This document shows positions 1-64,000 of a stretch of DNA of 64,000 nt, piece after piece. Source of the stretch: an uncultured Chloroflexia bacterium. Its GTDB lineage: Bacteria; Chloroflexota; Limnocylindria; Limnocylindrales; CSP1-4. How positions within the stretch are numbered: the first letter of the stretch is position 1; each line of letters begins with the position of its first letter. A program made the translations under genes and the position numbers. The notes under the pieces are model-generated. The model saw only the letters and a list, made by a program, of their open reading frames with translations, had not been told where the DNA came from and did no database searches. The stretch spans positions 128,001 to 192,000 of the forward strand of contig CAVXPZ010000004.1 of assembly GCA_963763775.1 (NCBI GenBank), in the 5' to 3' direction.

Positions 1-1
1 T

Positions 2-614
2 TCATCGAGCGAGGGCCGATCGGAGCCTGAGCGCCGGGCTCTCGCCGAGCATGACGTCGAGCCCGAGCATGATCCATCCGACGCCGTTGAGGGCGATGCC
101 GATCAGCGAGATCGGGCCGAAGATCGTCGGGTTCGCCTCGGACGTCAGTCCGAGCCGGTCGATGCCGAGGATGGCAAGGGTCGACCCGACGGCGAGCGCG
201 AGCGCGCCCCACCGCGTGACAGCCCCGAGTCGCCACGTCACGAGCCCGAAGACGGCATCGGTCAGCCATAGCGCGATGCCGCCGTAGAACAGGACCAAAC
301 CTTCGTCGCCGGCGAATGGATGCCACGGCCCGTTCGGCAGGATCACCGCGCGAAGCAGGTACAAGGATGTTCGCCGCGATGGCGGCCAGCGCCACGACGC
401 GCGCGAGGTTGGGCGATCTGGCCACTTGTCTCCGATGGACGGCGGCCACGACGGCGATGGATCCGAGGAGGTAGAGCGCGAGCCGGACATCGTTGACTCC
501 GGCCGGGATCCCGACGACGAACGCCGCCAGGAGGACGGAGCCGGCGACGACCCCGGCCGCGCCGAGCAGGCGGGTCGGCATGGACAGCGACGAGGCTCCG
601 GTTCGAGCGGTCAT
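2..614 (-). CDS. Multi-pass membrane protein, hypothetical (one frameshift ~365)
   Basis: ATG at 614 preceded by AGGAGG. The hydrophobic N-terminus (MTARTGASSLSMPTRLLGAAGVVAGSVLLAAF...) joins the hydrophobic part of ORF 2..490 after a frameshift near 365. Confidence 0.6.
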   Translation of the reverse strand, partial: MTARTGASSLSMPTRLLGAAGVVAGSVLLAAFVVGIPAGVNDVRLALYLLGSIAVVAAVHRRQVARSPNLARVVALAAIAANILVPASRGDPAERAVASIRRRRRFGPVLRRHRAMADRCRLRARDVATRGCHAVGRARARRRVDPCHPRHRPARTDVRGEPDDLRPDLADRHRPQRRRMDHARARRHARREPGAQAPIGPRSM

Positions 615-645
615 CGATCGTCCTCCTTCGACTCCCTCGCCGAGG

Positions 646-1377
646 TCAGGCGGACATCGTCGCCGGTCGGTCGAGGCGGACCGCCTGGACGCCGAGCGTG
701 AGCCAGCCGAGCGCGAAGCAGGCCATCCCGACCGGGATCAACGCCCCGACGTGGAGGAACGCCTCGCTGAGGATGACGACGATCCCGACGCCGATGAGCG
801 CCGCGCCGACGCGCGACAGGACCCGCGTCCGGTACGTCACCGCCGCGAACAGCCCCGAGCCGAGCATGACGGTCACGACGCCGATGAACCAGAGGCCCCA
901 GAACCCGTCGCCGCCGATCATGACCGACCCGGCATACCCCGCAAAGAACACGACGGTGCCGATCGCGGTGACGGCAAAGGCCACCCAGATGGCGCCGGGA
1001 TGGCTTCGAGCCTGGAACGCGCTGAGCCCGGCCACGGCGACCAGCAGCACGATCATGCCGACCATCAGCATGGCGACCGGCAGGTCGCCGCTGACGTCGC
1101 CCACGACGCCGATGCTGAGCAGACCGCCGACCGCCCACAGGACGGCGCCGAGGATGGCGGCGAACCCGCCGATACGAAGCGACATGGGAAAACCCCTTCC
1201 TTGTGCTGTGGAGGCGGCGCCGTGTCGGCGCGACCGGAGTCGCGCATCGAGGGCGCCGAGGAGGATGTCCGCCACGTCGTACGGTCCGAGCGGGCGCTCC
1301 TCGAGGATCGCCAGGAACTCGTCGCCGTAGCGTTCCCGCCATCGCGCGGGGTAGCAGCGGACCAGCAGTGATCTCAT
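646..1377 (-). CDS. PadR-associated membrane protein
   Basis: N-terminal 'YPARWRERYGDEF' motif typical of proteins encoded after PadR genes, followed by about 6 hydrophobic helices; start overlaps the padR stop (ATGA). Confidence 0.75.
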   Translation of the reverse strand: MRSLLVRCYPARWRERYGDEFLAILEERPLGPYDVADILLGALDARLRSRRHGAASTAQGRGFPMSLRIGGFAAILGAVLWAVGGLLSIGVVGDVSGDLPVAMLMVGMIVLLVAVAGLSAFQARSHPGAIWVAFAVTAIGTVVFFAGYAGSVMIGGDGFWGLWFIGVVTVMLGSGLFAAVTYRTRVLSRVGAALIGVGIVVILSEAFLHVGALIPVGMACFALGWLTLGVQAVRLDRPATMSA

Positions 1378-1697
1378 GGTTCGAGCTCGTGGAGCTGCCG
1401 CAGGCCCTGTCGCGCGAACGCCGTCAGGCCCTGGAGCTGATCGGCCAGCATCGAGGCGCCGATCGCGGTGAGGCGGTATGGCCGCCGTCGGTCGACCGGT
1501 GTGAGGGGTTCGATGAATCCCTCGTCCTCGAGGCGCGCCAGCGCCGCGTAGAGGGTGCCGGCACCCATCGGCCGGCCGCTCCCCTGTTCGACGTCCTGCA
1601 TGATCGCGTAGCCGTGTTTCGGCCCGTCGCTCAGGCTGACGAGGATGAGCAGCGACGGCTCGGTGAACCGTCCGAAAGCCGGGGTGTCGGCGCGCAT
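1374..1697 (-). CDS. PadR-family transcriptional regulator
   Basis: 'LILVSLSDGPKHGYAIMQDV...GTLYAALARLEDEGFI...RRRPYRLTAIG' is the PadR winged-HTH signature. Confidence 0.92.
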   Translation of the reverse strand: MRADTPAFGRFTEPSLLILVSLSDGPKHGYAIMQDVEQGSGRPMGAGTLYAALARLEDEGFIEPLTPVDRRRPYRLTAIGASMLADQLQGLTAFARQGLRQLHELEP

Positions 1698-1719
1698 CTG
1701 GACTCCACTATTACGACTG

Positions 1720-1743
1720 TCGATATATCGATGCGCGATATAT
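1720..1743. promoter_or_regulatory. Probable PadR operator (AT-rich palindrome)
   Basis: ATATATCG-N5-CGATATAT (1723-1743), overlapping a perfect palindrome TCGATATATCGA (1720-1731), just upstream of padR in a ~72% GC background. Confidence 0.65.
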
Positions 1744-1920
1744 ACGCTTCTGTCCGTGGCGTGTCAAGGGGTACGGCAGGGTTCTCGTGCGCGGATCGTC
1801 GGAGCGATGTCGCGCGGCCGACATCGATCGGGTGTCGCAGGACATCACGACGCGCAACGGCGACGACCTATGGTTCAACCAGGCCGAACGAACGGCGGGT
1901 CAGCGAGAAGGGGAACCGAG

Positions 1921-2151
1921 ATGGGCGACCAGGACACGATCGGACCGGAAGAGGGCTTCAGGATGAAGAATGTCCCCGGGCCGGAGGAGGCGGCGGCCAA
2001 GAAGGCCATCCCGGACACCGAGGACGTCGAGGGTCACACGTACGCCAAGTGGAGCGCGGTCCCGGACGGCGCAGGCCCCGACGACGCGGCGGCCAAGAAG
2101 GCCATCCCCGACGACGCGGGTCCGGACGAGGCGGCCAAGAAGCACCTGTAG
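1921..2151 (+). CDS. Small acidic repeat peptide (76 aa; [13 protein letters not shown] repeats, DVEGH motif)
   Basis: GAAGGGG RBS before ATG 1921, GC3-rich codons, internal repeats, and a hairpin terminator directly after the stop. Confidence 0.7.
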
Positions 2152-2165
2152 CCTCCCGCCACTCG

Positions 2166-2194
2166 AGAGCCGGTCCACCAGGGCCGGCTCTTTC
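2166..2194 (+). terminator. Intrinsic terminator
   Basis: AGAGCCGGTCC-ACCA-GGGCCGGCTCT-TTC stem-loop (one G-U pair) downstream of the peptide gene. Confidence 0.65.
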
Positions 2195-2396
2195 GATTCC
2201 GAGCCCGGCACGGAACCGTGCCGTCCGACGAAGGTATGCGTCCGGAGAGGCTGCTCCGCCGACGATCGGTCGGGGCGCGTGCCACGCGTCACTGGAACGG
2301 GCCGATCGCGGCCGCGCTGCCCCGTTCCGACGCCCGATGGCACGGATCCGTGCCGACGCCGGCGACGCGGAGACCGATCGACCCGACCGCCACGGC

Positions 2397-3988
2397 CTAC
2401 TCCAGCAGGGCGTACGCCCGCAACGTCAGGAACTCGGCGAAGTCGTCGTCGAGCACCAGGCGGTCGAGCAGATCCGTCGCCTCGATCAGGCGGCCCTCGC
2501 CCGGACCGTCGGGGCCGCGCAGCCGCGCCAGCTCCTCGTCGCGGATCGGCGGCGTATCGCTCCGGCGTGAACGGCGCGCCGTCGTCGAGCTCGACCGCCT
2601 GCGTGATCCAGAGCCACAGCTGCGACCGGCTGATCTCGGCGGTGGCCGCATCCTCCATGAGGTTGTCGATCGCGGCCGCGCCCACGCCGCGCAGCCACGA
2701 GTCCAGGTACGCCAGCGCGACCCGGATGTTCGCGCGGACCCCAGCCTCGGTGACGCCACCGCCGTCGACCGTCAGATCGAGGAGCGCATCGGCCGCCACG
2801 TCCACGTCGTCGCGCGACCGGTCCTTCTGGTTCGGCCGCGCACCGAGCACGCCGTCGAACACCTCCATGGCCACGGGCACGAGGTCCGGGTGCGCCACCC
2901 AGGTGCCGTCGAAGCCGTCGCGGCTCTCCCGCTCCTTGTCGTCGCGGACCTTCGCCAACGCTCGCTCGGTGACCTCGGGGTCGCGCCGGTTCGGGATGAA
3001 CGCCGCCATCCCGCCGATGGCGTGCGCGCCGCGCCGATGGCAGGTCCGGACCAGCAGCTCGGTGTAGGCGCGCATGAACGGCAGGGTCATCGTCAGCAGC
3101 GACCGGTCCGGCGACTCGAGCGACGGTGACGTCCGGAACTTCTTGATCGCGCTGAAGAGGTAGTCCCAGCGGCCCGCGTTGAGCCCGGCGGCGTGCTCGC
3201 GGAGCTCGTACAGGATCTCGTCCATCTCGAAGGCGGCGAGGATCGTCTCGATCAGCACGGTCGCCCGGATCGACCCCCGCGGGATCCCGATCGCGGCCTG
3301 GGCGTGGACGAACACCTCGTTCCAGAGCCGCGCCTCGTGGTGGGACTCGAGCTTGGCGAGGTACAGGTACGGGCCGCTGCCGGCCGCCAGGGCCGCGGCG
3401 CCAGAGTGGAAGAGGTACAGCCCGGCGTCGAACAGCGACGCCGACACCGGCACGCCGTCCACGAGCACGTGCGACTCCACGAGGTGCCAGCCCCGTGGCC
3501 GGACCACGAGCGTGGCGCGCTCCCCGGCGGGCGCGAGCCGGTATGACTTGCCCTCCGGCGAGTCGAACGTGAGAGTCCCGCGCGTCGCTGCGGCGATCGC
3601 CGCCTGCCCGGCGACGACGTTCGCCCACGTCGGCGACAGCGCGTCCTCGAGGTCGGCCATGAAGACCCGGGCGCCGGAGTTCAGGGCGTTGATCATCATC
3701 TTCGGCTCGGCCGGGCCGGTGATCTCGACCCGTCGGTCGTCGAGGTCCGCCGGAGCGGGCGCCACGGTCCAGTCGGACTCGCGGACGTCAGCCGTCGCGA
3801 CGAGGAAGTCCGGGCGTACGCCCGCGTCGATCTCGGCCTGGCGCTCGACACGGCGTCGCAGCAGGTCCAGCCGCACGGCCCCGAATCGGCGCTGGAGGTC
3901 GGCGACGAACGCGAGGGCGTCGTCGGTGAGGACCGCGTCCTGGTCCGGGACGACCGGACCGCGGAGCGTCGACCCCGGGGACGGCCAT
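2397..3988 (-). CDS. aceB: Malate synthase A (frameshifts ~2550 and ~3970)
   Basis: Motifs 'DRRVEITGP', '[10 protein letters not shown]', '[11 protein letters not shown]', '[11 protein letters not shown]', '[17 protein letters not shown]'; C-terminal '[10 protein letters not shown]' lies in the adjacent frame. Confidence 0.93.
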
Positions 3989-3995
3989 CAGTCGC

Positions 3996-4847
3996 TCACG
4001 GGCGGTCGTCGCCCCGGCGGACGGTCGCCTCGATCAGCCCGTGCGGCTCGCTGGTCGCGACGTAGACCTGTTGAGGGTTCGTCATCCCGAACGGGGACAG
4101 GTCCGCCAGCCAGTGGTGCAGGTTGGGGAGCACCATGCGGACCGCCTGGAGCTCCTCGTGCCGCTCGAGCATCGCCTTGGCCATGATCCAGATCGATGTC
4201 TGGACACTCGGGCTGTCGTGGTCGGCGAACACCTCGAGGAGCGTCGAGCGGACGGCCGCGTAGGTCGCATCGAAGTCGATGTCGGGCGACCCGTACGCCC
4301 AGATCGCGGTGAGCTTCGTCGCCATCAGCCGATCGTCGGTCTCGGCGAGCGTGGTGTACCGGTCGCGCGGGAACCCGCTGAACCCGGAGCGGGTCGTCTT
4401 CATGACGATGAGATCCTCGACGCCGGCCTCCACCAGCGTCCCATCGCGCGTCGCTGCCACGGTCGCGACGCGCGTCCCCTCGCCCGTCCGCACGAAGGCG
4501 TCGGGCGCCACGGCGCCGTCGACGTCGAGCGGGCGCCAGCCGTGCTCGCGCACGTTCACGGTGGCGCGGTCCACCTGGGACTCGACGAGGAAGTGGCGAG
4601 CGAGGTCGGTCGCGTAGGCCTCGATGGAGCCCGCGAGGTGCTCGACGGCGAAGGCGTACGCCGTGTTCTTCATCGTGTCGGTGGCGATGACGTGGGCGTT
4701 GTCGCCGTCCGTGTGGGCGGCCGTGAAGTCGCCCTCGAGCGCGATCGCGATCGTCAGGTCGTGGATGCCGTGCGGCGTCGTGTCGCGGCCGACGCGGACG
4801 AGCCGGATCGCGGCCTTGCCGTAGCGGTTCGCCCCGAGCTCGATCAC
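3996..4847 (-). CDS. pucL: Urate oxidase (uricase)
   Basis: 'NRYGKAAIRLVRV', 'ATDTMKNT', 'MKTTRSGFSGF', 'SPSVQ', 'PNLHH', 'EPHGLIEATV'. Confidence 0.95.
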   Translation of the reverse strand: MIELGANRYGKAAIRLVRVGRDTTPHGIHDLTIAIALEGDFTAAHTDGDNAHVIATDTMKNTAYAFAVEHLAGSIEAYATDLARHFLVESQVDRATVNVREHGWRPLDVDGAVAPDAFVRTGEGTRVATVAATRDGTLVEAGVEDLIVMKTTRSGFSGFPRDRYTTLAETDDRLMATKLTAIWAYGSPDIDFDATYAAVRSTLLEVFADHDSPSVQTSIWIMAKAMLERHEELQAVRMVLPNLHHWLADLSPFGMTNPQQVYVATSEPHGLIEATVRRGDDRP

Positions 4848-5374
4848 CGCGACGCCTCCTTCGCCCCTGCGTCTGTCGCCTCGGCCAGTCTGGCATGACG
4901 GTCGCGGGCGATGTCGACGACCGCGTCGAGGGCGCGCCCGATCTCAGCGTCGCGGTCTGCCGTGAGCGCGGCCTCGAAACCCGGCAGGAGCGCGCTCCGG
5001 GGACGGCCCGCGACGAAGACGCAGTAGCGGAACCCGAATCGCGCCTCGTACGCGTCGTTGAGCGCGGCGAACTCGGCGGCGAGGTCCGTGACATCGCCGT
5101 GCTCGTAGCCCTGCTCCCCGAACGACAGCGCGGAGACCGAGCCCGGCGGAGCCCCGAGCCGCGGGTGGGCATCGATGAGCTCGAGCTGCTCGGGCTCGGG
5201 CATCGCGTGGGCGATGCGGCGTGCGGCGTCGAACAGGGCATCCGGGGTCGGGAACGGGCGCGCAGCCGCGAGTCGCGCGAGGAACCGGGGCGCCCCCTCG
5301 AAGAGCGGCGCCATCTCCGCGACGAAGGCTTCCGCAGCCGGCCCGTCGGGCGGTCCGTCCGCCGGCTCGGTCAC
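4844..5374 (-). CDS. uraD: OHCU decarboxylase
   Basis: 'LIDAHPRLG', 'EQ', 'LNDAYEARFGFRYCVFVAG', 'IARDR'; coupled to uricase. Confidence 0.88.
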   Translation of the reverse strand: MTEPADGPPDGPAAEAFVAEMAPLFEGAPRFLARLAAARPFPTPDALFDAARRIAHAMPEPEQLELIDAHPRLGAPPGSVSALSFGEQGYEHGDVTDLAAEFAALNDAYEARFGFRYCVFVAGRPRSALLPGFEAALTADRDAEIGRALDAVVDIARDRHARLAEATDAGAKEASR

Positions 5375-6240
5375 CAGCCGCCGACCTCGCGGATCAGGCG
5401 GTGGAGGATCCGGGCCGCGACGATGCGCCGGTACTCGGCGGTCGAGCGGACGTCGTCGATCGGGTGGAGCTCGCCCGCGAGCGTCTCGGCGGCGAGGTCC
5501 GCGGTCTCGGGTGTCGGGAGGCGGTCCTCGAGGATCGCCTCGGTGGCGCGGGCACGGATCGGGGTCGCCGCGACCGAACCGAGCGCGAGACGCACCGAGC
5601 GCCAGGCCGTGGTCTCGCCGCCGTCACGCCACGACAGCGCCATCACGACCTTGCTGATCGACTGCGCGCGACGCGTCCCGACCTTGCGGAAGCGGACCTC
5701 ACGGGCCGCGGCGATCGGTACGCGGACGCGCAGGATGAGCTCGTCGGGTGCGAGGGCCGTCCGCCGGTATGCTGGCCAGAAGGCCTCCGCCGCCACGACC
5801 CGCTCGCCGCGGGCGCTCCCGAGGACGAACTCGGCGTCGCTCGCGAGGAGGACCGGCAGGGTGTCACCGGCCGGCGAGGCATTCGCGGCGTTCCCGCCGA
5901 GCGTCCCGCGGTTCTGGATCTGGGCCGCGCCGATCGTGGCGGCCGCCTGGACCAGTCCGGGGAGATGCTCGCGGCAGACCGCGGAGCGCCGGATCTCGGT
6001 GTACGTCGTGAGGGCGCCCAGGACCACGGCGCCACCATCGAGCGTGATCCCGCGCAGCGCATCGAGATGCCAGAGGTCCACGACCCGGGCCGGTGGCTCG
6101 CCGAGCTCCCCGGTCAGGGCCACCATCAGGTCCGTGCCGCCGGCGATCGGCCGGGCCGGCTGGGTGCCCGGGTCGCCCGCCATCGCGGCGTATGCGGCGG
6201 CCAGACTGCGTGGGCTGCTGACGGGCGGCTCGACCGGCAT
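5371..6240 (-). CDS. pucC: Xanthine dehydrogenase FAD-binding subunit
   Basis: 'IAGGTDLMV', 'QIQNRGTLGGNAANASPAGD', 'PIDDVRSTAEYR'. Confidence 0.88.
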   Translation of the reverse strand: MPVEPPVSSPRSLAAAYAAMAGDPGTQPARPIAGGTDLMVALTGELGEPPARVVDLWHLDALRGITLDGGAVVLGALTTYTEIRRSAVCREHLPGLVQAAATIGAAQIQNRGTLGGNAANASPAGDTLPVLLASDAEFVLGSARGERVVAAEAFWPAYRRTALAPDELILRVRVPIAAAREVRFRKVGTRRAQSISKVVMALSWRDGGETTAWRSVRLALGSVAATPIRARATEAILEDRLPTPETADLAAETLAGELHPIDDVRSTAEYRRIVAARILHRLIREVGGW

Positions 6241-6246
6241 GACCGC

Positions 6247-6528
6247 CTACGCCCCGCCCCCGGCCCCGCCGCCGCCACGACGTCGCCGGCCGACCAGCAC
6301 CAGGACCAGTGACGCGATGATCCCGAACCCGACGGCGAGCTGCGTCGGCGAGACGACGATCCTCGGGTCCGAGCCGGCGGGGGTCGCGGCGTCGGCAGCC
6401 GGCGGGCTTCCGGCCGGCGCGGGCGGTCGTCGCGGCGTCCTGTGGGCGACCCCGTCTCCTCGGGCGGGTGCGGCCCGCGGCCGTTCGTGGGGACGGACAC
6501 TCGGTCGGTCTCCGGGTTCATCGATCAC
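6247..6528 (-). CDS. Small hypothetical protein with C-terminal membrane anchor
   Basis: GTG start overlapping the 2Fe-2S gene end; Pro/Arg-rich N-terminus followed by 'SPTQLAVGFGIIASLVLVLVGRRRR'; fills the gap inside the xdh operon. Confidence 0.5.
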   Translation of the reverse strand: MIDEPGDRPSVRPHERPRAAPARGDGVAHRTPRRPPAPAGSPPAADAATPAGSDPRIVVSPTQLAVGFGIIASLVLVLVGRRRRGGGGAGGGA

Positions 6529-6985
6529 CTCCCGCCGCGAGCGCGATGGCCTCCACGATCTTCGTGTAGCCCGTGCATCGACAGAGATTGCCCGCGATCG
6601 CCTCGCGGATGGCATCCTCGTCCGCCCGGCCACCGCCGTCGAGGTAGGCCCGGGCCGCCATCAACATCCCGGGCGTGCAGATGCCGCACTGGGCACCGCC
6701 GGCCACGAGGAACGCGGACTGGAGCGCGTCGAGCGATCCGGCGCCCGGGGCGAGGCCCTCGACCGTGCGGATGGCGACCCCGTCGACCTGGCAGACCGGG
6801 ACGAGGCACGAGTCGACGGGCACGCCGTCGAGCAGGACGGTGCACGCGCCGCACTCCCCTTCCCCGCACCCTTCCTTGGTCCCGGTGAGCGCGAGGTCCT
6901 CGCGGAGGACGTCCAGCAGACGGCGCATCCCGGGGACGTCCACCTCCGCCGGCGTCGCGTTGACCGTGAATCGATAGGTCGTCAT
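6518..6985 (-). CDS. pucE: Xanthine dehydrogenase (2Fe-2S) subunit
   Basis: 'TGTKEGCGEGECGACTV', 'QCGICTPG', 'GNLCRCTGY' in the C-terminal 155 aa of ORF 6518..9415; ATG at 6985. Confidence 0.92.
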   Translation of the reverse strand: MTTYRFTVNATPAEVDVPGMRRLLDVLREDLALTGTKEGCGEGECGACTVLLDGVPVDSCLVPVCQVDGVAIRTVEGLAPGAGSLDALQSAFLVAGGAQCGICTPGMLMAARAYLDGGGRADEDAIREAIAGNLCRCTGYTKIVEAIALAAGGDR

Positions 6986-9339
6986 CGGGGGGCGGGCGCC
7001 GAAGCGCCTGACGTCGAGCCGCCTGGCTCGGATGCGCCCGGCGGGAGGGGCGCGATCGCGGGCACGGCCGCCATCGCGGCGAGGATCCGCTCCGGGCTCG
7101 CCGGCAGGTCCGCGATCCACACGCCGGTCGCGTCCGCGATGGCCGCGACGACCGCCGGCGCCCCGACGTCCATCGGCAGCTCGCCGACGCCCTTGGCCCC
7201 GTGCGGCACGCCGGAGAATGGGGCCTCCACGAGGATCGTCGAGATCCGCGGCGCGTCGAGCGCGGTCGGGATGATGTACGTGGCCAGTCGGTCGTTGAGG
7301 TACCGGCCGTCGCGCAGCTTGATCTCCTCGATGGTCGCGTAGCCGATCGCCTGCAGCGTGCCGCCCTCCACCTGGCCTTCCGCGAGGACCGGGTGGATGA
7401 CCCGGCCGACGTCGTCGGCGGCAACGACATCGCGGACATGGACCTCGCCCGTATCGAGGTCGACATCGACCCGGGCGACGCAGGCCGCCCAACCGAAGGC
7501 GGGATAGGCGTCGCCGCGGTAGGTCGCGTCGTCGAAGTCGATGCCCGGGTACGGCTCGAAGCGCTCGTCGATCCGGATCGCACCGGTCGCTCGGGCGTGG
7601 TCGCGGTAGACGGCGGCGAAACGACCGTCGGTCGCACCCTCGACCTGGTCGCGCAGCCGGCGAGCGGCCTTGATGACCATCCCGCCGACGACCATCGCGG
7701 TCCGGGACGCGACCGTCGGCCCCGAGTCCGGCACGATCGCGGTGTCCTGCGGGGCCACCTCGACCTCTTCGGCGGTCACCCCGAGCGCCTCGGCCGCGAG
7801 CTGCGGGAAGATGGTCTTCGTCCCCTGCCCCATCTCCGTGGACGCGGTCAGGATCCGGATCCGGCCGTCGGCGGTGAGCTCCAGCGACACCACCGACGCC
7901 AGCTTGACCTCGCCGGAGCCGGTGAACCCCGCGCCGTGCCACGCCAGGGCGAGGCCGATGCCGCTCGCGACCCGTTGGCGCTCGGTCCGCAGCGGCGAGC
8001 CCGGGATCGTGCCGCTGCCGGCGCGCTGGCTTCGGTCCCGGCCCGTCCGGGTCCGCAGCCGCTCGAACTCGGCGGCCTCGGCCGCGCGCTCGAGGACCTC
8101 CTCGCCCGCGACGCTCTCGCGGAGCACCTGGCCGGTCGGGGTGGTGTCCCCGAGGCGGTAGACGTTCCGGCGCCGGATCTCCAGCGGCGACAGGCCGAGC
8201 CGCTCCGCGATCCGGTTGAGATGCGTCTCGGTGGCGAACTCCACCTGCGGGGCCCCGAAGCCGCGGAACGCGCCGTTCGGCGGGGTGTTGGTCCGGGTCG
8301 CCCGCGCGCGGATCCGGACGTTGGGGCACCGGTACGGACCGCCCGAGTGCAGCGCCCCGCGACTGAGGACCACCGGGGTCAGCGTGCAGTACGCGCCGCC
8401 GTCCATGACGACCTCGATGTCCTGGGCGAGGAGCCGGCCGTCGGCGGTCACGCCGGTGCGGTGGCGGATGATCGCCGGGTGCCGTTTCGTGGTGGCCGCG
8501 ATGTCCTCGTGGCGGTCGTAGATCATCCGCACCGGACGCTCGGCCTTGAGCGACAGGAGCGCCGCGTGCAAGGCGATCAGCGAGGGGTACTCCTCCTTGC
8601 CGCCGAACCCGCCGCCCGTCTCGGCCTGGATGACTTGCGCCTGCTGGTCGTCGATGGCGAGGCCACGCTTGAGCGCTGTATGGACGTAGTACGGGCACTG
8701 GAGCGAGCCCGTGACCGAGACGCCGCCATCGTCCCGTGGCACGGCGATCATCGCGTTGTTCTCGATGTAGAGCTGCTCCTGGTGGCCGACGCGGTACTCC
8801 GCTTCCAGCACGTGGTCCGCGGCGGCCATCGCCGCGTCGACGTCGCCCGTCTCGATGTCGTAGTGGGCGAACGGGTGATCCGAGACCAGGGGGTCGAAGA
8901 CCGCGGGGAGCGCCTCCGTCCGGACGGTCAGGGCATGACGGGCGGCCCGCAGGGTGGCCCGGTCCGGGGCCGCGAGGAGGACGAGGGGCTCCGCGTGGTG
9001 CTGGATCTCGCCGCCCACCGGGACCAGGATCGGCTGGTCGGCCTTGATCGAGCTGACGACGTTGTCGCCCGGGACGTCCGCGGCCGTGACGACGACGACC
9101 GACGACCAGTCGAACGACGGGTCCAGGTCCACGGCGAGGAATCGGGCGTGGGCGTCCGTCGAGCGGATGGTCGCGCCGTACCAGGCGCCGGGGACGACGA
9201 TGTCGTCGGCGTAGAGCGCCGCGCCCGTCAGTTTCGCCGGGCCCTCGCGGCGCGGCGGCGGGAGGCCGCGCGCGCGACCGGGGACGACCGTATCGGGCTT
9301 GACGACGAGCGCGCCTGGCGGCTCGATCCGGGACGTCAT
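6982..9339 (-). CDS. pucD: Xanthine dehydrogenase molybdopterin-binding subunit
   Basis: 'KLTGAALYADD', 'GGGFGGKEE', 'AFRGFGAPQ', 'EMGQG', 'GQVEGG', 'AKGVGELP'. Confidence 0.92.
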   Translation of the reverse strand: MTSRIEPPGALVVKPDTVVPGRARGLPPPRREGPAKLTGAALYADDIVVPGAWYGATIRSTDAHARFLAVDLDPSFDWSSVVVVTAADVPGDNVVSSIKADQPILVPVGGEIQHHAEPLVLLAAPDRATLRAARHALTVRTEALPAVFDPLVSDHPFAHYDIETGDVDAAMAAADHVLEAEYRVGHQEQLYIENNAMIAVPRDDGGVSVTGSLQCPYYVHTALKRGLAIDDQQAQVIQAETGGGFGGKEEYPSLIALHAALLSLKAERPVRMIYDRHEDIAATTKRHPAIIRHRTGVTADGRLLAQDIEVVMDGGAYCTLTPVVLSRGALHSGGPYRCPNVRIRARATRTNTPPNGAFRGFGAPQVEFATETHLNRIAERLGLSPLEIRRRNVYRLGDTTPTGQVLRESVAGEEVLERAAEAAEFERLRTRTGRDRSQRAGSGTIPGSPLRTERQRVASGIGLALAWHGAGFTGSGEVKLASVVSLELTADGRIRILTASTEMGQGTKTIFPQLAAEALGVTAEEVEVAPQDTAIVPDSGPTVASRTAMVVGGMVIKAARRLRDQVEGATDGRFAAVYRDHARATGAIRIDERFEPYPGIDFDDATYRGDAYPAFGWAACVARVDVDLDTGEVHVRDVVAADDVGRVIHPVLAEGQVEGGTLQAIGYATIEEIKLRDGRYLNDRLATYIIPTALDAPRISTILVEAPFSGVPHGAKGVGELPMDVGAPAVVAAIADATGVWIADLPASPERILAAMAAVPAIAPLPPGASEPGGSTSGASAPAPR

Positions 9340-9561
9340 GCGGCGGGCGACCCTCCTCGAGGTCCGAGGGTACCATCGGGAGGACCGTCCGGACCCGGTG
9401 CGCACCGCTCGGCACCGAACCTCACCGGATGACCCAACCCGTTGCAACGGGTCACCGGCAAAACGTCCCGGCGTCTTCCCGATTCAGTCCCTTCGCGGTC
9501 ACGCGGCCCTATAGTCGAAGGCCCTGGCCCGCATCATCTTCAGGAGTCATCAGCCCGGACC

Positions 9562-10311
9562 ATGGACCTGTCACAGGACACCCTTCTCGCCATCCTCGCC
9601 GCGGTGCTCATCGCGGACATCCTCGTCGTCGCCATCGCCCTCATCTGGACGCGATACCAGCAGCGCCGCGATCGGGCCGGTACGGCCATGCCGGTCGCGC
9701 CTGCGACGCCCCCTCGACCCATCACCGGAGCCACCCCGATGACCAGCCGTGCCTACCCGGCCGCGACCGCGATCAACGACCCCACGACCGATCCGCTGAC
9801 CGGTCTGCTCATGGCCGGGGCCTGGTCCCGGATCATCGTCGACGAGGAGGCCAGGATCCGGCGCTACCACCGGCCGGCGACCGTCGTCATCATCGAGATC
9901 GAGGGGCTGGACCGACTCGTCGCCCGCCTGGGTCCTGGCTCCGTCGACCGGATCGTGCCGGCCGTCGCCGACACGCTTCGGCGAGGGGCGCGCGAGGCGG
10001 ACCACGTCGCGCGGCTCGCCACGGGCCGGTTCGCGATCCTGATGCCCGAGACCGACGAGATCCTCGCGATCAACTACGTCGAGCGCGTCCGAAAGGCCTG
10101 CGACCTGTGGCTGGAGTCCGGCGCGGTGTCGCTGCGGCTGGCCATCGGCTGGGCGAGCTCCAGCGGTGACGGGTCGCTGGTCGACGCCGAGGCCCTGGCC
10201 ACGGACCGGATGTACGGCGAACTCCGTCGAGTTTCGCGTGGCAACAACCCCGACGCGAGCGGCGGCGCGGCTCCGACCAACGGCGGCATGGAGCCAGCGT
10301 TCGGCGGCTAA
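9562..10311 (+). CDS. Membrane-anchored degenerate GGDEF-domain protein
   Basis: N-terminal TM helix, then 'TDPLTGL' and GGDEF-fold elements, with the active-site loop reading 'ARLATGRF'; CAGGAG upstream. Confidence 0.8.
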   Translation: MDLSQDTLLAILAAVLIADILVVAIALIWTRYQQRRDRAGTAMPVAPATPPRPITGATPMTSRAYPAATAINDPTTDPLTGLLMAGAWSRIIVDEEARIRRYHRPATVVIIEIEGLDRLVARLGPGSVDRIVPAVADTLRRGAREADHVARLATGRFAILMPETDEILAINYVERVRKACDLWLESGAVSLRLAIGWASSSGDGSLVDAEALATDRMYGELRRVSRGNNPDASGGAAPTNGGMEPAFGG

Positions 10312-10336
10312 GGACAGCAGCGGGGGCCTCACCGCG

Positions 10337-10461
10337 CCGGGCCGCGGCAGGCCTCACCGGGCCGCGGCAGGCCTCACCGGGCCGCGCACGCCGCCACCGC
10401 GCCGGGCCGCGGCGCCGCGACCTCGCCGGGCCACGGCGCCGCCACCTCGCCGGGCCACTGT
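10337..10461. repeat. GC-rich minisatellites (2.5 x 20 bp, then 3 x 24 bp)
   Basis: CCGGGCCGCGGCAGGCCTCA at 10337 and 10357 (partial at 10377); GCCGCCACC(G/T)CGCCGGGCC(G/A)CGGC-like units at 10390, 10414 and 10438. Confidence 0.85.
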
Positions 10462-10573
10462 CAGTACCGGTTTCGTGAGATTCACGCTCAGACTGGTGCC
10501 AGACCGACATCAGATCGTCTGATTCGGCTGCAGTCCACGCTCGGCTGTCGCGAATCCGTCACCGTCAGTACCG
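10457..10573. repeat. Left 117-bp arm of degenerate inverted repeat flanking the nuclease gene
   Basis: GTAC at 10464 and 10568, central hairpin ATCAGA-TCG-TCTGAT; aligns with the reverse complement of 11495-11611. Confidence 0.65.
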
Positions 10574-10664
10574 TAGGCGGTCGCTCCGGGCGACTGGGCG
10601 GACGGGACCGACCTGCCGGATCGGGATAACCGACGGTGCAGCCTCGAGTGGTTGACTTCCGCCC

Positions 10665-11462
10665 ATGCTTCGGAAGTCCTTCGGCCAGGTGTGCTTCGAG
10701 ACCAGGGTCGCTCTCGACTTGAGTCAGACGCAGCTCGCCGCCCGGGCCGGCGTCACCCGAAGCTACATCGGACAGGTCGAGCGCGGCGACGCCAACATCA
10801 CGCTAGACCGGCTCGTGTCGGTCGCCAGCGCCCTCGGCATCGAGGTCGCGTTCGACCTTCGGCCGCCGACCATCATCGGGCGCCATCCGGGTCAGTCGGA
10901 CATCGTCCACGCCTGGTGCTCCGGCCATGCCGATCGGCGATTGCGCGCGGACGGCTGGTCGACGGCGCGGGAGGTCGAGGTCGTCCATGGTCGATCGCAC
11001 GGGTGGATCGACCTGCTCGCCTTCGATCATCGGACCGGCACGCTGCTGATCATCGAGATCAAGACGCGGCTGGACGATCTCGGCGCCGTCGAGCGGCAGA
11101 TCGCGTGGTATGAGCGAATGGCGTGGGGCCTCGCGCGCGATATCGGGTGGGAGCCCCGGCGGGTCGCGACATGGCTGCTCGTGCTTGCGAGCGACGAGGT
11201 CGATGCATCGTTGCGCATCAATCGGTCGGTCATCGATCGAGCGTTCCCGTCTCGCGCCGTTGAGATGACGGCCGCCCTCGCCGTGCCCGAGCGTCTCCGG
11301 CCTGGGGCTCGCGGGCTGGCGTTGATCGACCCCGCCGGGCACGGCCGGCGCTGGCTGATCCGCTCCCGTCTGGACGGGCGCCGAACGCCGGCGCGCTACG
11401 CGGACTACGCGGCGGCGGCCGCGAGAGTGTCGGGGCAGAAGACCGGGGCGCGACGTCGATGA
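10665..11462 (+). CDS. XRE-family HTH fused to a PD-(D/E)XK-type endonuclease domain
   Basis: 'LSQTQLAARAGVTRSYIGQVERG' (XRE HTH); 'REVEV...GWIDLLAF...LLIIEIKT...RQIAWY' (E...D...ExK...QxxxY nuclease motif). Confidence 0.85.
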   Translation: MLRKSFGQVCFETRVALDLSQTQLAARAGVTRSYIGQVERGDANITLDRLVSVASALGIEVAFDLRPPTIIGRHPGQSDIVHAWCSGHADRRLRADGWSTAREVEVVHGRSHGWIDLLAFDHRTGTLLIIEIKTRLDDLGAVERQIAWYERMAWGLARDIGWEPRRVATWLLVLASDEVDASLRINRSVIDRAFPSRAVEMTAALAVPERLRPGARGLALIDPAGHGRRWLIRSRLDGRRTPARYADYAAAAARVSGQKTGARRR

Positions 11463-11494
11463 TGATCGGCGTCGCCCCTGCGAGGGTCGGGGCT

Positions 11495-11611
11495 GGGTAC
11501 CCCTAGTTGCCGATCGCCGACAGACGCCTCGAGGTCACCCGCCGAATCGACAGGAATCTGTCGATCCCTGGTCTCAGCACGCTCGAATCTCGCGGTTCGG
11601 GTACTGGGAGT
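11495..11611. repeat. Right 117-bp arm of degenerate inverted repeat
   Basis: GTAC at 11497 and 11601, central perfect hairpin ATCGACAG-GAAT-CTGTCGAT (11546-11565). Confidence 0.65.
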
Positions 11612-11639
11612 TCCCTCGCATGTGAGCGAGGACGGACCG

Positions 11640-11722
11640 GCCCGTCGGGCGGTTACGGCCCCTCGGGCGGGACCAGCCCCGTCGGGCGGGACCAGCCCCG
11701 TCGGGCGCGGAACGGCCCCGTC
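11640..11722. repeat. GC-rich minisatellite (~4.5 x 18-20 bp)
   Basis: Units resembling GCCCCGTCGGGCGGGACCA at 11640, 11658, 11676, 11695 and 11715. Confidence 0.85.
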
Positions 11723-11777
11723 TCTGCCGGTCGGCAAGGACGAGGCCGAGGAGCGCAACCGCGGCGGCGACCGAGGG

Positions 11778-13217
11778 CTACCCCGCGTTGATCTCCGCCG
11801 GCACGAGCCCCTCCCCCTCGGGATGGGCCGGCGCCGCGCCGATGATCACCTCCCGGCGGGCTCGACCCGGCAGGGCCAGGGCCACCAAGGCTCCGACGCC
11901 GACGACCGCCGCCCCGACCCACACGGCCGGGACCAAGCCGTCCACGAACGCGGTCGGCGACACGTACGAGCCGTTGGACGAGAACACGCTGGCCAGGACG
12001 GCGACGCCGAACACGCCGCCGATCTCGCGGATCGTGTTCGTCGCCCCGGATGCCTGGCCCTCCTCGATCCGGTCGACCGACGAGAGCACGACGTTCGCGA
12101 TCGGGGCGAAGAACAGCCCCATCCCGATGCCCGCGAGCACGAACCCGGGGACGAGCACCGGATACGCCACGGTCGGCGTCGTCACGGCCGCGATCCAGGC
12201 GAGGCCGGCGGAGAGGGCCACCATGCCGGCCACGAGGATCGGCCGGCCGCCGATGCGCCCGGCGAGGACGCCGGCGAGCGGCGCCACGATCGCGGGCATC
12301 GCGGTCCACGGCAGGGTGCGCAGCCCCGACTGGAACGGGCTCAGGCCCTGGACGATCTGGAAGAACTGGACGAGGAGGAACACGGCGCCGAAGACGCCGA
12401 AGTACATGAGGAACGACACCACGTTGGCGGCCGTGAAGCCGCGGCTGCGGAAGAACCGGAGGGGAAGCATCGGCGACGCGGTCCGCGCCTCCCACGCGAG
12501 GAACAGCGCCATCAGCACCGCCCCGATCGCGAGCGCGGTGATGATCTGCGGGTCGGTCCAGCCAAGGTCGTTGCCGTGGATGACGCCCCACACGAGGGCG
12601 AACAGCCCGGCGCTCACGAGGCCGAGCCCGGGCAGGTCGAGGGCCCCGTCGGGACCGTAGGACTCGGTCAGCCGGAAGGTCGAGAGCACGATGGCGACGA
12701 TGCCGATCGGAACGTTGAGCCAGAAGATCCAGTGCCAGTTCACGCCTTCGGCGATGGCGCCGCCGACGAGCGGGCCGATCGCGATCGCCAGGCCGGCGAT
12801 ACCGCCCCACGCGCCGAGGGCGACCGCTCGTCGCTCGGGCGGGACCGCGCCCGACAGGATCGTCAGGCTCAACGGCGTCACGAACGCGCCGCCGACGCCC
12901 TGGATGGCGCGCGCGACGATGAGGAGATCGCTCGACGGCGCGAGCGCGGCCGCCGCGGAGCCCGCGGTGAAGATCACCAGGCCGAGGATGAACATCCGAC
13001 GACGACCGAACCGGTCGCCGAGGGCGGCGCCCGTCAGCAGCAGGACCGCGAAGGTCAGGGTGTAGGCGTTGACCATCCACTCGAGCGCCGACAGCGAGGC
13101 GCCCAGGTCGGCCTTGATGACGGGCAGGGCGGTCGTCACGACGAGGTTGTCGAGCGCGACCATGAACAGGGCGACGGAGGTGATGGCGAAGGTCCATCCG
13201 GTCCGAGACAACCGCAT
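11778..13217 (-). CDS. DHA2-family (EmrB/QacA) MFS efflux transporter
   Basis: 'FMVALDNLVV', 'WMVNAYTLTFA', 'LGDRFGRRR', 'WHWIFWLNVPIG'; about 14 TM helices. Confidence 0.93.
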   Translation of the reverse strand: MRLSRTGWTFAITSVALFMVALDNLVVTTALPVIKADLGASLSALEWMVNAYTLTFAVLLLTGAALGDRFGRRRMFILGLVIFTAGSAAAALAPSSDLLIVARAIQGVGGAFVTPLSLTILSGAVPPERRAVALGAWGGIAGLAIAIGPLVGGAIAEGVNWHWIFWLNVPIGIVAIVLSTFRLTESYGPDGALDLPGLGLVSAGLFALVWGVIHGNDLGWTDPQIITALAIGAVLMALFLAWEARTASPMLPLRFFRSRGFTAANVVSFLMYFGVFGAVFLLVQFFQIVQGLSPFQSGLRTLPWTAMPAIVAPLAGVLAGRIGGRPILVAGMVALSAGLAWIAAVTTPTVAYPVLVPGFVLAGIGMGLFFAPIANVVLSSVDRIEEGQASGATNTIREIGGVFGVAVLASVFSSNGSYVSPTAFVDGLVPAVWVGAAVVGVGALVALALPGRARREVIIGAAPAHPEGEGLVPAEINAG

Positions 13218-13236
13218 CGATCGATCCCCTTCCTAG

Positions 13237-13252
13237 TTAGTAGTCACTAAGT
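13237..13252. promoter_or_regulatory. TetR operator upstream of the MFS gene
   Basis: TTAGTAGTCACTAA(GT); its reverse complement matches the site at 13885-13900 in 15/16 positions. Confidence 0.75.
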
Positions 13253-13261
13253 ACTGTGGCG

Positions 13262-13291
13262 AAAAAAGGGGCCGTCCCGACCCGGGACGGC
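13262..13291 (-). terminator. Intrinsic terminator after tetR
   Basis: GCCGTCCCG-GGT-CGGGACGGC stem followed by CCC and TTTTTT on the minus strand. Confidence 0.8.
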
Positions 13292-13310
13292 ACGTGGGCA
13301 AGCGGCGAGG

Positions 13311-13877
13311 TCATCGGACAGCGGCGAGTCCTCCCGCAGCGGCGAAGCTGTAGTCGGCGACCTCGGCCATCTCGCGGCCGATGGCCGCGGCCGTGTTCAT
13401 GAGCATGCCCAGGCCGAACCACGCCTCGAGGGTCTGGTCGTCGGCGCCGGACAGGTCGCGGACGCTCTGGTAGATGCGGTTGAACTCTTCGCCGACGACC
13501 TCGCGGATCTCCGGGTCGCCGCACGCCGCGTAGGCCTGCAACTGGCAGAGGAGCAGCTCGCGGTCGAGCAGGAGCGCGCAGTACGAGCGGCCGATCGCTT
13601 CGAGGACGTGCCGGGTGGAGGGATCCTCGACGCGGGCCTGCCGGCCGACGGCTTCGAACGTGGTCCGCGTCCGTCCGAACCCGTGCCGGATCGCCGCCAG
13701 GAAGAGGTCCTTCTTGGTGCCGAACAGCTGGAACAGGTACGGCTGGCTCACGCCGGAGCGCCTGGCGATGGCCTCGGTCGAGGTCCCGTAGTAGCCGGTC
13801 TGCGCGAATTCGATCATCGCGGCAGCGACGACGGCATCACGACGCTCGTCGGCGGTGAGTCGGGTGGTCGGTGTCAT
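13311..13877 (-). CDS. TetR/AcrR-family regulator
   Basis: 'FAQTGYYGTSTEAIARRSGVSQPYLFQLFGTKKDLF'. Confidence 0.93.
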   Translation of the reverse strand: MTPTTRLTADERRDAVVAAAMIEFAQTGYYGTSTEAIARRSGVSQPYLFQLFGTKKDLFLAAIRHGFGRTRTTFEAVGRQARVEDPSTRHVLEAIGRSYCALLLDRELLLCQLQAYAACGDPEIREVVGEEFNRIYQSVRDLSGADDQTLEAWFGLGMLMNTAAAIGREMAEVADYSFAAAGGLAAVR

Positions 13878-13884
13878 GCGCGTA

Positions 13885-13902
13885 ACTTAGTGAGTACTAA
13901 GT
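13885..13902. promoter_or_regulatory. TetR autoregulatory operator overlapping the -10 box
   Basis: ACTTAGT-GAGT-ACTAAGT palindrome overlapping TAAGTT, which lies 6 nt before the tetR ATG. Confidence 0.75.
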
Positions 13903-13975
13903 CGCATGTCAACCCCGGCAGATGACGACCCGGGCCGAGCCGGGCGGAGCCGACGGGGGAAACGAGCCGAGACGG

Positions 13976-15578
13976 TCAGTCGCGGCCCAGTCGGATCCCT
14001 CGCCCGGGCGTGGCCCCCGTGTGTGCGCCGTCGTCGACGACCACCGTGCCGTTGACGATGACGTGCTCGATGCCGTCGGGATACCGCCGCGGCTCGTCGT
14101 AGGTCGCGTTCGAGCGCACCGTCGCCGGGTCGAAGACGACGATGTCGGCGAAGGCGCCGTCCCGGAGCACGCCCCGGTGACGCAGCCCGAGGCGTGCCGC
14201 GGCCGCGCCGGTCATCTTGCGGATCGCCTCCTCGAGCGAGAGCCTCGCCTCGTCACGCACGAACTGGCCGAGGATCCGCGGGAACGAGCCGTAGGTCCGC
14301 GGCGCCGGCTTCTCGCCGAGGAATGTCGAGTCCGTGCCGACCATCCCGACGGGGTGCGCGACGAACAGCGGCAGCGTCTCGGCCATCGGCCCGCTCGTGA
14401 CCTGAGCGACCCCGAGCCGCTCCGAGAGCAACAGGTCGCAGATCGTGTCGACCGCGTCGCGGCCGGTCTCGGTCATCACCTCGGCGAGCGTCCGCGACTC
14501 CCAGCGGAGGTTGTCCGACTGCGTGAACGCCCCGAGGCGCAGGTCGGCCCAGCCGGCCGGCCCCGTGTAGGCGGCGCCGCGCGCCGCGATCTCGACGCGG
14601 ACCCGGTCGCGCGCGGACCGGTCGGCGAGCCTCGCCTTCAGCGGCCCCGGTCCGCCCTCCTGGATCCACAGCGGCAGCTGGATCAGCAACCGGGTGCTGG
14701 CCCATTCGGACGGGTAGGTGTCGAAGGTGACGTCGAGCCCTTCCGCGCGCGCGTCGTCGATGAGGGCGAGCAGGCGGTCCGCCGGTCCCGGGTGCGTCTC
14801 GCGGTGGTAGAAGTGCGTGATGTGCGACGGGCGCGTCGGCGCGTCGCCCGATCTCGATCGCCTCGCGGAACGGGTCGAGATAGCGGTCGCCGAGCGCGTA
14901 CCGCACGTGCGTGTGGTAGATGCCGCCGGCCCGGCCGGCCTCGGCCGTGAGCGACGCCAGCTCCTCGGTGGTCGCGAACGCGCCGGGCGGGTAGTCGAGG
15001 CCGGAGCTGACGCCGACCGCGCCATCCGCCATCGCCTCGCGGAGCCGCCCGCGCATCCGGTCGACGGCGGTGGCGTCGGCCGGGGTGTCCTCCCAACCCA
15101 CGGCGTCGATCCGGAGGGCGGAATTGCCCACGAGCGTCCCGATGTTGACGCTGACCGTGCCGTCGAACCGGGCGAGGTAGCTCGCGACCGAGTCCCAGTC
15201 CAGGTCGATCTCCGGCCGCCCGTCGAGGCCGGCGTCGAGCTCCACGAACGCCTCGAGGTCCGCACGCGACGCGAACGGGGCGAACCCGTTCCCGTCGACC
15301 CCGACGATCTCGGTGGTGATGCCCTGGCGGACCTTGGGCTCGTGGCGCGGCTCCGCCAGGATGACGAGGCCGCCGTGGCTGTGCAGGTCGATGAACCCCG
15401 GCGCCACCACCCGTCCCGTGGCGTCGATCCGGCGACCGACACGCTCCGGCAGGTCGGCATCGGGCGCCAGGAGCCGCAGCCGCTCCCCGTCGACGACGAC
15501 ACTCCCGGCGCGCCCCGGAGCGCCCGTCCCGTCGACGATCGTCCCGCCCGTGATCAGGAGATCCGCGTGGTCAGCCAC
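13976..15578 (-). CDS. N-acyl-D-amino-acid deacylase family amidohydrolase (frameshift ~14830)
   Basis: 'LLITGGTIVDGTG', 'APGFIDLHSH', 'SSGLDYPPG', 'YHTHVR', then in the next frame 'PRTYGSFPRILG', 'ADIVVFDP'. Confidence 0.85.
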
Positions 15579-16947
15579 GTCCTGGACCGTCGCCGACCCG
15601 CGCGCCCGGGCCGGCCAATCGTCGGCCGCGAACCCACGCACCGCGCACCATGTCCGGATGCGCGCGGAAGATCAGGCGGCTCATCAGGTCCTCGGGGTCA
15701 TCGTCGGTGATCCCCGGGACGGGAGCGACCAACGACGGGTCGACGAGGATGAAGTCCGCCTCCTTGCCGAGCTCGATCGACCCGATCCGGTCCCCGAGCC
15801 CGAGGGCCAGCGCGCCGCCGAGCGTCCCGATGCGCAGCCAGTCGAGCGGGCCGAGCACCGGCCCGCCGCCGCGCCCGGCGACCTCGAGGGCGTTCTTGGC
15901 ATACGCACCGACGCGCATCGCGGTGAACATCGAGAGGTCCGGCCCGCCCGCCACATCCGAGCCCAGGCCGATCCCGAGGCCGGCCTCCAGGTACCGGCCG
16001 AGCGGCATGACCCCCGACGCGAGGAACAGGTTCGACGCCGGGCAGTGCGCGATGCGCGTGTCGGTCTCGACGAGGCGGGCGATCTCGCGGTCCGACAGGT
16101 GGACCGCGTGCGCCAGCACGGTCCGCGCCCCGAGCGCACCGGCACGGTCGTAGACGTCGACGTAGTCGCGGGCCTCGGGAAAGAGCCGCGCGACTTCCGC
16201 GATCTCGCCGCGGTCCTCGGAGACATGCGTCTGCCAGTAGGCGCCCGTCGAGGCGGCGAGGGCGGCGGACTCGCGCAGGAGGTCGGCGGTGCACGAGACG
16301 GCGAACCGCGGGGTGACGGCATAGCGGAGTCGGTCGTCATCGCGGCCATGCCAGCGCGCGATCAGGTCCGCGGTCTCGCGCAGCGTCCGGTCGAGGATCG
16401 TGGCCGGGTCGATCGTGTCGTCGTACGTCCCCCGATCCATCATCACCTTGCCGACGATCGCGCGGATCCCGTGGGCCTCGGCGGCACGGAACGTCGCGTC
16501 GAGGCTCGCCTCGTACACCGCACCGTAGACGAGGGCCGTCGTGGTCCCGGCGGCCGCGAACGCCTGCCAGGCGAGCGGCGCCAACCGCTCGGCCGTCGCC
16601 TCGTCGAAGCCGCGCTCCAGCGGGAAGATGTACCGCTCGAGCCAGGTCAGCAGGTCCAGACCGGCGCCGAGGCCCGCGTTGGGGAGCTGCGGCAGGTGCG
16701 CGTGGAGGTCGACCATGCCGGGCAGCACGACCCACGGGCGGAGGTCCACCGCCGCAGCGCGCTCGGCGCCGGAGCGCCCGGCCGCCGCGCCAGCCGACAC
16801 GATCCGCCCGGTCGCGTCGACGTCCACGATCGCGTCCGCCTCGTGGCGGGTGCCGCCGCCGTCCAGCGAGGTCAGCAGCCGCGCCCGGATCGAGAAGGGC
16901 GGCGCCGCGGGGAGCGACGCCACGCGGGCGCCGGTCGACGACGTCAT
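15571..16947 (-). CDS. guaD: Guanine deaminase
   Basis: 'PGMVDLHAHLPQ', 'LLTWLERYIFPLE', 'YAVTPRFAVSC', 'QTHVSE', 'HCPASNLFLASG', 'GSDVAGG'. Confidence 0.92.
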   Translation of the reverse strand: MTSSTGARVASLPAAPPFSIRARLLTSLDGGGTRHEADAIVDVDATGRIVSAGAAAGRSGAERAAAVDLRPWVVLPGMVDLHAHLPQLPNAGLGAGLDLLTWLERYIFPLERGFDEATAERLAPLAWQAFAAAGTTTALVYGAVYEASLDATFRAAEAHGIRAIVGKVMMDRGTYDDTIDPATILDRTLRETADLIARWHGRDDDRLRYAVTPRFAVSCTADLLRESAALAASTGAYWQTHVSEDRGEIAEVARLFPEARDYVDVYDRAGALGARTVLAHAVHLSDREIARLVETDTRIAHCPASNLFLASGVMPLGRYLEAGLGIGLGSDVAGGPDLSMFTAMRVGAYAKNALEVAGRGGGPVLGPLDWLRIGTLGGALALGLGDRIGSIELGKEADFILVDPSLVAPVPGITDDDPEDLMSRLIFRAHPDMVRGAWVRGRRLAGPGARVGDGPGRG

Positions 16948-18320
16948 GCGCCGCCCACGGCCGTCGCCACGACCTCGAGGGCCTCGTCGAGCCGCTCCTC
17001 GGTGGTCCTCGGACTCAGGAACGCGAAGCGGATCGTGACCCGGCCGTCGAGCGAGGTGGTCGAGACCTGGAACCGACCCGTGGCATGCAGCGCGGCGACG
17101 ATCCGTTCCGTGGCGGCGTCGCCGGCCGCGGCCCGGAACGTGACGACCGACGTCGCCGGCGGCGACCCGACCTCGATGCCGTGGATGGTGGCGAGACCGG
17201 CATGGGCTCGTTCCGCGAGATCGAGCATCCGGTCGAGCTCGCGAGCGAACGCCGCGGTGCCGTGCAGGTGGAGCGGGAACCAGATCGCCGCGCCGCGGTA
17301 GGGCCGCGTCAGCTCCGGGCCGCGCTGGAAGTAGTGCGGGAGCCCCTCGACCGTGGGGACGTCGCGCAGGTACGCACCGGATCCCTCGTGCGCGTCGACG
17401 AGCGTCGCCGGGTCGCGGACGAGGAGGGCGGCCACCCCGTACGGGAGGAACAGCCCCTTGTGCGCATCCACCGTGACGGAGTCGGCGCGCTCGATGCCGG
17501 CGAGCCGGGCACGGCCTCGGTCGGTCAGCTGGAAGAAGCCCCCGTACGCGGCGTCGACGTGGAACCAGGCGCCTGAGGTCGCCGCGATCTCGGCGAGGTC
17601 CCGCAGCGGGTCGATGGCGCCGGTGTCCGTGCTGCCAGCGGTACCCACCACGAGGAACGGCGACCGGCCGGCCGCCTCGTCCGCGGCGATGACCGCCCGG
17701 AGCGCGTCGGCATCGCACCGACCGAGCGCGTCCACCGCGACGACCCTGACGGCCGAGGGATCGATGCCGACGAGGCGGGCCGCCTTGGCGACGGAGTGGT
17801 GCGCCCGTTCCGAGACGTACATCGTCGGCGAGCCGCCGGGCCGGGCGTGCGCCCGTGCGGCGACGATCGCGGTCTGGTTGGCGAGCGATCCGCCGGACAG
17901 GAAGACCCCGCCTGACCCGTCCGGCAGCCCGAACACCGACGCGAGCCAGCGGAGCACCCCCTCCTCGATGGCGACGAGTGCGGGCGCTTCGAACGCGGCG
18001 CCGGTGAACCCGTGGGCACCGGCCGCGAGGAGCACGGCGACCACGCCGCTGTCGAGGGCGCCGTTGGGGATGAAGGCGTAGCTCCCGGGCGACGTCTTGT
18101 CCCATCCCGTCGTCGCGGCGTCCACGAAGCGGTCGAGGAGGTCCGAGACCGGCTCGCCGCCGGGTGGCGGTGGCTGGAGCAGGGCGTCGATCAGGGCCGG
18201 ATCGGTGGCCCGGAAGGCATCGGAGCCGGCTCGCCGGTCGTGGATGCGCTCGAGCGCATCGAACACGTCGGTGGTGAGCGTCCGTCGCGCGGACGCGTCG
18301 AGGTCGAGCGGGCGATCCAC
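16944..18320 (-). CDS. PLP-dependent group II amino-acid decarboxylase
   Basis: 'SGGSLANQTA', 'AHHSV', 'GTAGSTDTGAIDPL', 'WFHVDAAYGG', 'DAHKGLF'. Confidence 0.9.
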   Translation of the reverse strand: MDRPLDLDASARRTLTTDVFDALERIHDRRAGSDAFRATDPALIDALLQPPPPGGEPVSDLLDRFVDAATTGWDKTSPGSYAFIPNGALDSGVVAVLLAAGAHGFTGAAFEAPALVAIEEGVLRWLASVFGLPDGSGGVFLSGGSLANQTAIVAARAHARPGGSPTMYVSERAHHSVAKAARLVGIDPSAVRVVAVDALGRCDADALRAVIAADEAAGRSPFLVVGTAGSTDTGAIDPLRDLAEIAATSGAWFHVDAAYGGFFQLTDRGRARLAGIERADSVTVDAHKGLFLPYGVAALLVRDPATLVDAHEGSGAYLRDVPTVEGLPHYFQRGPELTRPYRGAAIWFPLHLHGTAAFARELDRMLDLAERAHAGLATIHGIEVGSPPATSVVTFRAAAGDAATERIVAALHATGRFQVSTTSLDGRVTIRFAFLSPRTTEERLDEALEVVATAVGGA

Positions 18321-18350
18321 CCGCGAAGGCTAGCAGGGGCGACGACGCCC

Positions 18351-18542
18351 CTAGCGCTTCTTGCCGCGAACCTCGAAGAGGTGGGCCGTCCACTCGGAAC
18401 CGCCGCGGTCGATCGTCGCGGAGCTGCCGTGCCAGCCGCACGTGCACGTGATCGTCTGATCGCGGTGCTTGTACTCGTCGATGACGTGCTTGAAGGGCTC
18501 GGCGACGGGCGTGGAGGGCTTCAGCGGGGGGCGACTGTTCAC
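18351..18542 (-). CDS. Small putative Zn-binding protein (CxCGW...WxxH)
   Basis: CAGGAG RBS before GTG 18542, TACAAT -10 at 18593-18598, and 'ITCTCGWHGSS...EWTAHL'. Confidence 0.6.
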   Translation of the reverse strand: MNSRPPLKPSTPVAEPFKHVIDEYKHRDQTITCTCGWHGSSATIDRGGSEWTAHLFEVRGKKR

Positions 18543-18679
18543 AAAGACTCCTGCACGACGAACGACGGACACGCGGTGCGTGGGGGGTCCCTCATTGTAC
18601 TCCAGATGACCCCTGACCGCCGGCTCCGATGCCCCTGGCGACAAGAGCCGCGCGTCGATCGACGGCGCGCGGCCACCCG

Positions 18680-20258
18680 TCAGTCCGGCGACAGGTGATA
18701 CCCGAGCCGCCGACCGACTCGCGTGAGCTCGCGAAGCCACGCCGGGACCGGCTCGCCGAGCTCCTCGGCCGCCTCGCGCCGGACGATCGCCTCGCGGATG
18801 ACTCGCGCGCCGGCGTACCGGAATGGCTCGGGCGGGAACGCCTTCGCCCGCCCGCCGAGCAGGACCGACGGCGCCAGGAGGTCGTCGTCCGGTGCCTCGA
18901 TGCCCATCGGGCGGACGGCCAGCCCGGCGAGCAGCCGGCCCATGACGAGCGATGGGCCGACGCCGTTCCCCGAGTAGCCGTGCGCGAAGTGGATCGGCCG
19001 ACCCGGCAGACTGCCCACCGTCGGGAGATGGTCCGCCGCGATGTCGATCGGCCCGCCCCAGGCGTCCTCGATCCGGACGTCGCCGAGCGACGGGAACAGC
19101 CGCCGCAGGCCCGCCGCAGCGCGGGCGGCCGCGAGACGGTCGTCGGTGAAGGTCGGCCCGATCCGGCCGCCGAACCCGGCCCGTCCGCCGCCCCCGCCGA
19201 TCGCGATGCGGCCGTCCCGCGTCGTGCGCAGGTAGTGGAGCGTGAACCGCGCGTCGGCGAGGCCCTCGCCGCCGGTCCAGCCGATCTCGGCGAGGCGGTC
19301 CGGGATCGGCTCGGTGAGCACGATGTAGCTCGACCAGGTCACGAGCCGGCGGCCGAAGGACGGCCACGCGGCGGCCCACGCGTTCATCGCGACGACGGCT
19401 GAGCCCGCGAGGACCTCGCCGTCACCGGCCGCGGACGTCGTCCGGATCCGGACCGGTCGATCGGCTCGGCGGTCGGCCGCGACACGGCGGCCGCGGGTCC
19501 CTCGCGGCGGTGCCGCGCGACGACGTCCAGCCCCGAGACCGCCGGTCCAGCCGGGCCGCTCCCCGTCCAGTTCGACGACGCGGGTGCCCTCGTGGATGAC
19601 GATGCCGCGCTCGAGGGCGACGCGACGCAGCCCACGGGCGAGCAGCGCCGGCTGGACGGTGGCCGCACCCGGCATGAACGCGCCGGCGCGCAGCACCGGG
19701 GAGGTGACGCGCGCCGCGACCTCGGCCGGCGAGAGCCCGACGTACCGGTCCCCCACCCCCAGACGCTCCGCGGCCGCGACCCCGCTGGCCCAGCGATCGT
19801 CCTGCGCCGGCGCGGCGCTCGCCGAGATCGAGCCGGCCTTCGTGTACCAGGCGTCGACGCCGTGCGCGGCGCACCACGCCCCGATCGCGTCCACCGCGCC
19901 GTCCATCGCCACGCCGACCTGGAGCGCACCGCCCTCGCCATAGCGCTCGACGAGCGTCGGCAGCTCGTCCCACCAGCTCGTCACGAAGCCGCCGTTCCGA
20001 CCCGACGGTCCTCCGCCGCAGATATCCGCCTCCAGGAGGACGATCCGGGCGTCCGGCGCCAGGTCGCGGATCCGGAGCGCGGTCCACAACCCGGTGTACC
20101 CGCCGCCGAGCACGACGACGTCCGCGGTCGTCATCCCGCGGAGCGGGGGCGCGCCCTCGCCGGGCGCGCCCGGCTCGACCCGACACGCCCTCGGCAGCCA
20201 GGGCCTCGCGCAGCCACCATGCCCGCCGCGACGCGCTGGGTCGGATGCCGGCCAGCAT
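18680..20258 (-). CDS. FAD-dependent oxidoreductase, DadA/PuuB-like (frameshift ~20170)
   Basis: 'DVVVLGGGYTGLWTA', 'GPSGRNGGF', 'VQPALLARGL', 'AWGGPID', 'GYSGNGVGPS'; N-terminal 'AWWLREAL' is in the neighbouring frame. Confidence 0.85.
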
Positions 20259-20260
20259 GG

Positions 20261-21313
20261 TCAGTCGCCGGACGGCAGCAGGTCGGTCTGGAGCACGTCG
20301 TCGACCGTGACCGGCTTCGGGACGAGCCCGAGCTTGGTCATGTACGCGATCGACGACGTCCAGCCATCCGGATCGAGCGCACCGAGCCCGTGATCGACCT
20401 GCGACGGACCCGACCACGCGTCGATGGTCGCGTTGAGGATCGCCGACTGCGTGTCACTGGCGGAGGCCAGATCCGGGACGGCCTTGTAGGCCGCGTCGAG
20501 GCCCTTCTGGGGGTCCTTCGTGATGTCGTCCATCGCCCGGAGCGTCGCGGCGGTGAACGCGGCGATCGCATCGTGCTTCGCCTTGATCGTGTCCACGCCG
20601 CTGATGAGCCCGGGACCCGGGAGGGGGGTGATGTCGTCGACGTGGAGGACGGTCGCCTTCTCGCCGCTGAGCTCGAGCTGGATGGGCTCGTTGTTCGAGA
20701 ACCCGGTCGCCGCGTCCACGGCGCCCTGCATGACGGCGGCGAGCTGGCCGAAGTCCGGGTATTCCACGATGGTCACATCGTCCGGCGTGAGGCCGGCTGA
20801 CCCGAGGAGCGCCTGGAGCATGACCCAGGACGAGCCGTACTTGCCGGGGATGCCGATCTTCTTGCCCTTGAGGTCCGACGCGTCAGTGATCCCGGCCGAG
20901 GACTTCGCGAAGACGATCGACGGGAACTGGCCGTAGAGCGTGGCGAGGTACTTGATCGGGATCCCCTGGCTGACCGCCGGGATGACGCTGGTGCCGTCCG
21001 AGATGCCGAGGTCGAGCGCCCCCTGGCCGACGAGCGTCACGAGGTCCGGGTCGATCTTGTTCTGGAACTCCACCTGGAGACCGGCATCCGCGTAGTACCC
21101 GGCCTGGTCGGCGAGGTAGAAGGGCGCGAACTGGACGCTGGGGAGGTAGCCGAGGCCGACGTTGAGCTTCGTCGTGGCCGGACTCGCCGCGCTCGGCGCG
21201 GACGACGCTCCAGAGGCCGGCACGGAGGCCGACGGGCCGCCGCCGGTGCACGCCGCGACCACGAGGGTCATGGCGAGGGCGGACAGGGCGGCGAGACGGG
21301 AACGCGATGGCAC
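20261..21313 (-). CDS. NMT1/THI5-like (RibY-like) ABC substrate-binding lipoprotein
   Basis: Lipobox 'VVAAC', 'LGYLPSVQFAPFYLA', 'KKIGIPGKYGSSW'. Confidence 0.85.
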   Translation of the reverse strand: MPSRSRLAALSALAMTLVVAACTGGGPSASVPASGASSAPSAASPATTKLNVGLGYLPSVQFAPFYLADQAGYYADAGLQVEFQNKIDPDLVTLVGQGALDLGISDGTSVIPAVSQGIPIKYLATLYGQFPSIVFAKSSAGITDASDLKGKKIGIPGKYGSSWVMLQALLGSAGLTPDDVTIVEYPDFGQLAAVMQGAVDAATGFSNNEPIQLELSGEKATVLHVDDITPLPGPGLISGVDTIKAKHDAIAAFTAATLRAMDDITKDPQKGLDAAYKAVPDLASASDTQSAILNATIDAWSGPSQVDHGLGALDPDGWTSSIAYMTKLGLVPKPVTVDDVLQTDLLPSGD

Positions 21314-21348
21314 GAGGACCTCCGATCGATACGGGTGACTGGGGAAGC

Positions 21349-22098
21349 TCACCGGGCACCGACGAAACGGCGCTCGGCGAGGACGACGACGAGATAGAGC
21401 GCGATCCCGACGAGGGCGATCGTCAGGAGGGTGGCGAACATCAGGGGGATGTCGAAGAGCGACCCACGGGCGAGGTTGACGAGCACGCCGAGGCCCTTGT
21501 CGGCGCCGGCCCACTCACCGACGATCGCCCCGACCACGGCGAGCGTCACGCCGACCCGCAGCCCGCCCAGGATCGACGGCAGCGCGGCCGGGATCTCCAG
21601 CGTGAGCAGCACCTGGCGCGGCGTCGCGCGGAGCGCGCGGCCCAGCTCGAGGAGGCGCGCGTCGACCGCCCGGATCCCGACCATGGTCGCGACGGCCACC
21701 GGGAAGAAGACGATCACCGAGCAGATCACGACCTTGCTGACGAGCCCAGGCCCGAACCACAGCGCGATGAGCGGTGCCAGCGCGAGGATCGGCGTGGCCT
21801 GGGCCGCGACGAGGTACGGCGACGCGATCCGCTCCACGAGCGTGCTGCGAGCGAGCGCGTAGCCCGCCACGAGCCCGCTGCCCGCCCCGACGGCGAGGCC
21901 GAGGAACACCTCGAGGAGCGTCGTGGCGAAGTGCGGCAGGATCGTGCCATCCGTCCACGCTCCCACGAACCGCTCGAAGACCGTCTCGGGCGGCGGCAGG
22001 ATGAACGGCGGATAGCCGGTGATCACGACCACGGCCTTCCACACGATGACGAAGACGACGAACGCGCCGACGACCGGGAGCACCACGCCGCGCCTCAT
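21349..22098 (-). CDS. NitT/TauT-family ABC permease
   Basis: 'FILPPP', 'QATPILALAPL', 'EIPAALPSILGGLRVG', 'GAIVGEW'. Confidence 0.9.
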   Translation of the reverse strand: MRRGVVLPVVGAFVVFVIVWKAVVVITGYPPFILPPPETVFERFVGAWTDGTILPHFATTLLEVFLGLAVGAGSGLVAGYALARSTLVERIASPYLVAAQATPILALAPLIALWFGPGLVSKVVICSVIVFFPVAVATMVGIRAVDARLLELGRALRATPRQVLLTLEIPAALPSILGGLRVGVTLAVVGAIVGEWAGADKGLGVLVNLARGSLFDIPLMFATLLTIALVGIALYLVVVLAERRFVGAR

Positions 22099-22862
22099 GA
22101 GGCGAACTCCAGGTGCGAGCGGATCGCGGCCGCGGTCCCCGACGCGACGCCGCCGTCGAGCACCTCGATCGAGCGAGGCCGGGGCACGCTGACCGGGATG
22201 TCCGCGACGACTCGGCCGGGACGCGGCGAGAGCACGATGACGCGGTCGGCCACGAGGATGGCCTCGGCGATGCTGTGCGTGACCATCACGATCGTCGTCG
22301 CGGCCCGCTCGCCGAGGCGGAGGAGCTCGAGGTCGAAGCGCTCGCGCGTGAGCGCGTCGAGCGCACTGAACGGCTCGTCGAGCAGGAGGAGCTCCGGCGC
22401 CATCGCGAGGGCCCGGGCGAGCGCGACGCGCTGACGCGTCCCGCCCGACAGCTCGGAGGGTCGAGCCGAGAGGGCGATCGACTCCAGGCTCACCAGGTCG
22501 GCCAATTCGTCGAGCCGCCGGGCTCGGCGCTCCTCGGGCCAATCGGCGAGCTCCAGCGGGTAGGTGATGTTCGCCGCGGCCGTCCGCCACGGAAGCAGCC
22601 GAGGCTCCTGGAAGACCAGGCCGATCCGCGGGTCCGGGCCCGTGATGGCCTGGCCGTCGAGCTCGACCGAGCCGCGACTCGGGACCAGGAGGCCGGCGAT
22701 GGCGCGAAGCATCGTGGACTTGCCACAGCCGTTGGGCCCGATCAACGCGACGATCTCACCGCCGTCCACGACGAGGTCGATGCCGTCGATGGCGACATGG
22801 CTGCCGCGGTCGCGAGTGGCGAACTCGACGGCCACGTCCGTCAGGCGCAGCTCCCCGCTCAA
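22095..22862 (-). CDS. NitT/TauT-family ABC ATPase
   Basis: Walker A 'GPNGCGKS', 'VFQEPRLLPW', 'LSGG', 'LLLDEPFSALD'. Confidence 0.93.
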   Translation of the reverse strand: MSGELRLTDVAVEFATRDRGSHVAIDGIDLVVDGGEIVALIGPNGCGKSTMLRAIAGLLVPSRGSVELDGQAITGPDPRIGLVFQEPRLLPWRTAAANITYPLELADWPEERRARRLDELADLVSLESIALSARPSELSGGTRQRVALARALAMAPELLLLDEPFSALDALTRERFDLELLRLGERAATTIVMVTHSIAEAILVADRVIVLSPRPGRVVADIPVSVPRPRSIEVLDGGVASGTAAAIRSHLEFAS

Positions 22863-24331
22863 CGGGCACCGCCCGACGACGGGGCGAGCGGTCGAAGGAT
22901 CGGCGCCGTCGCCGGGTACAGGGCGACGTACGCCTCGAACAGCCGGTCGTAGACGTCCGCCTTCGAGGGGTCCGGCGAGATCCGGTGGTCGACACCCGTC
23001 ATCGCCCCGATCGCCGAGCGGACGTCCGGGTGCGCTCCGACGCCCACGGCACCCAGGATCGCCGAGCCGAGCACCGCCGTCTCGAGCACGCGCGGGACCG
23101 CGACCTCGAACCCGGTGACGTCCGCCTTGATCGCGTTCCAGGCGTCGCTGCGCGCCGGACCGCCGCAGGTCCGCATCTCGGTCACGCGGACACCGGCCGC
23201 GAGCATCGGCGCCGAGACGTGCCGGATCGCGAGTGCCGACGCCTCGAGGATCGCCCTGGCCAGGTGGCCGCGGCCGTGGGCGAGCGTCAGGCCGGCGAAC
23301 ACGCCACGCGCCGACGGGTCCCAGACGGGCGATCGCTCCCCGGCGAGGTACGGGAGGAAGACCAGGCCATCGGCGCCCGGCGGCGTCGCCGCCGCCTCGG
23401 CCAGCAGGACCTCGGTCGTGACGGTCCCGCCGAGGATGGCGTCCCGATACCAGTCGAGGGCACGGCCCGTGGCCGCCATCGCGGCACCCACGCTGAACAG
23501 GCCGGCGAGCGGCGCCGGCGTGACGAACCCACCCGGCACGTCCACCGGCCGGTCCCAGTAGACCCCGAACCCGCCCGCTGCGCCGCCAGGATCGAACGCA
23601 TCGCCGGCCTCACGAAGACCCGCACCGTGATAGCTGGCGAACGCGTCCACGGTCCCCCCGACCACCGGGATGCCGGTCCGGAGGCCAAGGGCGTCCGCCG
23701 CGGCTGCGGTCAGCTCGCCCACCCGCTCACCGGTCCGTCCCACGGGTGGCAGCTTGGCCGCGGGGACGCCGGCGTCGGCCGCCACGCTCGGGTCCGGGAC
23801 GAGCTGGTCCGGGATGAGCGGCGCGCTCGCCACGCCCGCGAGCCGGAACGCCAGCCACTCCCAGGTCGAGAGGTACCAGCGCGTGACGGCAGCCACCGCC
23901 GGCTCGTGCCGCTCCACCCACAGCGCCGCCGGGAGGCCGCCCAGCGCCCAGCCGCGGATCCCGGACGTCGCCGCCAGCTCCTCGGCCTCGGCGGTCGATC
24001 GAGTGTCCAGCCAGGTGATCGCGGGACGGGACGCTTCCCCGCGGTCGTCGACCGCGACGAGCGTCGGCCCATGGCCGTCGACGCCGATGGCGATGACGTC
24101 GGCGAGTGCCGCCGGGTGCAACGAGCGCACCGCGCTCACGACCGCCGACCACCACGCCCCGGGATCCTGCTCGGCCCATCCGGTGTCCGGCCCGACGGCC
24201 ATCTGGTACCCCGCCCGACCCAGCCCGAGCAGACGACCGTCGAGCGTGACGAGGCCCGCCTTGACCTCGTTCGTCCCGAGGTCGATGCCGAGGACGGCTG
24301 ACTGCCGGCGGTCCGCCTCGCGCGCGCTCAT
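22859..24331 (-). CDS. FGGY-family carbohydrate kinase (xylulokinase-like)
   Basis: 'LGIDLGT', 'WAEQDP', 'AITWLDTR', 'FLPYLAGERSP', 'CGGPARS'. Confidence 0.9.
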   Translation of the reverse strand: MSAREADRRQSAVLGIDLGTNEVKAGLVTLDGRLLGLGRAGYQMAVGPDTGWAEQDPGAWWSAVVSAVRSLHPAALADVIAIGVDGHGPTLVAVDDRGEASRPAITWLDTRSTAEAEELAATSGIRGWALGGLPAALWVERHEPAVAAVTRWYLSTWEWLAFRLAGVASAPLIPDQLVPDPSVAADAGVPAAKLPPVGRTGERVGELTAAAADALGLRTGIPVVGGTVDAFASYHGAGLREAGDAFDPGGAAGGFGVYWDRPVDVPGGFVTPAPLAGLFSVGAAMAATGRALDWYRDAILGGTVTTEVLLAEAAATPPGADGLVFLPYLAGERSPVWDPSARGVFAGLTLAHGRGHLARAILEASALAIRHVSAPMLAAGVRVTEMRTCGGPARSDAWNAIKADVTGFEVAVPRVLETAVLGSAILGAVGVGAHPDVRSAIGAMTGVDHRISPDPSKADVYDRLFEAYVALYPATAPILRPLAPSSGGAR

Positions 24332-25281
24332 CGCGACCGTCCGAGTGCCGGGGACAGGGTGGCTTCGTCGAGGGTCACGACGGCCTCCGCTGTCGCGACG
24401 TCGGTCACGAGCGTGCGGACGACGCCGGCGCGGAGGGCCCCGAGGATCGGCCGGACCTTGTTCTCGCCCGAGGCCACGCCGATCGCGACCGGGACACGCC
24501 CGAGTCGGCGGGCGTCGAAGGCGATGACCCGATCCCGCAGGGCCGGACAGACGAACCGGCCGTCGAGGTCGAACGGCGCGACGAGGACCTCGCCGACGGC
24601 GTCGCCCTGCTCGAGCTCCTTCTCGACCTTGCGTCCGACCGTGGCCGCGCTCCAGGCGGGGCCGCCGATGCCGAAGAGCGCGACGTCCAGCCGGTCCCAC
24701 AGGTCGAGGACGGCCTTCAGGCCCGCATGCGAGGTCAGCGCCCGTTTCGTGGCAGCGTCGTCGACCAGTCCCGGGGCCATGAGGCCATGCGGCTGGGCGC
24801 CGAGCACCTCGGCCACGCGCCGGTACGGCTCCCGTTCCGGGCCGGTCGACCAATACCCGCCACAGAGCGGGACGACCGTGGCGGCGACCGGACTCGCGGA
24901 TTCGTCGAGGGAATCGGTCGTCGCCGAGACCGATGCCCCGTCACCGATCCCGACGACCTGGCCGTCGCGGACGGCCGCCCGGAGGAGTTGCGCGGCCAGC
25001 CGGCCCACCATCCGGCGGGTGAGGTCCTCCGGTCCGGCGATCGTCGGGGCCAGCGCGACCTGGTCGAGGCCGTAGCTCGCCCGGAGGGCCTCGGCCGCCG
25101 GGCTCTCGGCCGTCGTCGAGTCGATGATCCGGATCTCGACGATGCCCTCGGCGCGAGCGCGCTTGAGGAGGCGCGAGACCTGCGGACGCGTGACGCCGAG
25201 GAGTGCCGCGATCTCGCCCTGCGTCTCACCCAGCTCGTAGTAGAGCCGGCTGGCCCGGACGAGCTGCTCGAGATCGCTCAT
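24328..25281 (-). CDS. SorC/DeoR-type sugar-binding transcriptional regulator
   Basis: 'LYYELGETQGEIAALLGVTRPQVSRLLKRARAEGIV', 'KVRPILGALRAG...LVTD'; C-terminal part of ORF 24328..26832. Confidence 0.9.
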   Translation of the reverse strand: MSDLEQLVRASRLYYELGETQGEIAALLGVTRPQVSRLLKRARAEGIVEIRIIDSTTAESPAAEALRASYGLDQVALAPTIAGPEDLTRRMVGRLAAQLLRAAVRDGQVVGIGDGASVSATTDSLDESASPVAATVVPLCGGYWSTGPEREPYRRVAEVLGAQPHGLMAPGLVDDAATKRALTSHAGLKAVLDLWDRLDVALFGIGGPAWSAATVGRKVEKELEQGDAVGEVLVAPFDLDGRFVCPALRDRVIAFDARRLGRVPVAIGVASGENKVRPILGALRAGVVRTLVTDVATAEAVVTLDEATLSPALGRSR

Positions 25282-25302
25282 CGCGGGTCCCGAGGACGGT
25301 GC

Positions 25303-25329
25303 GGCACAGATGTACTGAACAGATGTGCA
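25303..25329. promoter_or_regulatory. Tandem SorC-family operator sites
   Basis: GGCACAGATGTACT and TGAACAGATGTGCA share ACAGATGT and are near-palindromic; they lie just upstream of the regulator. Confidence 0.6.
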
Positions 25330-25379
25330 TGCATGCGATGCGCATGATACACGGCCCTCGCGAGCCTGGGTGCCTCGGC

Positions 25380-26832
25380 TCAGGCGGGCGGCAGCGCCGC
25401 CAGCGCGGCCCGGGCTCGCGCGGCCTGGAGCGGGTCGAAGCTCGGGTCGAGGTCGAGGGCCCGCTGCAGGGTCGTGCGGGCGTCGGCGGTCCGGCCGAGG
25501 GCCAGGTCGATCATGCCGGCGTGGTACAGGACCTTGGCATCGACCGTCCCGAAGGCGAGCGCCGAGCGCATCGCCGCGTCCGCGTCGGCGGGACGGCCGG
25601 CCGCGAGCAGGGCCCAGGCCATCGCGTCGTAGCCGTAGACGTCCTTGCGGGTCGCCAGCTCGGACTCGGCCAGCCGGACCGCGCGATCGGGCTCGAGGCC
25701 GTGGTTCGCGAGATACAGCGCCAACGTCCGGTCGTACACGTTCGCCGCTTCGCCGGAGAGCTTCGCGATGGCCTCGACCGTGGCGAGGTCCGTCGACGCC
25801 CGACGGGCGTCGCCCGGGCTGTCCGCGGAGCGTGTACAGGTCGCCGCGTCGGGCGAGGAACTCGGGCTGCGGCACGATCGCGATGGCGGCGCTGAGCTGG
25901 GTGATCGCGCCGTCGAGATCGCCGTCGGCGGCCGCGACCCGAGCCAGTCCCGAGCGGGCCAGGAACGAGCCCGGATCGGCGACCAGGGCCGCGGCATACG
26001 CCTTCGCGGCGCCGGGTCGGTCACCGGTCGAGATCAGCACGTCGGCCAGTTGATAGCGGTAGAACGCGGCGCGCTCGCCCTCGGCGCCCTCGGCGACCGA
26101 GGCGTCGACGGCGGCCCGGACCTGGCGGACTGCCGTGGCGGTGTCGCCCGTGATGAACGCGAGATGCCCGAGCCGGCCGAGGATCGCCGCCGACGGCGCG
26201 ACGCGCTCGGCGTGCGTGTAGGCCGCCGTGGCCGCGACGACATCGCCCAGCTCCAACTCGGCGTCACCGAGGGTGGCGAGCGCGACCGGGTCGGCGGGCT
26301 GGCGGGCGAGGACGGCCCGGGCCTGGTCGGCCGCATCCGTGAACCGGTGCAGGGACACGAGGACGCTCCCGCGGTACCCGAGCGCGGCCGCGTTCGTCGG
26401 GTCGCGGCGGAGGGTCGTCGCGAACGCCGCCTCGGCCGCCAGGTAGGCGCTGAGGTCGCCCGTCGCGCGAGCGAGCTCGATCTGCGAGATGCCGAGCCGG
26501 TTGGAGCTGATGAAGTCGTCGGCGTCGAGCGCGACGCGCTGCCCCCAGAAGTCGACGTCCGCGCGGATCCGGGCCACGTCATCGGCTCGAGCGATCCCCT
26601 CGGTGGCGCCGTCCCCGGCACCGTCGTTCGAGCCGAAGGAGATGGTCCCCGGGTCGAGGTCCCCGACCGTCGGCTCCAGGGGGTCCGCGACCGTCGGACG
26701 GATGACCGGCGGCGTCACGGCGATCCTTGTCGCGACCTGGCTGACGATCACGATCGCCACCATGGCGCCCACGACCGCGAGCGTGCGGGTGCGGAACGAT
26801 CGACGAGGTCGGGAGGCGGTGGCGGAGAGCAT
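25380..26832 (-). CDS. Membrane-anchored TPR protein (frameshift ~25820)
   Basis: N-terminal TM helix and Ala-rich TPR helices; the C-terminus 'RKDVYGYDAMAWAL...YHAGMI...LDPSFDPL' is in ORF 25380..26024. Confidence 0.8.
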
Positions 26833-26920
26833 CGGTCAGCGTCCTTCGCGTGTGCGTGTCTGAGGTTGGGGTGCCCCGCCCGGGCCGATCGGCGCCGGAC
26901 GGGGCGAGCCAGGCGCTGCC

Positions 26921-28114
26921 CTAGTGGGGCATCGCCAGGTAGGGGAACGTGGACGTGAACGCGGCATCGTTCGCGTCGACGCCGTCGCTCGTGACCGCGC
27001 CGTTCGTGACCAGGCCGAACTCGGCGTTGATCACGTCGTCGGACGGCTTGCGGCCGTTGAGGAACCCGGCGGGGTCGCCGAGCTTGATGGTCAGGGTGTC
27101 GGGCAGCAGGACGTTCGCGAGCCCGTTGATCTGGCCGGCCGTGTACGGGGTGGCCCCAGCGTTGGTCAGGACCGCGCCGAAGGCGTTGAACACGGCGACC
27201 GTGGTGTCCTTCATCGTGGACCGGTCATCGGCCGGGTTGAGGAGGTTCTGGAGATCCTTCTCCGAGTCGGTGATGTTGAAGACGGTGTTGATCGCGGGAC
27301 GACCCATCCGGTCGATCCGCTGCCAGCCGCCGTTCTTCTCGATCGAGGTCGTGGCCCAGACGCCGACGGTCTTGCCCTTGCCGCCGAGCTTGGAGTCCGG
27401 CAGGTTGAGCACGATGCTGCTCACGTTGGTGCCGGCGAACGTGTCGGTGCCGGTGAAGCAGCTGAGCAGGTTGGCGTTCGAGTCGGTGTCGTCGAGCGCG
27501 CAGTTCGTCGAGTCGCCGGCGGAGCCCAGGTCGAGCTGGCCGTCGAGCAGCCGCGACTTGAGGTGCTTGAACCCGACGAGGTCGAAGAAGAACGGGTCGT
27601 CGCGCGGGCCGGCGAAGGCCCGGCCGCCGCCGCTCACGTTGGCCACACGCGTGGTGCCGCCGTAGCGTGAGGTGGTGCCGGTCGCGACCGTGGTGCCGGT
27701 CCATGCGGTGGCCCGAGCCGCCGCGCCGGTCGCTCGCTTGACGTGGAACGTCTGGCTGACGGTGCCATCGCTGTAGTGCTTGAGGTTCGTGAAGCGGACC
27801 TTGTAGGCGATGTCGGCACGGGCGTCGCCGTTGGTGTCGACCTTGATCTCGTAGAGCGTGTTCCCGCGGAACTTGGCGCCCTTCGAGTCGGCCGGCGCGG
27901 TGAGCGGGTTGACGTTGAGCGCCAGGGCGGTGCTGCTGCCGCTGGTCCGCCAGGCGTAGAGGTCCGTGATGTCGACGCGGGCGTCGATCTTCACGAGCGG
28001 TGAGTCGAGGTGGTCGGCGGCGCCGACCGCGAGCGGCCCTGCGCCGATCGCGGCGATCGCGCCGGCCATGGCAAGGGCGCCGGCGGCGCCGAGGAACTTC
28101 GTAGGTGTTCGCAT
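26921..28114 (-). CDS. Secreted DUF4331-family protein
   Basis: Signal peptide then 'ADHLDSP...DITDLYAW', 'FAGPRDDPFFFDL', 'IDRMGRPAIN', 'NGRKPSDDVI', 'FPYLAMPH'. Confidence 0.88.
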   Translation of the reverse strand: MRTPTKFLGAAGALAMAGAIAAIGAGPLAVGAADHLDSPLVKIDARVDITDLYAWRTSGSSTALALNVNPLTAPADSKGAKFRGNTLYEIKVDTNGDARADIAYKVRFTNLKHYSDGTVSQTFHVKRATGAAARATAWTGTTVATGTTSRYGGTTRVANVSGGGRAFAGPRDDPFFFDLVGFKHLKSRLLDGQLDLGSAGDSTNCALDDTDSNANLLSCFTGTDTFAGTNVSSIVLNLPDSKLGGKGKTVGVWATTSIEKNGGWQRIDRMGRPAINTVFNITDSEKDLQNLLNPADDRSTMKDTTVAVFNAFGAVLTNAGATPYTAGQINGLANVLLPDTLTIKLGDPAGFLNGRKPSDDVINAEFGLVTNGAVTSDGVDANDAAFTSTFPYLAMPH

Positions 28115-28303
28115 GGAACCCGTGGGCCTCCAAAGTGGGATCGAGCCGGGATCCGGCTCGTGGTGTCTTGCGCGTCCCGAGGTGCGCCGTGAGCGCAGCG
28201 GTCTACTCGGGTTCGGCCATCGGCGGTCCTCCATCCCCCGGACCGACGATCGATCCAGGTGCTCCGACGCCGAGCGGCAGGGGTCTCGGCAGGTCGGCCG
28301 GGA

Positions 28304-28329
28304 TACGCAGCCCCGGGACGGACGGATGA
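28304..28329 (-). promoter_or_regulatory. Putative ECF-sigma promoter for the DUF4331-TPR unit
   Basis: TCATCC-N16-CGTA on the minus strand, ~190 nt upstream of the ATG; resembles SigK-type ECF promoters. Confidence 0.45.
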
Positions 28330-28379
28330 ATGCGCGGTGATGACGGGCACGGAGCCCAGGCGGGCGGCGCGTCGAGGAC

Positions 28380-29756
28380 CTAGAGGACGCGCCCCGGGTT
28401 CAGGATCCCGAGGGGATCGAGGGCGGCCTTGATGGCGCGCATCACCCGCATCGCGTCGGGACCGCGCTGCTCCTCGAGCCACGCCCGCTTGGCGATCCCG
28501 ACACCGTGCTCGCCGGTGATGCTGCCGCCGAGCCCGATGGCCGCCCGGTAGAGGTCCGTCCGGACGGCATCGGTCTTGGCCTCGCCCTGCGGGTCGCCGC
28601 GCTCGAGGACGAGGTCCGGGTGCAGGTTGCCGTCGCCGGCGTGCCCGAAGGTGCCCATCTGGACGTCGTGCTTCGCGGCGATCGCCTCGATGGCCCGGAG
28701 CATGTCCGGGACACGCGCCCTGGGCACGCTGACGTCCTCCATCCGGACCTCGCCAAGCCGCTCGAGCGCGTAGTGCGCCATCCGCCGCGCCTGGCGGAGC
28801 CAGTCGGCCTCCTGGGCATCCGCCGCGCGGATCACGTCCGTGGCGCCCGCGATCCGGCAGACCGCCTCGGCGCGGGCCATCTCATCGGTGGCGGCGGCGC
28901 CCGGCATGTCGGACTCGACCATCAGCATCGCGGCCGCCGTGCGGTCCAGGCCGAGGTCGTTCATGTCATCGACCGCGGCGATCGTGAAGCGGTCAAGCAG
29001 CTCCAGCGTCACCGGGGTGAGCCCGGCCGCGGCGATCGCGCTGACGGCATCGCCGGCGCTTTCCAGCGTCGGGAAGAACGCCAGCATCGTGGAACGTGGC
29101 GGCGGCATCGGCCGGAGACGGAGCGTCGCCTCCGTGATGATCCCGAGCGTCCCCTGGCTGCCGATGAGCAGGTGCGTCAGCGAGTACCCGGCGACGTCCT
29201 TCACGTTCTTGCCGCCCGTCCGGATCACGGCCCCGTCGGCCATGACCACCTCGAGCGAGAGGACGGCGTCGCGGGTCTGACCGTACTTGACGCAGCACAG
29301 CCCGCCGGCGTTGGTCCCGAGGTTGCCGCCGATCGAGCAGATCTCGTACGACGCCGGGTCGGGGGCGTAGAACAACCCGTCCTTCGCGACGATGGCCTTC
29401 AGCGCCGCGTTGATGATCCCGGGTTGGACGACGGCGACGAGGTTCGCCGTGTCCACCTCGATGACCTTGTCCATCGAGGTGAAGGCGATCGTCAGCGCCC
29501 CCTCGATGCCGGCCGCGCCGCCCGAGAGGCCGGTCCCGGCGCCACGCGGCACGATCGGCACGCGGTGCTCGGCCGCGAGCCGCACGAGGGTCGCGACCTG
29601 GGCGGTCTCGGTCGGGAGCGCGACGGCACCCGGCAGCTCGCCCCGCAGGTACGCGGTCTCGTCGGTCCGGTACGCCTCGCGGTCCAGCGGGTCCGTGAGG
29701 AGCCGGAGGTCCGGGAGCTGGTGGCGCACGGCCTCGACCAAGGGTCCGATGGTCAT
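28380..29756 (-). CDS. FAD-linked oxidase, glycolate oxidase GlcD-like
   Basis: 'PRGAGTGLSGGA', 'PDPAS...IGGNLGTNAGG', 'KDVAGY', 'GHAGDGNLHP', 'ITGEHGVG'. Confidence 0.88.
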   Translation of the reverse strand: MTIGPLVEAVRHQLPDLRLLTDPLDREAYRTDETAYLRGELPGAVALPTETAQVATLVRLAAEHRVPIVPRGAGTGLSGGAAGIEGALTIAFTSMDKVIEVDTANLVAVVQPGIINAALKAIVAKDGLFYAPDPASYEICSIGGNLGTNAGGLCCVKYGQTRDAVLSLEVVMADGAVIRTGGKNVKDVAGYSLTHLLIGSQGTLGIITEATLRLRPMPPPRSTMLAFFPTLESAGDAVSAIAAAGLTPVTLELLDRFTIAAVDDMNDLGLDRTAAAMLMVESDMPGAAATDEMARAEAVCRIAGATDVIRAADAQEADWLRQARRMAHYALERLGEVRMEDVSVPRARVPDMLRAIEAIAAKHDVQMGTFGHAGDGNLHPDLVLERGDPQGEAKTDAVRTDLYRAAIGLGGSITGEHGVGIAKRAWLEEQRGPDAMRVMRAIKAALDPLGILNPGRVL

Positions 29757-29794
29757 GGCGGCCAGTGTAGGGTGACCGGGGTAGGATTCGCGCC

Positions 29795-31192
29795 ATGCGA
29801 ACCGCCCACGTCGCCGGGCTCGCCCTCGTCGTCGGGCTGGCGATGCTCGGCCTCCCGTCGTCAGCGGTGTCCGCCGCGAGTGCCGCGAGTGCCCCGACCA
29901 CCGCGAGCGCGGTGGTGCCGGCGGCGTCGTCGCCGGTCGGCGTGCGCGACATCGTCGCCGGGTCCGTCGGACGGACCAGCCTGCACCTCACCGCGACGTA
30001 CGACGCCCGCCTGAAGCTGTCCTGGGCACATCACCGGATCCGGGTCGATGCGCGACTGGCTGTGACGAACACGTCGGGCGGCCCGATCGACCGCCTCGAG
30101 CTCAACACGATCGCCGCGCGGCTCGGCGCGATCCAGCTCGACCCGGTCACGGTGGACGGCGTCGCGGTCAAGGCGACGCGCAGCGACCAGACGATCGTGG
30201 TCCCGCTCGGCGGCGTCCTGCCCGACGGCGGCACGACGCAGGTCCGCGTGCGGTTCGGGGCGACGCTGCGGACGAACCTGACCGGCTCGAACTGGCTCTT
30301 CGCGAAGGCCAACGGGATCGCCGACCTGTACCGCTGGCTCCCGTGGGTCAGCCGCAAGACTCGCTTCAGCCGCCCGAACCATGGCGACCCGTTCGTGACG
30401 CCGTCGAGCCCGTCCGTCCGCGTCACGGTGATCACGGATCGCCAGCTCGTGATCGCCACGACGGGCGACCGTGTCAGCGTCAGCGCCGACGGCCTGACCA
30501 AGGTCTACCAGGCGCACGACGTGCGCGACTTCACGGTGACGGCCGCGACCGACTACCGGACGACCGAGCGCCGGGTCGGCGACAACGTCGTGCGAGTCTT
30601 CTACCGTCCCGGGGCGCCGGGCGCCGCGATGCTCGACGCGGCCGCCGATGCCTTCAAGGTCTACGAGGCGAGATTGGGCGCCTACCCCTATCCCGTCTTC
30701 CGAGTCGTCCAGTCGGCCGGGGCGTACGGCATGGAGTCACCGGGGCTCGTCTGGATCCCGACCGGCGCGCCGCGGGCCAACCTCCGCTACCTCGTGGCCC
30801 ACGAGACGGCGCACCAGTGGTTCTACGGCATCGTCGGGAACGACCAGGCGCGCGAGCCGTTCACGGACGAGGCGGCCGCGGACTTCATGGCCCGATACGT
30901 GACGGGCACGAAGCGCGCCAGCCGATGCTCGACGGGACGGCTCGACCTCGACATCTACCACTACACGTCCGCGTGCTACTACGAGCGCGTCTACATCCAG
31001 GGCGGCAACCTGCTGGACACGGCCCGCACGCGCATGGGCTCGGCGGCGTTCTGGGCGGCGCTGCGCGGCTACGTATCGGCGCATCGCTTCGGGCTGACCA
31101 CGACCAAGGCGCTGCTCCAGGCGCTCGACGACGGCACGCCGAAGGATCTTGGCCGCACGCTCTTCGCCCCGCGGTTCCCGCGGATCTACTGA
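29795..31192 (+). CDS. Secreted M1-family (gluzincin) aminopeptidase
   Basis: Signal peptide, 'YGMESPG', 'HETAHQWF' plus downstream E, 'VYIQG'. Confidence 0.85.
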   Translation: MRTAHVAGLALVVGLAMLGLPSSAVSAASAASAPTTASAVVPAASSPVGVRDIVAGSVGRTSLHLTATYDARLKLSWAHHRIRVDARLAVTNTSGGPIDRLELNTIAARLGAIQLDPVTVDGVAVKATRSDQTIVVPLGGVLPDGGTTQVRVRFGATLRTNLTGSNWLFAKANGIADLYRWLPWVSRKTRFSRPNHGDPFVTPSSPSVRVTVITDRQLVIATTGDRVSVSADGLTKVYQAHDVRDFTVTAATDYRTTERRVGDNVVRVFYRPGAPGAAMLDAAADAFKVYEARLGAYPYPVFRVVQSAGAYGMESPGLVWIPTGAPRANLRYLVAHETAHQWFYGIVGNDQAREPFTDEAAADFMARYVTGTKRASRCSTGRLDLDIYHYTSACYYERVYIQGGNLLDTARTRMGSAAFWAALRGYVSAHRFGLTTTKALLQALDDGTPKDLGRTLFAPRFPRIY

Positions 31193-31196
31193 GGGC

Positions 31197-32054
31197 TCAG
31201 CGCTCGCCGTCGGCGAGGCGTCCGTCCGCCGCGAGCGCCTGCGGCATCTGCCGGAACGACGCCGGGAGCCAGGGCCGCCAGGCTCGCCAACCCGCCACGA
31301 GCCAGGCCGAGACCGTGCGCTCGCGGCGACCCCAGCGGAATCCATACGCCTCGCGGACCGACGCCGGGAGCAGCCCGATCGACGGCCACATCGTCCAGTC
31401 GTAGAGCGCGGCCGGGATGGGCAGGCTCGCCGAGACCGCCGGGCAACGGCGGATGCACGATGACCTCGGCAAGCTCGCGCGCGAGCGGCCCGACGCGGAC
31501 CGGGCCGTCCGGCCCGAGCATCCGCTCGAGGTAGCCCTCGAAGGCCGCAAGGTCGGCGGGCAGCATCGCCTCGGGCACGCCGAACGCCCGGCCGACGGGC
31601 CGGGTCTCCGCGTAGAAGGCGGCGCGACGCTCGGGTGAGACAGGCCCGAGCCAGGCGTCGTTGGCGACGATCGTGGCATCGACGAGCGTGGCGTGGACCC
31701 AGAGCGACAGCTCCGGGTCTCGCGCGGCGTAGCCCCGTCCGGTGATCGCCCGATGCAGGGCGTTGAGCCGGCGGATCTCCGCCCGGGCCTCGGGCGCCGA
31801 CCCGTACACGATCGTGAGGAGACTCCGGAGCGTGCCCTGGAGCCGACGCCACGGATCCGCGCGGAAGTCCGAGTGGTCGTCCACGCCCGCGGCGACGGCG
31901 GGGTGCGCGATCTGCATGAGCAGGGCCCGCGGGCCGGCTCCGAGCAGCAGCATCGCCTCGCGGTTCAGCCGCCAGGCCTCGGAGTCGGGGCCGTAGAGGC
32001 CGGCGCGCTCGGTCTGCCCGCGGTCATCCGCGCTGGCGTCGACGACGTATCCAC
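31197..32054 (-). CDS. MpaB/DUF2236 oxygenase-family protein (frameshifts ~31440 and probably ~32020)
   Basis: 'GLYGPDSEAW', 'RALLMQIAHP', 'DHSDFR', 'YAARDPELSLWVHATL'; start uncertain (TATCGT-N6-GTG at 32054). Confidence 0.75.
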
Positions 32055-32089
32055 GGTGGCACGATACGTGAGGCACGAGAGGGACGCCG

Positions 32090-32707
32090 ATGACAGCCAC
32101 GATGACCGCGGAGGCGACGGATCCAGCGACGCGCCGCTGGGGCGCGGACTTCGACCCGGACGAGCTGGCCCGCATCGAGACGCGGATGTGGAAGGCGTAC
32201 TACCGCCGACAGCCCGCCCGCCTCTTCGGGTTGCTCGTCCAGGCGTTGCGGGCGCAGGCGCACGTCGGCTGGCCGCGGGCCCTCGTGGCGAGCCTGCTCC
32301 TGACGCGCGCGGCCGCGGGGTTCGCCAGGGCGTCCGGGGACTACGAGCGGTTCGCCCCCGACATCGGACGGGCCTATCGCCTGCTTGGTCTCCCGAGCTC
32401 CGTGGACGCCGAGGCGGTCGCCCGCCACGAGCTGCGCTGGTGGGTCGTGCGACGCGAGATCGGCCTGGCGGCCGGCGAGGCGGCCGGGTCATCCATCACG
32501 GACCTGTACGCGGCCATCTACGAGGTGCCGCGCGAGCACGTGGCGGAAGCCGGACGACTCCGCGGCCTCGCGGCCGAGGTCCGCGACCGCGGCGCGACGA
32601 GCGACCCCGACGGGCCGACGGGTCGTGGGCTCGAGTATTGGCCGGAGGTCGCCCGCCTGCTGCGAGCGTCGTATCGGAGCCTGCAGGACGCGCTCGCGTC
32701 CGAGTGA
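32090..32707 (+). CDS. Hypothetical protein
   Basis: GAGAGG RBS, coherent GC3 bias, 'ETRMWKAYY...ELRWWVVRR'. Confidence 0.7.
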   Translation: MTATMTAEATDPATRRWGADFDPDELARIETRMWKAYYRRQPARLFGLLVQALRAQAHVGWPRALVASLLLTRAAAGFARASGDYERFAPDIGRAYRLLGLPSSVDAEAVARHELRWWVVRREIGLAAGEAAGSSITDLYAAIYEVPREHVAEAGRLRGLAAEVRDRGATSDPDGPTGRGLEYWPEVARLLRASYRSLQDALASE

Positions 32708-32718
32708 CCGAGGCTCGG

Positions 32719-33357
32719 TCAGCGGCCGTCCGGGCGGCGGCCGATCAACCACCACGCCGTGGGAAAGATGGCCGCGGCGACGAGCAGCTTCCCGGCGTCC
32801 CACAGGAGGAACGGCGTGAGGCCGGCGGCGATCGAGTCGCCCCATGAGAGCCCGGTCGAGAACTTGAGCCACGGGACGCCGATCGCGTAGATCACGACGC
32901 TGCCGAGGGCCATCGCCCCGATCGCGCCGCCGATCCGGCGGTCCCAGCCGAGCTCGGCCAGACGCCCGACGAGCGCCCCCGCGATGACGAAGCCGATGAG
33001 GTACCCGCCCGTGGCGCCCCACAGGACCTCGAGGCCGCCCTTGTGCTCCGCGAAGAACGGCAGCCCGATGGCGCCGAGGAGCACGTAGAGCGAGACCGAG
33101 GCGAACCCGCGCCGGAAGCCGAGCGCGCACCCGGCGACGAGGACGCCGAAGGTCTGGCCGGTCCACGGGACGGGCTCGTTCGGGATGACGACGAGGGCCG
33201 TCAGGTAGATGAAGAACGCGCCGGCCACGATGAGGACGGCGTGGCGGAGCCGGGTATCGGTCCGCTCGGCGAGCGGGATCGGGACGAGGAAATCGGCAAG
33301 CGTCAGACCGCGGTCGGCGGCGTTGCTCCGATCGAGTCTCGGGAGGGCGATGGTCAT
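32719..33357 (-). CDS. bioY: Biotin transporter BioY
   Basis: 'PVPWTGQTFGVL', 'GAIGLPFFA', 'ATGGYLIGF'. Confidence 0.92.
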   Translation of the reverse strand: MTIALPRLDRSNAADRGLTLADFLVPIPLAERTDTRLRHAVLIVAGAFFIYLTALVVIPNEPVPWTGQTFGVLVAGCALGFRRGFASVSLYVLLGAIGLPFFAEHKGGLEVLWGATGGYLIGFVIAGALVGRLAELGWDRRIGGAIGAMALGSVVIYAIGVPWLKFSTGLSWGDSIAAGLTPFLLWDAGKLLVAAAIFPTAWWLIGRRPDGR

Positions 33358-33420
33358 CGAGGCTCCGTCGGTTGGGGGGTCGCCTGGGGTCGCGACCGAC
33401 CGCCCGAGTCTAGCATCCGC

Positions 33421-35949
33421 TCACTCGTAGGCGACGGCGTTCGGGATGGAGATCCGTGCGGCGATCCTGGCCGGGTAGGCGGCCGCGAGCATCGCGAGCG
33501 CCACGCTCAGGACCACCGCGAGCGCCACGCTCGCCCATGGCACCGAATCGGCGACGGTCAGCCGCCCGCCCGCGAGCACGATCATCAGCGCCCCCGCCGC
33601 GAGACCGGTGAGGACGCCGAGGAGGGCGCCCGCCACGCCGATGACGCCCGCCTCGACCACGACGGACCGCCAGACCTGGCGGCGGGTCATCCCGGCGGCC
33701 CGGAGGATCCCGATCTCGCGGACGCGCTCCATGACGTTCATGGTGAGCGTGTTCGCGATGCCCAGCGCGGCGACGATGACCGCCACGAAGGCGAGCGCGT
33801 CGAACAGCCCGAAGACGCGACCGACGGCGTCGTCGATCGCGCCGCGCAACCGGTCGAGCGTGACCACGTCGAGCGCGTCGAGCGTCGTGACGCCCTTGAG
33901 GTCGTCGGTCACGCTGGCCGGGGCCCCGGTCTCGAACCGGATCGCGAACGCGTCCGCCCCGGCCACACCGAAGTGGCCCGTGGCGTCGCTCCAGCCCACG
34001 ATGACGGCCTCGCCGTTCCGCCCTGGGAAGGTCCGCTCGGCGATGGCGACGATCTGCAGTGGGATGGACCCGCCCTCGGCGGTCGCGACCTGGAGCGAGT
34101 CGGCCGTCGTGAGCCCGAGCCGATCGGCCATCGCCTGCGGGATGATCGCGGCGCCACCGCGATCCAGCGCCTCGAAGGCGGCGGCCCGGTCGCCGCTGAC
34201 CATCGTCAGGCGGCCGTCCGCGGCGAGGTCCGACCCGACCATCGCGGCCCCGTCGGTGGCCACGCCGTCGATCGCCAGGTCGAATGTCGCGATGGGACTG
34301 ACCCTCGCCACGCCGTGGACGGCCGCGAGGTCCGCGGCGACGCCCTCGTCGGGCGCCACCGGCCGGATCGACGTCGCGACGACGTCGCCCGGCACGACGG
34401 CCGCGACCCAGGCGCTGGCGGCGGCGCGTGCCTGCTGGCCGACGCTGCCGAGCGCCACCACGAGCGCGAGGCCGACCGTCAGCGCCCCGACGGTGAGGGT
34501 CGCCCGGCTGCGATCGCGGACGAGCGTCGCGCGGGCGATCCGCTCTTCGAGCCCGAGCGGGAGGCGGAACGGGAGCCCGCCGATCCTCGCGAGGGCCGGG
34601 ATGAGGAACGGGATCAGGAGCGTGGCGACCAGCAGGACGCCGTAGACGGCCAGGGCCCGGAGCGCGCCGGCCGCGCCGCTCGCCCCGCCGGTCCACGGCC
34701 ACAGGACGAGGCCGATGGCCGCCACGCCCAGGAGCACGGCCGCGAGCCACCGGACGCGGGCACCGCGCCCGGTCGAGGGCTCGAGCCGCGCCTTGAGGGC
34801 GTCGACCGGCGGGATCCGTGCGGCCCGCCGGGCCGGCTCGAGCGCGGCGGCGATGGTCACGACCAGGCCGACGACCATCGAGATCACGGCGGCGCTCACC
34901 GGCAGCGTCGGCGTCTCGAGGGTCACGGAGCCGATCGTCCGGAGGTACGCCACCATGCCTGCCGCGAGCAGCCCGCCGAGCAGCAGACCGAGTGCCGAAC
35001 CGACGACGCCGATCACGAGGGCCTGGGCCAGGACGACCGTCCGAACCTGCGCGCGCGTCGCGCCCGCGGCCCGCAGGAGGCCGACTTCGCGGACGCGCTC
35101 GATGACCGTCATCGAGAGCGTGTTGAGGATGAGGAAAGCGCCCGCGAAGAGCGCGATCGCGGCGATGAGGGCCGTCGTCGCCGAGACCTCGGCCGTGGAC
35201 GCCCGCAGGGTCGCAGCGAGCGCGGCCGGGGTCTGGACCGTGTACGGCTCGATGAGGAGTCGTGACTCGAAGGCGCGCGCGACGGCCTCCGGGTCGGCAC
35301 CGGCTGCCACGCCGACATCCACTCGCGTGACGCCCGGATCGTCGAAGACGGCCTGGGCCGTCTTCAGCGGCACGATCACCGTGCGTGTCGCGGCGCTTCC
35401 CAGGGGCCCGTCGCCGGCGAGGATGCCGACGACGCGGTACTCCCCGGGGTCGCCGGCACCGAACACGGTGATGGTCGAGCCGATCGCCAGGTCGTCGTCC
35501 GCAGCCAGCTGCTCGGTCACCAGGGCATCCGGCGCCTGCGCCGAGGCGAGCGCCACGCCCGACCGGAGCGGCCAGTCGTGCAGCCGCGGTTCGGCGGCGG
35601 GATCGACCCCGAGCACCGTGACGGGCGGCGGCAAGCCACCCGCCGAGGTGATCGCGCCGAGGTAGGTCCGCCGCTCGAGGGCCGGCGCCACGATGGCGAC
35701 GCCCGGCGTGGCGACGATCGCGTCGAGCGTCTCGCGACCGAGGCCGGTCTCCCCGAACGCGGCGACGCGCAGGTCGGCCCGCCCGAGCAGGTCGCCGGCG
35801 GTGCGCTCCGCGGACGCCTCGATGCCGGCATTCGTCGCGAGGCCGGCGAAGAGCACGCCGACGCCGAGGGCGACGCCGACCATCGTCAGGGCCGTCCGGA
35901 ACGGTCGCGCCCGCAGGGTCCGCCAGGCGAGGCCGGTCAGCCCGCGCAT
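33421..35949 (-). CDS. FtsX/MacB-like ABC permease (two FtsX domains)
   Basis: 'NTLSMTVIERVREVGLLRAAG' and 'NTLTMNVMERVREIGILRAAG'. Confidence 0.9.
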   Translation of the reverse strand: MRGLTGLAWRTLRARPFRTALTMVGVALGVGVLFAGLATNAGIEASAERTAGDLLGRADLRVAAFGETGLGRETLDAIVATPGVAIVAPALERRTYLGAITSAGGLPPPVTVLGVDPAAEPRLHDWPLRSGVALASAQAPDALVTEQLAADDDLAIGSTITVFGAGDPGEYRVVGILAGDGPLGSAATRTVIVPLKTAQAVFDDPGVTRVDVGVAAGADPEAVARAFESRLLIEPYTVQTPAALAATLRASTAEVSATTALIAAIALFAGAFLILNTLSMTVIERVREVGLLRAAGATRAQVRTVVLAQALVIGVVGSALGLLLGGLLAAGMVAYLRTIGSVTLETPTLPVSAAVISMVVGLVVTIAAALEPARRAARIPPVDALKARLEPSTGRGARVRWLAAVLLGVAAIGLVLWPWTGGASGAAGALRALAVYGVLLVATLLIPFLIPALARIGGLPFRLPLGLEERIARATLVRDRSRATLTVGALTVGLALVVALGSVGQQARAAASAWVAAVVPGDVVATSIRPVAPDEGVAADLAAVHGVARVSPIATFDLAIDGVATDGAAMVGSDLAADGRLTMVSGDRAAAFEALDRGGAAIIPQAMADRLGLTTADSLQVATAEGGSIPLQIVAIAERTFPGRNGEAVIVGWSDATGHFGVAGADAFAIRFETGAPASVTDDLKGVTTLDALDVVTLDRLRGAIDDAVGRVFGLFDALAFVAVIVAALGIANTLTMNVMERVREIGILRAAGMTRRQVWRSVVVEAGVIGVAGALLGVLTGLAAGALMIVLAGGRLTVADSVPWASVALAVVLSVALAMLAAAYPARIAARISIPNAVAYE

Positions 35950-35963
35950 CGCCGGCGGTTCGC

Positions 35964-36716
35964 CTAGAGCCCGAGCTGGGCGAGGCGGGCGATGAGCGGG
36001 CCGGCGTCGTGGGACGTGCGGCGCCCGAGCACGATCGTGTCCTGGATCCGCCCGTCACCGATGACCAGCACCCGGTCCGCGTACGCGGCGGCCTTCGAAT
36101 CGTGGGTGACGAGCACGACGGTCTGGTGCCGGTCCACGCACGAGCGCCACAGGGCATCGAGGATCTCCGAGCCGCTGGCGTAATCGAGGTTGCCGGTCGG
36201 CTCGTCGGCGAACAGGAGCGCCGGACGGGTGACGAGGGCGCGCGCGACCGCGACGCGCTGTTGCTCGCCGACCGACAGCTGGTCCGGCTTGTGGCGCGCC
36301 TTGGCGCTGAGGTCCACGAGCTCGATGACGTCGCGGATGCGGTCGCGCAGGTCCCCGCGCGACGGGTCGGCGCCGGCGATCGTGAACGGCAGGGCCACGT
36401 TCTCGGTCACGTCGAGGAGGGGGATCAGGTTGAAGGACTGGAAGACGAAGCCGGTGCGGTCCCGTCGGAGTCTCGTGGCGGATTCGTCGGACATGGCACT
36501 GATCGTCTCGCCCTGGAGGATGACCTCACCCGACGTCGGCTGGTCCAGGCCGCCGAGCAGCTGGAGGAGCGTCGACTTGCCGGAGCCCGACGGGCCCATC
36601 AGCGCCACGAACTCCCCCGCCGCCACCTCCAGCGAGACGCCCCGGAGCGCTTCGACCGTCGTCTCGCCCATCGGGTAGGTCTTGACGAGGTCGCGTGCCT
36701 CGAGGATGGCCGCCAT
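35964..36716 (-). CDS. LolD/MacB-like ABC ATPase
   Basis: 'GPSGSGKS', 'GFVFQSFNL', 'ADEPTGNLD'; own ATG at 36716 with TACACT 7 nt upstream. Confidence 0.92.
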
Positions 36717-36790
36717 GGCCGCCAGTGTATCCGGCGAACATGCGGTGACGGGCGGTGTCCGTCCGACGGCGATCCCGCGGACGGGTTCGC

Positions 36791-37703
36791 TCAGCCCCCG
36801 AAGACGGGCGTGGTCACCCCGCCGACCAGGGTCTCCAGGAGCCCGGGCGGCGAGCCGCCGTCCATGACGCGGAGACCGTGCGGCGCCTCGGCGGCGGGCT
36901 GACTCGGCGCCGACCGGCGTCGCACTCGGCGATGGCGACGCGGTCGGCGGGGCCGTGGCGTCGCCCGGGACGGCGTCGGTGGAGGGCTCGGCGCGATCGA
37001 TCGTGGGCGGGACGATCAGCTCGGGCGTCGGCTCGGGCGTCGGCCTCGGCGTGGCGCGCGGACGTGGCTTCGGTGTGGCCTTCGGTCGCTCGACGGGCTT
37101 CGGTCGAGGCTTCGAGGTGGACCGCGGCTTCGGCTTGGTGGTGGCCTTCGAGGTCGTGCTCCCGCACTTGTCCGCGAAGAGCACCGTGTACATCTTCTTG
37201 CCGTCCGCGCCCTTGTAGGCGCCGACGCCGATCACGTCCCAGGCCTTGCCGAGGATGTTGGACCGGTGCCCGCTGGAGGCCATGAACATCTGCTGGATGC
37301 GCGCGGTGGCGGTGCTGTCGCCCTCGTTGTTCCAGCCGATGTTCTCGCCGGCCAGGTTGTAGCAGTACCCCTCGGCGGACATCTTCTTGAAGACGTTCCC
37401 GTAGCCCGGGATGGAGTGGCTGAAGTAGTCGCGGTTGATCATGTCCTTGCTGCGCCAGCGGGCGATCGACGTCAGCGTCGAGGAGATCTTGAGCGCCTTG
37501 CGCCCGGCCGCTGCCCGACTCTGGTTCGTGAGCGCGATCAGGTCGTGCTCGGCACTCGAGCTGAACGAGCCGTCCGCCCAGGCGAAGGCCGTCGAGGGCT
37601 GCGCGAGGGTCGCCACGGCGGTCGCGGCGAACGCGACGGCGACGACCAGGGCGAGCCGGCGGGGCAGCCTGCCGCCGGATGGGGCGGTGTGGGCGAGAGA
37701 CAT
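36791..37703 (-). CDS. Secreted CAP/SCP-domain protein with Pro/Lys-rich linker (frameshift ~36890)
   Basis: Signal peptide, 'SKDMINRDYFSH', 'AGENIG', 'MASSGHRSNIL'; probable true end '...GGVTTPVFGG*' at 36791. Confidence 0.8.
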
Positions 37704-37896
37704 CCGGGTGCGCGCGCTCCAGCGATGTCACCGGGCGGGGCGTCCGGCGTGGCCGCCAACGTAGGCGCCGAGGCACGCCCGGGTCCCCGGCCCCATGGTC
37801 CCGACGCCCGTGGGTCGGTCGTACCGGGGTGGTCGAGTGGGCTGGGATGCGGTCCGGACGGGTTCGGGAGCGTCCGGTGCGGTCGACCGGCCCGGG

Positions 37897-39576
37897 TCAG
37901 GTCCCCGGGTCGGCTTCGCTCGAGGCCAGCGTCGAGGTCACGAGCGCCTGGGCCTCCTCGATCAACCGCTCCAGGTGCGCCTCGCCGCGGAAGCTCTCGG
38001 CGTAGACCTTGTACACGTTCTCCGTGCCCGACGGGCGCGCCGCGAACCAGCCCTCGTCGGTCGTGACCTTGAGGCCGCCGATCGCCGCCCCATTGCCGGG
38101 CGCCGTCGTGAGGATGGCGGTGATCGGATCGCCGGCGAGGGTCGTGGCCTGGACCGCCTCGGGCGTCAACCTGGCCAGGACGGCCTTCTGCGCCGGGGAC
38201 GCGGGCGCGTCGATGCGGCGATACGCGGGCGACCCGTAGCGTTCCGTCAGGGTCGCATAGGCCTGACCGGGATCGCGTCCCGTCGTCGCCGTCAGCTCGC
38301 ACGCGAGCAGGTCCGCGATGATCCCGTCCTTGTCCGTCGTCCAGACCGAGCCGTCCCGCCGCAGGAACGACGCGCCGGCACTCTCCTCGCCGCCGAACCC
38401 GATCGACCCGTCGACCAGGCCCGCCACGAACCACTTGAACCCGACGGGAACCTCGACGAGCCGGCGGCCGAGACCCGCGACGACGCGGTCGATCATGCTC
38501 GAGGAGACGAGCGTCTTGCCGACGCCGACCTCGCTCCCCCACCCTCGGGCGCCGCCGAACAGGTACTCGATGGCCGCCGAGAGCACGTGGTTGGGGTTGA
38601 GGAGCCCGGCGCCCGGTGTGACCACGCCATGGCGGTCGGCGTCCGCGTCGTTGCCGAGGGCGATGTCGAATCGGTCGCGGAGGGCGACGAGCCGGGCCAT
38701 CGCGAACGGCGACGACGGGTCCATGCGGATCTTGCCGTCCCAGTCGAGGGTCATGAACCCGAAGGCCGGGTCCACGGTCTCGTTGGTCACGGTGAGGGCC
38801 AGGCCGTAGCGCTCGGCGATCGCACCCCAGTAGGCGACCGACGCCCCGCCCATCGGGTCCACGCCGATGCGGAGCCCGGATGCCGCGATGGCGGCCATGT
38901 CGACCACCGACGCCAGGTCCTCGACGTACGCGGCCAGGAAATCGTGACCCGCGGCCGCCGCCCGCGCTTCGTCGGCGGGGACGCGATCGATCCCGTCGAC
39001 GCCATCAGCGCCGGACGCCTCGAGGATCCGGTTCGCCTCGTCCTCGATCCAGCGGGTCACGTCCGTGTCGGCCGGCCCGCCGTTCGGCGGGTTGTACTTG
39101 AAGCCGCCGTCGTCGGGCGGGTTGTGCGACGGCGTCACCACGATCCCGTCGGCCAGACCGGCATGGTCTGGGCGGTCGCGGTTCGCGACGATGATGGCGT
39201 GGGAGACGGCCGGCGTCGGGGTGAACCCGTCGCGGGCATCCACCCGCACGTCGACGCCGTTCGCGACCAGCACCTCGAGCGCCGTCCGCTGGGCCGGCTC
39301 TGACAGCGCGTGCGTGTCCTTGCCCATGAACAGCGGTCCCGTGTAGCCCTGCGCCGAGCGGTAGCGGCAGATGGCTTCGGTGATGGCGAGGATGTGGGCC
39401 TCGTTGAAGGCCGCGCGGAACGCGGACCCGCGGTGTCCCGAGGTGCCGAACGCCACACGCTGGGCCGGGTCCGCAGGGTCCGGCCGGATGTCGTGATACG
39501 CCGCGATCAGCGCATCGACATCGACGAGGCCGGCCGGGTCCGCCGGCAGCCCGGCTCCTTCGTGCGACACCACCAT
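37897..39576 (-). CDS. pgm: Phosphoglucomutase
   Basis: 'FGTSGHRGS', 'TPSHNPP', 'NDADADRHG', 'GGEESAG', 'RPSGTE'. Confidence 0.96.
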
Positions 39577-39652
39577 CGGATGCTCCTCGTCGGGGCCGTC
39601 AACGGATGGCGTCAGTATGCCGGGCACGGGACCGGCCGGCCCGAGGATCCGG

Positions 39653-40327
39653 TCAGGAGCGCGGCACCGCAGCGAGCAGGGACTCGATGTCGTGGATCGG
39701 GATCTCGCCCGCCACTCGCGCCGCGACCTTCCCCTGTCCGTCGAGGAGGACCAAGAACGGGTATGAACTCAGTCCGAACGCCTGCGCCACCGAGTTCGTG
39801 GGATCGTCGATGACCGGAACGGTCCAGCCGACCTGCTTGAGCCACTCGGCCGGCGGGTAATTCGGCAGGGTCGGATCGATCCCGGTCGACACGGACACGA
39901 GGTCCACGTCCTTCGGTGGCCCGCCTTTGTCGATCCAGTCCTGGATGAGCGGGACCTCACGGCCGCAATGTGGGCACCAATGGGCGAAGAAGATCACCAG
40001 CTGCGGCTTGCCCGTCGGGGCGATCCCGACCGGAGCGCCCTGGTAATCGTGGCCCGCGACGACGGGCGCCGCGAGGCCTTTCGCCGGATCACCGATCGTC
40101 TGGGTGAACCTCGGCAGGGCCGTCCCGGTGACCGTCGGCGGTCCGGTCAGGACCGTGGCTGCCGGGCTCGCGGATCCACCGGAGCCGGCCAGGCTGACCA
40201 CGACCGCGACGAGCGCCACGGCGGCGATCACGAGGCCGGCCACGGGGAGCAGCCACTTCGCGCCGGACGTCCGGCGCTCGCGCTGTCGGGCCGCCTCACG
40301 GCGGGAGGTTCGGGACTTCGAGGTCAT
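39653..40327 (-). CDS. Membrane-anchored TlpA/thioredoxin-like protein
   Basis: TM anchor, 'HWCPHC', 'SYP' cis-Pro loop. Confidence 0.88.
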
Positions 40328-40914
40328 GCGGGACTCCCAGGTGCGGGGTCTTCTACACGGTCCGGACCGTCGTCGAGATCCGGTCCGCGCACGGACAACA
40401 GCGTGAAGATCAGCAGGAAGGCGGCCAGGGCGAGCATCGGCAGGCTGATGAAGCCGAGCTCGCGGAACCAGATCACCGAGCAGGACGGACCGGTGCCGCA
40501 GGACCCCGTATCGAGCGCCGGGATCCACTCGAGGCCGAGGTGGTACGTCGAGATCACCGCCCCGATCGCCGCCAACACCCGGACGTAGATCCCGATCCCG
40601 GCATCGCGCCGGACCGCGGCGATCCCGAGGATCACGACGAGCGGGTACATGGCGATCCGCTGGAACCAGCACAGGCGGCACGGATCGAAGTGGGCGACCT
40701 CCGAGAAGTAGAGGCTGCCGATGGTCGCCAGCATCGCGACGATGAAGGCCATCCCGACGGCGTTGGGTTCGATGACGCCGCCGATGGCGTGATACCACCG
40801 TCGCGCCGACGCGGACGCGAACGCGAGCAGGCGCACGACGACAACGACGGCCACGAACGCGAACGCGATGATCGCGAGAAGGGCGTAGAAGAGCTGGACG
40901 GTCGAGGTCGCCAT
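40324..40914 (-). CDS. Disulfide bond formation protein DsbB/BdbC
   Basis: 'GSLYFSEV...[14 protein letters not shown]', 'SCGTGPSCS', 'FISLPMLAL'. Confidence 0.9.
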
Positions 40915-41151
40915 CACGCTCGATGCTGCGGGGTCCCGCGCGGCCCGCGCATGGGCCATCCGGCCCGGAGCGACGGGTCGGAATGGGCCGGTCCCGTCAC
41001 CGGACCGTGCGTGATGGGCTGCCGTGATGCCATGCCGGGATGGTACGAGGTCTTCGCGGACCGACCCCGCGAGCCGGCGGCGGCTTTCCGGTACACTCCG
41101 CACGCTCGTCCATCCGCGCCTCGTGCGCACCGCCACGGACGACGGCGCCGC

Positions 41152-41228
41152 GGTGGCCTTAGCTCAACCGGCAGAGCACTGGATTGTGGCTCCAGAGGTT
41201 ACGGGTTCGAGCCCCGTAGGCCACCCCA
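41152..41228 (+). tRNA. trnH: tRNA-His (GTG)
   Basis: G-1 plus acceptor GTGGCCT/AGGCCAC, anticodon arm CTGGA-TTGTGGC-TCCAG, GGTTCGA T-loop, discriminator C and encoded CCA. Confidence 0.97.
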
Positions 41229-41261
41229 ACCCCTTGGTCCGTCGCCGCAACGGCGCCCGGT

Positions 41262-41897
41262 CTATCGCGTGGCATACCCGAGGTACACCGTCTCGGCCAC
41301 GTGCTGGGCGAAGTCCGGGGTGAGGACGCCGCCGAACATCAGGCGAAAGTAGACCGGTCCCACGAGCAGCTCCGTGGCGACGTCCGCGTCGATATCCGCG
41401 CGGAGGTCGCCGCGGGCGATGCCTCGCTCGATCACGCGGGCGATCTCGTCGCGGCGCGCCCGGATGACCGTGGCCCGGAACGGATCGCCGAGCGCGGGGT
41501 TGCCGGCGATCTGCGACAGGAGGGCGCGGATGACCGGCCCGAACGCGGTCGCCGTCACGGCCTGCATCGCGTTGGTCACCGCGGCGAGCATCTCCGCGCT
41601 CGTGTCGCCGGTCTCGGCGATCTCGATGTGCGGTCCGGCCAGCTCGGTGAGGAGCTCCTGGCACAGCGCCTCCTTCGAGGCCCAGCGCCGGTAGATCGTG
41701 GCCTTGCCGACGCCCGCGCGGGTCGCGACGGTCTCCAGCCGGAGTCGGGTGAACCCCACCTCGACGAGTTCGGCGCGAGCCGCGTCGAGGATCGCGCGAT
41801 GCGCCGCCGCACTGCGTGGCCGTCCGGAGCGGCGGGGACCCGGCGAGGACTCGGTCCGGGAGTTTCGAGACTGGCCGTCTTGATATTCGGTCGCCAT
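41262..41897 (-). CDS. TetR/AcrR-family regulator
   Basis: 'GRPRS...ILDAA...VATRAGVGKATIYRRWASKEAL', 'GIARGDLR'. Confidence 0.92.
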   Translation of the reverse strand: MATEYQDGQSRNSRTESSPGPRRSGRPRSAAAHRAILDAARAELVEVGFTRLRLETVATRAGVGKATIYRRWASKEALCQELLTELAGPHIEIAETGDTSAEMLAAVTNAMQAVTATAFGPVIRALLSQIAGNPALGDPFRATVIRARRDEIARVIERGIARGDLRADIDADVATELLVGPVYFRLMFGGVLTPDFAQHVAETVYLGYATR

Positions 41898-41905
41898 GCT
41901 GTTAT

Positions 41906-41925
41906 GATACGGCTCGTTCCGTATC
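41906..41925. promoter_or_regulatory. TetR operator in divergent promoter
   Basis: GATACGG-N6-CCGTATC palindrome between tetR and ORF 41947. Confidence 0.7.
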
Positions 41926-41946
41926 GCAACACAGGATCTCCGCACC

Positions 41947-42180
41947 ATGGACACCCGAACCACCATCGTCAGCCTCGTCGAAGACGCCGCCCGCTCCACG
42001 CCCCAGTGCGACTGCGGCGCGCCGATGGTCGCGGTCGAGCACGACGGCGGTCTCTGGCTCGAATGCGCCGATCACGACCGCCACGACGGCAGTCGCTGGA
42101 CGCGCCTCCGCACCGGCCGCTGGCTGGACACGCACGCCCGCCGCCTCCTGCTCGATCAGAGCGAACTGCTCGCCGCCTGA
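41947..42180 (+). CDS. Small putative zinc-ribbon protein
   Basis: 'CDCGAPM...WLEC...H'; CAGGA upstream; divergent from tetR. Confidence 0.65.
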   Translation: MDTRTTIVSLVEDAARSTPQCDCGAPMVAVEHDGGLWLECADHDRHDGSRWTRLRTGRWLDTHARRLLLDQSELLAA

Positions 42181-42327
42181 CCACGGACGGGCGGTATCGC
42201 CCGCGGCTTCGGGCCGATGGGCTCTGGTCCCGCGGGCCCCGCCGACGTCCCATGGACGCACCGGGGACAGCCGCACGACGACGGGCCGCGCGCCGGACCC
42301 GGTCAGTCCACGGTGGAGGGTGGAGCC

Positions 42328-42811
42328 ATGAACAGTGTGGTCATCTACGCGACGCGGTCCGGCAATACGCGTCGGATCGCCTCGGCCATCGCCGACGAGC
42401 TCCGCCGCCTCGGGCCGTGCGACCTGCTCGCGGCCGACGCGGCGCCGTACCGGATCCCGGCCGGGACGCAGCTCCTGGTCATCGGTGGCCCGACCGAGGG
42501 GCACGGCATGACCGAGTCGATCGAGCGGTTCCTCGACGATCTCGAGATCACGGCCCTCGACGGGATCGCCGCGGCCGCCTTCGACACCCGGCTCCGGTGG
42601 CCCAAGGTCCTGTCCGGATCCGCCGCCGAAGGGATCGCGCGACGCCTCACCAGCGACGGGGCGGTCGTCGTCGTGCCGCCCGAGAGCTTCATGCGTGACG
42701 CGCAAGCCGGCGCTCGAACCCGGCGAGGAACAGCGAGCCACGGCCTGGGCGGCCTCCCTGGCCGCGGTCGTGGGTGATCGATCCGTACCTGTCGTGTCGA
42801 CGCCGGCCTGA
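42328..42811 (+). CDS. Flavodoxin-like protein (frameshift ~42692)
   Basis: 'YATRSGNTRRIA', 'IGGPT', 'AAFDTR', 'PPESF'; continues '...PALEPGEEQRATAWA' in the next frame. Confidence 0.85.
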
Positions 42812-42906
42812 CCGCCCACGGTCCGATCGACCCCATCACGGGCCGGCACAGCACGGACCCGGTCCTGCCAGGAACGCGGCGGGCACGCCGACACGGGGGA
42901 CGCGGC

Positions 42907-44151
42907 CTAGGCGCGCACGTCTGGGACGATCCGGAACAGCTCCACCGGCCCGAGCCCCTGCAGGTCGACCGGGCCGACCGGTTCCGCCCGCGCCGCGATG
43001 GCCGGGTCGGCCTCCAGCACAGCGCGCGTGAGGAAGAGCACGCCCGATGGCGCCGCGTCGGCGGCGCGGGACGCCAGGTTCACGGCCCGACCGAAGACGT
43101 CCCCCTCACGCTCGATGAACCGCCCGCTGTGGACGCCGGCATGGCCGAGAGGGAGCCCAGCGGCCGGCAGCGCCGCGAGCAGCTCGAGCGTCCCCTCGAC
43201 GGCCGTCCTCGCGTCTCCGAACCGCAGCAGGACCCCGTCGCCGAGGAGCTTGACCACGCGGCCGCCGTGGGGCGTCGTCGTCACGCGGGCCAACTCGCCG
43301 AGCCGGAGTGAGACGCCGGCGGCGACCTCGTCGCCCGCCTCCTCGGACAGCCGGGTGAAACCGGTGAGGTCCACGAAGGCGATCCCCGGGTCGACGGTCG
43401 GCCGCTCCGGCAGGAAGCCGAGGTCCTCGAGGGTCTTCTCGGTCGCCTCGGCCGAGTAGGCATCGACGGCGTGGCTCATGTGCTGGGCCGTCAGCCACGC
43501 GGCGAGGGCCGGGGCGGACCTGGCGATGCGGGCCCACGGTCGCACGACCTCGTACGCCTCGGCCGGCGGGAGACCGACGAAGGCGTCGCCGAGTTCGGCC
43601 GCGACCTCCCCGTAGACCCCGAGCGACGCATCGGCGGCCCGGCGCGTCGCCTCGGCGAAGAGCCGGACGGTGCGCATCGCCGCGTCCGGTCGGCCGATCG
43701 CCTCCAGCATGCCGAGCAGCTCGGTGAGAAAGGCCTCGTCGTCGACGCCGAGCCGCGATCCGGGCGCGGGCTCGGCGATCCCGAACGCGTCGTACAGCGG
43801 CTGGAGACGCGGCCCAAGGTCCCCGAGCGACGCCTGGAACGCCGCGTACGTCCGCGTCGACGGCGGCGATGCCGAGGCGTGGAGCTCGTCGTAGTAGTCG
43901 AAGCTGACACGACCTGCCCGACTGGCCGCCATGAGCGCGTCCATCGAGACCCCGACCTGCTCGAACGCCGCGACGAGTCGCAGCCGATGGATGTCGCCGA
44001 TCCGAAAGCGGTCGGGCGCGACGGGAGTGATGACGCCCCGGGCGACCAGGTCCGCGAGGCGCTCGGGTGTCGTCCCGGCACGAGCCGCGAGCTCCGCCCC
44101 GTCCAGGGTCGGGACGTGCGCGGCCGACGTGGCGTCGCTGCCATCCGTCAT
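42907..44151 (-). CDS. Class III adenylate/guanylate cyclase with N-terminal HTH-like/regulatory region
   Basis: 'AFVDLTGFTRL', 'VKLLGDGV', 'GDVFGRAVNLASR'. Confidence 0.88.
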   Translation of the reverse strand: MTDGSDATSAAHVPTLDGAELAARAGTTPERLADLVARGVITPVAPDRFRIGDIHRLRLVAAFEQVGVSMDALMAASRAGRVSFDYYDELHASASPPSTRTYAAFQASLGDLGPRLQPLYDAFGIAEPAPGSRLGVDDEAFLTELLGMLEAIGRPDAAMRTVRLFAEATRRAADASLGVYGEVAAELGDAFVGLPPAEAYEVVRPWARIARSAPALAAWLTAQHMSHAVDAYSAEATEKTLEDLGFLPERPTVDPGIAFVDLTGFTRLSEEAGDEVAAGVSLRLGELARVTTTPHGGRVVKLLGDGVLLRFGDARTAVEGTLELLAALPAAGLPLGHAGVHSGRFIEREGDVFGRAVNLASRAADAAPSGVLFLTRAVLEADPAIAARAEPVGPVDLQGLGPVELFRIVPDVRA

Positions 44152-44257
44152 GGCGCGTATTGTCGGATGTCCGGCGGCCGGCCGTCGGACCGGGCGTTGC
44201 CTGAGAGGCTCGCACCGGCCGGCCATGCCCGGCAGATGCCGGGCCTAGACTGACGCG

Positions 44258-44983
44258 ATGCCGAACCGTGCCCCCGCCGAAGGCCGCGTCGTCCTGATCA
44301 CCGGGTCCACCGGCGGACTCGGACCCGCCGTCGCCGCATCCTTCGCCAGGGACGGCGCCCGGCTCGTGCTCGCGGGGAGGCACGCCGAGCGGCTCGATCG
44401 CCTCGCGGCCGAGCTTGGCCTCGCCCCGGATCGTGGCTTGCCGCTCACCGTGGACCTCCGCGACCGTGACCAGACGCGAGCCGCGATCGCGCGCGTCCAC
44501 GACGCGTTCGGCGGTGTCGACGTCCTGGTCCACCTCGTCGGCGGATGGTCGGGCGGGACCGCGGTCGTCGACCTCGAGCCCGGCGAGCTCACCGCGATGC
44601 TCGACCCACATCTTTGGATGACGCTCAACGTCACACAGGCCGTCCTGCCCGGGATGCTCGAGCGAGGCTGGGGCCGGATCGTCGCGGTGTCGTCGCCGTT
44701 CGCCGCCGACCCGGGGCCGCGCGGTGCGGCCTATGCGATCGCCAAGTCCGCCGAGGAGACGCTCATCCGCACGGTCTCGCGTGAGGTCGCGTCGAGCGGC
44801 GTGACCGCCAACGTCCTCGTCGTGAAGGCGATCGACACGGCGCACGCCCGCGAGACGGATCCATCGCCCAAGCACGCGTCGTGGACCACCCCGGAGGAGG
44901 CCGCGGCGGCGATCCGCTTCCTGTGCTCGGAGGATGCCGCCGCCATCAACGGGGCGCGCATCCGTCTCGACGGCAGGGCCTGA
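44258..44983 (+). CDS. Short-chain dehydrogenase/reductase
   Basis: 'ITGSTGGLG', 'YAIAKS'. Confidence 0.9.
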   Translation: MPNRAPAEGRVVLITGSTGGLGPAVAASFARDGARLVLAGRHAERLDRLAAELGLAPDRGLPLTVDLRDRDQTRAAIARVHDAFGGVDVLVHLVGGWSGGTAVVDLEPGELTAMLDPHLWMTLNVTQAVLPGMLERGWGRIVAVSSPFAADPGPRGAAYAIAKSAEETLIRTVSREVASSGVTANVLVVKAIDTAHARETDPSPKHASWTTPEEAAAAIRFLCSEDAAAINGARIRLDGRA

Positions 44984-45135
44984 CGGTCACAAGGTCCCGA
45001 GCAGAACGGGCCGTTCGGACCGTCCGCGCGACCCGCCGTGTCGCTGTAATCACGTCCAGGCTCCGACGCGTGGTGCGTGGTGTGACGGTCTCGCCACCTG
45101 GGCGAGCCGAGACGACAAGAGGGATGGAGGAAGGG

Positions 45136-45883
45136 ATGATGTCCTCGCCGAAGCGGTGGGCGGTCCCACTCGGGATCGTGGCAGCGGTCTTGCTGCTGCT
45201 GCTCGTCAACCCGTGGGTGGAGGTCTCGGCCGACTTCCGTCCGTGGATCAGCTACCTGTTCTGGATCATCGCGATCGTCCTGCTGGTGGTCCTGTACATG
45301 ACCGCGCGGTCCGACCCGGGCAGCGACACGGTCGAGATCGAAGGCCCGGCGTTCGCCCGGTTCCTCTTCAACAACTCGCGAGCCGGCATCTTCTGGCTCC
45401 CGATCCGGCTGTTCCTGGGCTTCGAGTGGCTCGAGGCCGGGTGGCACAAGCTCACCGGGCGGCGGCTGGATCACCAATGGCGGCAGCGCCTCGCCGGCTA
45501 TTGGAAGAGTGTCGCCGCGGTGCCGGCACCGGTCGGCCACCGATCACGTACGAGTGGTACCGAGACTTCATCAACTTCCTGCTCGCAGGGCCACCATGAG
45601 ACAGTGGTTCGCCTGGGTCGATCACCTTCGGCGAGACTCGCGGTCGGGCTCGGCCTGATCTTCGGGGTCCTCACGGGCGTGGCCGCGCTTCTTCGGGGCC
45701 TTCATGAACATGTCGTTCCTGCTGGCCGGCTCCGCGTCGGTCAACCCGGTCATGTTCACCCTGGCCATCGGCCTGGTGCTCGCCTGGAAGGTCGCGGGGT
45801 ACTACGGCGTCGACCGCTGGCTCCTGCCGATGCTGGGCACGCCGTGGAAGCCGCTGCCGAGCCGGACCGGTTCGACGTCCTGA
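45136..45883 (+). CDS. DoxX/TQO-subunit-like membrane protein (several frameshifts 45460-45700)
   Basis: 'WLPIRLFLGFEWLEAGWHK'; 'ITYEWYRDFI', 'FMNMSFLLAGSASVNP' and 'AWKVAGYYGVDRWLLP' appear in alternating frames. Confidence 0.8.
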
Positions 45884-45901
45884 CCATCGCCCCCAGGTAT
45901 C

Positions 45902-45937
45902 AGAGCGGCGCCATCCGGGCCGGGATGGCGCCGCTCT
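45902..45937. terminator. Hairpin terminator between convergent genes
   Basis: AGAGCGGCGCCATCC-N6-GGATGGCGCCGCTCT, a perfect 15-bp stem. Confidence 0.75.
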
Positions 45938-45965
45938 TCGATTCCCGGCCCGTCGACGGACGGAC

Positions 45966-46284
45966 TCAATCGAGGTGGAACACCTCGTCGAGCCGGCGGT
46001 GGAAGCCCGTGGCCGGGTCGGTGAGCGGGTCGATCAGGCTCGATCCCATCTCGGCCTGCCAACGGGCGTTGACCTCGCTCTGCGTTCAGGTATCGCTGGA
46101 ACCGGCCCAGGTCCGCGACCTCGAGGTAGCCGAACAGCCGGTCGCCATCGAGGAAGATCGAGTAGTCGGCCGCGCCCGCGGCCTTGAGCTCAGCCAGCAT
46201 CTCCGGCCACACGGCCGCATGCCGTCGCCGGTACTCCTCCTCGGCTCCGGGGAGGAGGCGCATCGTGAACCCGACTCGTTCCAT
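45966..46284 (-). CDS. rhaM: L-rhamnose mutarotase (frameshift ~46080)
   Basis: 'EEYRRRHAAVWPEM', 'YSIFL', 'LFGY', then 'VNARWQAEM...LDEVFHLD'. Confidence 0.88.
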
Positions 46285-46304
46285 GGAGCCTCCGGATGCG
46301 TGAA

Positions 46305-46335
46305 GGGCCCCGGTCGCCGTCGGCGACCGGGGCCC
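46305..46335. terminator. Stem-loop after the SBP gene
   Basis: GGGCCCCGGTCGCCG-T-CGGCGACCGGGGCCC. Confidence 0.65.
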
Positions 46336-46360
46336 TGACCTACGCTCGGTGAGCGGTGAG

Positions 46361-47476
46361 CTAGAAGTTGAAGTCGTTGACGTTGGTCTTGTCGAACCGG
46401 AAGGCCGGGCCGAGGATGACCACGCCGTCCTTGCCGATCGTGTAGGGCTTGCCATCGTTGAGACCGGGCACGGTGAAGGTCTCGCCTTCCTTGCCGGTGA
46501 TCTCGCCGCTGACGAGCTTCTCCGCGACCTGCTCGGCCAGGGTGCCCAGATCCGGGACGCTCCACAGGCCGAAGACCGGCGACGTGCCGTCCGCGACGAA
46601 CGGCTTCATATCGTTCGGGAACCCGAGCCCGGTCACCTTGACCGAGTCCGACTTCTTGGCCTTCTGGACGACCTGCGCGGCCGCCAGGATGCCGACGGTG
46701 GTCGGGGCGACGATCGCCTTGAGGTTCGGGTACTTGGTGAGGAGCGCCTGCGCCTGCTGGGTGCTCTTGGTCGCGTCGTCATCGCCGTAGACGGTGTCGA
46801 CGAGCTTGAGGCCCTTGTACTTGGCATCGGTCGACAGGGTCGACTTCATGAGGTCGATCCAGGCGTTCTGGTTGGTGGCCGTCGCAGCCGCCGACAGGAT
46901 CGCGATGTCGCCGGTGCAGTTCGGGACGATCTCGCAGGCCCAGTCGGCGAGGTTCACACCGACGCCGCTGAAGTCGACCTGATTGACGAAGACGTCATAG
47001 GCGCCGACCGCCGGGCTCGAGTCGAACCCGACGACCTTGATCCCCTGCGCCATCGCGTCCTTGAGGGCCGGGGCGACCTCATCCTTGCCGTCGGCCGAGA
47101 TGATGATCGCGCTGACCTTCTGGGTGGTCAGGTCGGTGATGAAGGGGATCTGGAGATCCGGCTTCGCCTCGTTCGGCCCGACCTGGATGACCGTGGCGCC
47201 GGAAGCGGCCGCGGCCTTGTCGACGCCGGTCTTCGCAGCGGCGAAGTACTGGTTGACGATGTCCTTCGGCAGGTAGCCGATGGTGAGCGGGCCGGCCGCG
47301 GCTGACGCCGACGGGGCGGCGGCGGACGGCGCGGCGGCTGACGGCGCAGCCGCCGACGGGGCCGCTGCCGACGGGGCAGCAGCCGACGAGCTCGAGCCGG
47401 CGCTCGAGCACGCGGCGAACACGAGCACTGCGACGCTCGTGAGGGCGAACAACCGCCCGAATGATCTGGTCTTCAA
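46361..47476 (-). CDS. rhaS: Rhamnose ABC substrate-binding lipoprotein
   Basis: GAGGAGG RBS plus TTG, lipobox 'FAAC', PSAAA linker repeats, 'LPKDIVNQYF', 'ATATNQNAW', 'PTTVGI'. Confidence 0.88.
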   Translation of the reverse strand: MKTRSFGRLFALTSVAVLVFAACSSAGSSSSAAAPSAAAPSAAAPSAAAPSAAAPSASAAAGPLTIGYLPKDIVNQYFAAAKTGVDKAAAASGATVIQVGPNEAKPDLQIPFITDLTTQKVSAIIISADGKDEVAPALKDAMAQGIKVVGFDSSPAVGAYDVFVNQVDFSGVGVNLADWACEIVPNCTGDIAILSAAATATNQNAWIDLMKSTLSTDAKYKGLKLVDTVYGDDDATKSTQQAQALLTKYPNLKAIVAPTTVGILAAAQVVQKAKKSDSVKVTGLGFPNDMKPFVADGTSPVFGLWSVPDLGTLAEQVAEKLVSGEITGKEGETFTVPGLNDGKPYTIGKDGVVILGPAFRFDKTNVNDFNF

Positions 47477-47495
47477 CGCTGGTACCTCCTCTGGT

Positions 47496-48549
47496 CTATC
47501 CACTCACTGCCTCACCACCCGGGACCGAGTCGACCGGTGGGGGTCTGCCCCCGCGGACCCGATCGGCGGCCGACTTGGCCTGGTGAGCAAAGGTGGGGAT
47601 GACGACCGAGAGGATCAGGAGCGACCCGAGGGCGATGCTCTGGACCTCGACCGTCACGCTGGCGAGCCGGAGGGCGTTCTGCATCACGGCCACGACGAGG
47701 ACCGCGAGGACGACGCCCGGGATCGTGCCCGACCCGCCGAAGATGTTGACCCCGCCGAGCAGCACGACGGTCACGACGGTCAGGGTCATGCCCTGGCCCG
47801 CGTCCGCCCGGGCGCTCGAGAGACGGGACGTGAGGATGACGCCGGCCAGCGCCGCGACGAGCCCGGACAGGACGAACAGCCCGGTCCGCAGTGCGCGTGA
47901 CCCGGACACCCGAGAACCGCGCGGCGCCGGTGTTCTTGCCGACCGCGTAGATCTGGCGGCCGACCCACGTCCGGTGCAGGACGAACCCGAGGATGACGGC
48001 CAGGGCCAGGAAGACGACGAAGGGCCAGGGGATGTCGGTACCCGGGACGTGGCCGAAGCCGAGTTCGGTGAAGGCCGGGGGGAAATCGCTGACGCCGGTC
48101 GGGCCGAGCACGATGAGCGCCATCCCGCGGAAGAGGGCCAGCGTGCCGAGCGTCACCACGAGGGACGGGAGGCCGCCCCGCGCCACCAGCACGCCGTTGA
48201 GCAGCCCGCCGAGGGCGCCCACCGCGAGGACCACCGGGATGCCGATCTCGAGCGGCACGCCGGCCGCCCAGAGGAACCCCAGGATCGCGCTCGCGAGGCC
48301 CGCCATCGACTCGATGGAGAGGTCGATCTCGCCCGCGATGATGATCAGGGTCACCGGCAGCGCCATGATCGCGACTTCCATGAGCGCGGCCGTGAGGTTG
48401 CCGAAGTTGCCGCTCGTCAGGAAGAACGGCGAGAGGGCGTTGCCGAGGACGATGAGCCCGAGGAGCGCGACGGCGAGGAGGACCTCCCAGCGGGCGAGCC
48501 GACGGACCCACGGCCGGGTCGTGGCGCCCGAGTCCACGGCCGCGCTCAT
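47496..48549 (-). CDS. Rhamnose ABC permease (frameshift ~47895)
   Basis: 'IIAGEIDLS', 'GRQIYAVG', 'VLLGGVNIFGGSG'. Confidence 0.88.
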
Positions 48550-49576
48550 CGAGCCCGCCTCGCGACCGTCGCCCGATGGACGCGCCGGACGATGAAGGCG
48601 TCAGCGCTCACGGCGACGAGGATCACCAGGCCGTAGATCGCCTGGAGCCAGAACTGCGAGAGACCCACGAGGATGAGCGCGTTGGCGATGAACCCGAGGA
48701 AGATGCGCGCCGATCGCGGCGCCGGCGACGGTGCCCGAGCCGCCGAAGATGTTCACGCCGCCGACCACGACGGCGGCCACGACCGCAAGGGTGACGCCGT
48801 TGGCCGACGTCCCGTTGATGGTCCCGAACTCCTGCACCCACATGACCCCGGCGACGCCGGCGAGCAGGCCGCAGATCGAGAACGCGGCGAACACGACGAG
48901 ACGTGACCGGATGCCGAGGATCCGGGCCGCCTCGGGGTTGCTGCCGACCGCATAGACCTGGCGCCCGAAGCGTGTGTAGCGCAGCACCACCGACCCGATG
49001 ACGACGACGATCAGCGCGACGACGACGAAGACCGGGATCCCGAGGATGCTGTCGCTCGCCGGATTCGTGAAGTCCGCGGGCAGGCCGGCCAGCGGCACCT
49101 GGTGGGGGCCGGCGATGAGATAGTCGATACCGCGGAAGATGCTGAGCGTGCCGAGGGTCGCGCACGATCGCGGGGACCTTGAAGATCGTGACGATGACGC
49201 CGTTCACCATGCCGAGCCCGAGCCCGAGCGCGATGCCGAAGACGATGGCCGCCTGAGGATCCAGCGCGTGCAGCTCGAGGGTCCTCGCGACCGCGTAGGC
49301 GACGAGGCCCATCATCGCTTCCACCGACAGGTCGACGTTGCGGGTGATGATCACGATCGCTTCGCCGACCGCCGCCACGGCGGTGATCGCCGCGAGGACG
49401 GCGACGTTCGTGAAGTTGTCGATCGACAGGAACTGCGGTGCGGCGAACGCGACGAGCGCCCCGAGCACGATCATGATCGCGACGAGGCTGAGCTCGCGCT
49501 GACGCGCGACGACCGAGAGCCACTGGCCCCTCGGTGCGGCCGGAGCGGCGATGGTGCTGAGGGCCGGGTCAGTCAT
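48546..49576 (-). CDS. Rhamnose ABC permease (frameshifts ~48705, ~49165)
   Basis: 'IITRNVDLSV', 'GRQVYAVGSNPEAA', 'VVGGVNIFGGSG'. Confidence 0.88.
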
Positions 49577-51162
49577 GGACCTGACCGGGGTCGGCGGGGT
49601 CGGCCGGCTCGGCCGACTCGGTACCGGTCGCCGCGAACATCACCCGTTCCTCGGTGGCGCGGTCATGCGGGATCTCGGCCGTGATCCGACCCTCGTGGAG
49701 GACCAGGATCCGGTCGGACATCGCGAGGACCTCGGGGAGGTCGCTGGAGATCAGGACGATCCCGAGCCCGGACGCCGCCAGCTCGGAGATGATCCGGTGC
49801 ACCTCGACCTTCGCCCCGATGTCGATCCCGCGCGTGGGCTCGTCGAGGATCAGCACGGTCGGCTTGGACGCGAGCCACTTGGCAAGCACGACCTTCTGCT
49901 GGTTCCCGCCCGACAGCGCGCCGACGAGCTGGTCGACCCCGGTCATCTTCACGGCGAACTGGTCCGTGTACTCCCGGGCCAGCCGCTCCTCGGTCGACGA
50001 CCGGATCACGAATCGCGGGAAGATCCGGGGGAGGATCGGCAGCGACACGTTCTGGGCGATCGAGAAGTCCAGGACGAGCCCCTCCTGGTGCCGGTCCTCG
50101 GGGAGATAGGCGATCCCGGCGTGCATGGCGGCGGACGGCGTGGCGAAATCGACGAGCGTGCCCGTGAGGCGGACCTCGCCGGCGTCGCGATGGTCGATCC
50201 CGAACAGGACGCGGGCGACCTCCGTCCGGCCGGCGCCGACGAGGCCCGCGAAGCCGACGATCTCACCGGCCCGGACATCGAAGGTGATGTCGTGGAACAC
50301 GCCGACCCGGGTCAGGCCGCGCACCTCGAGCAGGACGTCGCCGACCGGGGTCTCGACCTTCGGGAAGAGCGGACACGGTCCGGCCGACCATGTGCCGGAC
50401 CAGGTCGGCCGTCGTCAGCTCGCTGGTCGGCATCGTCACGACGTGGCGCCCGTCGCGGAAGACGGTCGCGCGGTCGCAGAGCTCGAACACCTCATCGAGT
50501 CGGTGGCTGACGAAAAGGACGGCCACCCCGCGATCCCGGAGGCGGCGCACGATCGTGAACAGCCGGGCCACCTCGTGCGCGGAGAGGGAGGCGGTCGGCT
50601 CGTCGAGGATGAGGACGCGCGCCTCGACCGACAGGGCCTTCGCGATCTCGATGAGCTGCTGGTCCGCCATCGAGAGGCCGCGGACCTGGGCCGTGACGTC
50701 GAACTGGACGTCGAGCTCCTGGAAGAGGGCATCCGCGCGGCGTCTGGCGGCGCCCCAGTCGACGGTCCCGAACCGACCGGACGGGGCGTGGCCCATGAAG
50801 ACGTTCTCGGCGACGCTCAGGTCCGGGAACAGGCGGGGCTCCTGGTGGACGACCGCGATGCCCAGCGACCGCGAGTGCGCCGGCCCGTGGATCTCGGTCT
50901 CGACGCCGTCGAGCCAGATCGTGCCGCTATCGGGTTGGTGGACCCCGGCCAGGATCTTGACCAGCGTGCTCTTCCCCGCCCCGTTCTCGCCGACGAGGGC
51001 ATGGACCTCGCCCGGTCGGAGCTCGAGCGAGACGTCGTCGAGGGCCTGGGTCGCGAGGAACCGTTTGGAGATCCCTCGCAGCTCCGCGCGAGGCGTGGCG
51101 TCGGACGGTCCCACTGCCACGGCCGTGGCGGCCGGCACGACGCTCCCGCCAGGCAGGGTCAT
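49569..51162 (-). CDS. Sugar (rhamnose) ABC ATPase, tandem NBD (frameshift ~50370)
   Basis: 'GENGAGKS', 'DEPTASL'; second NBD 'LSGGNQQK', 'DEPTRGID'. Confidence 0.9.
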
Positions 51163-52016
51163 CGATCGACCTCGACGCCCGTCCGCACCCGGCGGGGGTC
51201 GGCGAGCGGAGCCGCGGGGTCCACGAGCCGGACCTCGATCCCGGCGCTGACGAGCGCGTCGACCATCTCGGCCGGGGCCCCGATGTCGGTCACGACCGAG
51301 GTGATCTGGTCGGTGTGGCAGAACGTCGCGAACGCGACGCGCTCGAACTTCGTGTGGTCGACGATGGCGACCACCTCGCGCGCGGCCGCGACCATCGATC
51401 GCTTGATCTGGACTTCCTCGTCCGTCGCGTCGCTCAGCCCGGCCTCCAGGGTGAACCCGGCGGCGCCGAGGATCGCCTTCTGGACGTTGATCCGGCTGAA
51501 GAGCCCGTCGCCGAGCTGCCCGACCACGGACAGCGCCTCCCAGCGGACGCGTCCGCCGAGCATGAGGACGATGATCCCCGGCGACCCCGCGAGCTCGGAG
51601 GCGATGCGCAGCCCGTTCGTGATGACCGTCAGCTGGCTCCAGCCGCCTCGGGCCTTCAGGCGACGGGCGACCGCCAGGGCCGTGGTGCTGGCGTCCATGA
51701 CGATGGTCTCCCCGTCCTCGACCATCTCGACGGCCGCGGCGCCGATCGCCGTCTTCTCGTCCTGCTGCAGTCGCTCGCGGAGATCGAACGCCAGCTCGGG
51801 GGTGTTCCGGTCCGGGACGATGGCCCCACCGTGCGTGCGGACCACGCGGCCGTCGGCTTCCAGCGCGACGAGATCCTTGCGGATCGTGACCGCCGAGACC
51901 CCGAACCGATGCGACAGGTCGCTGACGCGGGCGCGGCCGTGCTCCTCGACGATCCGAGCGATCCGGTCCTGGCGCTCTCGGGCGAAGACGTCGCCGCGCT
52001 CACTGGCATCGGGCAC
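51159..52016 (-). CDS. DeoR/GlpR-family regulator (RhaR-type)
   Basis: 'FGVSAVTIRKDL', 'RTHGGA', 'DASTT', 'DHTKF'. Confidence 0.92.
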   Translation of the reverse strand: MPDASERGDVFARERQDRIARIVEEHGRARVSDLSHRFGVSAVTIRKDLVALEADGRVVRTHGGAIVPDRNTPELAFDLRERLQQDEKTAIGAAAVEMVEDGETIVMDASTTALAVARRLKARGGWSQLTVITNGLRIASELAGSPGIIVLMLGGRVRWEALSVVGQLGDGLFSRINVQKAILGAAGFTLEAGLSDATDEEVQIKRSMVAAAREVVAIVDHTKFERVAFATFCHTDQITSVVTDIGAPAEMVDALVSAGIEVRLVDPAAPLADPRRVRTGVEVDR

Positions 52017-52056
52017 GTGCAGGGCCTCTCAACTTGCCGATCGGGGTGCCGGCTGC

Positions 52057-52134
52057 GTTTCGATTGGGGTGTCGGCGCACCATATGGCGAACGCGAACGT
52101 AATGTCAAGGAAACAAGTTGAAATCAATCGAAAC
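52057..52134. promoter_or_regulatory. Rhamnose regulator binding region
   Basis: GTTTCGATTG (52057) and CAATCGAAAC (52125) are a perfect inverted pair; GAAA recurs at 52110, 52120 and 52130 (10-bp period). Confidence 0.6.
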
Positions 52135-52368
52135 CTGTGTCAGGCTGTCGTGGGAGGCGTCGCGGCCATCCCGATACCGGGCTCCGACCAGTCGCCCGGA
52201 TCCCGATCCGTCCGACGGACATCCGGTCGTGTCAGCTCCTCCGATGCCACCGGCCACCGGTGGGCGGATCGGGATCCCACGGCGCCGGAACCCATACCAT
52301 CACCAGGACGCATCCATCGACGGGAACGAACATCGCGACCCAGCCCCAGCGGGGCGACGGAGGGAGAC

Positions 52369-53535
52369 GTGACGACGAAGTCGGCTATCGTCGCGGCCCT
52401 GGTGGGCCAGCGGATCGAACTGCCGTCGTGGGCATTCGGGAACTCCGGGACCCGGTTCAAGGTGTTCGCCCAGAAGGGCGTCCCGCGCGACCCGTACGAG
52501 AAGATCGCCGATGCGGCCCAGGTCAACCGCTACACCGGCGTCGCGCCGACCGTGGCGCTCCACATCCCGTGGGACAAGGTCGACGACTACGTGGCGCTGG
52601 CCGAGCACGCCAAGGGCTGCGGCGTCGCGCTGGGGACCATCAACTCGAACACGTTCCAGGACGACGACTACATGCTCGGCAGCGTCTGCCACCCGGACGC
52701 CCGGGTCCGCGCGAAGGCCGTCGCCCACCTCCTCGACTGCGTCGACATCATGGACGCCACCGGATCGCGGGACCTCAAGCTGTGGTTCGCGGACGGGACG
52801 AACTATCCGGGACAGGACGACATCCGGGCGCGACAGGACCGGCTGGCGGAGGCCCTCGCGACGGTCTACGCCCGCCTGGGACCGGACCAGCGGATGGTCC
52901 TCGAGTACAAGTTCTTCGAGCCGTCGTTCTACACGACGGACGTGCCCGATTGGGGGACCGCGTTCGCGCACTGCGTTGCGCTCGGGCCCAAGGCGCTCGT
53001 CGTCCTGGACACCGGCCACCACGCGCCGGGGACGAACATCGAGTTCATCGTGGCCCAGCTGCTCCGACTCGGGAAGCTCGGCGCGTTCGACTTCAACTCG
53101 CGGTTCTACGCCGACGACGACCTGATGGTCGGGGCCGCCGACCCGTTCCAGCTGTTCCGGATCATGACCGAGGTGGCGAACGCGGGCGCCCTCGCCCCCG
53201 AGGCCGGCGTCGCGTTCATGCTCGACCAGTGCCACAACATCGAGCCGAAGATCCCCGGGCAGATCCGGTCCGTGATGAACGTCCAGGAGGCCACGGCCAA
53301 GGCGCTGCTGGTCGACCGCGACGCGCTCGGGGCCGCCCAGCGGGCCGGTGACGTCCTCGGCGCGAACGCGGTCCTGATGGACGCCTACGACACCGACGTG
53401 CGGCCGCTGCTCGCGGAGGTCCGCACCTCGATGGGCCTCGACCCCGAGCCGATGCGGGCCTACGCGCGGTCCGGGTATGCCGAGCGCATCGTGGCCGACC
53501 GGGTCGGGGGCCAGGCGGCGGGGTGGGGCGCGTGA
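52369..53535 (+). CDS. rhaI: L-rhamnose isomerase (RhaI type)
   Basis: 'ELPSWAFGNSGTRF', 'LHIPWD', 'WFADGTNYPGQ', 'EYKFFEP', 'DQCHN'. Confidence 0.94.
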   Translation: MTTKSAIVAALVGQRIELPSWAFGNSGTRFKVFAQKGVPRDPYEKIADAAQVNRYTGVAPTVALHIPWDKVDDYVALAEHAKGCGVALGTINSNTFQDDDYMLGSVCHPDARVRAKAVAHLLDCVDIMDATGSRDLKLWFADGTNYPGQDDIRARQDRLAEALATVYARLGPDQRMVLEYKFFEPSFYTTDVPDWGTAFAHCVALGPKALVVLDTGHHAPGTNIEFIVAQLLRLGKLGAFDFNSRFYADDDLMVGAADPFQLFRIMTEVANAGALAPEAGVAFMLDQCHNIEPKIPGQIRSVMNVQEATAKALLVDRDALGAAQRAGDVLGANAVLMDAYDTDVRPLLAEVRTSMGLDPEPMRAYARSGYAERIVADRVGGQAAGWGA

Positions 53536-55575
53536 CCGTGGACACCGCCCCGGTCACGGCGCTGCTCGACCGGTCCAACCGGCTTGGCGCCGACCCGCGC
53601 AACACGAACTACGCCGGCGGCAATACGTCGGCCAAGGGGACGGCGATCGACCCGGTGACCGGCGGCCCGGTCGACCTGCTCTGGGTCAAGGGGTCGGGCG
53701 GCGACCTGGGGACGCTGACCGAGGCCGGCCTCGCCGTGCTCCGACTCGACCGGCTGCGCTCGCTCGTCGATGTGTACCCCGGCATCGAGCGCGAGGACGA
53801 GATGGTCGCCGCGTTCGACTTCTGCCTGCACGGGCGCGGCGGGGCGGCGCCGTCGATCGACACGGCGATGCACGGCCTCGTCGACGCCGCGCACGTGGAC
53901 CACCTCCACCCGGATTCCGGGATCGCCCTCGCGACCGCGGCGGATGGCGAGGCCCTGACGCGACGATGCTTCGGCGAACGCGTGGCGTGGGTCCCGTGGC
54001 GCCGACCCGGCTTCGAGCTTGGCCTGGACATGGCGGCGATCCGGCGCGACCGGCCCGACGCCATCGGGGCCATCCTCGGCGGACACGGCATCACGGCCTG
54101 GGGCGACACGTCGGAGGCGTGCGAGGCGAACTCGCTCGAGATCATCCGGACCGCGGAGCGGTTCATCGAGGCCGAGAGCCGGCCCGACCCGTTCGGCCCG
54201 CTGGTGGCTGGACTGGAGCCGCTCCCCGCCGACGCGCGGCGAGAGCGCGCGGCCGCGCTGCTGCCGCTGATCCGCGGGCTCGCATCCACGGACCGACCGC
54301 AGGTGGGCCACTTCACCGACTGCGGATGTCGTGCTCGACTTCCTGTCCCGCGCCGAGCACCCGCGGCTCGCTGCGCTCGGGACGTCGTGCCCGGACCACT
54401 TCCTGCGGACGAAGGTCGCCCCGATGGTCCTCGACCTGCCGCCGGACGCGACCATCGAGGCGACGGTGGCGCGGCTCAAGGAGCTGCATGCCGCCTACCG
54501 CGACGCGTACCGCGCCTACTACGACCGCCACGCGACGCCGGACAGCCCGGCGATGCGCGGGGCCGACCCGGCGATCGTCCTGGTCCCGGGCGTCGGGATG
54601 TTCAGCTTCGGCGCGAACAAGCAGACCGCGCGAGTCGCCGGCGAGTTCTACGTCAATGCGATCAACGTGATGCGCGGCGCCGAAGGGCTGTCGACCTACG
54701 CGCCGATCGCGGAGTCGGAGAAGTTCCGCATCGAGTACTGGGCGCTCGAGGAGGCGAAACTCGCCCGGATGCCGAAGCCCAAGCCGCTCGCGTCGCGAGT
54801 GGCGCTGGTCACCGGCGCCGGTTCCGGGATCGGCAAGGCCATCGCCCACCGGCTCGCGGCCGAGGGCGCCTGCGTGGTCGTCGCGGACATCGACGCGGCC
54901 AGCGCCGAGGCCGTCGCCCAGGAGCTCGGCGGGTCGGATGTCGCGGTCGCCGTCAGCGTCGACGTGACCGACGAGGACCAGGTCGTCGAGGCGTTCCGCC
55001 TCGGGATCCTCGCGTTCGGTGGCGTCGACCTCATCGTCAACAACGCCGGCCTGTCGATCTCCAAGCCGCTGCTCGAGACCACCCTCGCCGATTGGGATCT
55101 CCAGCACGACGTCATGGCCCGTGGCTCGTTCCTCGTGTCGCGCGAGGCGGCGCGGATCATGATCGACCAGGACATGGGCGGCGACATCGTCTACATCGTC
55201 AGCAAGAACGCCTTCTTCGCCGGCCCGAACAACGTGGCCTACGGCGCCTCGAAGGCCGACCAGGCCCACCAGGTCCGACTGCTCGCGGCGGAGCTCGGCG
55301 CGTTCGGGATCCGCGTGAACGGGGTCAACCCCGACGGTGTCGTCCGCGGGTCGGGCATCTTCGCGAAGGGCTGGGGCGCCGACCGGGCGCGGACGTACGG
55401 CATCCCGGAGGACAAGCTCGGCGAGTTCTACGCGCAGCGGACGCTGCTCAAGCGCGAGGTCCTCCCGGAGCACGTGGCGGCGGCCGTCTTCGCCCTGACC
55501 GGCGGCGACCTGAGCCAGACCACCGGCCTGCACATCCCCGTCGACGCGGGCGTCGCCGCCGCCTTCCTGCGGTGA
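53532..55575 (+). CDS. rhaD: Bifunctional rhamnulose-1-phosphate aldolase / lactaldehyde dehydrogenase (RhaEW) (frameshift ~54322)
   Basis: 'NYAGGNTSAK', 'PSIDT', 'DHLHPD', 'SCPDHFLRTK', 'IEYWALEEAK', and an SDR domain 'TGAGSGIG...YGASK'. Confidence 0.9.
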
Positions 55576-57019
55576 CCGTGGGGTCGTTCGCGGCCATCGA
55601 CCTCGGCGCGTCGAGCGGACGTGTCATGGTCGGTCGCGTGGGACCCGGCGCCCTGGACCTCCACGAGGTCCATCGCTTCGCGAACGAGCCGGTCGCGGCT
55701 CCCCGACGGCCTGCACTGGGACATCCTCCGCCTCTATCGCGAGATCCTCGACGGGCTCCGCCTCGCCGCGCGCGGCGCCGACGACCTGCTCGGCGTGGCC
55801 GTGGACTCGTGGGGCGTCGACTACGGCCTGCTCGACGCGACGGACGCCCTGATCGGCGCCCCGTACCACTATCGCGATCCGCGGACGGGTCCGGCGACGG
55901 CCGCCGTCGAGGCGATCGTGCCCGCGACAGCGGCTGTACGAGCGAACCGGCATCCAGTTCCTGCCGTTCAACACGCTCTACCAGCTGACCGCGGACCTCG
56001 GGACGCCGCGGGCCGCGGCCGCCCGGTCGATGGCGATGATCCCCGACCTCATCGGCGCCTGGCTCTCCGGCCGGATCGAGGCCGAGGTCACGAACGCGTC
56101 CACGACGGGCCTGGTCGATCCGGCGACTGGGACCTGGGACACCGCCCTGATCGCCGAGCTCGGCCTGCCGCCGGCGCTGTTCGGGCCGCTCCAGGCGCCT
56201 GGGGACGCGGTGGGGCCGATCCGGGCCGAGGTCGCCGAGGAGACCGGGCTGCCGGCGACCGCCGCGGTCACGCACGTCGGCTCGCATGACACGGCCTCCG
56301 CGGTCGTCGGGGTCCCGGCGGAGGACGATCGGTTCGCCTACATCGCCTGCGGGACGTGGGCCCTCGTCGGCGTGGAGCTGGCGGCACCCATCCGCACGGA
56401 GGCCAGTCGCCTCGCCGGCTTCACGAACGAGCTGGGCGTGGACGGGCGCATCCGCTACCTGCACAACGTCATGGGGCTCTGGCTCCTCCAGGAATCGATG
56501 CGGACCTGGGAACGCGACGGCGACCGGACCACGCTGACCGACCTGCTGGTCGCGGCGGCCGACCTTGCCGCCGACGGCCCGACCTTCGACCCCGACGACC
56601 CGGACCTCCTCGCGCCCGGCGACATGCCGCGGCGGATCGCGGCGCAGCTGGAGCGCTCGGGGCACCCGGCGCCGTCGTCCCGCCCGGCGCTCGTCCGGTG
56701 CATCCTCGACAGCCTGGCGACGGCGTTCGCGGCCACGGTCCGTCAGGCGGCTGCGCTGTCCGGGCGGCAGATCGACGTCGTCCACCTCGTCGGGGGCGGC
56801 AGCCAGAACGTCCTGCTGTGCCAGCTGACCGCCGACGCCTGCGGGCTGCCGGTCGTGGCCGGTCCCGTCGAGGCCACCGCGCTCGGCAACCTGCTGGTCC
56901 AGGCGCGAGCCCACGGGCGGGTCGACGGCGACCTCGCGTCCCTGCGCGCGCTCGTCCGTCGCGGCGCCGAGCTCCGCGAGTACCGGCCGAGGACGGCCCG
57001 AGCGGCGTCGGGCCGCTGA
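55572..57019 (+). CDS. rhaB: Rhamnulokinase (frameshifts ~55695, ~55930)
   Basis: 'IDLGASSGR', 'DSWGVDYGL', 'TNASTT', 'SHDTASA', 'GFTNE', 'EATALGN'. Confidence 0.9.
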
Positions 57020-57023
57020 CGCC

Positions 57024-57770
57024 ATGCGGGTCGCCGTCTTCATCACCTGCTTCAACGACCTGCTGTTCCCGGACGTCGGGCGCGCGGTGGTCCGCCTGCT
57101 CCGGCGCCTCGGCCAGGACGTCGAGTTCCCAGCCGCACAGACCTGCTGCGGCCAGATGCACTTCAACACCGGCTATCGCGACGCCTGCATCCCGCTCGTC
57201 GAGCGCTTCACCGATGCCTTCGACGGGTACGACGCGATCGTCACGCCGTCCCCGTCGTGCGCGGCCATGGTCCGCCACGAGCACGGCGTCGTGGCCGACC
57301 GCGCCGTGGCCCAGGGCGGCGACCGGGCTCTGCCGGATCGCGTGGCCGACCTCCGGCCGCGCGTCCACGAGCTGACCGAGTTCCTCGTCGACGTGCTCGG
57401 GGTCACCGATGTGGGCGCGGTGTTCCCGGAGACCGTCACGCTCCACCCGACCTGCCACTCCGTCCGGATCCTGGGGATCGGCGACCGGCCGCGTCAACTC
57501 CTGTCGGCCGTGGACGGCCTCGCGCTGGTCGAGCTGGCCGGCGCCGACGAGTGCTGCGGGTTCGGCGGGACGTTCGCTGTCAAGAACGCCGACACGTCGC
57601 TCGCGATGGGGAGCGACAAGGTCGCCGCGATCGCGGCGTCCGGGGCGACGGTCGTGACGTCGGCCGACACGTCGTGCCTCATGCACATCGGCGGCATGCT
57701 GTCGCGTGCCGGTTCGCCGGTCCGGGCCATGCACCTGGCCGAGATCCTCGCGGCCGGGTCGCCGTCGTGA
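57024..57770 (+). CDS. lutA: Lactate utilization protein A (CCG Fe-S)
   Basis: 'FITC', 'QTCCGQ', 'HPTCH', 'CCGFGGTF', 'DTSCLMH'. Confidence 0.92.
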   Translation: MRVAVFITCFNDLLFPDVGRAVVRLLRRLGQDVEFPAAQTCCGQMHFNTGYRDACIPLVERFTDAFDGYDAIVTPSPSCAAMVRHEHGVVADRAVAQGGDRALPDRVADLRPRVHELTEFLVDVLGVTDVGAVFPETVTLHPTCHSVRILGIGDRPRQLLSAVDGLALVELAGADECCGFGGTFAVKNADTSLAMGSDKVAAIAASGATVVTSADTSCLMHIGGMLSRAGSPVRAMHLAEILAAGSPS

Positions 57771-57839
57771 CCGCCGGGCCGCTCCGTCCGGCCGCGACGG
57801 CCGCGCCGGCGCCCTCCCCGCTCGCCGCGCCGCGGCTCG

Positions 57840-59322
57840 ATGCCGGCACACCCGTCGTTCGCCGGCACGCCGCCGTTCCCCGAAGCCGCCCGCCAGGCCC
57901 TCGCAGACCCGCAACTCCGGGCCAACCTCGCCCGCGCCACGACCACGATCCGGACCAAGCGTGCCCGCGCGGTCGCCGAGCGCGACGACTGGGAGGCGCT
58001 CCGGCTGGCCGGCGCCGCGATCAAGGACGAGGTCCTGCGCGACCTCCCGGCGCTGCTCGAGCAGCTCGAGGCGCGCGTGACCGCGGCCGGTGGCGTCGTC
58101 CACTGGGCCAGGGACGCGGCCGAGGCGAACGCCATCGTCGTCGCGATCGTCCGCGACGCCGGCGTCGACGAGGTCGTCAAGGTCAAGTCGATGGCGACGC
58201 AGGAGATCGAGCTCAACGCGGCGCTCGCCGAGGCGGGGATCGCCGCGTGGGAGACCGACCTCGCGGAGCTCATCGTCCAGCTCGGCGAGGACCTGCCGTC
58301 GCACATCCTCGTCCCGGCCATCCACCGCAACCGCCGCGAGATCCGCGCGATCTTCGAGCGCGAGATGGGCCGGATGGGGCGCCCGGCGCCGGCGGACCTG
58401 ACCGACGACCCGCGGGCCCTCGCGGAAGCCGCGCGCCTCCACCTGCGCGAGAAGTTCCTCCGGGCGAAGGTGGCGGTCTCCGGGGCCAACTTCGCGGTCG
58501 CCGAGACGGGCACGGTGATGGTCGTCGAGTCCGAGGGCAACGGGCGGATGTGCCTGACGCTCCCGGAGGTCCTCATCACCGTGATGGGCATCGAGAAGCT
58601 CGTCCCGGCCTGGCGCGACCTCGAGGTCTTCCTCCAGCTCCTCCCGCGCTCCTCGACCGCCGAGCGGATGAACCCGTACACCTCGATGTGGACGGGTGTC
58701 ACGCCCGGCGACGGGCCGGCGGCGTTCCACCTGGTCCTGCTCGACAACGGGCGGACGGACACCCTCGTGGACCCGGTCGGGCGGCAGGCACTGCGCTGCA
58801 TCAAATGCTCGGCCTGTCTCAACGTCTGCCCGGTCTACGAGCGGACCGGCGGCCAGGCGTACGGGTCCCCGTATCCCGGCCCGATCGGCGCGATCCTCAC
58901 GCCGCAGCTCCGCGGCATCAACCAGGGGCCGGTCGACGCGCAGACCGCGTCGCTGCCCTACGCGTCGTCGCTGTGCGGCGCGTGCTTCGAGGTCTGCCCG
59001 GTCCGCATCGACATCCCGGAGGTGCTCGTCCACCTCCGCGCCAAGGTCGTCGAGCAGCACGGATGGCGCGGCCACGCGTCGGAGGAGGCCGTCCTGATGG
59101 CCTCGATGGCCTGGGCGTTCCGCAGCCCTCGGCGGCTCGGCTGGGCCGAAACGTGCGGCCGGCGTTGGCGGCCGGGTCCTGGGACGGAACGGGCGGATCC
59201 GCCGCGCACCCGGGCCGGGGCTGCTGCGTGCGTGGCTCCGCGGCCGCGACCTGTCGTCCCCCAGCCGCGAGTCCTTCCGGCGATGGTGGCGCCGGACCGG
59301 CGGCCGCGAGGACGGTCCGTGA
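57840..59322 (+). CDS. lutB: Lactate utilization protein B (4Fe-4S) (frameshift ~59150; start may be 57767)
   Basis: 'KVKSMAT', 'ETDLAE', 'PSHILVPAIH', 'CIKCSACLNVCP', 'SSLCGACFEVCP'. Confidence 0.92.
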
Positions 59323-59956
59323 CCGGCACGCGGGAGGTCGTCCTCGAGCGGATCCGTGCGGCACTGGCCGATCTCCCGGCCGACGCGCGCCGTTCCGCGC
59401 GACTACGCGACCCGGCTCCCCGACGAGACGGACGTCGTCGCGTTGTTCGCCGAGCGCGTCGCGGACTACCGCGCCACCGTCCACGAGGCCTCGGCCGCGG
59501 AAGTCGGCGCCGTGGTCGCGACGGTGCTCGCCGGCTGGGGCGTCCGGCGGCTCGTCGTCCCGTCCGGTATCCCGGATGCGTGGCTCACCTCGGCCGGACC
59601 GGGTATCGCCGGCCTGACCGACGACCCGCCGCTGAGCAAGGCGGATCTCGACGCGGCCGACGCCGTCATCACGGACTGCGCCGTCGCGATCGCCGAGACC
59701 GGCACGATCGTGCTCGACGGCCGGCCGTCACAGGGTCGGCGGGCCCTGAGCCTGCTGCCGGACCGGCACCTCTGCATCGTGGAGACTGACCGGATCGTCG
59801 GGACGGTCCCCGAAGCCCTGACGCAGGCTCGATCCGACGCGACCGCAGACATGGGTCAGCGGTCCGTCCGCGACGAGCGACATCGAACTCGAGCGGGTCG
59901 AAGGGGTCCACGGACCGCGCACCCTCGACGTGGTCATCGTCAGGCCGGGCGGCTAG
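59319..59956 (+). CDS. lutC: Lactate utilization protein C (LUD domain) (frameshifts ~59388, ~59825)
   Basis: 'AIAETGT', 'RRALSLLP'; '[20 protein letters not shown]' is in the shifted frame. Confidence 0.88.
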
Positions 59957-60081
59957 CGAGTCGCGTCCTCGCTTGACGGCTGGTCGTGGGACCGACGTCG
60001 TGACACGATGCGCGGACCGCAACGAGACCGTCGGATGCCGACGACCGCTCGGCGACCGTCAGCCCACGAGGAGAGACGACG

Positions 60082-60897
60082 ATGTGGTTCACCGAATTCG
60101 GGCAGATCGCCCACGAGGCGGCCCACGTCGGACAGATCGAGCACCTCGAGGCGGCACAGGCCGCGCTCATGAGCGGCGATCCCGTCCGCCTGCTCGAGGC
60201 GTTCCCGGGTGGCGTCCGGATCGATGACCCGCGAGTCGGCCGGGTCGAGGGCCAGGCCGCACTCGAGGACTTCTGCCGCTCGAGCCGGGCCTGGCTGTCC
60301 GAGCGGGCGGCCTCGAACCGCCAGCTCGCCGTGACCATCAGCGACGCCCGGGTCGTCGGCGAGTTCGAGCTGGACCTGACCCAGGACGGGCGCTCGTTCG
60401 TGCTGCCGGTGGCCGTGGTCGTCGAGCCCGACCCCGTCCGGCGCAGCGTGTGGATCCGGACATACCACAGCCAGTGGCCGCTGCTCGGCCATCACGTGGT
60501 CCGCCCGCCGCTCCTCCCGCGGGATCCAGGCGTCGAGGAGTCCGACGTCGTCGGCGAGTATCAGGCCGCGCTGGCTGCCGGCGACGCGGACCGGATCACG
60601 GCCACGTTCGAGCCGGACGGGTGCTTCCGCGAGCCCGCGGGCCCCCAGTTCGCCCGCTGCGGGACCGACGTCCTTCAGGGCTTCTTCGAGCTGTTCTTCA
60701 GCAAGGGCGGCGGGATCATCCTCGAGCACTGCACGGTCACCGAGGACGGCGTCCGGACGGTCCTCGAGTTCAACGCCGTCCGCTGGGGCGGCGTCGACCT
60801 GCCGCACCAGGCCGGGGTCGCGGTGTACGAGCGAGGCGACAGCGGCAGGCTCCGGTCCGCTCGCATCTACGACGACGTCGAAGGGCCCGTCGAGTAG
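60082..60897 (+). CDS. Tandem SnoaL/NTF2-fold protein
   Basis: GAGGAG RBS; two similar halves ('[10 protein letters not shown]...RTY' and 'FREP...ARIYDD'). Confidence 0.75.
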
Positions 60898-60967
60898 GGA
60901 CCAGGCGGCGTCACGCGGCCGGCGCCCGACAGATGTCTATACAATCGAGCCTGACGACCCGACCCCG

Positions 60968-62197
60968 ATGACGTTCGAGCCCGTGGAGGTCCTTGCGATG
61001 CAGCAGCACCAGATCAGCCTGCTCGGCACCGGGCTCATCGGCGACTTCTACACCATGGCCCTCCACGGCCAGCGCAGTCGCGACCGCGTGCGCGTCGTGT
61101 ACTCGCGCAGCGAACCGCGCGGGTCGGCGTTCAAGGAGCGATGGGGCATCGAGACATCGACGACCGACCTCCAGGCCGCCGTCGAGCACCCGGACACCGA
61201 TGTCGTGGTGGTCGCCTTGCCGAACTTCCTCCACGAAGAGGCCGTCGCGGCCGTGGCCAGGGCCGGCAAGGCCGTCCTGTGCACCAAACCCCTTGGCCGG
61301 ACGGCGGACGAGGCGGCCCGGATGCTCAAGGTCGTAGAGGACGCGGGGGTGTTCGGCGGCTACCTCGAGGACCTGTGCTACACGCCCAAGACCCTCAAGG
61401 CGCTCGCGTCCGTGGAATCGGGCGCGATCGGTGACGTCACGTGGGTCCGGTCGCGCGAGGCGCATCCGGGCCCGCACAGCGCGTGGTTCTGGGACGGCCG
61501 GCTGACCGGCGGCGGCGCGATCATCGACCTCGGCTGCCATTGCATCGAGATCATCCGCAACTTCGTCGGCAAGGGGAACCGCCCGGTCGAGGTCCTGTGC
61601 CACACCGATACGCTGGTCCACCCGATCGCCGACGAGGACAACGCGGTCGCGCTCATCCGCTTCGAGTCCGGCGCCATCGGCCAGTTCGAGGTCAGCTGGA
61701 CGTTCCGCGGCGGCATGGACCTGCGTGACGAGGTCGCCGGCACCCACGGCACGATCTGGATGAACCACTTCCTGCGGACCGGGTTCGAGATGTTCACCGC
61801 GGGCGGTGGCGATGGCTACGTCGCCGAGAAGGCCGAGACGTCGGCCGGTTGGCTCTTCCCGGTCGGCGACGAGGTCTCCGAGCTCGGCTACGTCGACATG
61901 TTCAGCGACATGTTCGACGCGATGGAGACTGGCCGGGCGCCCCGTGAGACGTTCTACGACGGCTACATCGTCAACGCGGTCATGGACGCCGCCTACCGCT
62001 CGGCGAAGACCGGGACCTGGGCGCCGGTCACGGCCGAGTGGCGTGGCGGGACGACGCCGCGGATCGCCTCGACACCCGAGACGTACGAGGGCCAGGTGGT
62101 CATCAAGCGCGAGATCCTGCCCGACGGACGGCACAAGCTGATCCTCAAGGACCCGGCCTCGGGCGATTTCAGCGACCGGGTGGTCGCCGGCGGCTGA
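60968..62197 (+). CDS. Gfo/Idh/MocA oxidoreductase
   Basis: 'LGTGLIG', 'LCTKPL', '[11 protein letters not shown]'; start may be ATG 60998. Confidence 0.9.
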
Positions 62198-62200
62198 CGC

Positions 62201-63178
62201 TCAGGGCGCGATCCCAAGGCGCTCGAGGAACGCGAACCGCTCGGCCTGCTGATGGAGCTGGCCGGCTTCGTGGCCGTTGAAGGGCCACACGCGGATCTCG
62301 TGCGGACCGGCGTAGTGGTTGTACGCCGCGAACACCGTCGACGGCGGGCAGATCTCGTCCATCAGGCCGACCGAGAACAGGGCCGGGGCGGTGGCCCGCG
62401 GCGCGAAATGCAGGCCGTCGTGGTAGGCCAGCGTGGCGAAGACGCGGTCGGACAGATCGCGTCGCGTCGCCAGGTACCGGGTGACCTCGCGGTACGGGTC
62501 CTGGTCCGTGATGTCCAGCGCTCGGCGCCAATGGCACAGGAACGGCACGTCGATGGCGGCGGCCCGGACCCGGTCGGACAGGCCCGCCACCGCCAGGGCC
62601 AGCCCGCCACCCTGGCTCTGGCCGGTCACGACGAGCCGTCCCGGATCCACGAGCGGGTGGTGGGCGGCCGCCTCGGTGGCGAGGACTGCGTCGGTGATCA
62701 GCCGGCGGTAGTAGTACGTGCGCGGGTCGTCGATGCCCTTCGTGGTGAACCCGGGGTAGTGCCCGAGGCTGGGCACGTCCTCCAGGTCGGGCGTGTCGCC
62801 CGGGCTCCAGGCGCTTCCCTGCCCCCGGGTGTCCATCACGAGATGGGCATAGCCCGCGGAGGCCCACAGCAGCCACTGGAACGGGAATGAGCGGCCGCCG
62901 CCATAGCCGATGTACTCGACGACCGTCGGGAGCGGTCCCGTTGCGCCGGCCGGGGTGAGGAGCCAGGCCTTGATCGGCTGGCCCGCGTACCCGCTGAAGG
63001 TGACGTCCGCCACCTCGACCGTCCGGAGCGGGGTCTCGACGGACTGGAACTCGGGCGGCGTGCCGGCCGAACGCGACGACGCGAGGGTCTCGGCCCAGAA
63101 CGCGTCGAAGTCGGCCGGCTCGGCGACGTCCGGCCGGTACGCCTGCAGCTGGTCGAGCGGGAGGTCGAACGCGCTCAT
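62201..63178 (-). CDS. Acetylxylan esterase / cephalosporin-C deacetylase (CE7)
   Basis: 'EPADFDAFW', 'DTRGQG', 'GQSQGGGL', 'DEICPPST', 'GHE'. Confidence 0.92.
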   Translation of the reverse strand: MSAFDLPLDQLQAYRPDVAEPADFDAFWAETLASSRSAGTPPEFQSVETPLRTVEVADVTFSGYAGQPIKAWLLTPAGATGPLPTVVEYIGYGGGRSFPFQWLLWASAGYAHLVMDTRGQGSAWSPGDTPDLEDVPSLGHYPGFTTKGIDDPRTYYYRRLITDAVLATEAAAHHPLVDPGRLVVTGQSQGGGLALAVAGLSDRVRAAAIDVPFLCHWRRALDITDQDPYREVTRYLATRRDLSDRVFATLAYHDGLHFAPRATAPALFSVGLMDEICPPSTVFAAYNHYAGPHEIRVWPFNGHEAGQLHQQAERFAFLERLGIAP

Positions 63179-63239
63179 GGCGCGAGCATAGCGAGCCGGC
63201 GACCGGCGCTCGCGGCGTCCCGGCCTCGCAGGTCACGGC

Positions 63240-63536
63240 TCAAGCCGACACCGGACGGTTCGGGGTCGTCAGGGTCAAGGCGGACCACGATCGCGCCGGC
63301 AGATCCACGGTCAGGCGTCCGCTGGCCAGCCGGTACCGGACGATCGAGACACCGAGGCGGCGAACGAGGTCGATGACGTCGCGGCGCCATCCGTCAGCGC
63401 CCGCGGTCGGGTGTCCCGGCTCGTAGATCCCGCCGTATACCGCACGGCCCATGTGCTCGATGAAGCCGCCGAACAGGCGCTCGTCGATGTCGCCGACCGT
63501 CGACGTCGGGTCGATGACGACCCGGGCGTCAGCCAA
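63240..63536 (-). pseudogene. GH51 alpha-L-arabinofuranosidase remnant with large in-frame internal deletion
   Basis: GH51 N-terminus 'IDERLFGGFIEHMGRAVYGGIYEPGHP...IVRY' is fused directly to a GH51-like C-terminal strand 'GRLTVDLPARSWSAL'. Confidence 0.8.
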
Positions 63537-64000
63537 GCGTCGTTTCGGTGAGGTACCGGTGGCGCTCGACGAGCTCGACCGTCGGGCCGGTGAGGCACAG
63601 CGTCGCAGTCAACGGCAGGTCCACCGACGACGTCCCCACGTGGATCTCGATGCCGCCCGGCTCGATCACGCGGCGGTGATCGGCGCCGACGTAGGCGAAC
63701 TGCTCGGCCGAGAGCGTGAACGACACCGTCCGGCACTCGCCGGGCCGGAGGGACACGCGTCGGAAACCTCGGAGCTCGAGGACGGGTCGCGCGACGGACG
63801 CCTCGACATCGCGGACGTACAGCTGGACGACCTCGTCGCCGGCTCGCTCGCCGGTGTTCTCGACGTCGACGCGGATCGTGACCTCGCCGTCCGATGTCGC
63901 GATCTCGTCGCGGTCAAGGACGAGCCGATCGACCCGGAACGTCGTGTAGGAGCGGCCCAGCCCGAACGGCCAGAGCGGTGTCACCGGCCCGTCGACATAG
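63529..64000 (-). CDS. GH3 beta-glucosidase/xylosidase, C-terminal Fn3-like part (partial, runs off window)
   Basis: 'PLWPFGLGRSYTTF', 'NTGERAGDEVVQLY', 'RPVLELRGFRRV', 'IEPG...VGTSS'. Confidence 0.9.
   Translation of the reverse strand, partial: YVDGPVTPLWPFGLGRSYTTFRVDRLVLDRDEIATSDGEVTIRVDVENTGERAGDEVVQLYVRDVEASVARPVLELRGFRRVSLRPGECRTVSFTLSAEQFAYVGADHRRVIEPGGIEIHVGTSSVDLPLTATLCLTGPTVELVERHRYLTETTLG

What the first reader, a model, noticed from the sequence alone, without database searches (positions are those of the whole stretch)
10337..11722. Candidate transposase-less element: XRE-HTH/PD-(D/E)XK nuclease gene inside two 117-bp degenerate inverted arms with fixed GTAC-to-GTAC spacing
Seen: 10457-10573 and the reverse complement of 11495-11611 are the same length (117 bp). 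They share blocks at the same or nearly the same offsets: ACTnnCAGTACC, GAGATTC, GAnCGACA, GATTCGGC, CTGTCGnnnATC and GTACC. Each arm has two GTAC tetramers exactly 104 bp apart (10464/10568 and 11497/11601) and a central hairpin of different sequence (ATCAGA/TCTGAT versus ATCGACAG/CTGTCGAT). This suggests geometry and structure are conserved more than sequence. The only gene between the arms encodes an XRE HTH fused to an E..D..ExK..QxxxY nuclease, with no DDE, HUH or recombinase. The unit is one of several unrelated genes splitting a purine catabolism cluster. Inference: a REP/RAYT-like or homing-type selfish element, or a nucleoprotein site, in which the HTH recognises the arms and the nuclease cuts at GTAC.
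Basis: partly seen in the sequence, partly recalled or inferred. Interest (0 to 1): 0.85.

Follow-up and report, generated by a model that had tools for sequence, protein, structure and literature searches.

The report
Nuclease gene bracketed by dispersed palindromic repeats
A small inserted DNA module, one DNA-binding nuclease gene flanked by two copies of a 119-bp near-palindromic repeat that is also scattered through the genome, looks like a previously undescribed kind of selfish element in soil and freshwater Chloroflexota.

Summary
The two arms (window 10454-10572 and 11496-11614) match far above chance, and each has terminal motifs 104 bp apart.

The arms are not private to this gene. 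They are 2 of 17 copies of a ~119-bp near-palindromic intergenic repeat in this 3.3-Mb genome. By the family profile both arms lie in the same orientation.

The gene encodes a controller-protein-like XRE HTH fused to a PD-(D/E)XK-fold nuclease. Its catalytic residues are invariant in 36 of 36 aligned homologues.

The arm-gene-arm layout recurs. At least one flanking arm was found at 54 of 80 homologue loci from Limnocylindrales-type Chloroflexota genomes, and both arms at 25.

Four congeners have the GGDEF and MFS genes adjacent with no unit between them. One congener assembly holds both an occupied and an empty allele, where 1196 bp replace 7 bp. Another congener has a 60-bp flanking duplication.

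GTAC is not special. It is this lineage's version of a variable triplet in a 15-nt terminal repeat, G-NNN-CTG-N-CAG-NNN-C, and that triplet tracks the HTH recognition helix.

Best reading: a selfish module resembling REP/RAYT or MITE systems, but built on a different enzyme class. Its mobilisation mechanism is inferred, not shown.

The parts
10312..11777 (.). Whole GGDEF-MFS intergenic segment. This is the largest possible extent of the inserted module.
   Evidence: In G017, G047, G020 and G065 the orthologous GGDEF and MFS genes are convergent neighbours. About 65-280 bp lie between them, with no arm and no gene; three of the four carry one hairpin there.
10325..10456 (.). GC-rich tandem repeats (periods 20 and 24 bp) abutting and running into the outer edge of the left arm.
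   Evidence: Tandem repeat and direct repeat finders. Comparable GC-rich tandem repeats lie outside the arms in G001, G004, G008 and G016.
10454..10572 (+). Left arm, a 119-bp copy of the dispersed near-palindromic repeat. Terminal modules lie at 10454-10468 (GCCACTGTCAGTACC) and 10558-10572 (GTCACCGTCAGTACC). The central hairpin is ATCAGA-TCG-TCTGAT. GC content is about 58%, against 72% for the window.
   Evidence: 84.9 bits on + versus 45.3 on -; R1 score 86.4 bits.
10573..10664 (+). Spacer between the left arm and the start codon. It presumably holds the promoter and leader; this was not analysed further.
   Evidence: At homologue loci the upstream arm ends 50-140 bp before the start codon in most cases, with outliers up to 230 bp.
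10665..11462 (+). Gene for a 265-aa protein. The N-terminal part is an XRE/controller-protein-like HTH (residues ~5-62). The C-terminal part is a PD-(D/E)XK-fold nuclease domain (~76-265) with E103, E105, D116, E131, K133 and the ERQxxWY motif.
   Evidence: Pfam; PADLOC Control_protein E 2.5e-11; alignment A3 invariant residues in 36 of 36 sequences; AlphaFold pLDDT 91 and 94; Foldseek.
11496..11614 (+). Right arm, a 119-bp copy of the same repeat. Terminal modules lie at 11496-11510 (GGTACCCCTAGTTGC) and 11600-11614 (GGTACTGGGAGTTCC). The central hairpin is ATCGACAG-GAAT-CTGTCGAT.
   Evidence: 94.8 bits on + versus 40.1 on -; R1 score 93.7 bits.
11633..11722 (.). GC-rich tandem repeat (period 19 bp, about 4.3 copies) outside the right arm.
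9442..10311 (+). Flanking GGDEF-domain gene. It is not part of the module.
   Evidence: Pfam GGDEF E 2.4e-10.
11778..13217 (-). Flanking MFS transporter gene. It is not part of the module.
   Evidence: Pfam MFS_1 E 2.1e-64.

Best explanation
The segment is an insertion of a small selfish DNA module that is widespread in Limnocylindrales-type Chloroflexota.

The module has one gene. Its product joins a restriction-modification-controller-like XRE HTH to a restriction-endonuclease-fold (PD-(D/E)XK) nuclease. Two copies of a ~119-bp near-palindromic element, less GC-rich than its surroundings, bracket the gene.

Each element ends in 15-nt terminal inverted repeats of the form G-NNN-CTG-N-CAG-NNN-C, set 104-105 bp apart. 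It also holds conserved inner boxes (CCTCGTGG and CCACGCTCGG, which pair around an asymmetric internal loop) and a central CGAC...GTCG hairpin. The same element occurs as 15 further solo copies in this genome, so it resembles a MITE or REP sequence.

Shown:
- the anatomy of the module;
- the dispersal of the arms;
- the recurrent arm-gene-arm layout in many genomes and in at least 7 genomic contexts;
- empty sites in relatives;
- insertion junctions without a short target duplication.

Inferred:
- an HTH dimer binds the terminal modules, with their lineage-specific triplets matched by the recognition helix;
- the nuclease domain nicks or cuts at or beside them;
- the module, and in trans the solo arms, spread by break-and-repair insertion into intergenic DNA at gene 3' ends;
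- this leaves variable junctions, from replacement of a few bases to a 60-bp duplication, together with GC-rich tandem filler.
For: 1. Dispersed family. 17 full-length copies, converged on iteration. Module spacing is 103-106 bp in all 17. The 15-nt motif with at most 1 mismatch occurs only inside copies, 7 of 7 occurrences.

2. Association with the gene.
- With the profile trained on this genome, 43 of 48 non-overlapping hits in 80 loci (each 2.5 kb either side of the gene) lie within 400 bp of the gene.
- With the iterated profile, 42 loci have an upstream arm, 36 a downstream arm, 25 both, and 54 at least one. Only 7 hits lie elsewhere.
- Flank-to-flank similarity reaches z>=5 at 28 of 71 loci, against 1 of 62 displaced controls.
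- Among 24 congeners, 10 of the 11 with repeat hits have a close homologue, against 3 of the 13 without hits.

3. Gain and loss.
- The GGDEF-MFS site is empty in G017, G047, G020 and G065.
- The solo copy at C1:1182183 is absent at the orthologous site in G065 and G017.
- G001 holds both alleles with flanks 98-99% identical, and 1196 bp replace 7 bp.
- G015 has a 60-bp perfect flanking direct repeat.
- The 14 congener loci fall into at least 7 contexts.
- Frameshifted or truncated copies occur in G024 and at L107, L148, L158 and L162.

4. The protein is probably active.
- E103, E105, D116, E131, K133, Q145-region and Y149 are invariant or nearly so in 36 sequences.
- The C-terminal domain model has pLDDT 94. 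Its best Foldseek matches are R2 restriction-like endonuclease domains (E 1.5e-4), AF1548, Hjc, XisH and cap-snatching nucleases.
- The HTH is closest to C.AhdI (48% identity over 56 columns) and HipB.
- A homodimer through the HTH is predicted with ipSAE 0.71, against a best control of 0.00 among 3. That mark was reached by 20 of 30 proteins solved as same-chain pairs and by 1 of 23 solved as single chains. The runs agree in at least 96% of contacts and partner pLDDT is at least 86. My own alignment was used. The model resembles solved XRE dimers, so the pass may come from memory.

5. Specificity.
- Inner triplets of the modules are specific to a genome or lineage. They are shared by gene-flanking and solo arms.
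- They sort with recognition-helix variants.
Against: - There is no biochemical or expression evidence.
- Copies in this genome are old. Mean pairwise identity is 57%, with one pair at 85%. Nothing shows recent movement here.
- All 17 copies keep full length and the boxes, and no fragments were found at E<0.01. This fits selection on each copy for a host function at least as well as a decaying mobile family.
- Arm orientation relative to the gene, and between the two arms, varies.
- No terminal inverted repeats or short target duplication lie at the true insertion ends, and 32-80 bp of other sequence lie outside the arms. The arms may therefore not be the transposition ends.
- The link between helix and triplet, and the gene-repeat co-occurrence, are confounded by shared descent.
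- The R1 and HMM models are biased towards this genome's arm type.
- 26 of 80 loci showed no arm with the models used.
- The genome is 87% complete, so an unlinked transposase cannot be excluded.
Confidence: 0.55

Rival explanations
1. Solo arms are relics, like solo LTRs. Only the whole arm-gene-arm unit ever inserts. Solo arms arise when the two flanking direct copies recombine and delete the gene. The protein does not mobilise arms in trans.
For: Most arm pairs are direct: 18 of 25 two-arm loci, and this genome by profile. This is the geometry that gives deletion. Some pairs are nearly identical over more than 100 bp (L103 score 153, L107 117.5). Solo and gene-flanking arms share lineage-specific triplets.
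Against: There are 15 solos to 1 unit here. The solos are all full length with conserved boxes, not decaying. 6 of 25 pairs are inverted, which would invert rather than delete. The model does not explain how the unit itself inserts.
Confidence: 0.2
2. Homing or insertion with long target duplication. The nuclease breaks a solo arm or a nearby hairpin. Repair from an arm-gene-arm donor copies the gene in and duplicates the arm. This would resemble free-standing homing endonuclease genes and the mobile restriction-modification units described by Furuta et al. 2010.
For: A 60-bp perfect duplication of the target flanks the unit in G015. Junctions vary and lack a short duplication. The HTH is controller-protein-like and the nuclease has the restriction-endonuclease fold. 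[quoted passage not shown] Arms are mostly direct.
Against: The empty GGDEF-MFS sites and the empty G001 allele hold no arm, so both arms came in with the gene. Arms in this genome are 42-85% identical, too diverged to act as recombination substrates now.
Confidence: 0.12
3. Host regulator with a regulon. The protein is an XRE transcription factor or nucleoid protein. The arms are its operators or architectural sites, with two dimer sites ten helical turns apart for looping. The nuclease-like domain serves for sensing or oligomerisation.
For: The modules look like operators for an HTH dimer. The 104-105 bp spacing is conserved. Every copy is conserved and intergenic, several of them just upstream of ECF sigma genes. 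Autoregulation by flanking sites is plausible.
Against: Catalytic residues are invariant. Copy number ranges from 0 to 12 matches per congener, with frameshifted copies. The gene sits at non-orthologous positions and empty sites exist. A 119-bp element with a conserved interior is much more than an operator. In lineages with non-palindromic modules the two ends are inverted repeats of each other rather than dimer sites.
Confidence: 0.08
4. Passenger gene between two MITEs. The arms are non-autonomous elements moved by an unlinked transposase, and the nuclease gene is merely trapped between two copies.
For: The arms have the MITE features of about 120 bp length, terminal inverted repeats, an AT-richer sequence and intergenic position. 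Other arm pairs in this genome flank unrelated genes (C3:822403/824615 and 828751/830858). The genome is 87% complete.
Against: The association is specific to this gene family across 54 of 80 loci, and its position is fixed: the upstream arm ends 50-140 bp before the start in most loci, and the downstream arm begins between 17 bp before and 70 bp after the stop in most loci, sometimes overlapping it. The terminal triplets track the protein's recognition helix. No other sequence in the genome carries the terminal motif with at most 1 mismatch.
Confidence: 0.05

Closest known systems
REP/REPIN-RAYT systems (REPtrons; TnpA-REP with repetitive extragenic palindromes)
   Same: One dedicated gene is flanked by copies of a palindromic repeat that is also dispersed in intergenic DNA of the same genome. 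The repeat type is lineage-specific. (Features of REPtrons taken from the abstracts listed and from recall.)
   Different: The enzyme is an XRE HTH plus PD-(D/E)XK nuclease, not an HUH/Y1 transposase. The repeats are about 119 bp with 15-nt terminal inverted repeats and inner boxes, not 20-40-bp REPs with a GTAG/CGTC tag. Copy number is low (17). The gene is often multi-copy and sometimes broken.
MITEs and long palindromic intergenic repeats (ERIC/IRU about 127 bp, Correia elements); comparison from recall
   Same: The arms are 100-150-bp imperfect palindromes with terminal inverted repeats. They are intergenic, often at gene 3' ends, and can fold into one long hairpin.
   Different: No short target duplication was seen. 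A specific non-transposase-type gene is consistently bracketed by two whole copies. No parent insertion sequence with matching ends was found.
Mobile restriction-modification units inserted with long target duplication (Furuta et al. 2010, PMC2853133; passages read)
   Same: A restriction-endonuclease-fold gene with a controller-protein-like HTH sits at sites with no integrase or transposase. It is flanked by direct repeats. One case has a 60-bp target duplication.
   Different: The unit holds no methyltransferase. The flanking repeats are a dispersed structured family rather than a duplicated unique target. The empty sites examined hold no copy of the repeat.
Free-standing and PD-(D/E)XK-type homing endonucleases (for example I-Ssp6803I), and the restriction-like endonuclease domain of R2 retrotransposons
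   Same: A PD-(D/E)XK nuclease serves a selfish element. The best structural matches of the C-terminal domain are R2 restriction-like endonuclease domains.
   Different: There is no intron, intein or reverse transcriptase. Similarity is at the fold level only (10-17% identity, TM about 0.4). The target site is unknown.

Membership tests
REP/RAYT (REPtron) | Gene encodes an HUH/Y1 (IS200/IS605-like) TnpA-REP | tested here: not met
   Pfam and NCBIfam give only HTH families and weak PD-(D/E)XK families. The fold is PD-(D/E)XK.
REP/RAYT (REPtron) | Short (20-40 bp) palindromes with a conserved 5' tetranucleotide (GTAG/CGTC) | tested here: not met
   The repeat is about 119 bp. Its ends are G-NNN-CTG-N-CAG-NNN-C.
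REP/RAYT (REPtron) | Gene flanked by the repeats, with further copies dispersed in the genome | tested here: met
   2 flanking and 15 solo copies. Flanking arms at 54 of 80 homologue loci.
MITE / IS-derived miniature element | Terminal inverted repeats | tested here: met
   In 90 arms, the inner triplets of the two ends match in 63 and the outer triplets in 50. Helix 1 is 81% paired.
MITE / IS-derived miniature element | Short target-site duplication at insertion | tested here: not met
   In the occupied/empty pair in G001, 1196 bp replace 7 bp with no duplication. G015 has a 60-bp duplication. For the solo copy C1:1182183 the junctions could not be resolved.
MITE / IS-derived miniature element | Parent element: a transposase gene bounded by the same terminal repeats | tested here: not met
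   No occurrence of the terminal motif with at most 1 mismatch lies outside the 17 copies. The 7 hits with 2 mismatches are unpaired. The genome is 87% complete.
XRE-family HTH / restriction-modification controller (C) proteins | HTH_3-type domain similar to C proteins | tested here: met
   HTH_3 E 8e-14. PADLOC Control_protein E 2.5e-11. C.AhdI 48% identity over 56 columns, rmsd 0.9.
XRE-family HTH / restriction-modification controller (C) proteins | Stand-alone small protein beside restriction and methyltransferase genes | tested here: not met
   The HTH is fused to the nuclease domain. The unit has no other gene, and its neighbours are GGDEF and MFS genes.
PD-(D/E)XK nuclease superfamily | alpha-beta-beta-beta-alpha-beta core with D...(D/E)xK catalytic residues | tested here: met
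   D116, E131 and K133 are invariant in 36 of 36 sequences. Model pLDDT is 94. Foldseek matches PD-(D/E)XK nucleases, best E 1.5e-4. Pfam sequence hits fall below the curated cut-offs.
Type II restriction endonuclease | Cognate methyltransferase and avoidance or protection of the recognition site | tested here: inconclusive
   There is no methyltransferase in the unit. GTAC observed/expected is 0.90 and GGTACC 1.01. Methyltransferases elsewhere in the genome were not searched.
Homing endonuclease gene | Cleaves the empty allele and is copied in by repair | not testable with these tools
   Empty and occupied alleles exist. Cleavage needs an assay.
Rfam RNA families | Match to a curated covariance model | tested here: not met
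   No match at E<=1 in window 9800-12300.

The most novel reading that the evidence does not exclude
The XRE-HTH/PD-(D/E)XK protein is the sole enzyme of a new class of prokaryotic mobile element. A restriction-endonuclease-fold 'transposase' recognises 15-nt terminal repeats on 119-bp hairpin elements through a fast-evolving HTH. It mobilises both its own arm-gene-arm unit and solo arms in trans. Insertion goes by nick- or break-and-repair at gene 3' ends, with long or absent target duplication. This would be a REP/RAYT analogue that arose independently from a restriction-modification controller-nuclease fusion.
Probability: 0.3. Interest if true: 0.85.

Novelty: new variant of a known kind. 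Interest (0 to 1): 0.72.

Why it matters
Dispersed palindromic repeats such as REP, ERIC and Correia elements are common in bacteria. A dedicated mobilising gene is known only for the REP/RAYT kind.

Here a different enzyme class is tied to a long structured repeat across many genomes of an abundant, uncultured soil and freshwater lineage. If the nuclease moves the arms, this adds a new transposition or homing chemistry to the prokaryotic repertoire. It would also supply a compact sequence-specific DNA-binding nuclease whose specificity appears to have been re-tuned repeatedly: GTA, TTC, CGC, CAT and TCA half-site types each go with matching recognition helices.

The case also offers a concrete model for how genes related to restriction-modification systems become mobile. 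It may explain why this gene is so often assembled on 1-2-kb contigs.

Tried and rejected
- **Rfam.** No family matched at E<=1 over window 9800-12300.
- **RNA evidence.** No RNA holder was listed for the unit, and the DNA holders had only small word shares. I did not lay reads.
- **Fold libraries.** The pdb_via_wide and pdb_via libraries were not on the machine. I folded the C-terminal domain alone and used Foldseek against PDB instead.
- **Sequence search of solved structures.** phmmer of the C-terminal domain against PDB sequences found nothing at E<=10.
- **Earlier scan notes.** There were none for this genome.
- **Literature.** Four searches found no description of this system: Limnocylindria + repeat; REPtron/RAYT; restriction endonuclease-like + HTH + palindromic repeats; long target duplication. 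Supplementary files were not consulted.
- **L059 flank similarity.** The z of 51-58 came from masked N runs, so I dropped it. For the same reason I excluded 9 of the 80 loci from the flank test as too short or N-bearing.
- **GTAC as a cleavage or avoidance site.** Rejected: observed/expected is 0.90.
- **Purely structural (RNA-like) conservation.** Rejected. 80% of cells pair, but shuffles that keep column composition give 77%. 18 pairs show double changes, against 12.2 +/- 1.9 in shuffles. RNAalifold keeps only the 8-bp terminal stem. Single-copy fold z-scores range from -0.01 to -5.96.
- **Outer half-sites as target-derived.** I considered that an element inserts at the centre of a palindromic target. 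In 27 arms whose 5' outer triplet differs from the inner one, 15 have matching outer triplets, against 4.3 expected. Most of these belong to one lineage with a fixed non-palindromic module. The 17 copies here show a gradient rather than a clean inner/outer split. I leave this as an idea only.
- **Tandem repeats near arms.** 7 of 17 copies have one within 200 bp, against roughly 3.6 expected from the genome-wide density. This is suggestive at most.
Full report
**Observation**

GTAC lies at 10464 and 10568 in the left arm and at 11497 and 11601 in the right, 104 bp apart in both. The central hairpins are ATCAGA/TCTGAT and ATCGACAG/CTGTCGAT.

20000 composition-matched shuffles gave 30.3 +/- 4.7, and none reached 56. 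The arms have 58-62% GC in a 72% GC window. Rfam has no match at E<=1.

**The arms belong to a dispersed family**

BLAST and iterated nhmmer against the window's own genome (3.3 Mb, 4 contigs, 87% complete) converge on 17 full-length copies. 16 of the 17 loci hit on both strands, so each copy is itself a near-palindrome.

Two inner boxes break the symmetry: CCTCGTGG(A/T)C on one side and CCACGCTCGG on the other. Orienting all copies by these boxes sharpens the profile. Every copy then scores 40-80 bits better on one strand.

Both window arms score best on the + strand: 84.9 versus 45.3 bits and 94.8 versus 40.1 bits. By the family profile they are therefore direct copies. In a bare pairwise comparison the inverted alignment is still slightly better (z 6.9 versus 4.1), because the left arm's first box is aberrant.

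The refined arms are 10454-10572 and 11496-11614, 119 bp each. Each ends in a 15-nt module with consensus GGTACTGNCAGTACC. Module-to-module spacing is 103-106 bp in all 17 copies.

Mean pairwise identity is 57% (range 42-85%), yet length varies by only a few bases. The 15-nt motif with at most 1 mismatch occurs only in the copies, 7 of 7 occurrences. GTAC itself is ordinary, with 7580 sites and observed/expected 0.90.

A long-hairpin structure pairs 80% of cells. Shuffles that keep column composition already give 77%. 18 pairs show double changes, against 12.2 +/- 1.9 in shuffles. The dyad is real, but it is mostly conserved palindromic sequence with modest covariation.

Copies are intergenic, often 24-70 bp from a gene end. 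Four of them separate tandem ECF-sigma/PD40 operons on contig C3.

**The protein**

The 265-aa product matches HTH_3 (E 8e-14), with sub-threshold NucS_C, MmcB and PDDEXK_10 hits. In PADLOC its HTH matches restriction-modification control proteins (E 2.5e-11).

More than 860 homologues exist. All those named or placed are Chloroflexota, and one is labelled Candidatus Limnocylindrales. Many sit on 1-2-kb contigs. The protein-atlas neighbours of the C-terminal domain are unnamed Chloroflexota clusters.

In 36 aligned sequences E103, E105, D116, E131, K133, E143, R144, W148 and Y149 are invariant, and Q145 nearly so.

AlphaFold models are confident, with pLDDT 91 for the whole protein and 94 for the C-terminal domain. 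The HTH is closest to C.AhdI (48% identity over 56 columns), C.BclI and HipB.

The C-terminal domain matches PD-(D/E)XK nucleases: R2 retrotransposon restriction-like endonuclease domains (E 1.5e-4), AF1548, Hjc, XisH, cap-snatching endonucleases, and Can2, Card1 and AddAB nuclease domains.

A homodimer through the HTH is predicted with ipSAE 0.71, against a best control of 0.00 among 3. That mark was reached by 20 of 30 proteins solved as same-chain pairs and by 1 of 23 solved as single chains. Runs agree in at least 96% of contacts and pLDDT is at least 86. My own alignment was used. The model resembles solved XRE dimers, so the pass may reflect memory.

**The arm-gene-arm layout recurs**

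Among 24 congeners, a covariance model of the arms (R1) finds the repeat in 11. It finds none in 16 small genomes of a sister family.

Close homologues of the protein occur in 13 of the 24 congeners. 10 of the 11 repeat-bearing genomes have one, against 3 of the 13 without repeat hits. These genomes are related to one another, and the model is biased to this genome's arm type.

Scanning 14 congener loci with filters off puts the hits directly upstream and downstream of the gene.

In 80 loci from public genomes, all Chloroflexota MAGs by title apart from one labelled Acidimicrobiales and one Sulfomarinibacteraceae, the profile trained on this genome places 43 of 48 non-overlapping hits within 400 bp of the gene.

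An iterated profile finds an upstream arm in 42 loci, a downstream arm in 36, both in 25 and at least one in 54. Only 7 hits lie elsewhere in the 2.5-kb flanks, and 3 of these follow truncated genes.

An independent test compared the 350 bp upstream with the 350 bp downstream of each gene. It gives z>=5 at 28 of 71 testable loci, against 1 of 62 for segments displaced by 1.2 kb.

Upstream arms end 50-140 bp before the start codon in most loci, with outliers up to 230 bp. Most downstream arms begin between 17 bp before and 70 bp after the stop codon, and a minority lie up to about 330 bp further out. Among the 25 two-arm loci, 18 pairs are direct, 6 inverted and 1 ambiguous.

**Terminal modules and specificity**

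Across the family the module is G-NNN-CT-NNN-AG-NNN-C. The triplets differ by lineage: GTA here, and TTC, CGC, CGT, CAT, GTC, TCA/TGT and GAA elsewhere.

In 90 arms the inner triplets of the two ends match in 63 and the outer triplets in 50. Local palindromy holds in only 43 (5' module) and 33 (3' module). The general rule is therefore 15-nt terminal inverted repeats, which are palindromic only in some lineages.

Within a genome the inner triplet is shared by gene-flanking and solo arms. Triplet type sorts with variants of the HTH recognition helix, for example TRSYI(G/A)x(V/I)ERGD with GTA, RGYIAM(V/I)EGG with CAT, and SR(A/P)xI(A/S)(A/T)IE with TCA/TGT. This is what recognition by the HTH would predict, but shared descent can produce the same pattern.

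**Gain, loss and junctions**

In G017, G047, G020 and G065 the GGDEF and MFS orthologues are convergent neighbours 65-280 bp apart, with no arm and no gene between them. Three of the four carry a terminator-like hairpin there.

The solo copy at C1:1182183 is missing from the orthologous spacer of G065 and G017.

The 14 congener loci fall into at least 7 genomic contexts.

One intergenic site is occupied in G001, G004, G008, G016, G056 and G065. It is empty in G000, G015, G017 and G060.

The G001 assembly holds both alleles with flanks 98-99% identical. 1196 bp replace 7 bp directly after a stop codon. There is no target duplication and no inverted repeat at the true ends. About 80 bp of other sequence lie outside one arm and 32 bp outside the other.

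In G015 the unit lies between 60-bp perfect direct repeats that include the 3' end of the neighbouring gene.

GC-rich tandem repeats lie outside the arms in G000, G001, G004, G008 and G016.

Frameshifted or truncated genes occur in G024 and at L107, L148, L158 and L162.

**Interpretation**

The data establish a conserved, gained-and-lost three-part module whose arms also exist as solo copies. The most economical reading is a selfish module in which the arms are the cis sites of the encoded HTH-nuclease. It works like REP/RAYT or insertion sequence/MITE pairs, but it fails the membership tests for both: it has no HUH or DDE enzyme, no short target duplication, and long structured repeats.

The controller-like HTH, the restriction-endonuclease fold, and the variable junctions (including a 60-bp duplication) recall the insertion of restriction-modification units with long target duplication (PMC2853133, passages read).

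Binding, cutting and trans-mobilisation are inferred.

Three facts argue for caution. The copies in this genome are old, yet every one of them is conserved. The arms are not at the very ends of the inserted DNA. Arm orientation varies.

The rivals are solo-LTR-like relics, homing into arms, a host regulon, and a passenger gene between MITEs. They are scored in their own section.

**Novelty**

Four literature searches found no description of this system. Supplementary files were not consulted. I rate it a new variant of a known kind, namely a dispersed palindromic repeat with a dedicated gene. There is a substantial chance that the enzyme chemistry makes it a new class of mobile element.

Noticed in passing
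window 10325-10456 and 11633-11722; also L058 1279-1358, and the L057, L062 and L065 flanks: GC-rich tandem repeats of 19-27-bp units lie just outside the arms in five genomes. In G000 and G004 they incorporate the outermost bases of the arm. In G000, 7 of 17 copies have a tandem repeat within 200 bp, against about 3.6 expected. These may be repair or slippage scars.
   Followed up: partly
G000 contig C3:819000-834500 (L012): This is a tandem array of ECF-sigma genes, each followed by a PD40-repeat or unassigned large ORF, with units separated by four copies of the arm. Several ORFs overlap in different frames (for example 822651-823319 and 823162-823947), which suggests frameshifts or assembly errors.
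   Followed up: partly
G000 C4:82909-83679 and C3:341174-341692: Distant paralogues of the gene are present. One is a 256-aa HTH plus nuclease protein (27% identity) and one has the nuclease part only. Such paralogues (27-37% identity) occur in 20 of 24 congeners at E<=1e-5. I did not check whether they have flanking repeats of their own.
   Followed up: no
G001 C8:33175-36930 versus C1:420349-422916 (L058, L163): One assembly holds both the occupied and the empty allele of the same locus, with flanks 98-99% identical. The bin therefore merges strains that differ by this insertion.
   Followed up: yes
L063 (G015), oriented coordinates 1152-1211 and 2523-2582: A 60-bp perfect direct repeat flanks the whole unit. 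It includes the stop codon region of the neighbouring gene and a GAGCCTG...CAGGCTC hairpin.
   Followed up: partly
G000 C1:1182340-1182400 and the orthologous spacers in G065 and G017 (L079, L082): A conserved TTGAC promoter-like box is followed by an ATATATCGC...GCGATATAT-type palindrome upstream of the gene at C1:1182381. It looks like an operator unrelated to the arms.
   Followed up: no
whole genome G000: CTAG is strongly under-represented (843 sites, observed/expected 0.36 under a Markov model). GTAC and GGTACC are not.
   Followed up: no
protein database hits P0002-P0120: A large share of homologues sit on contigs of only about 1-2 kb, close to the size of one arm-gene-arm unit. This is as expected if the arms break assemblies.
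   Followed up: no
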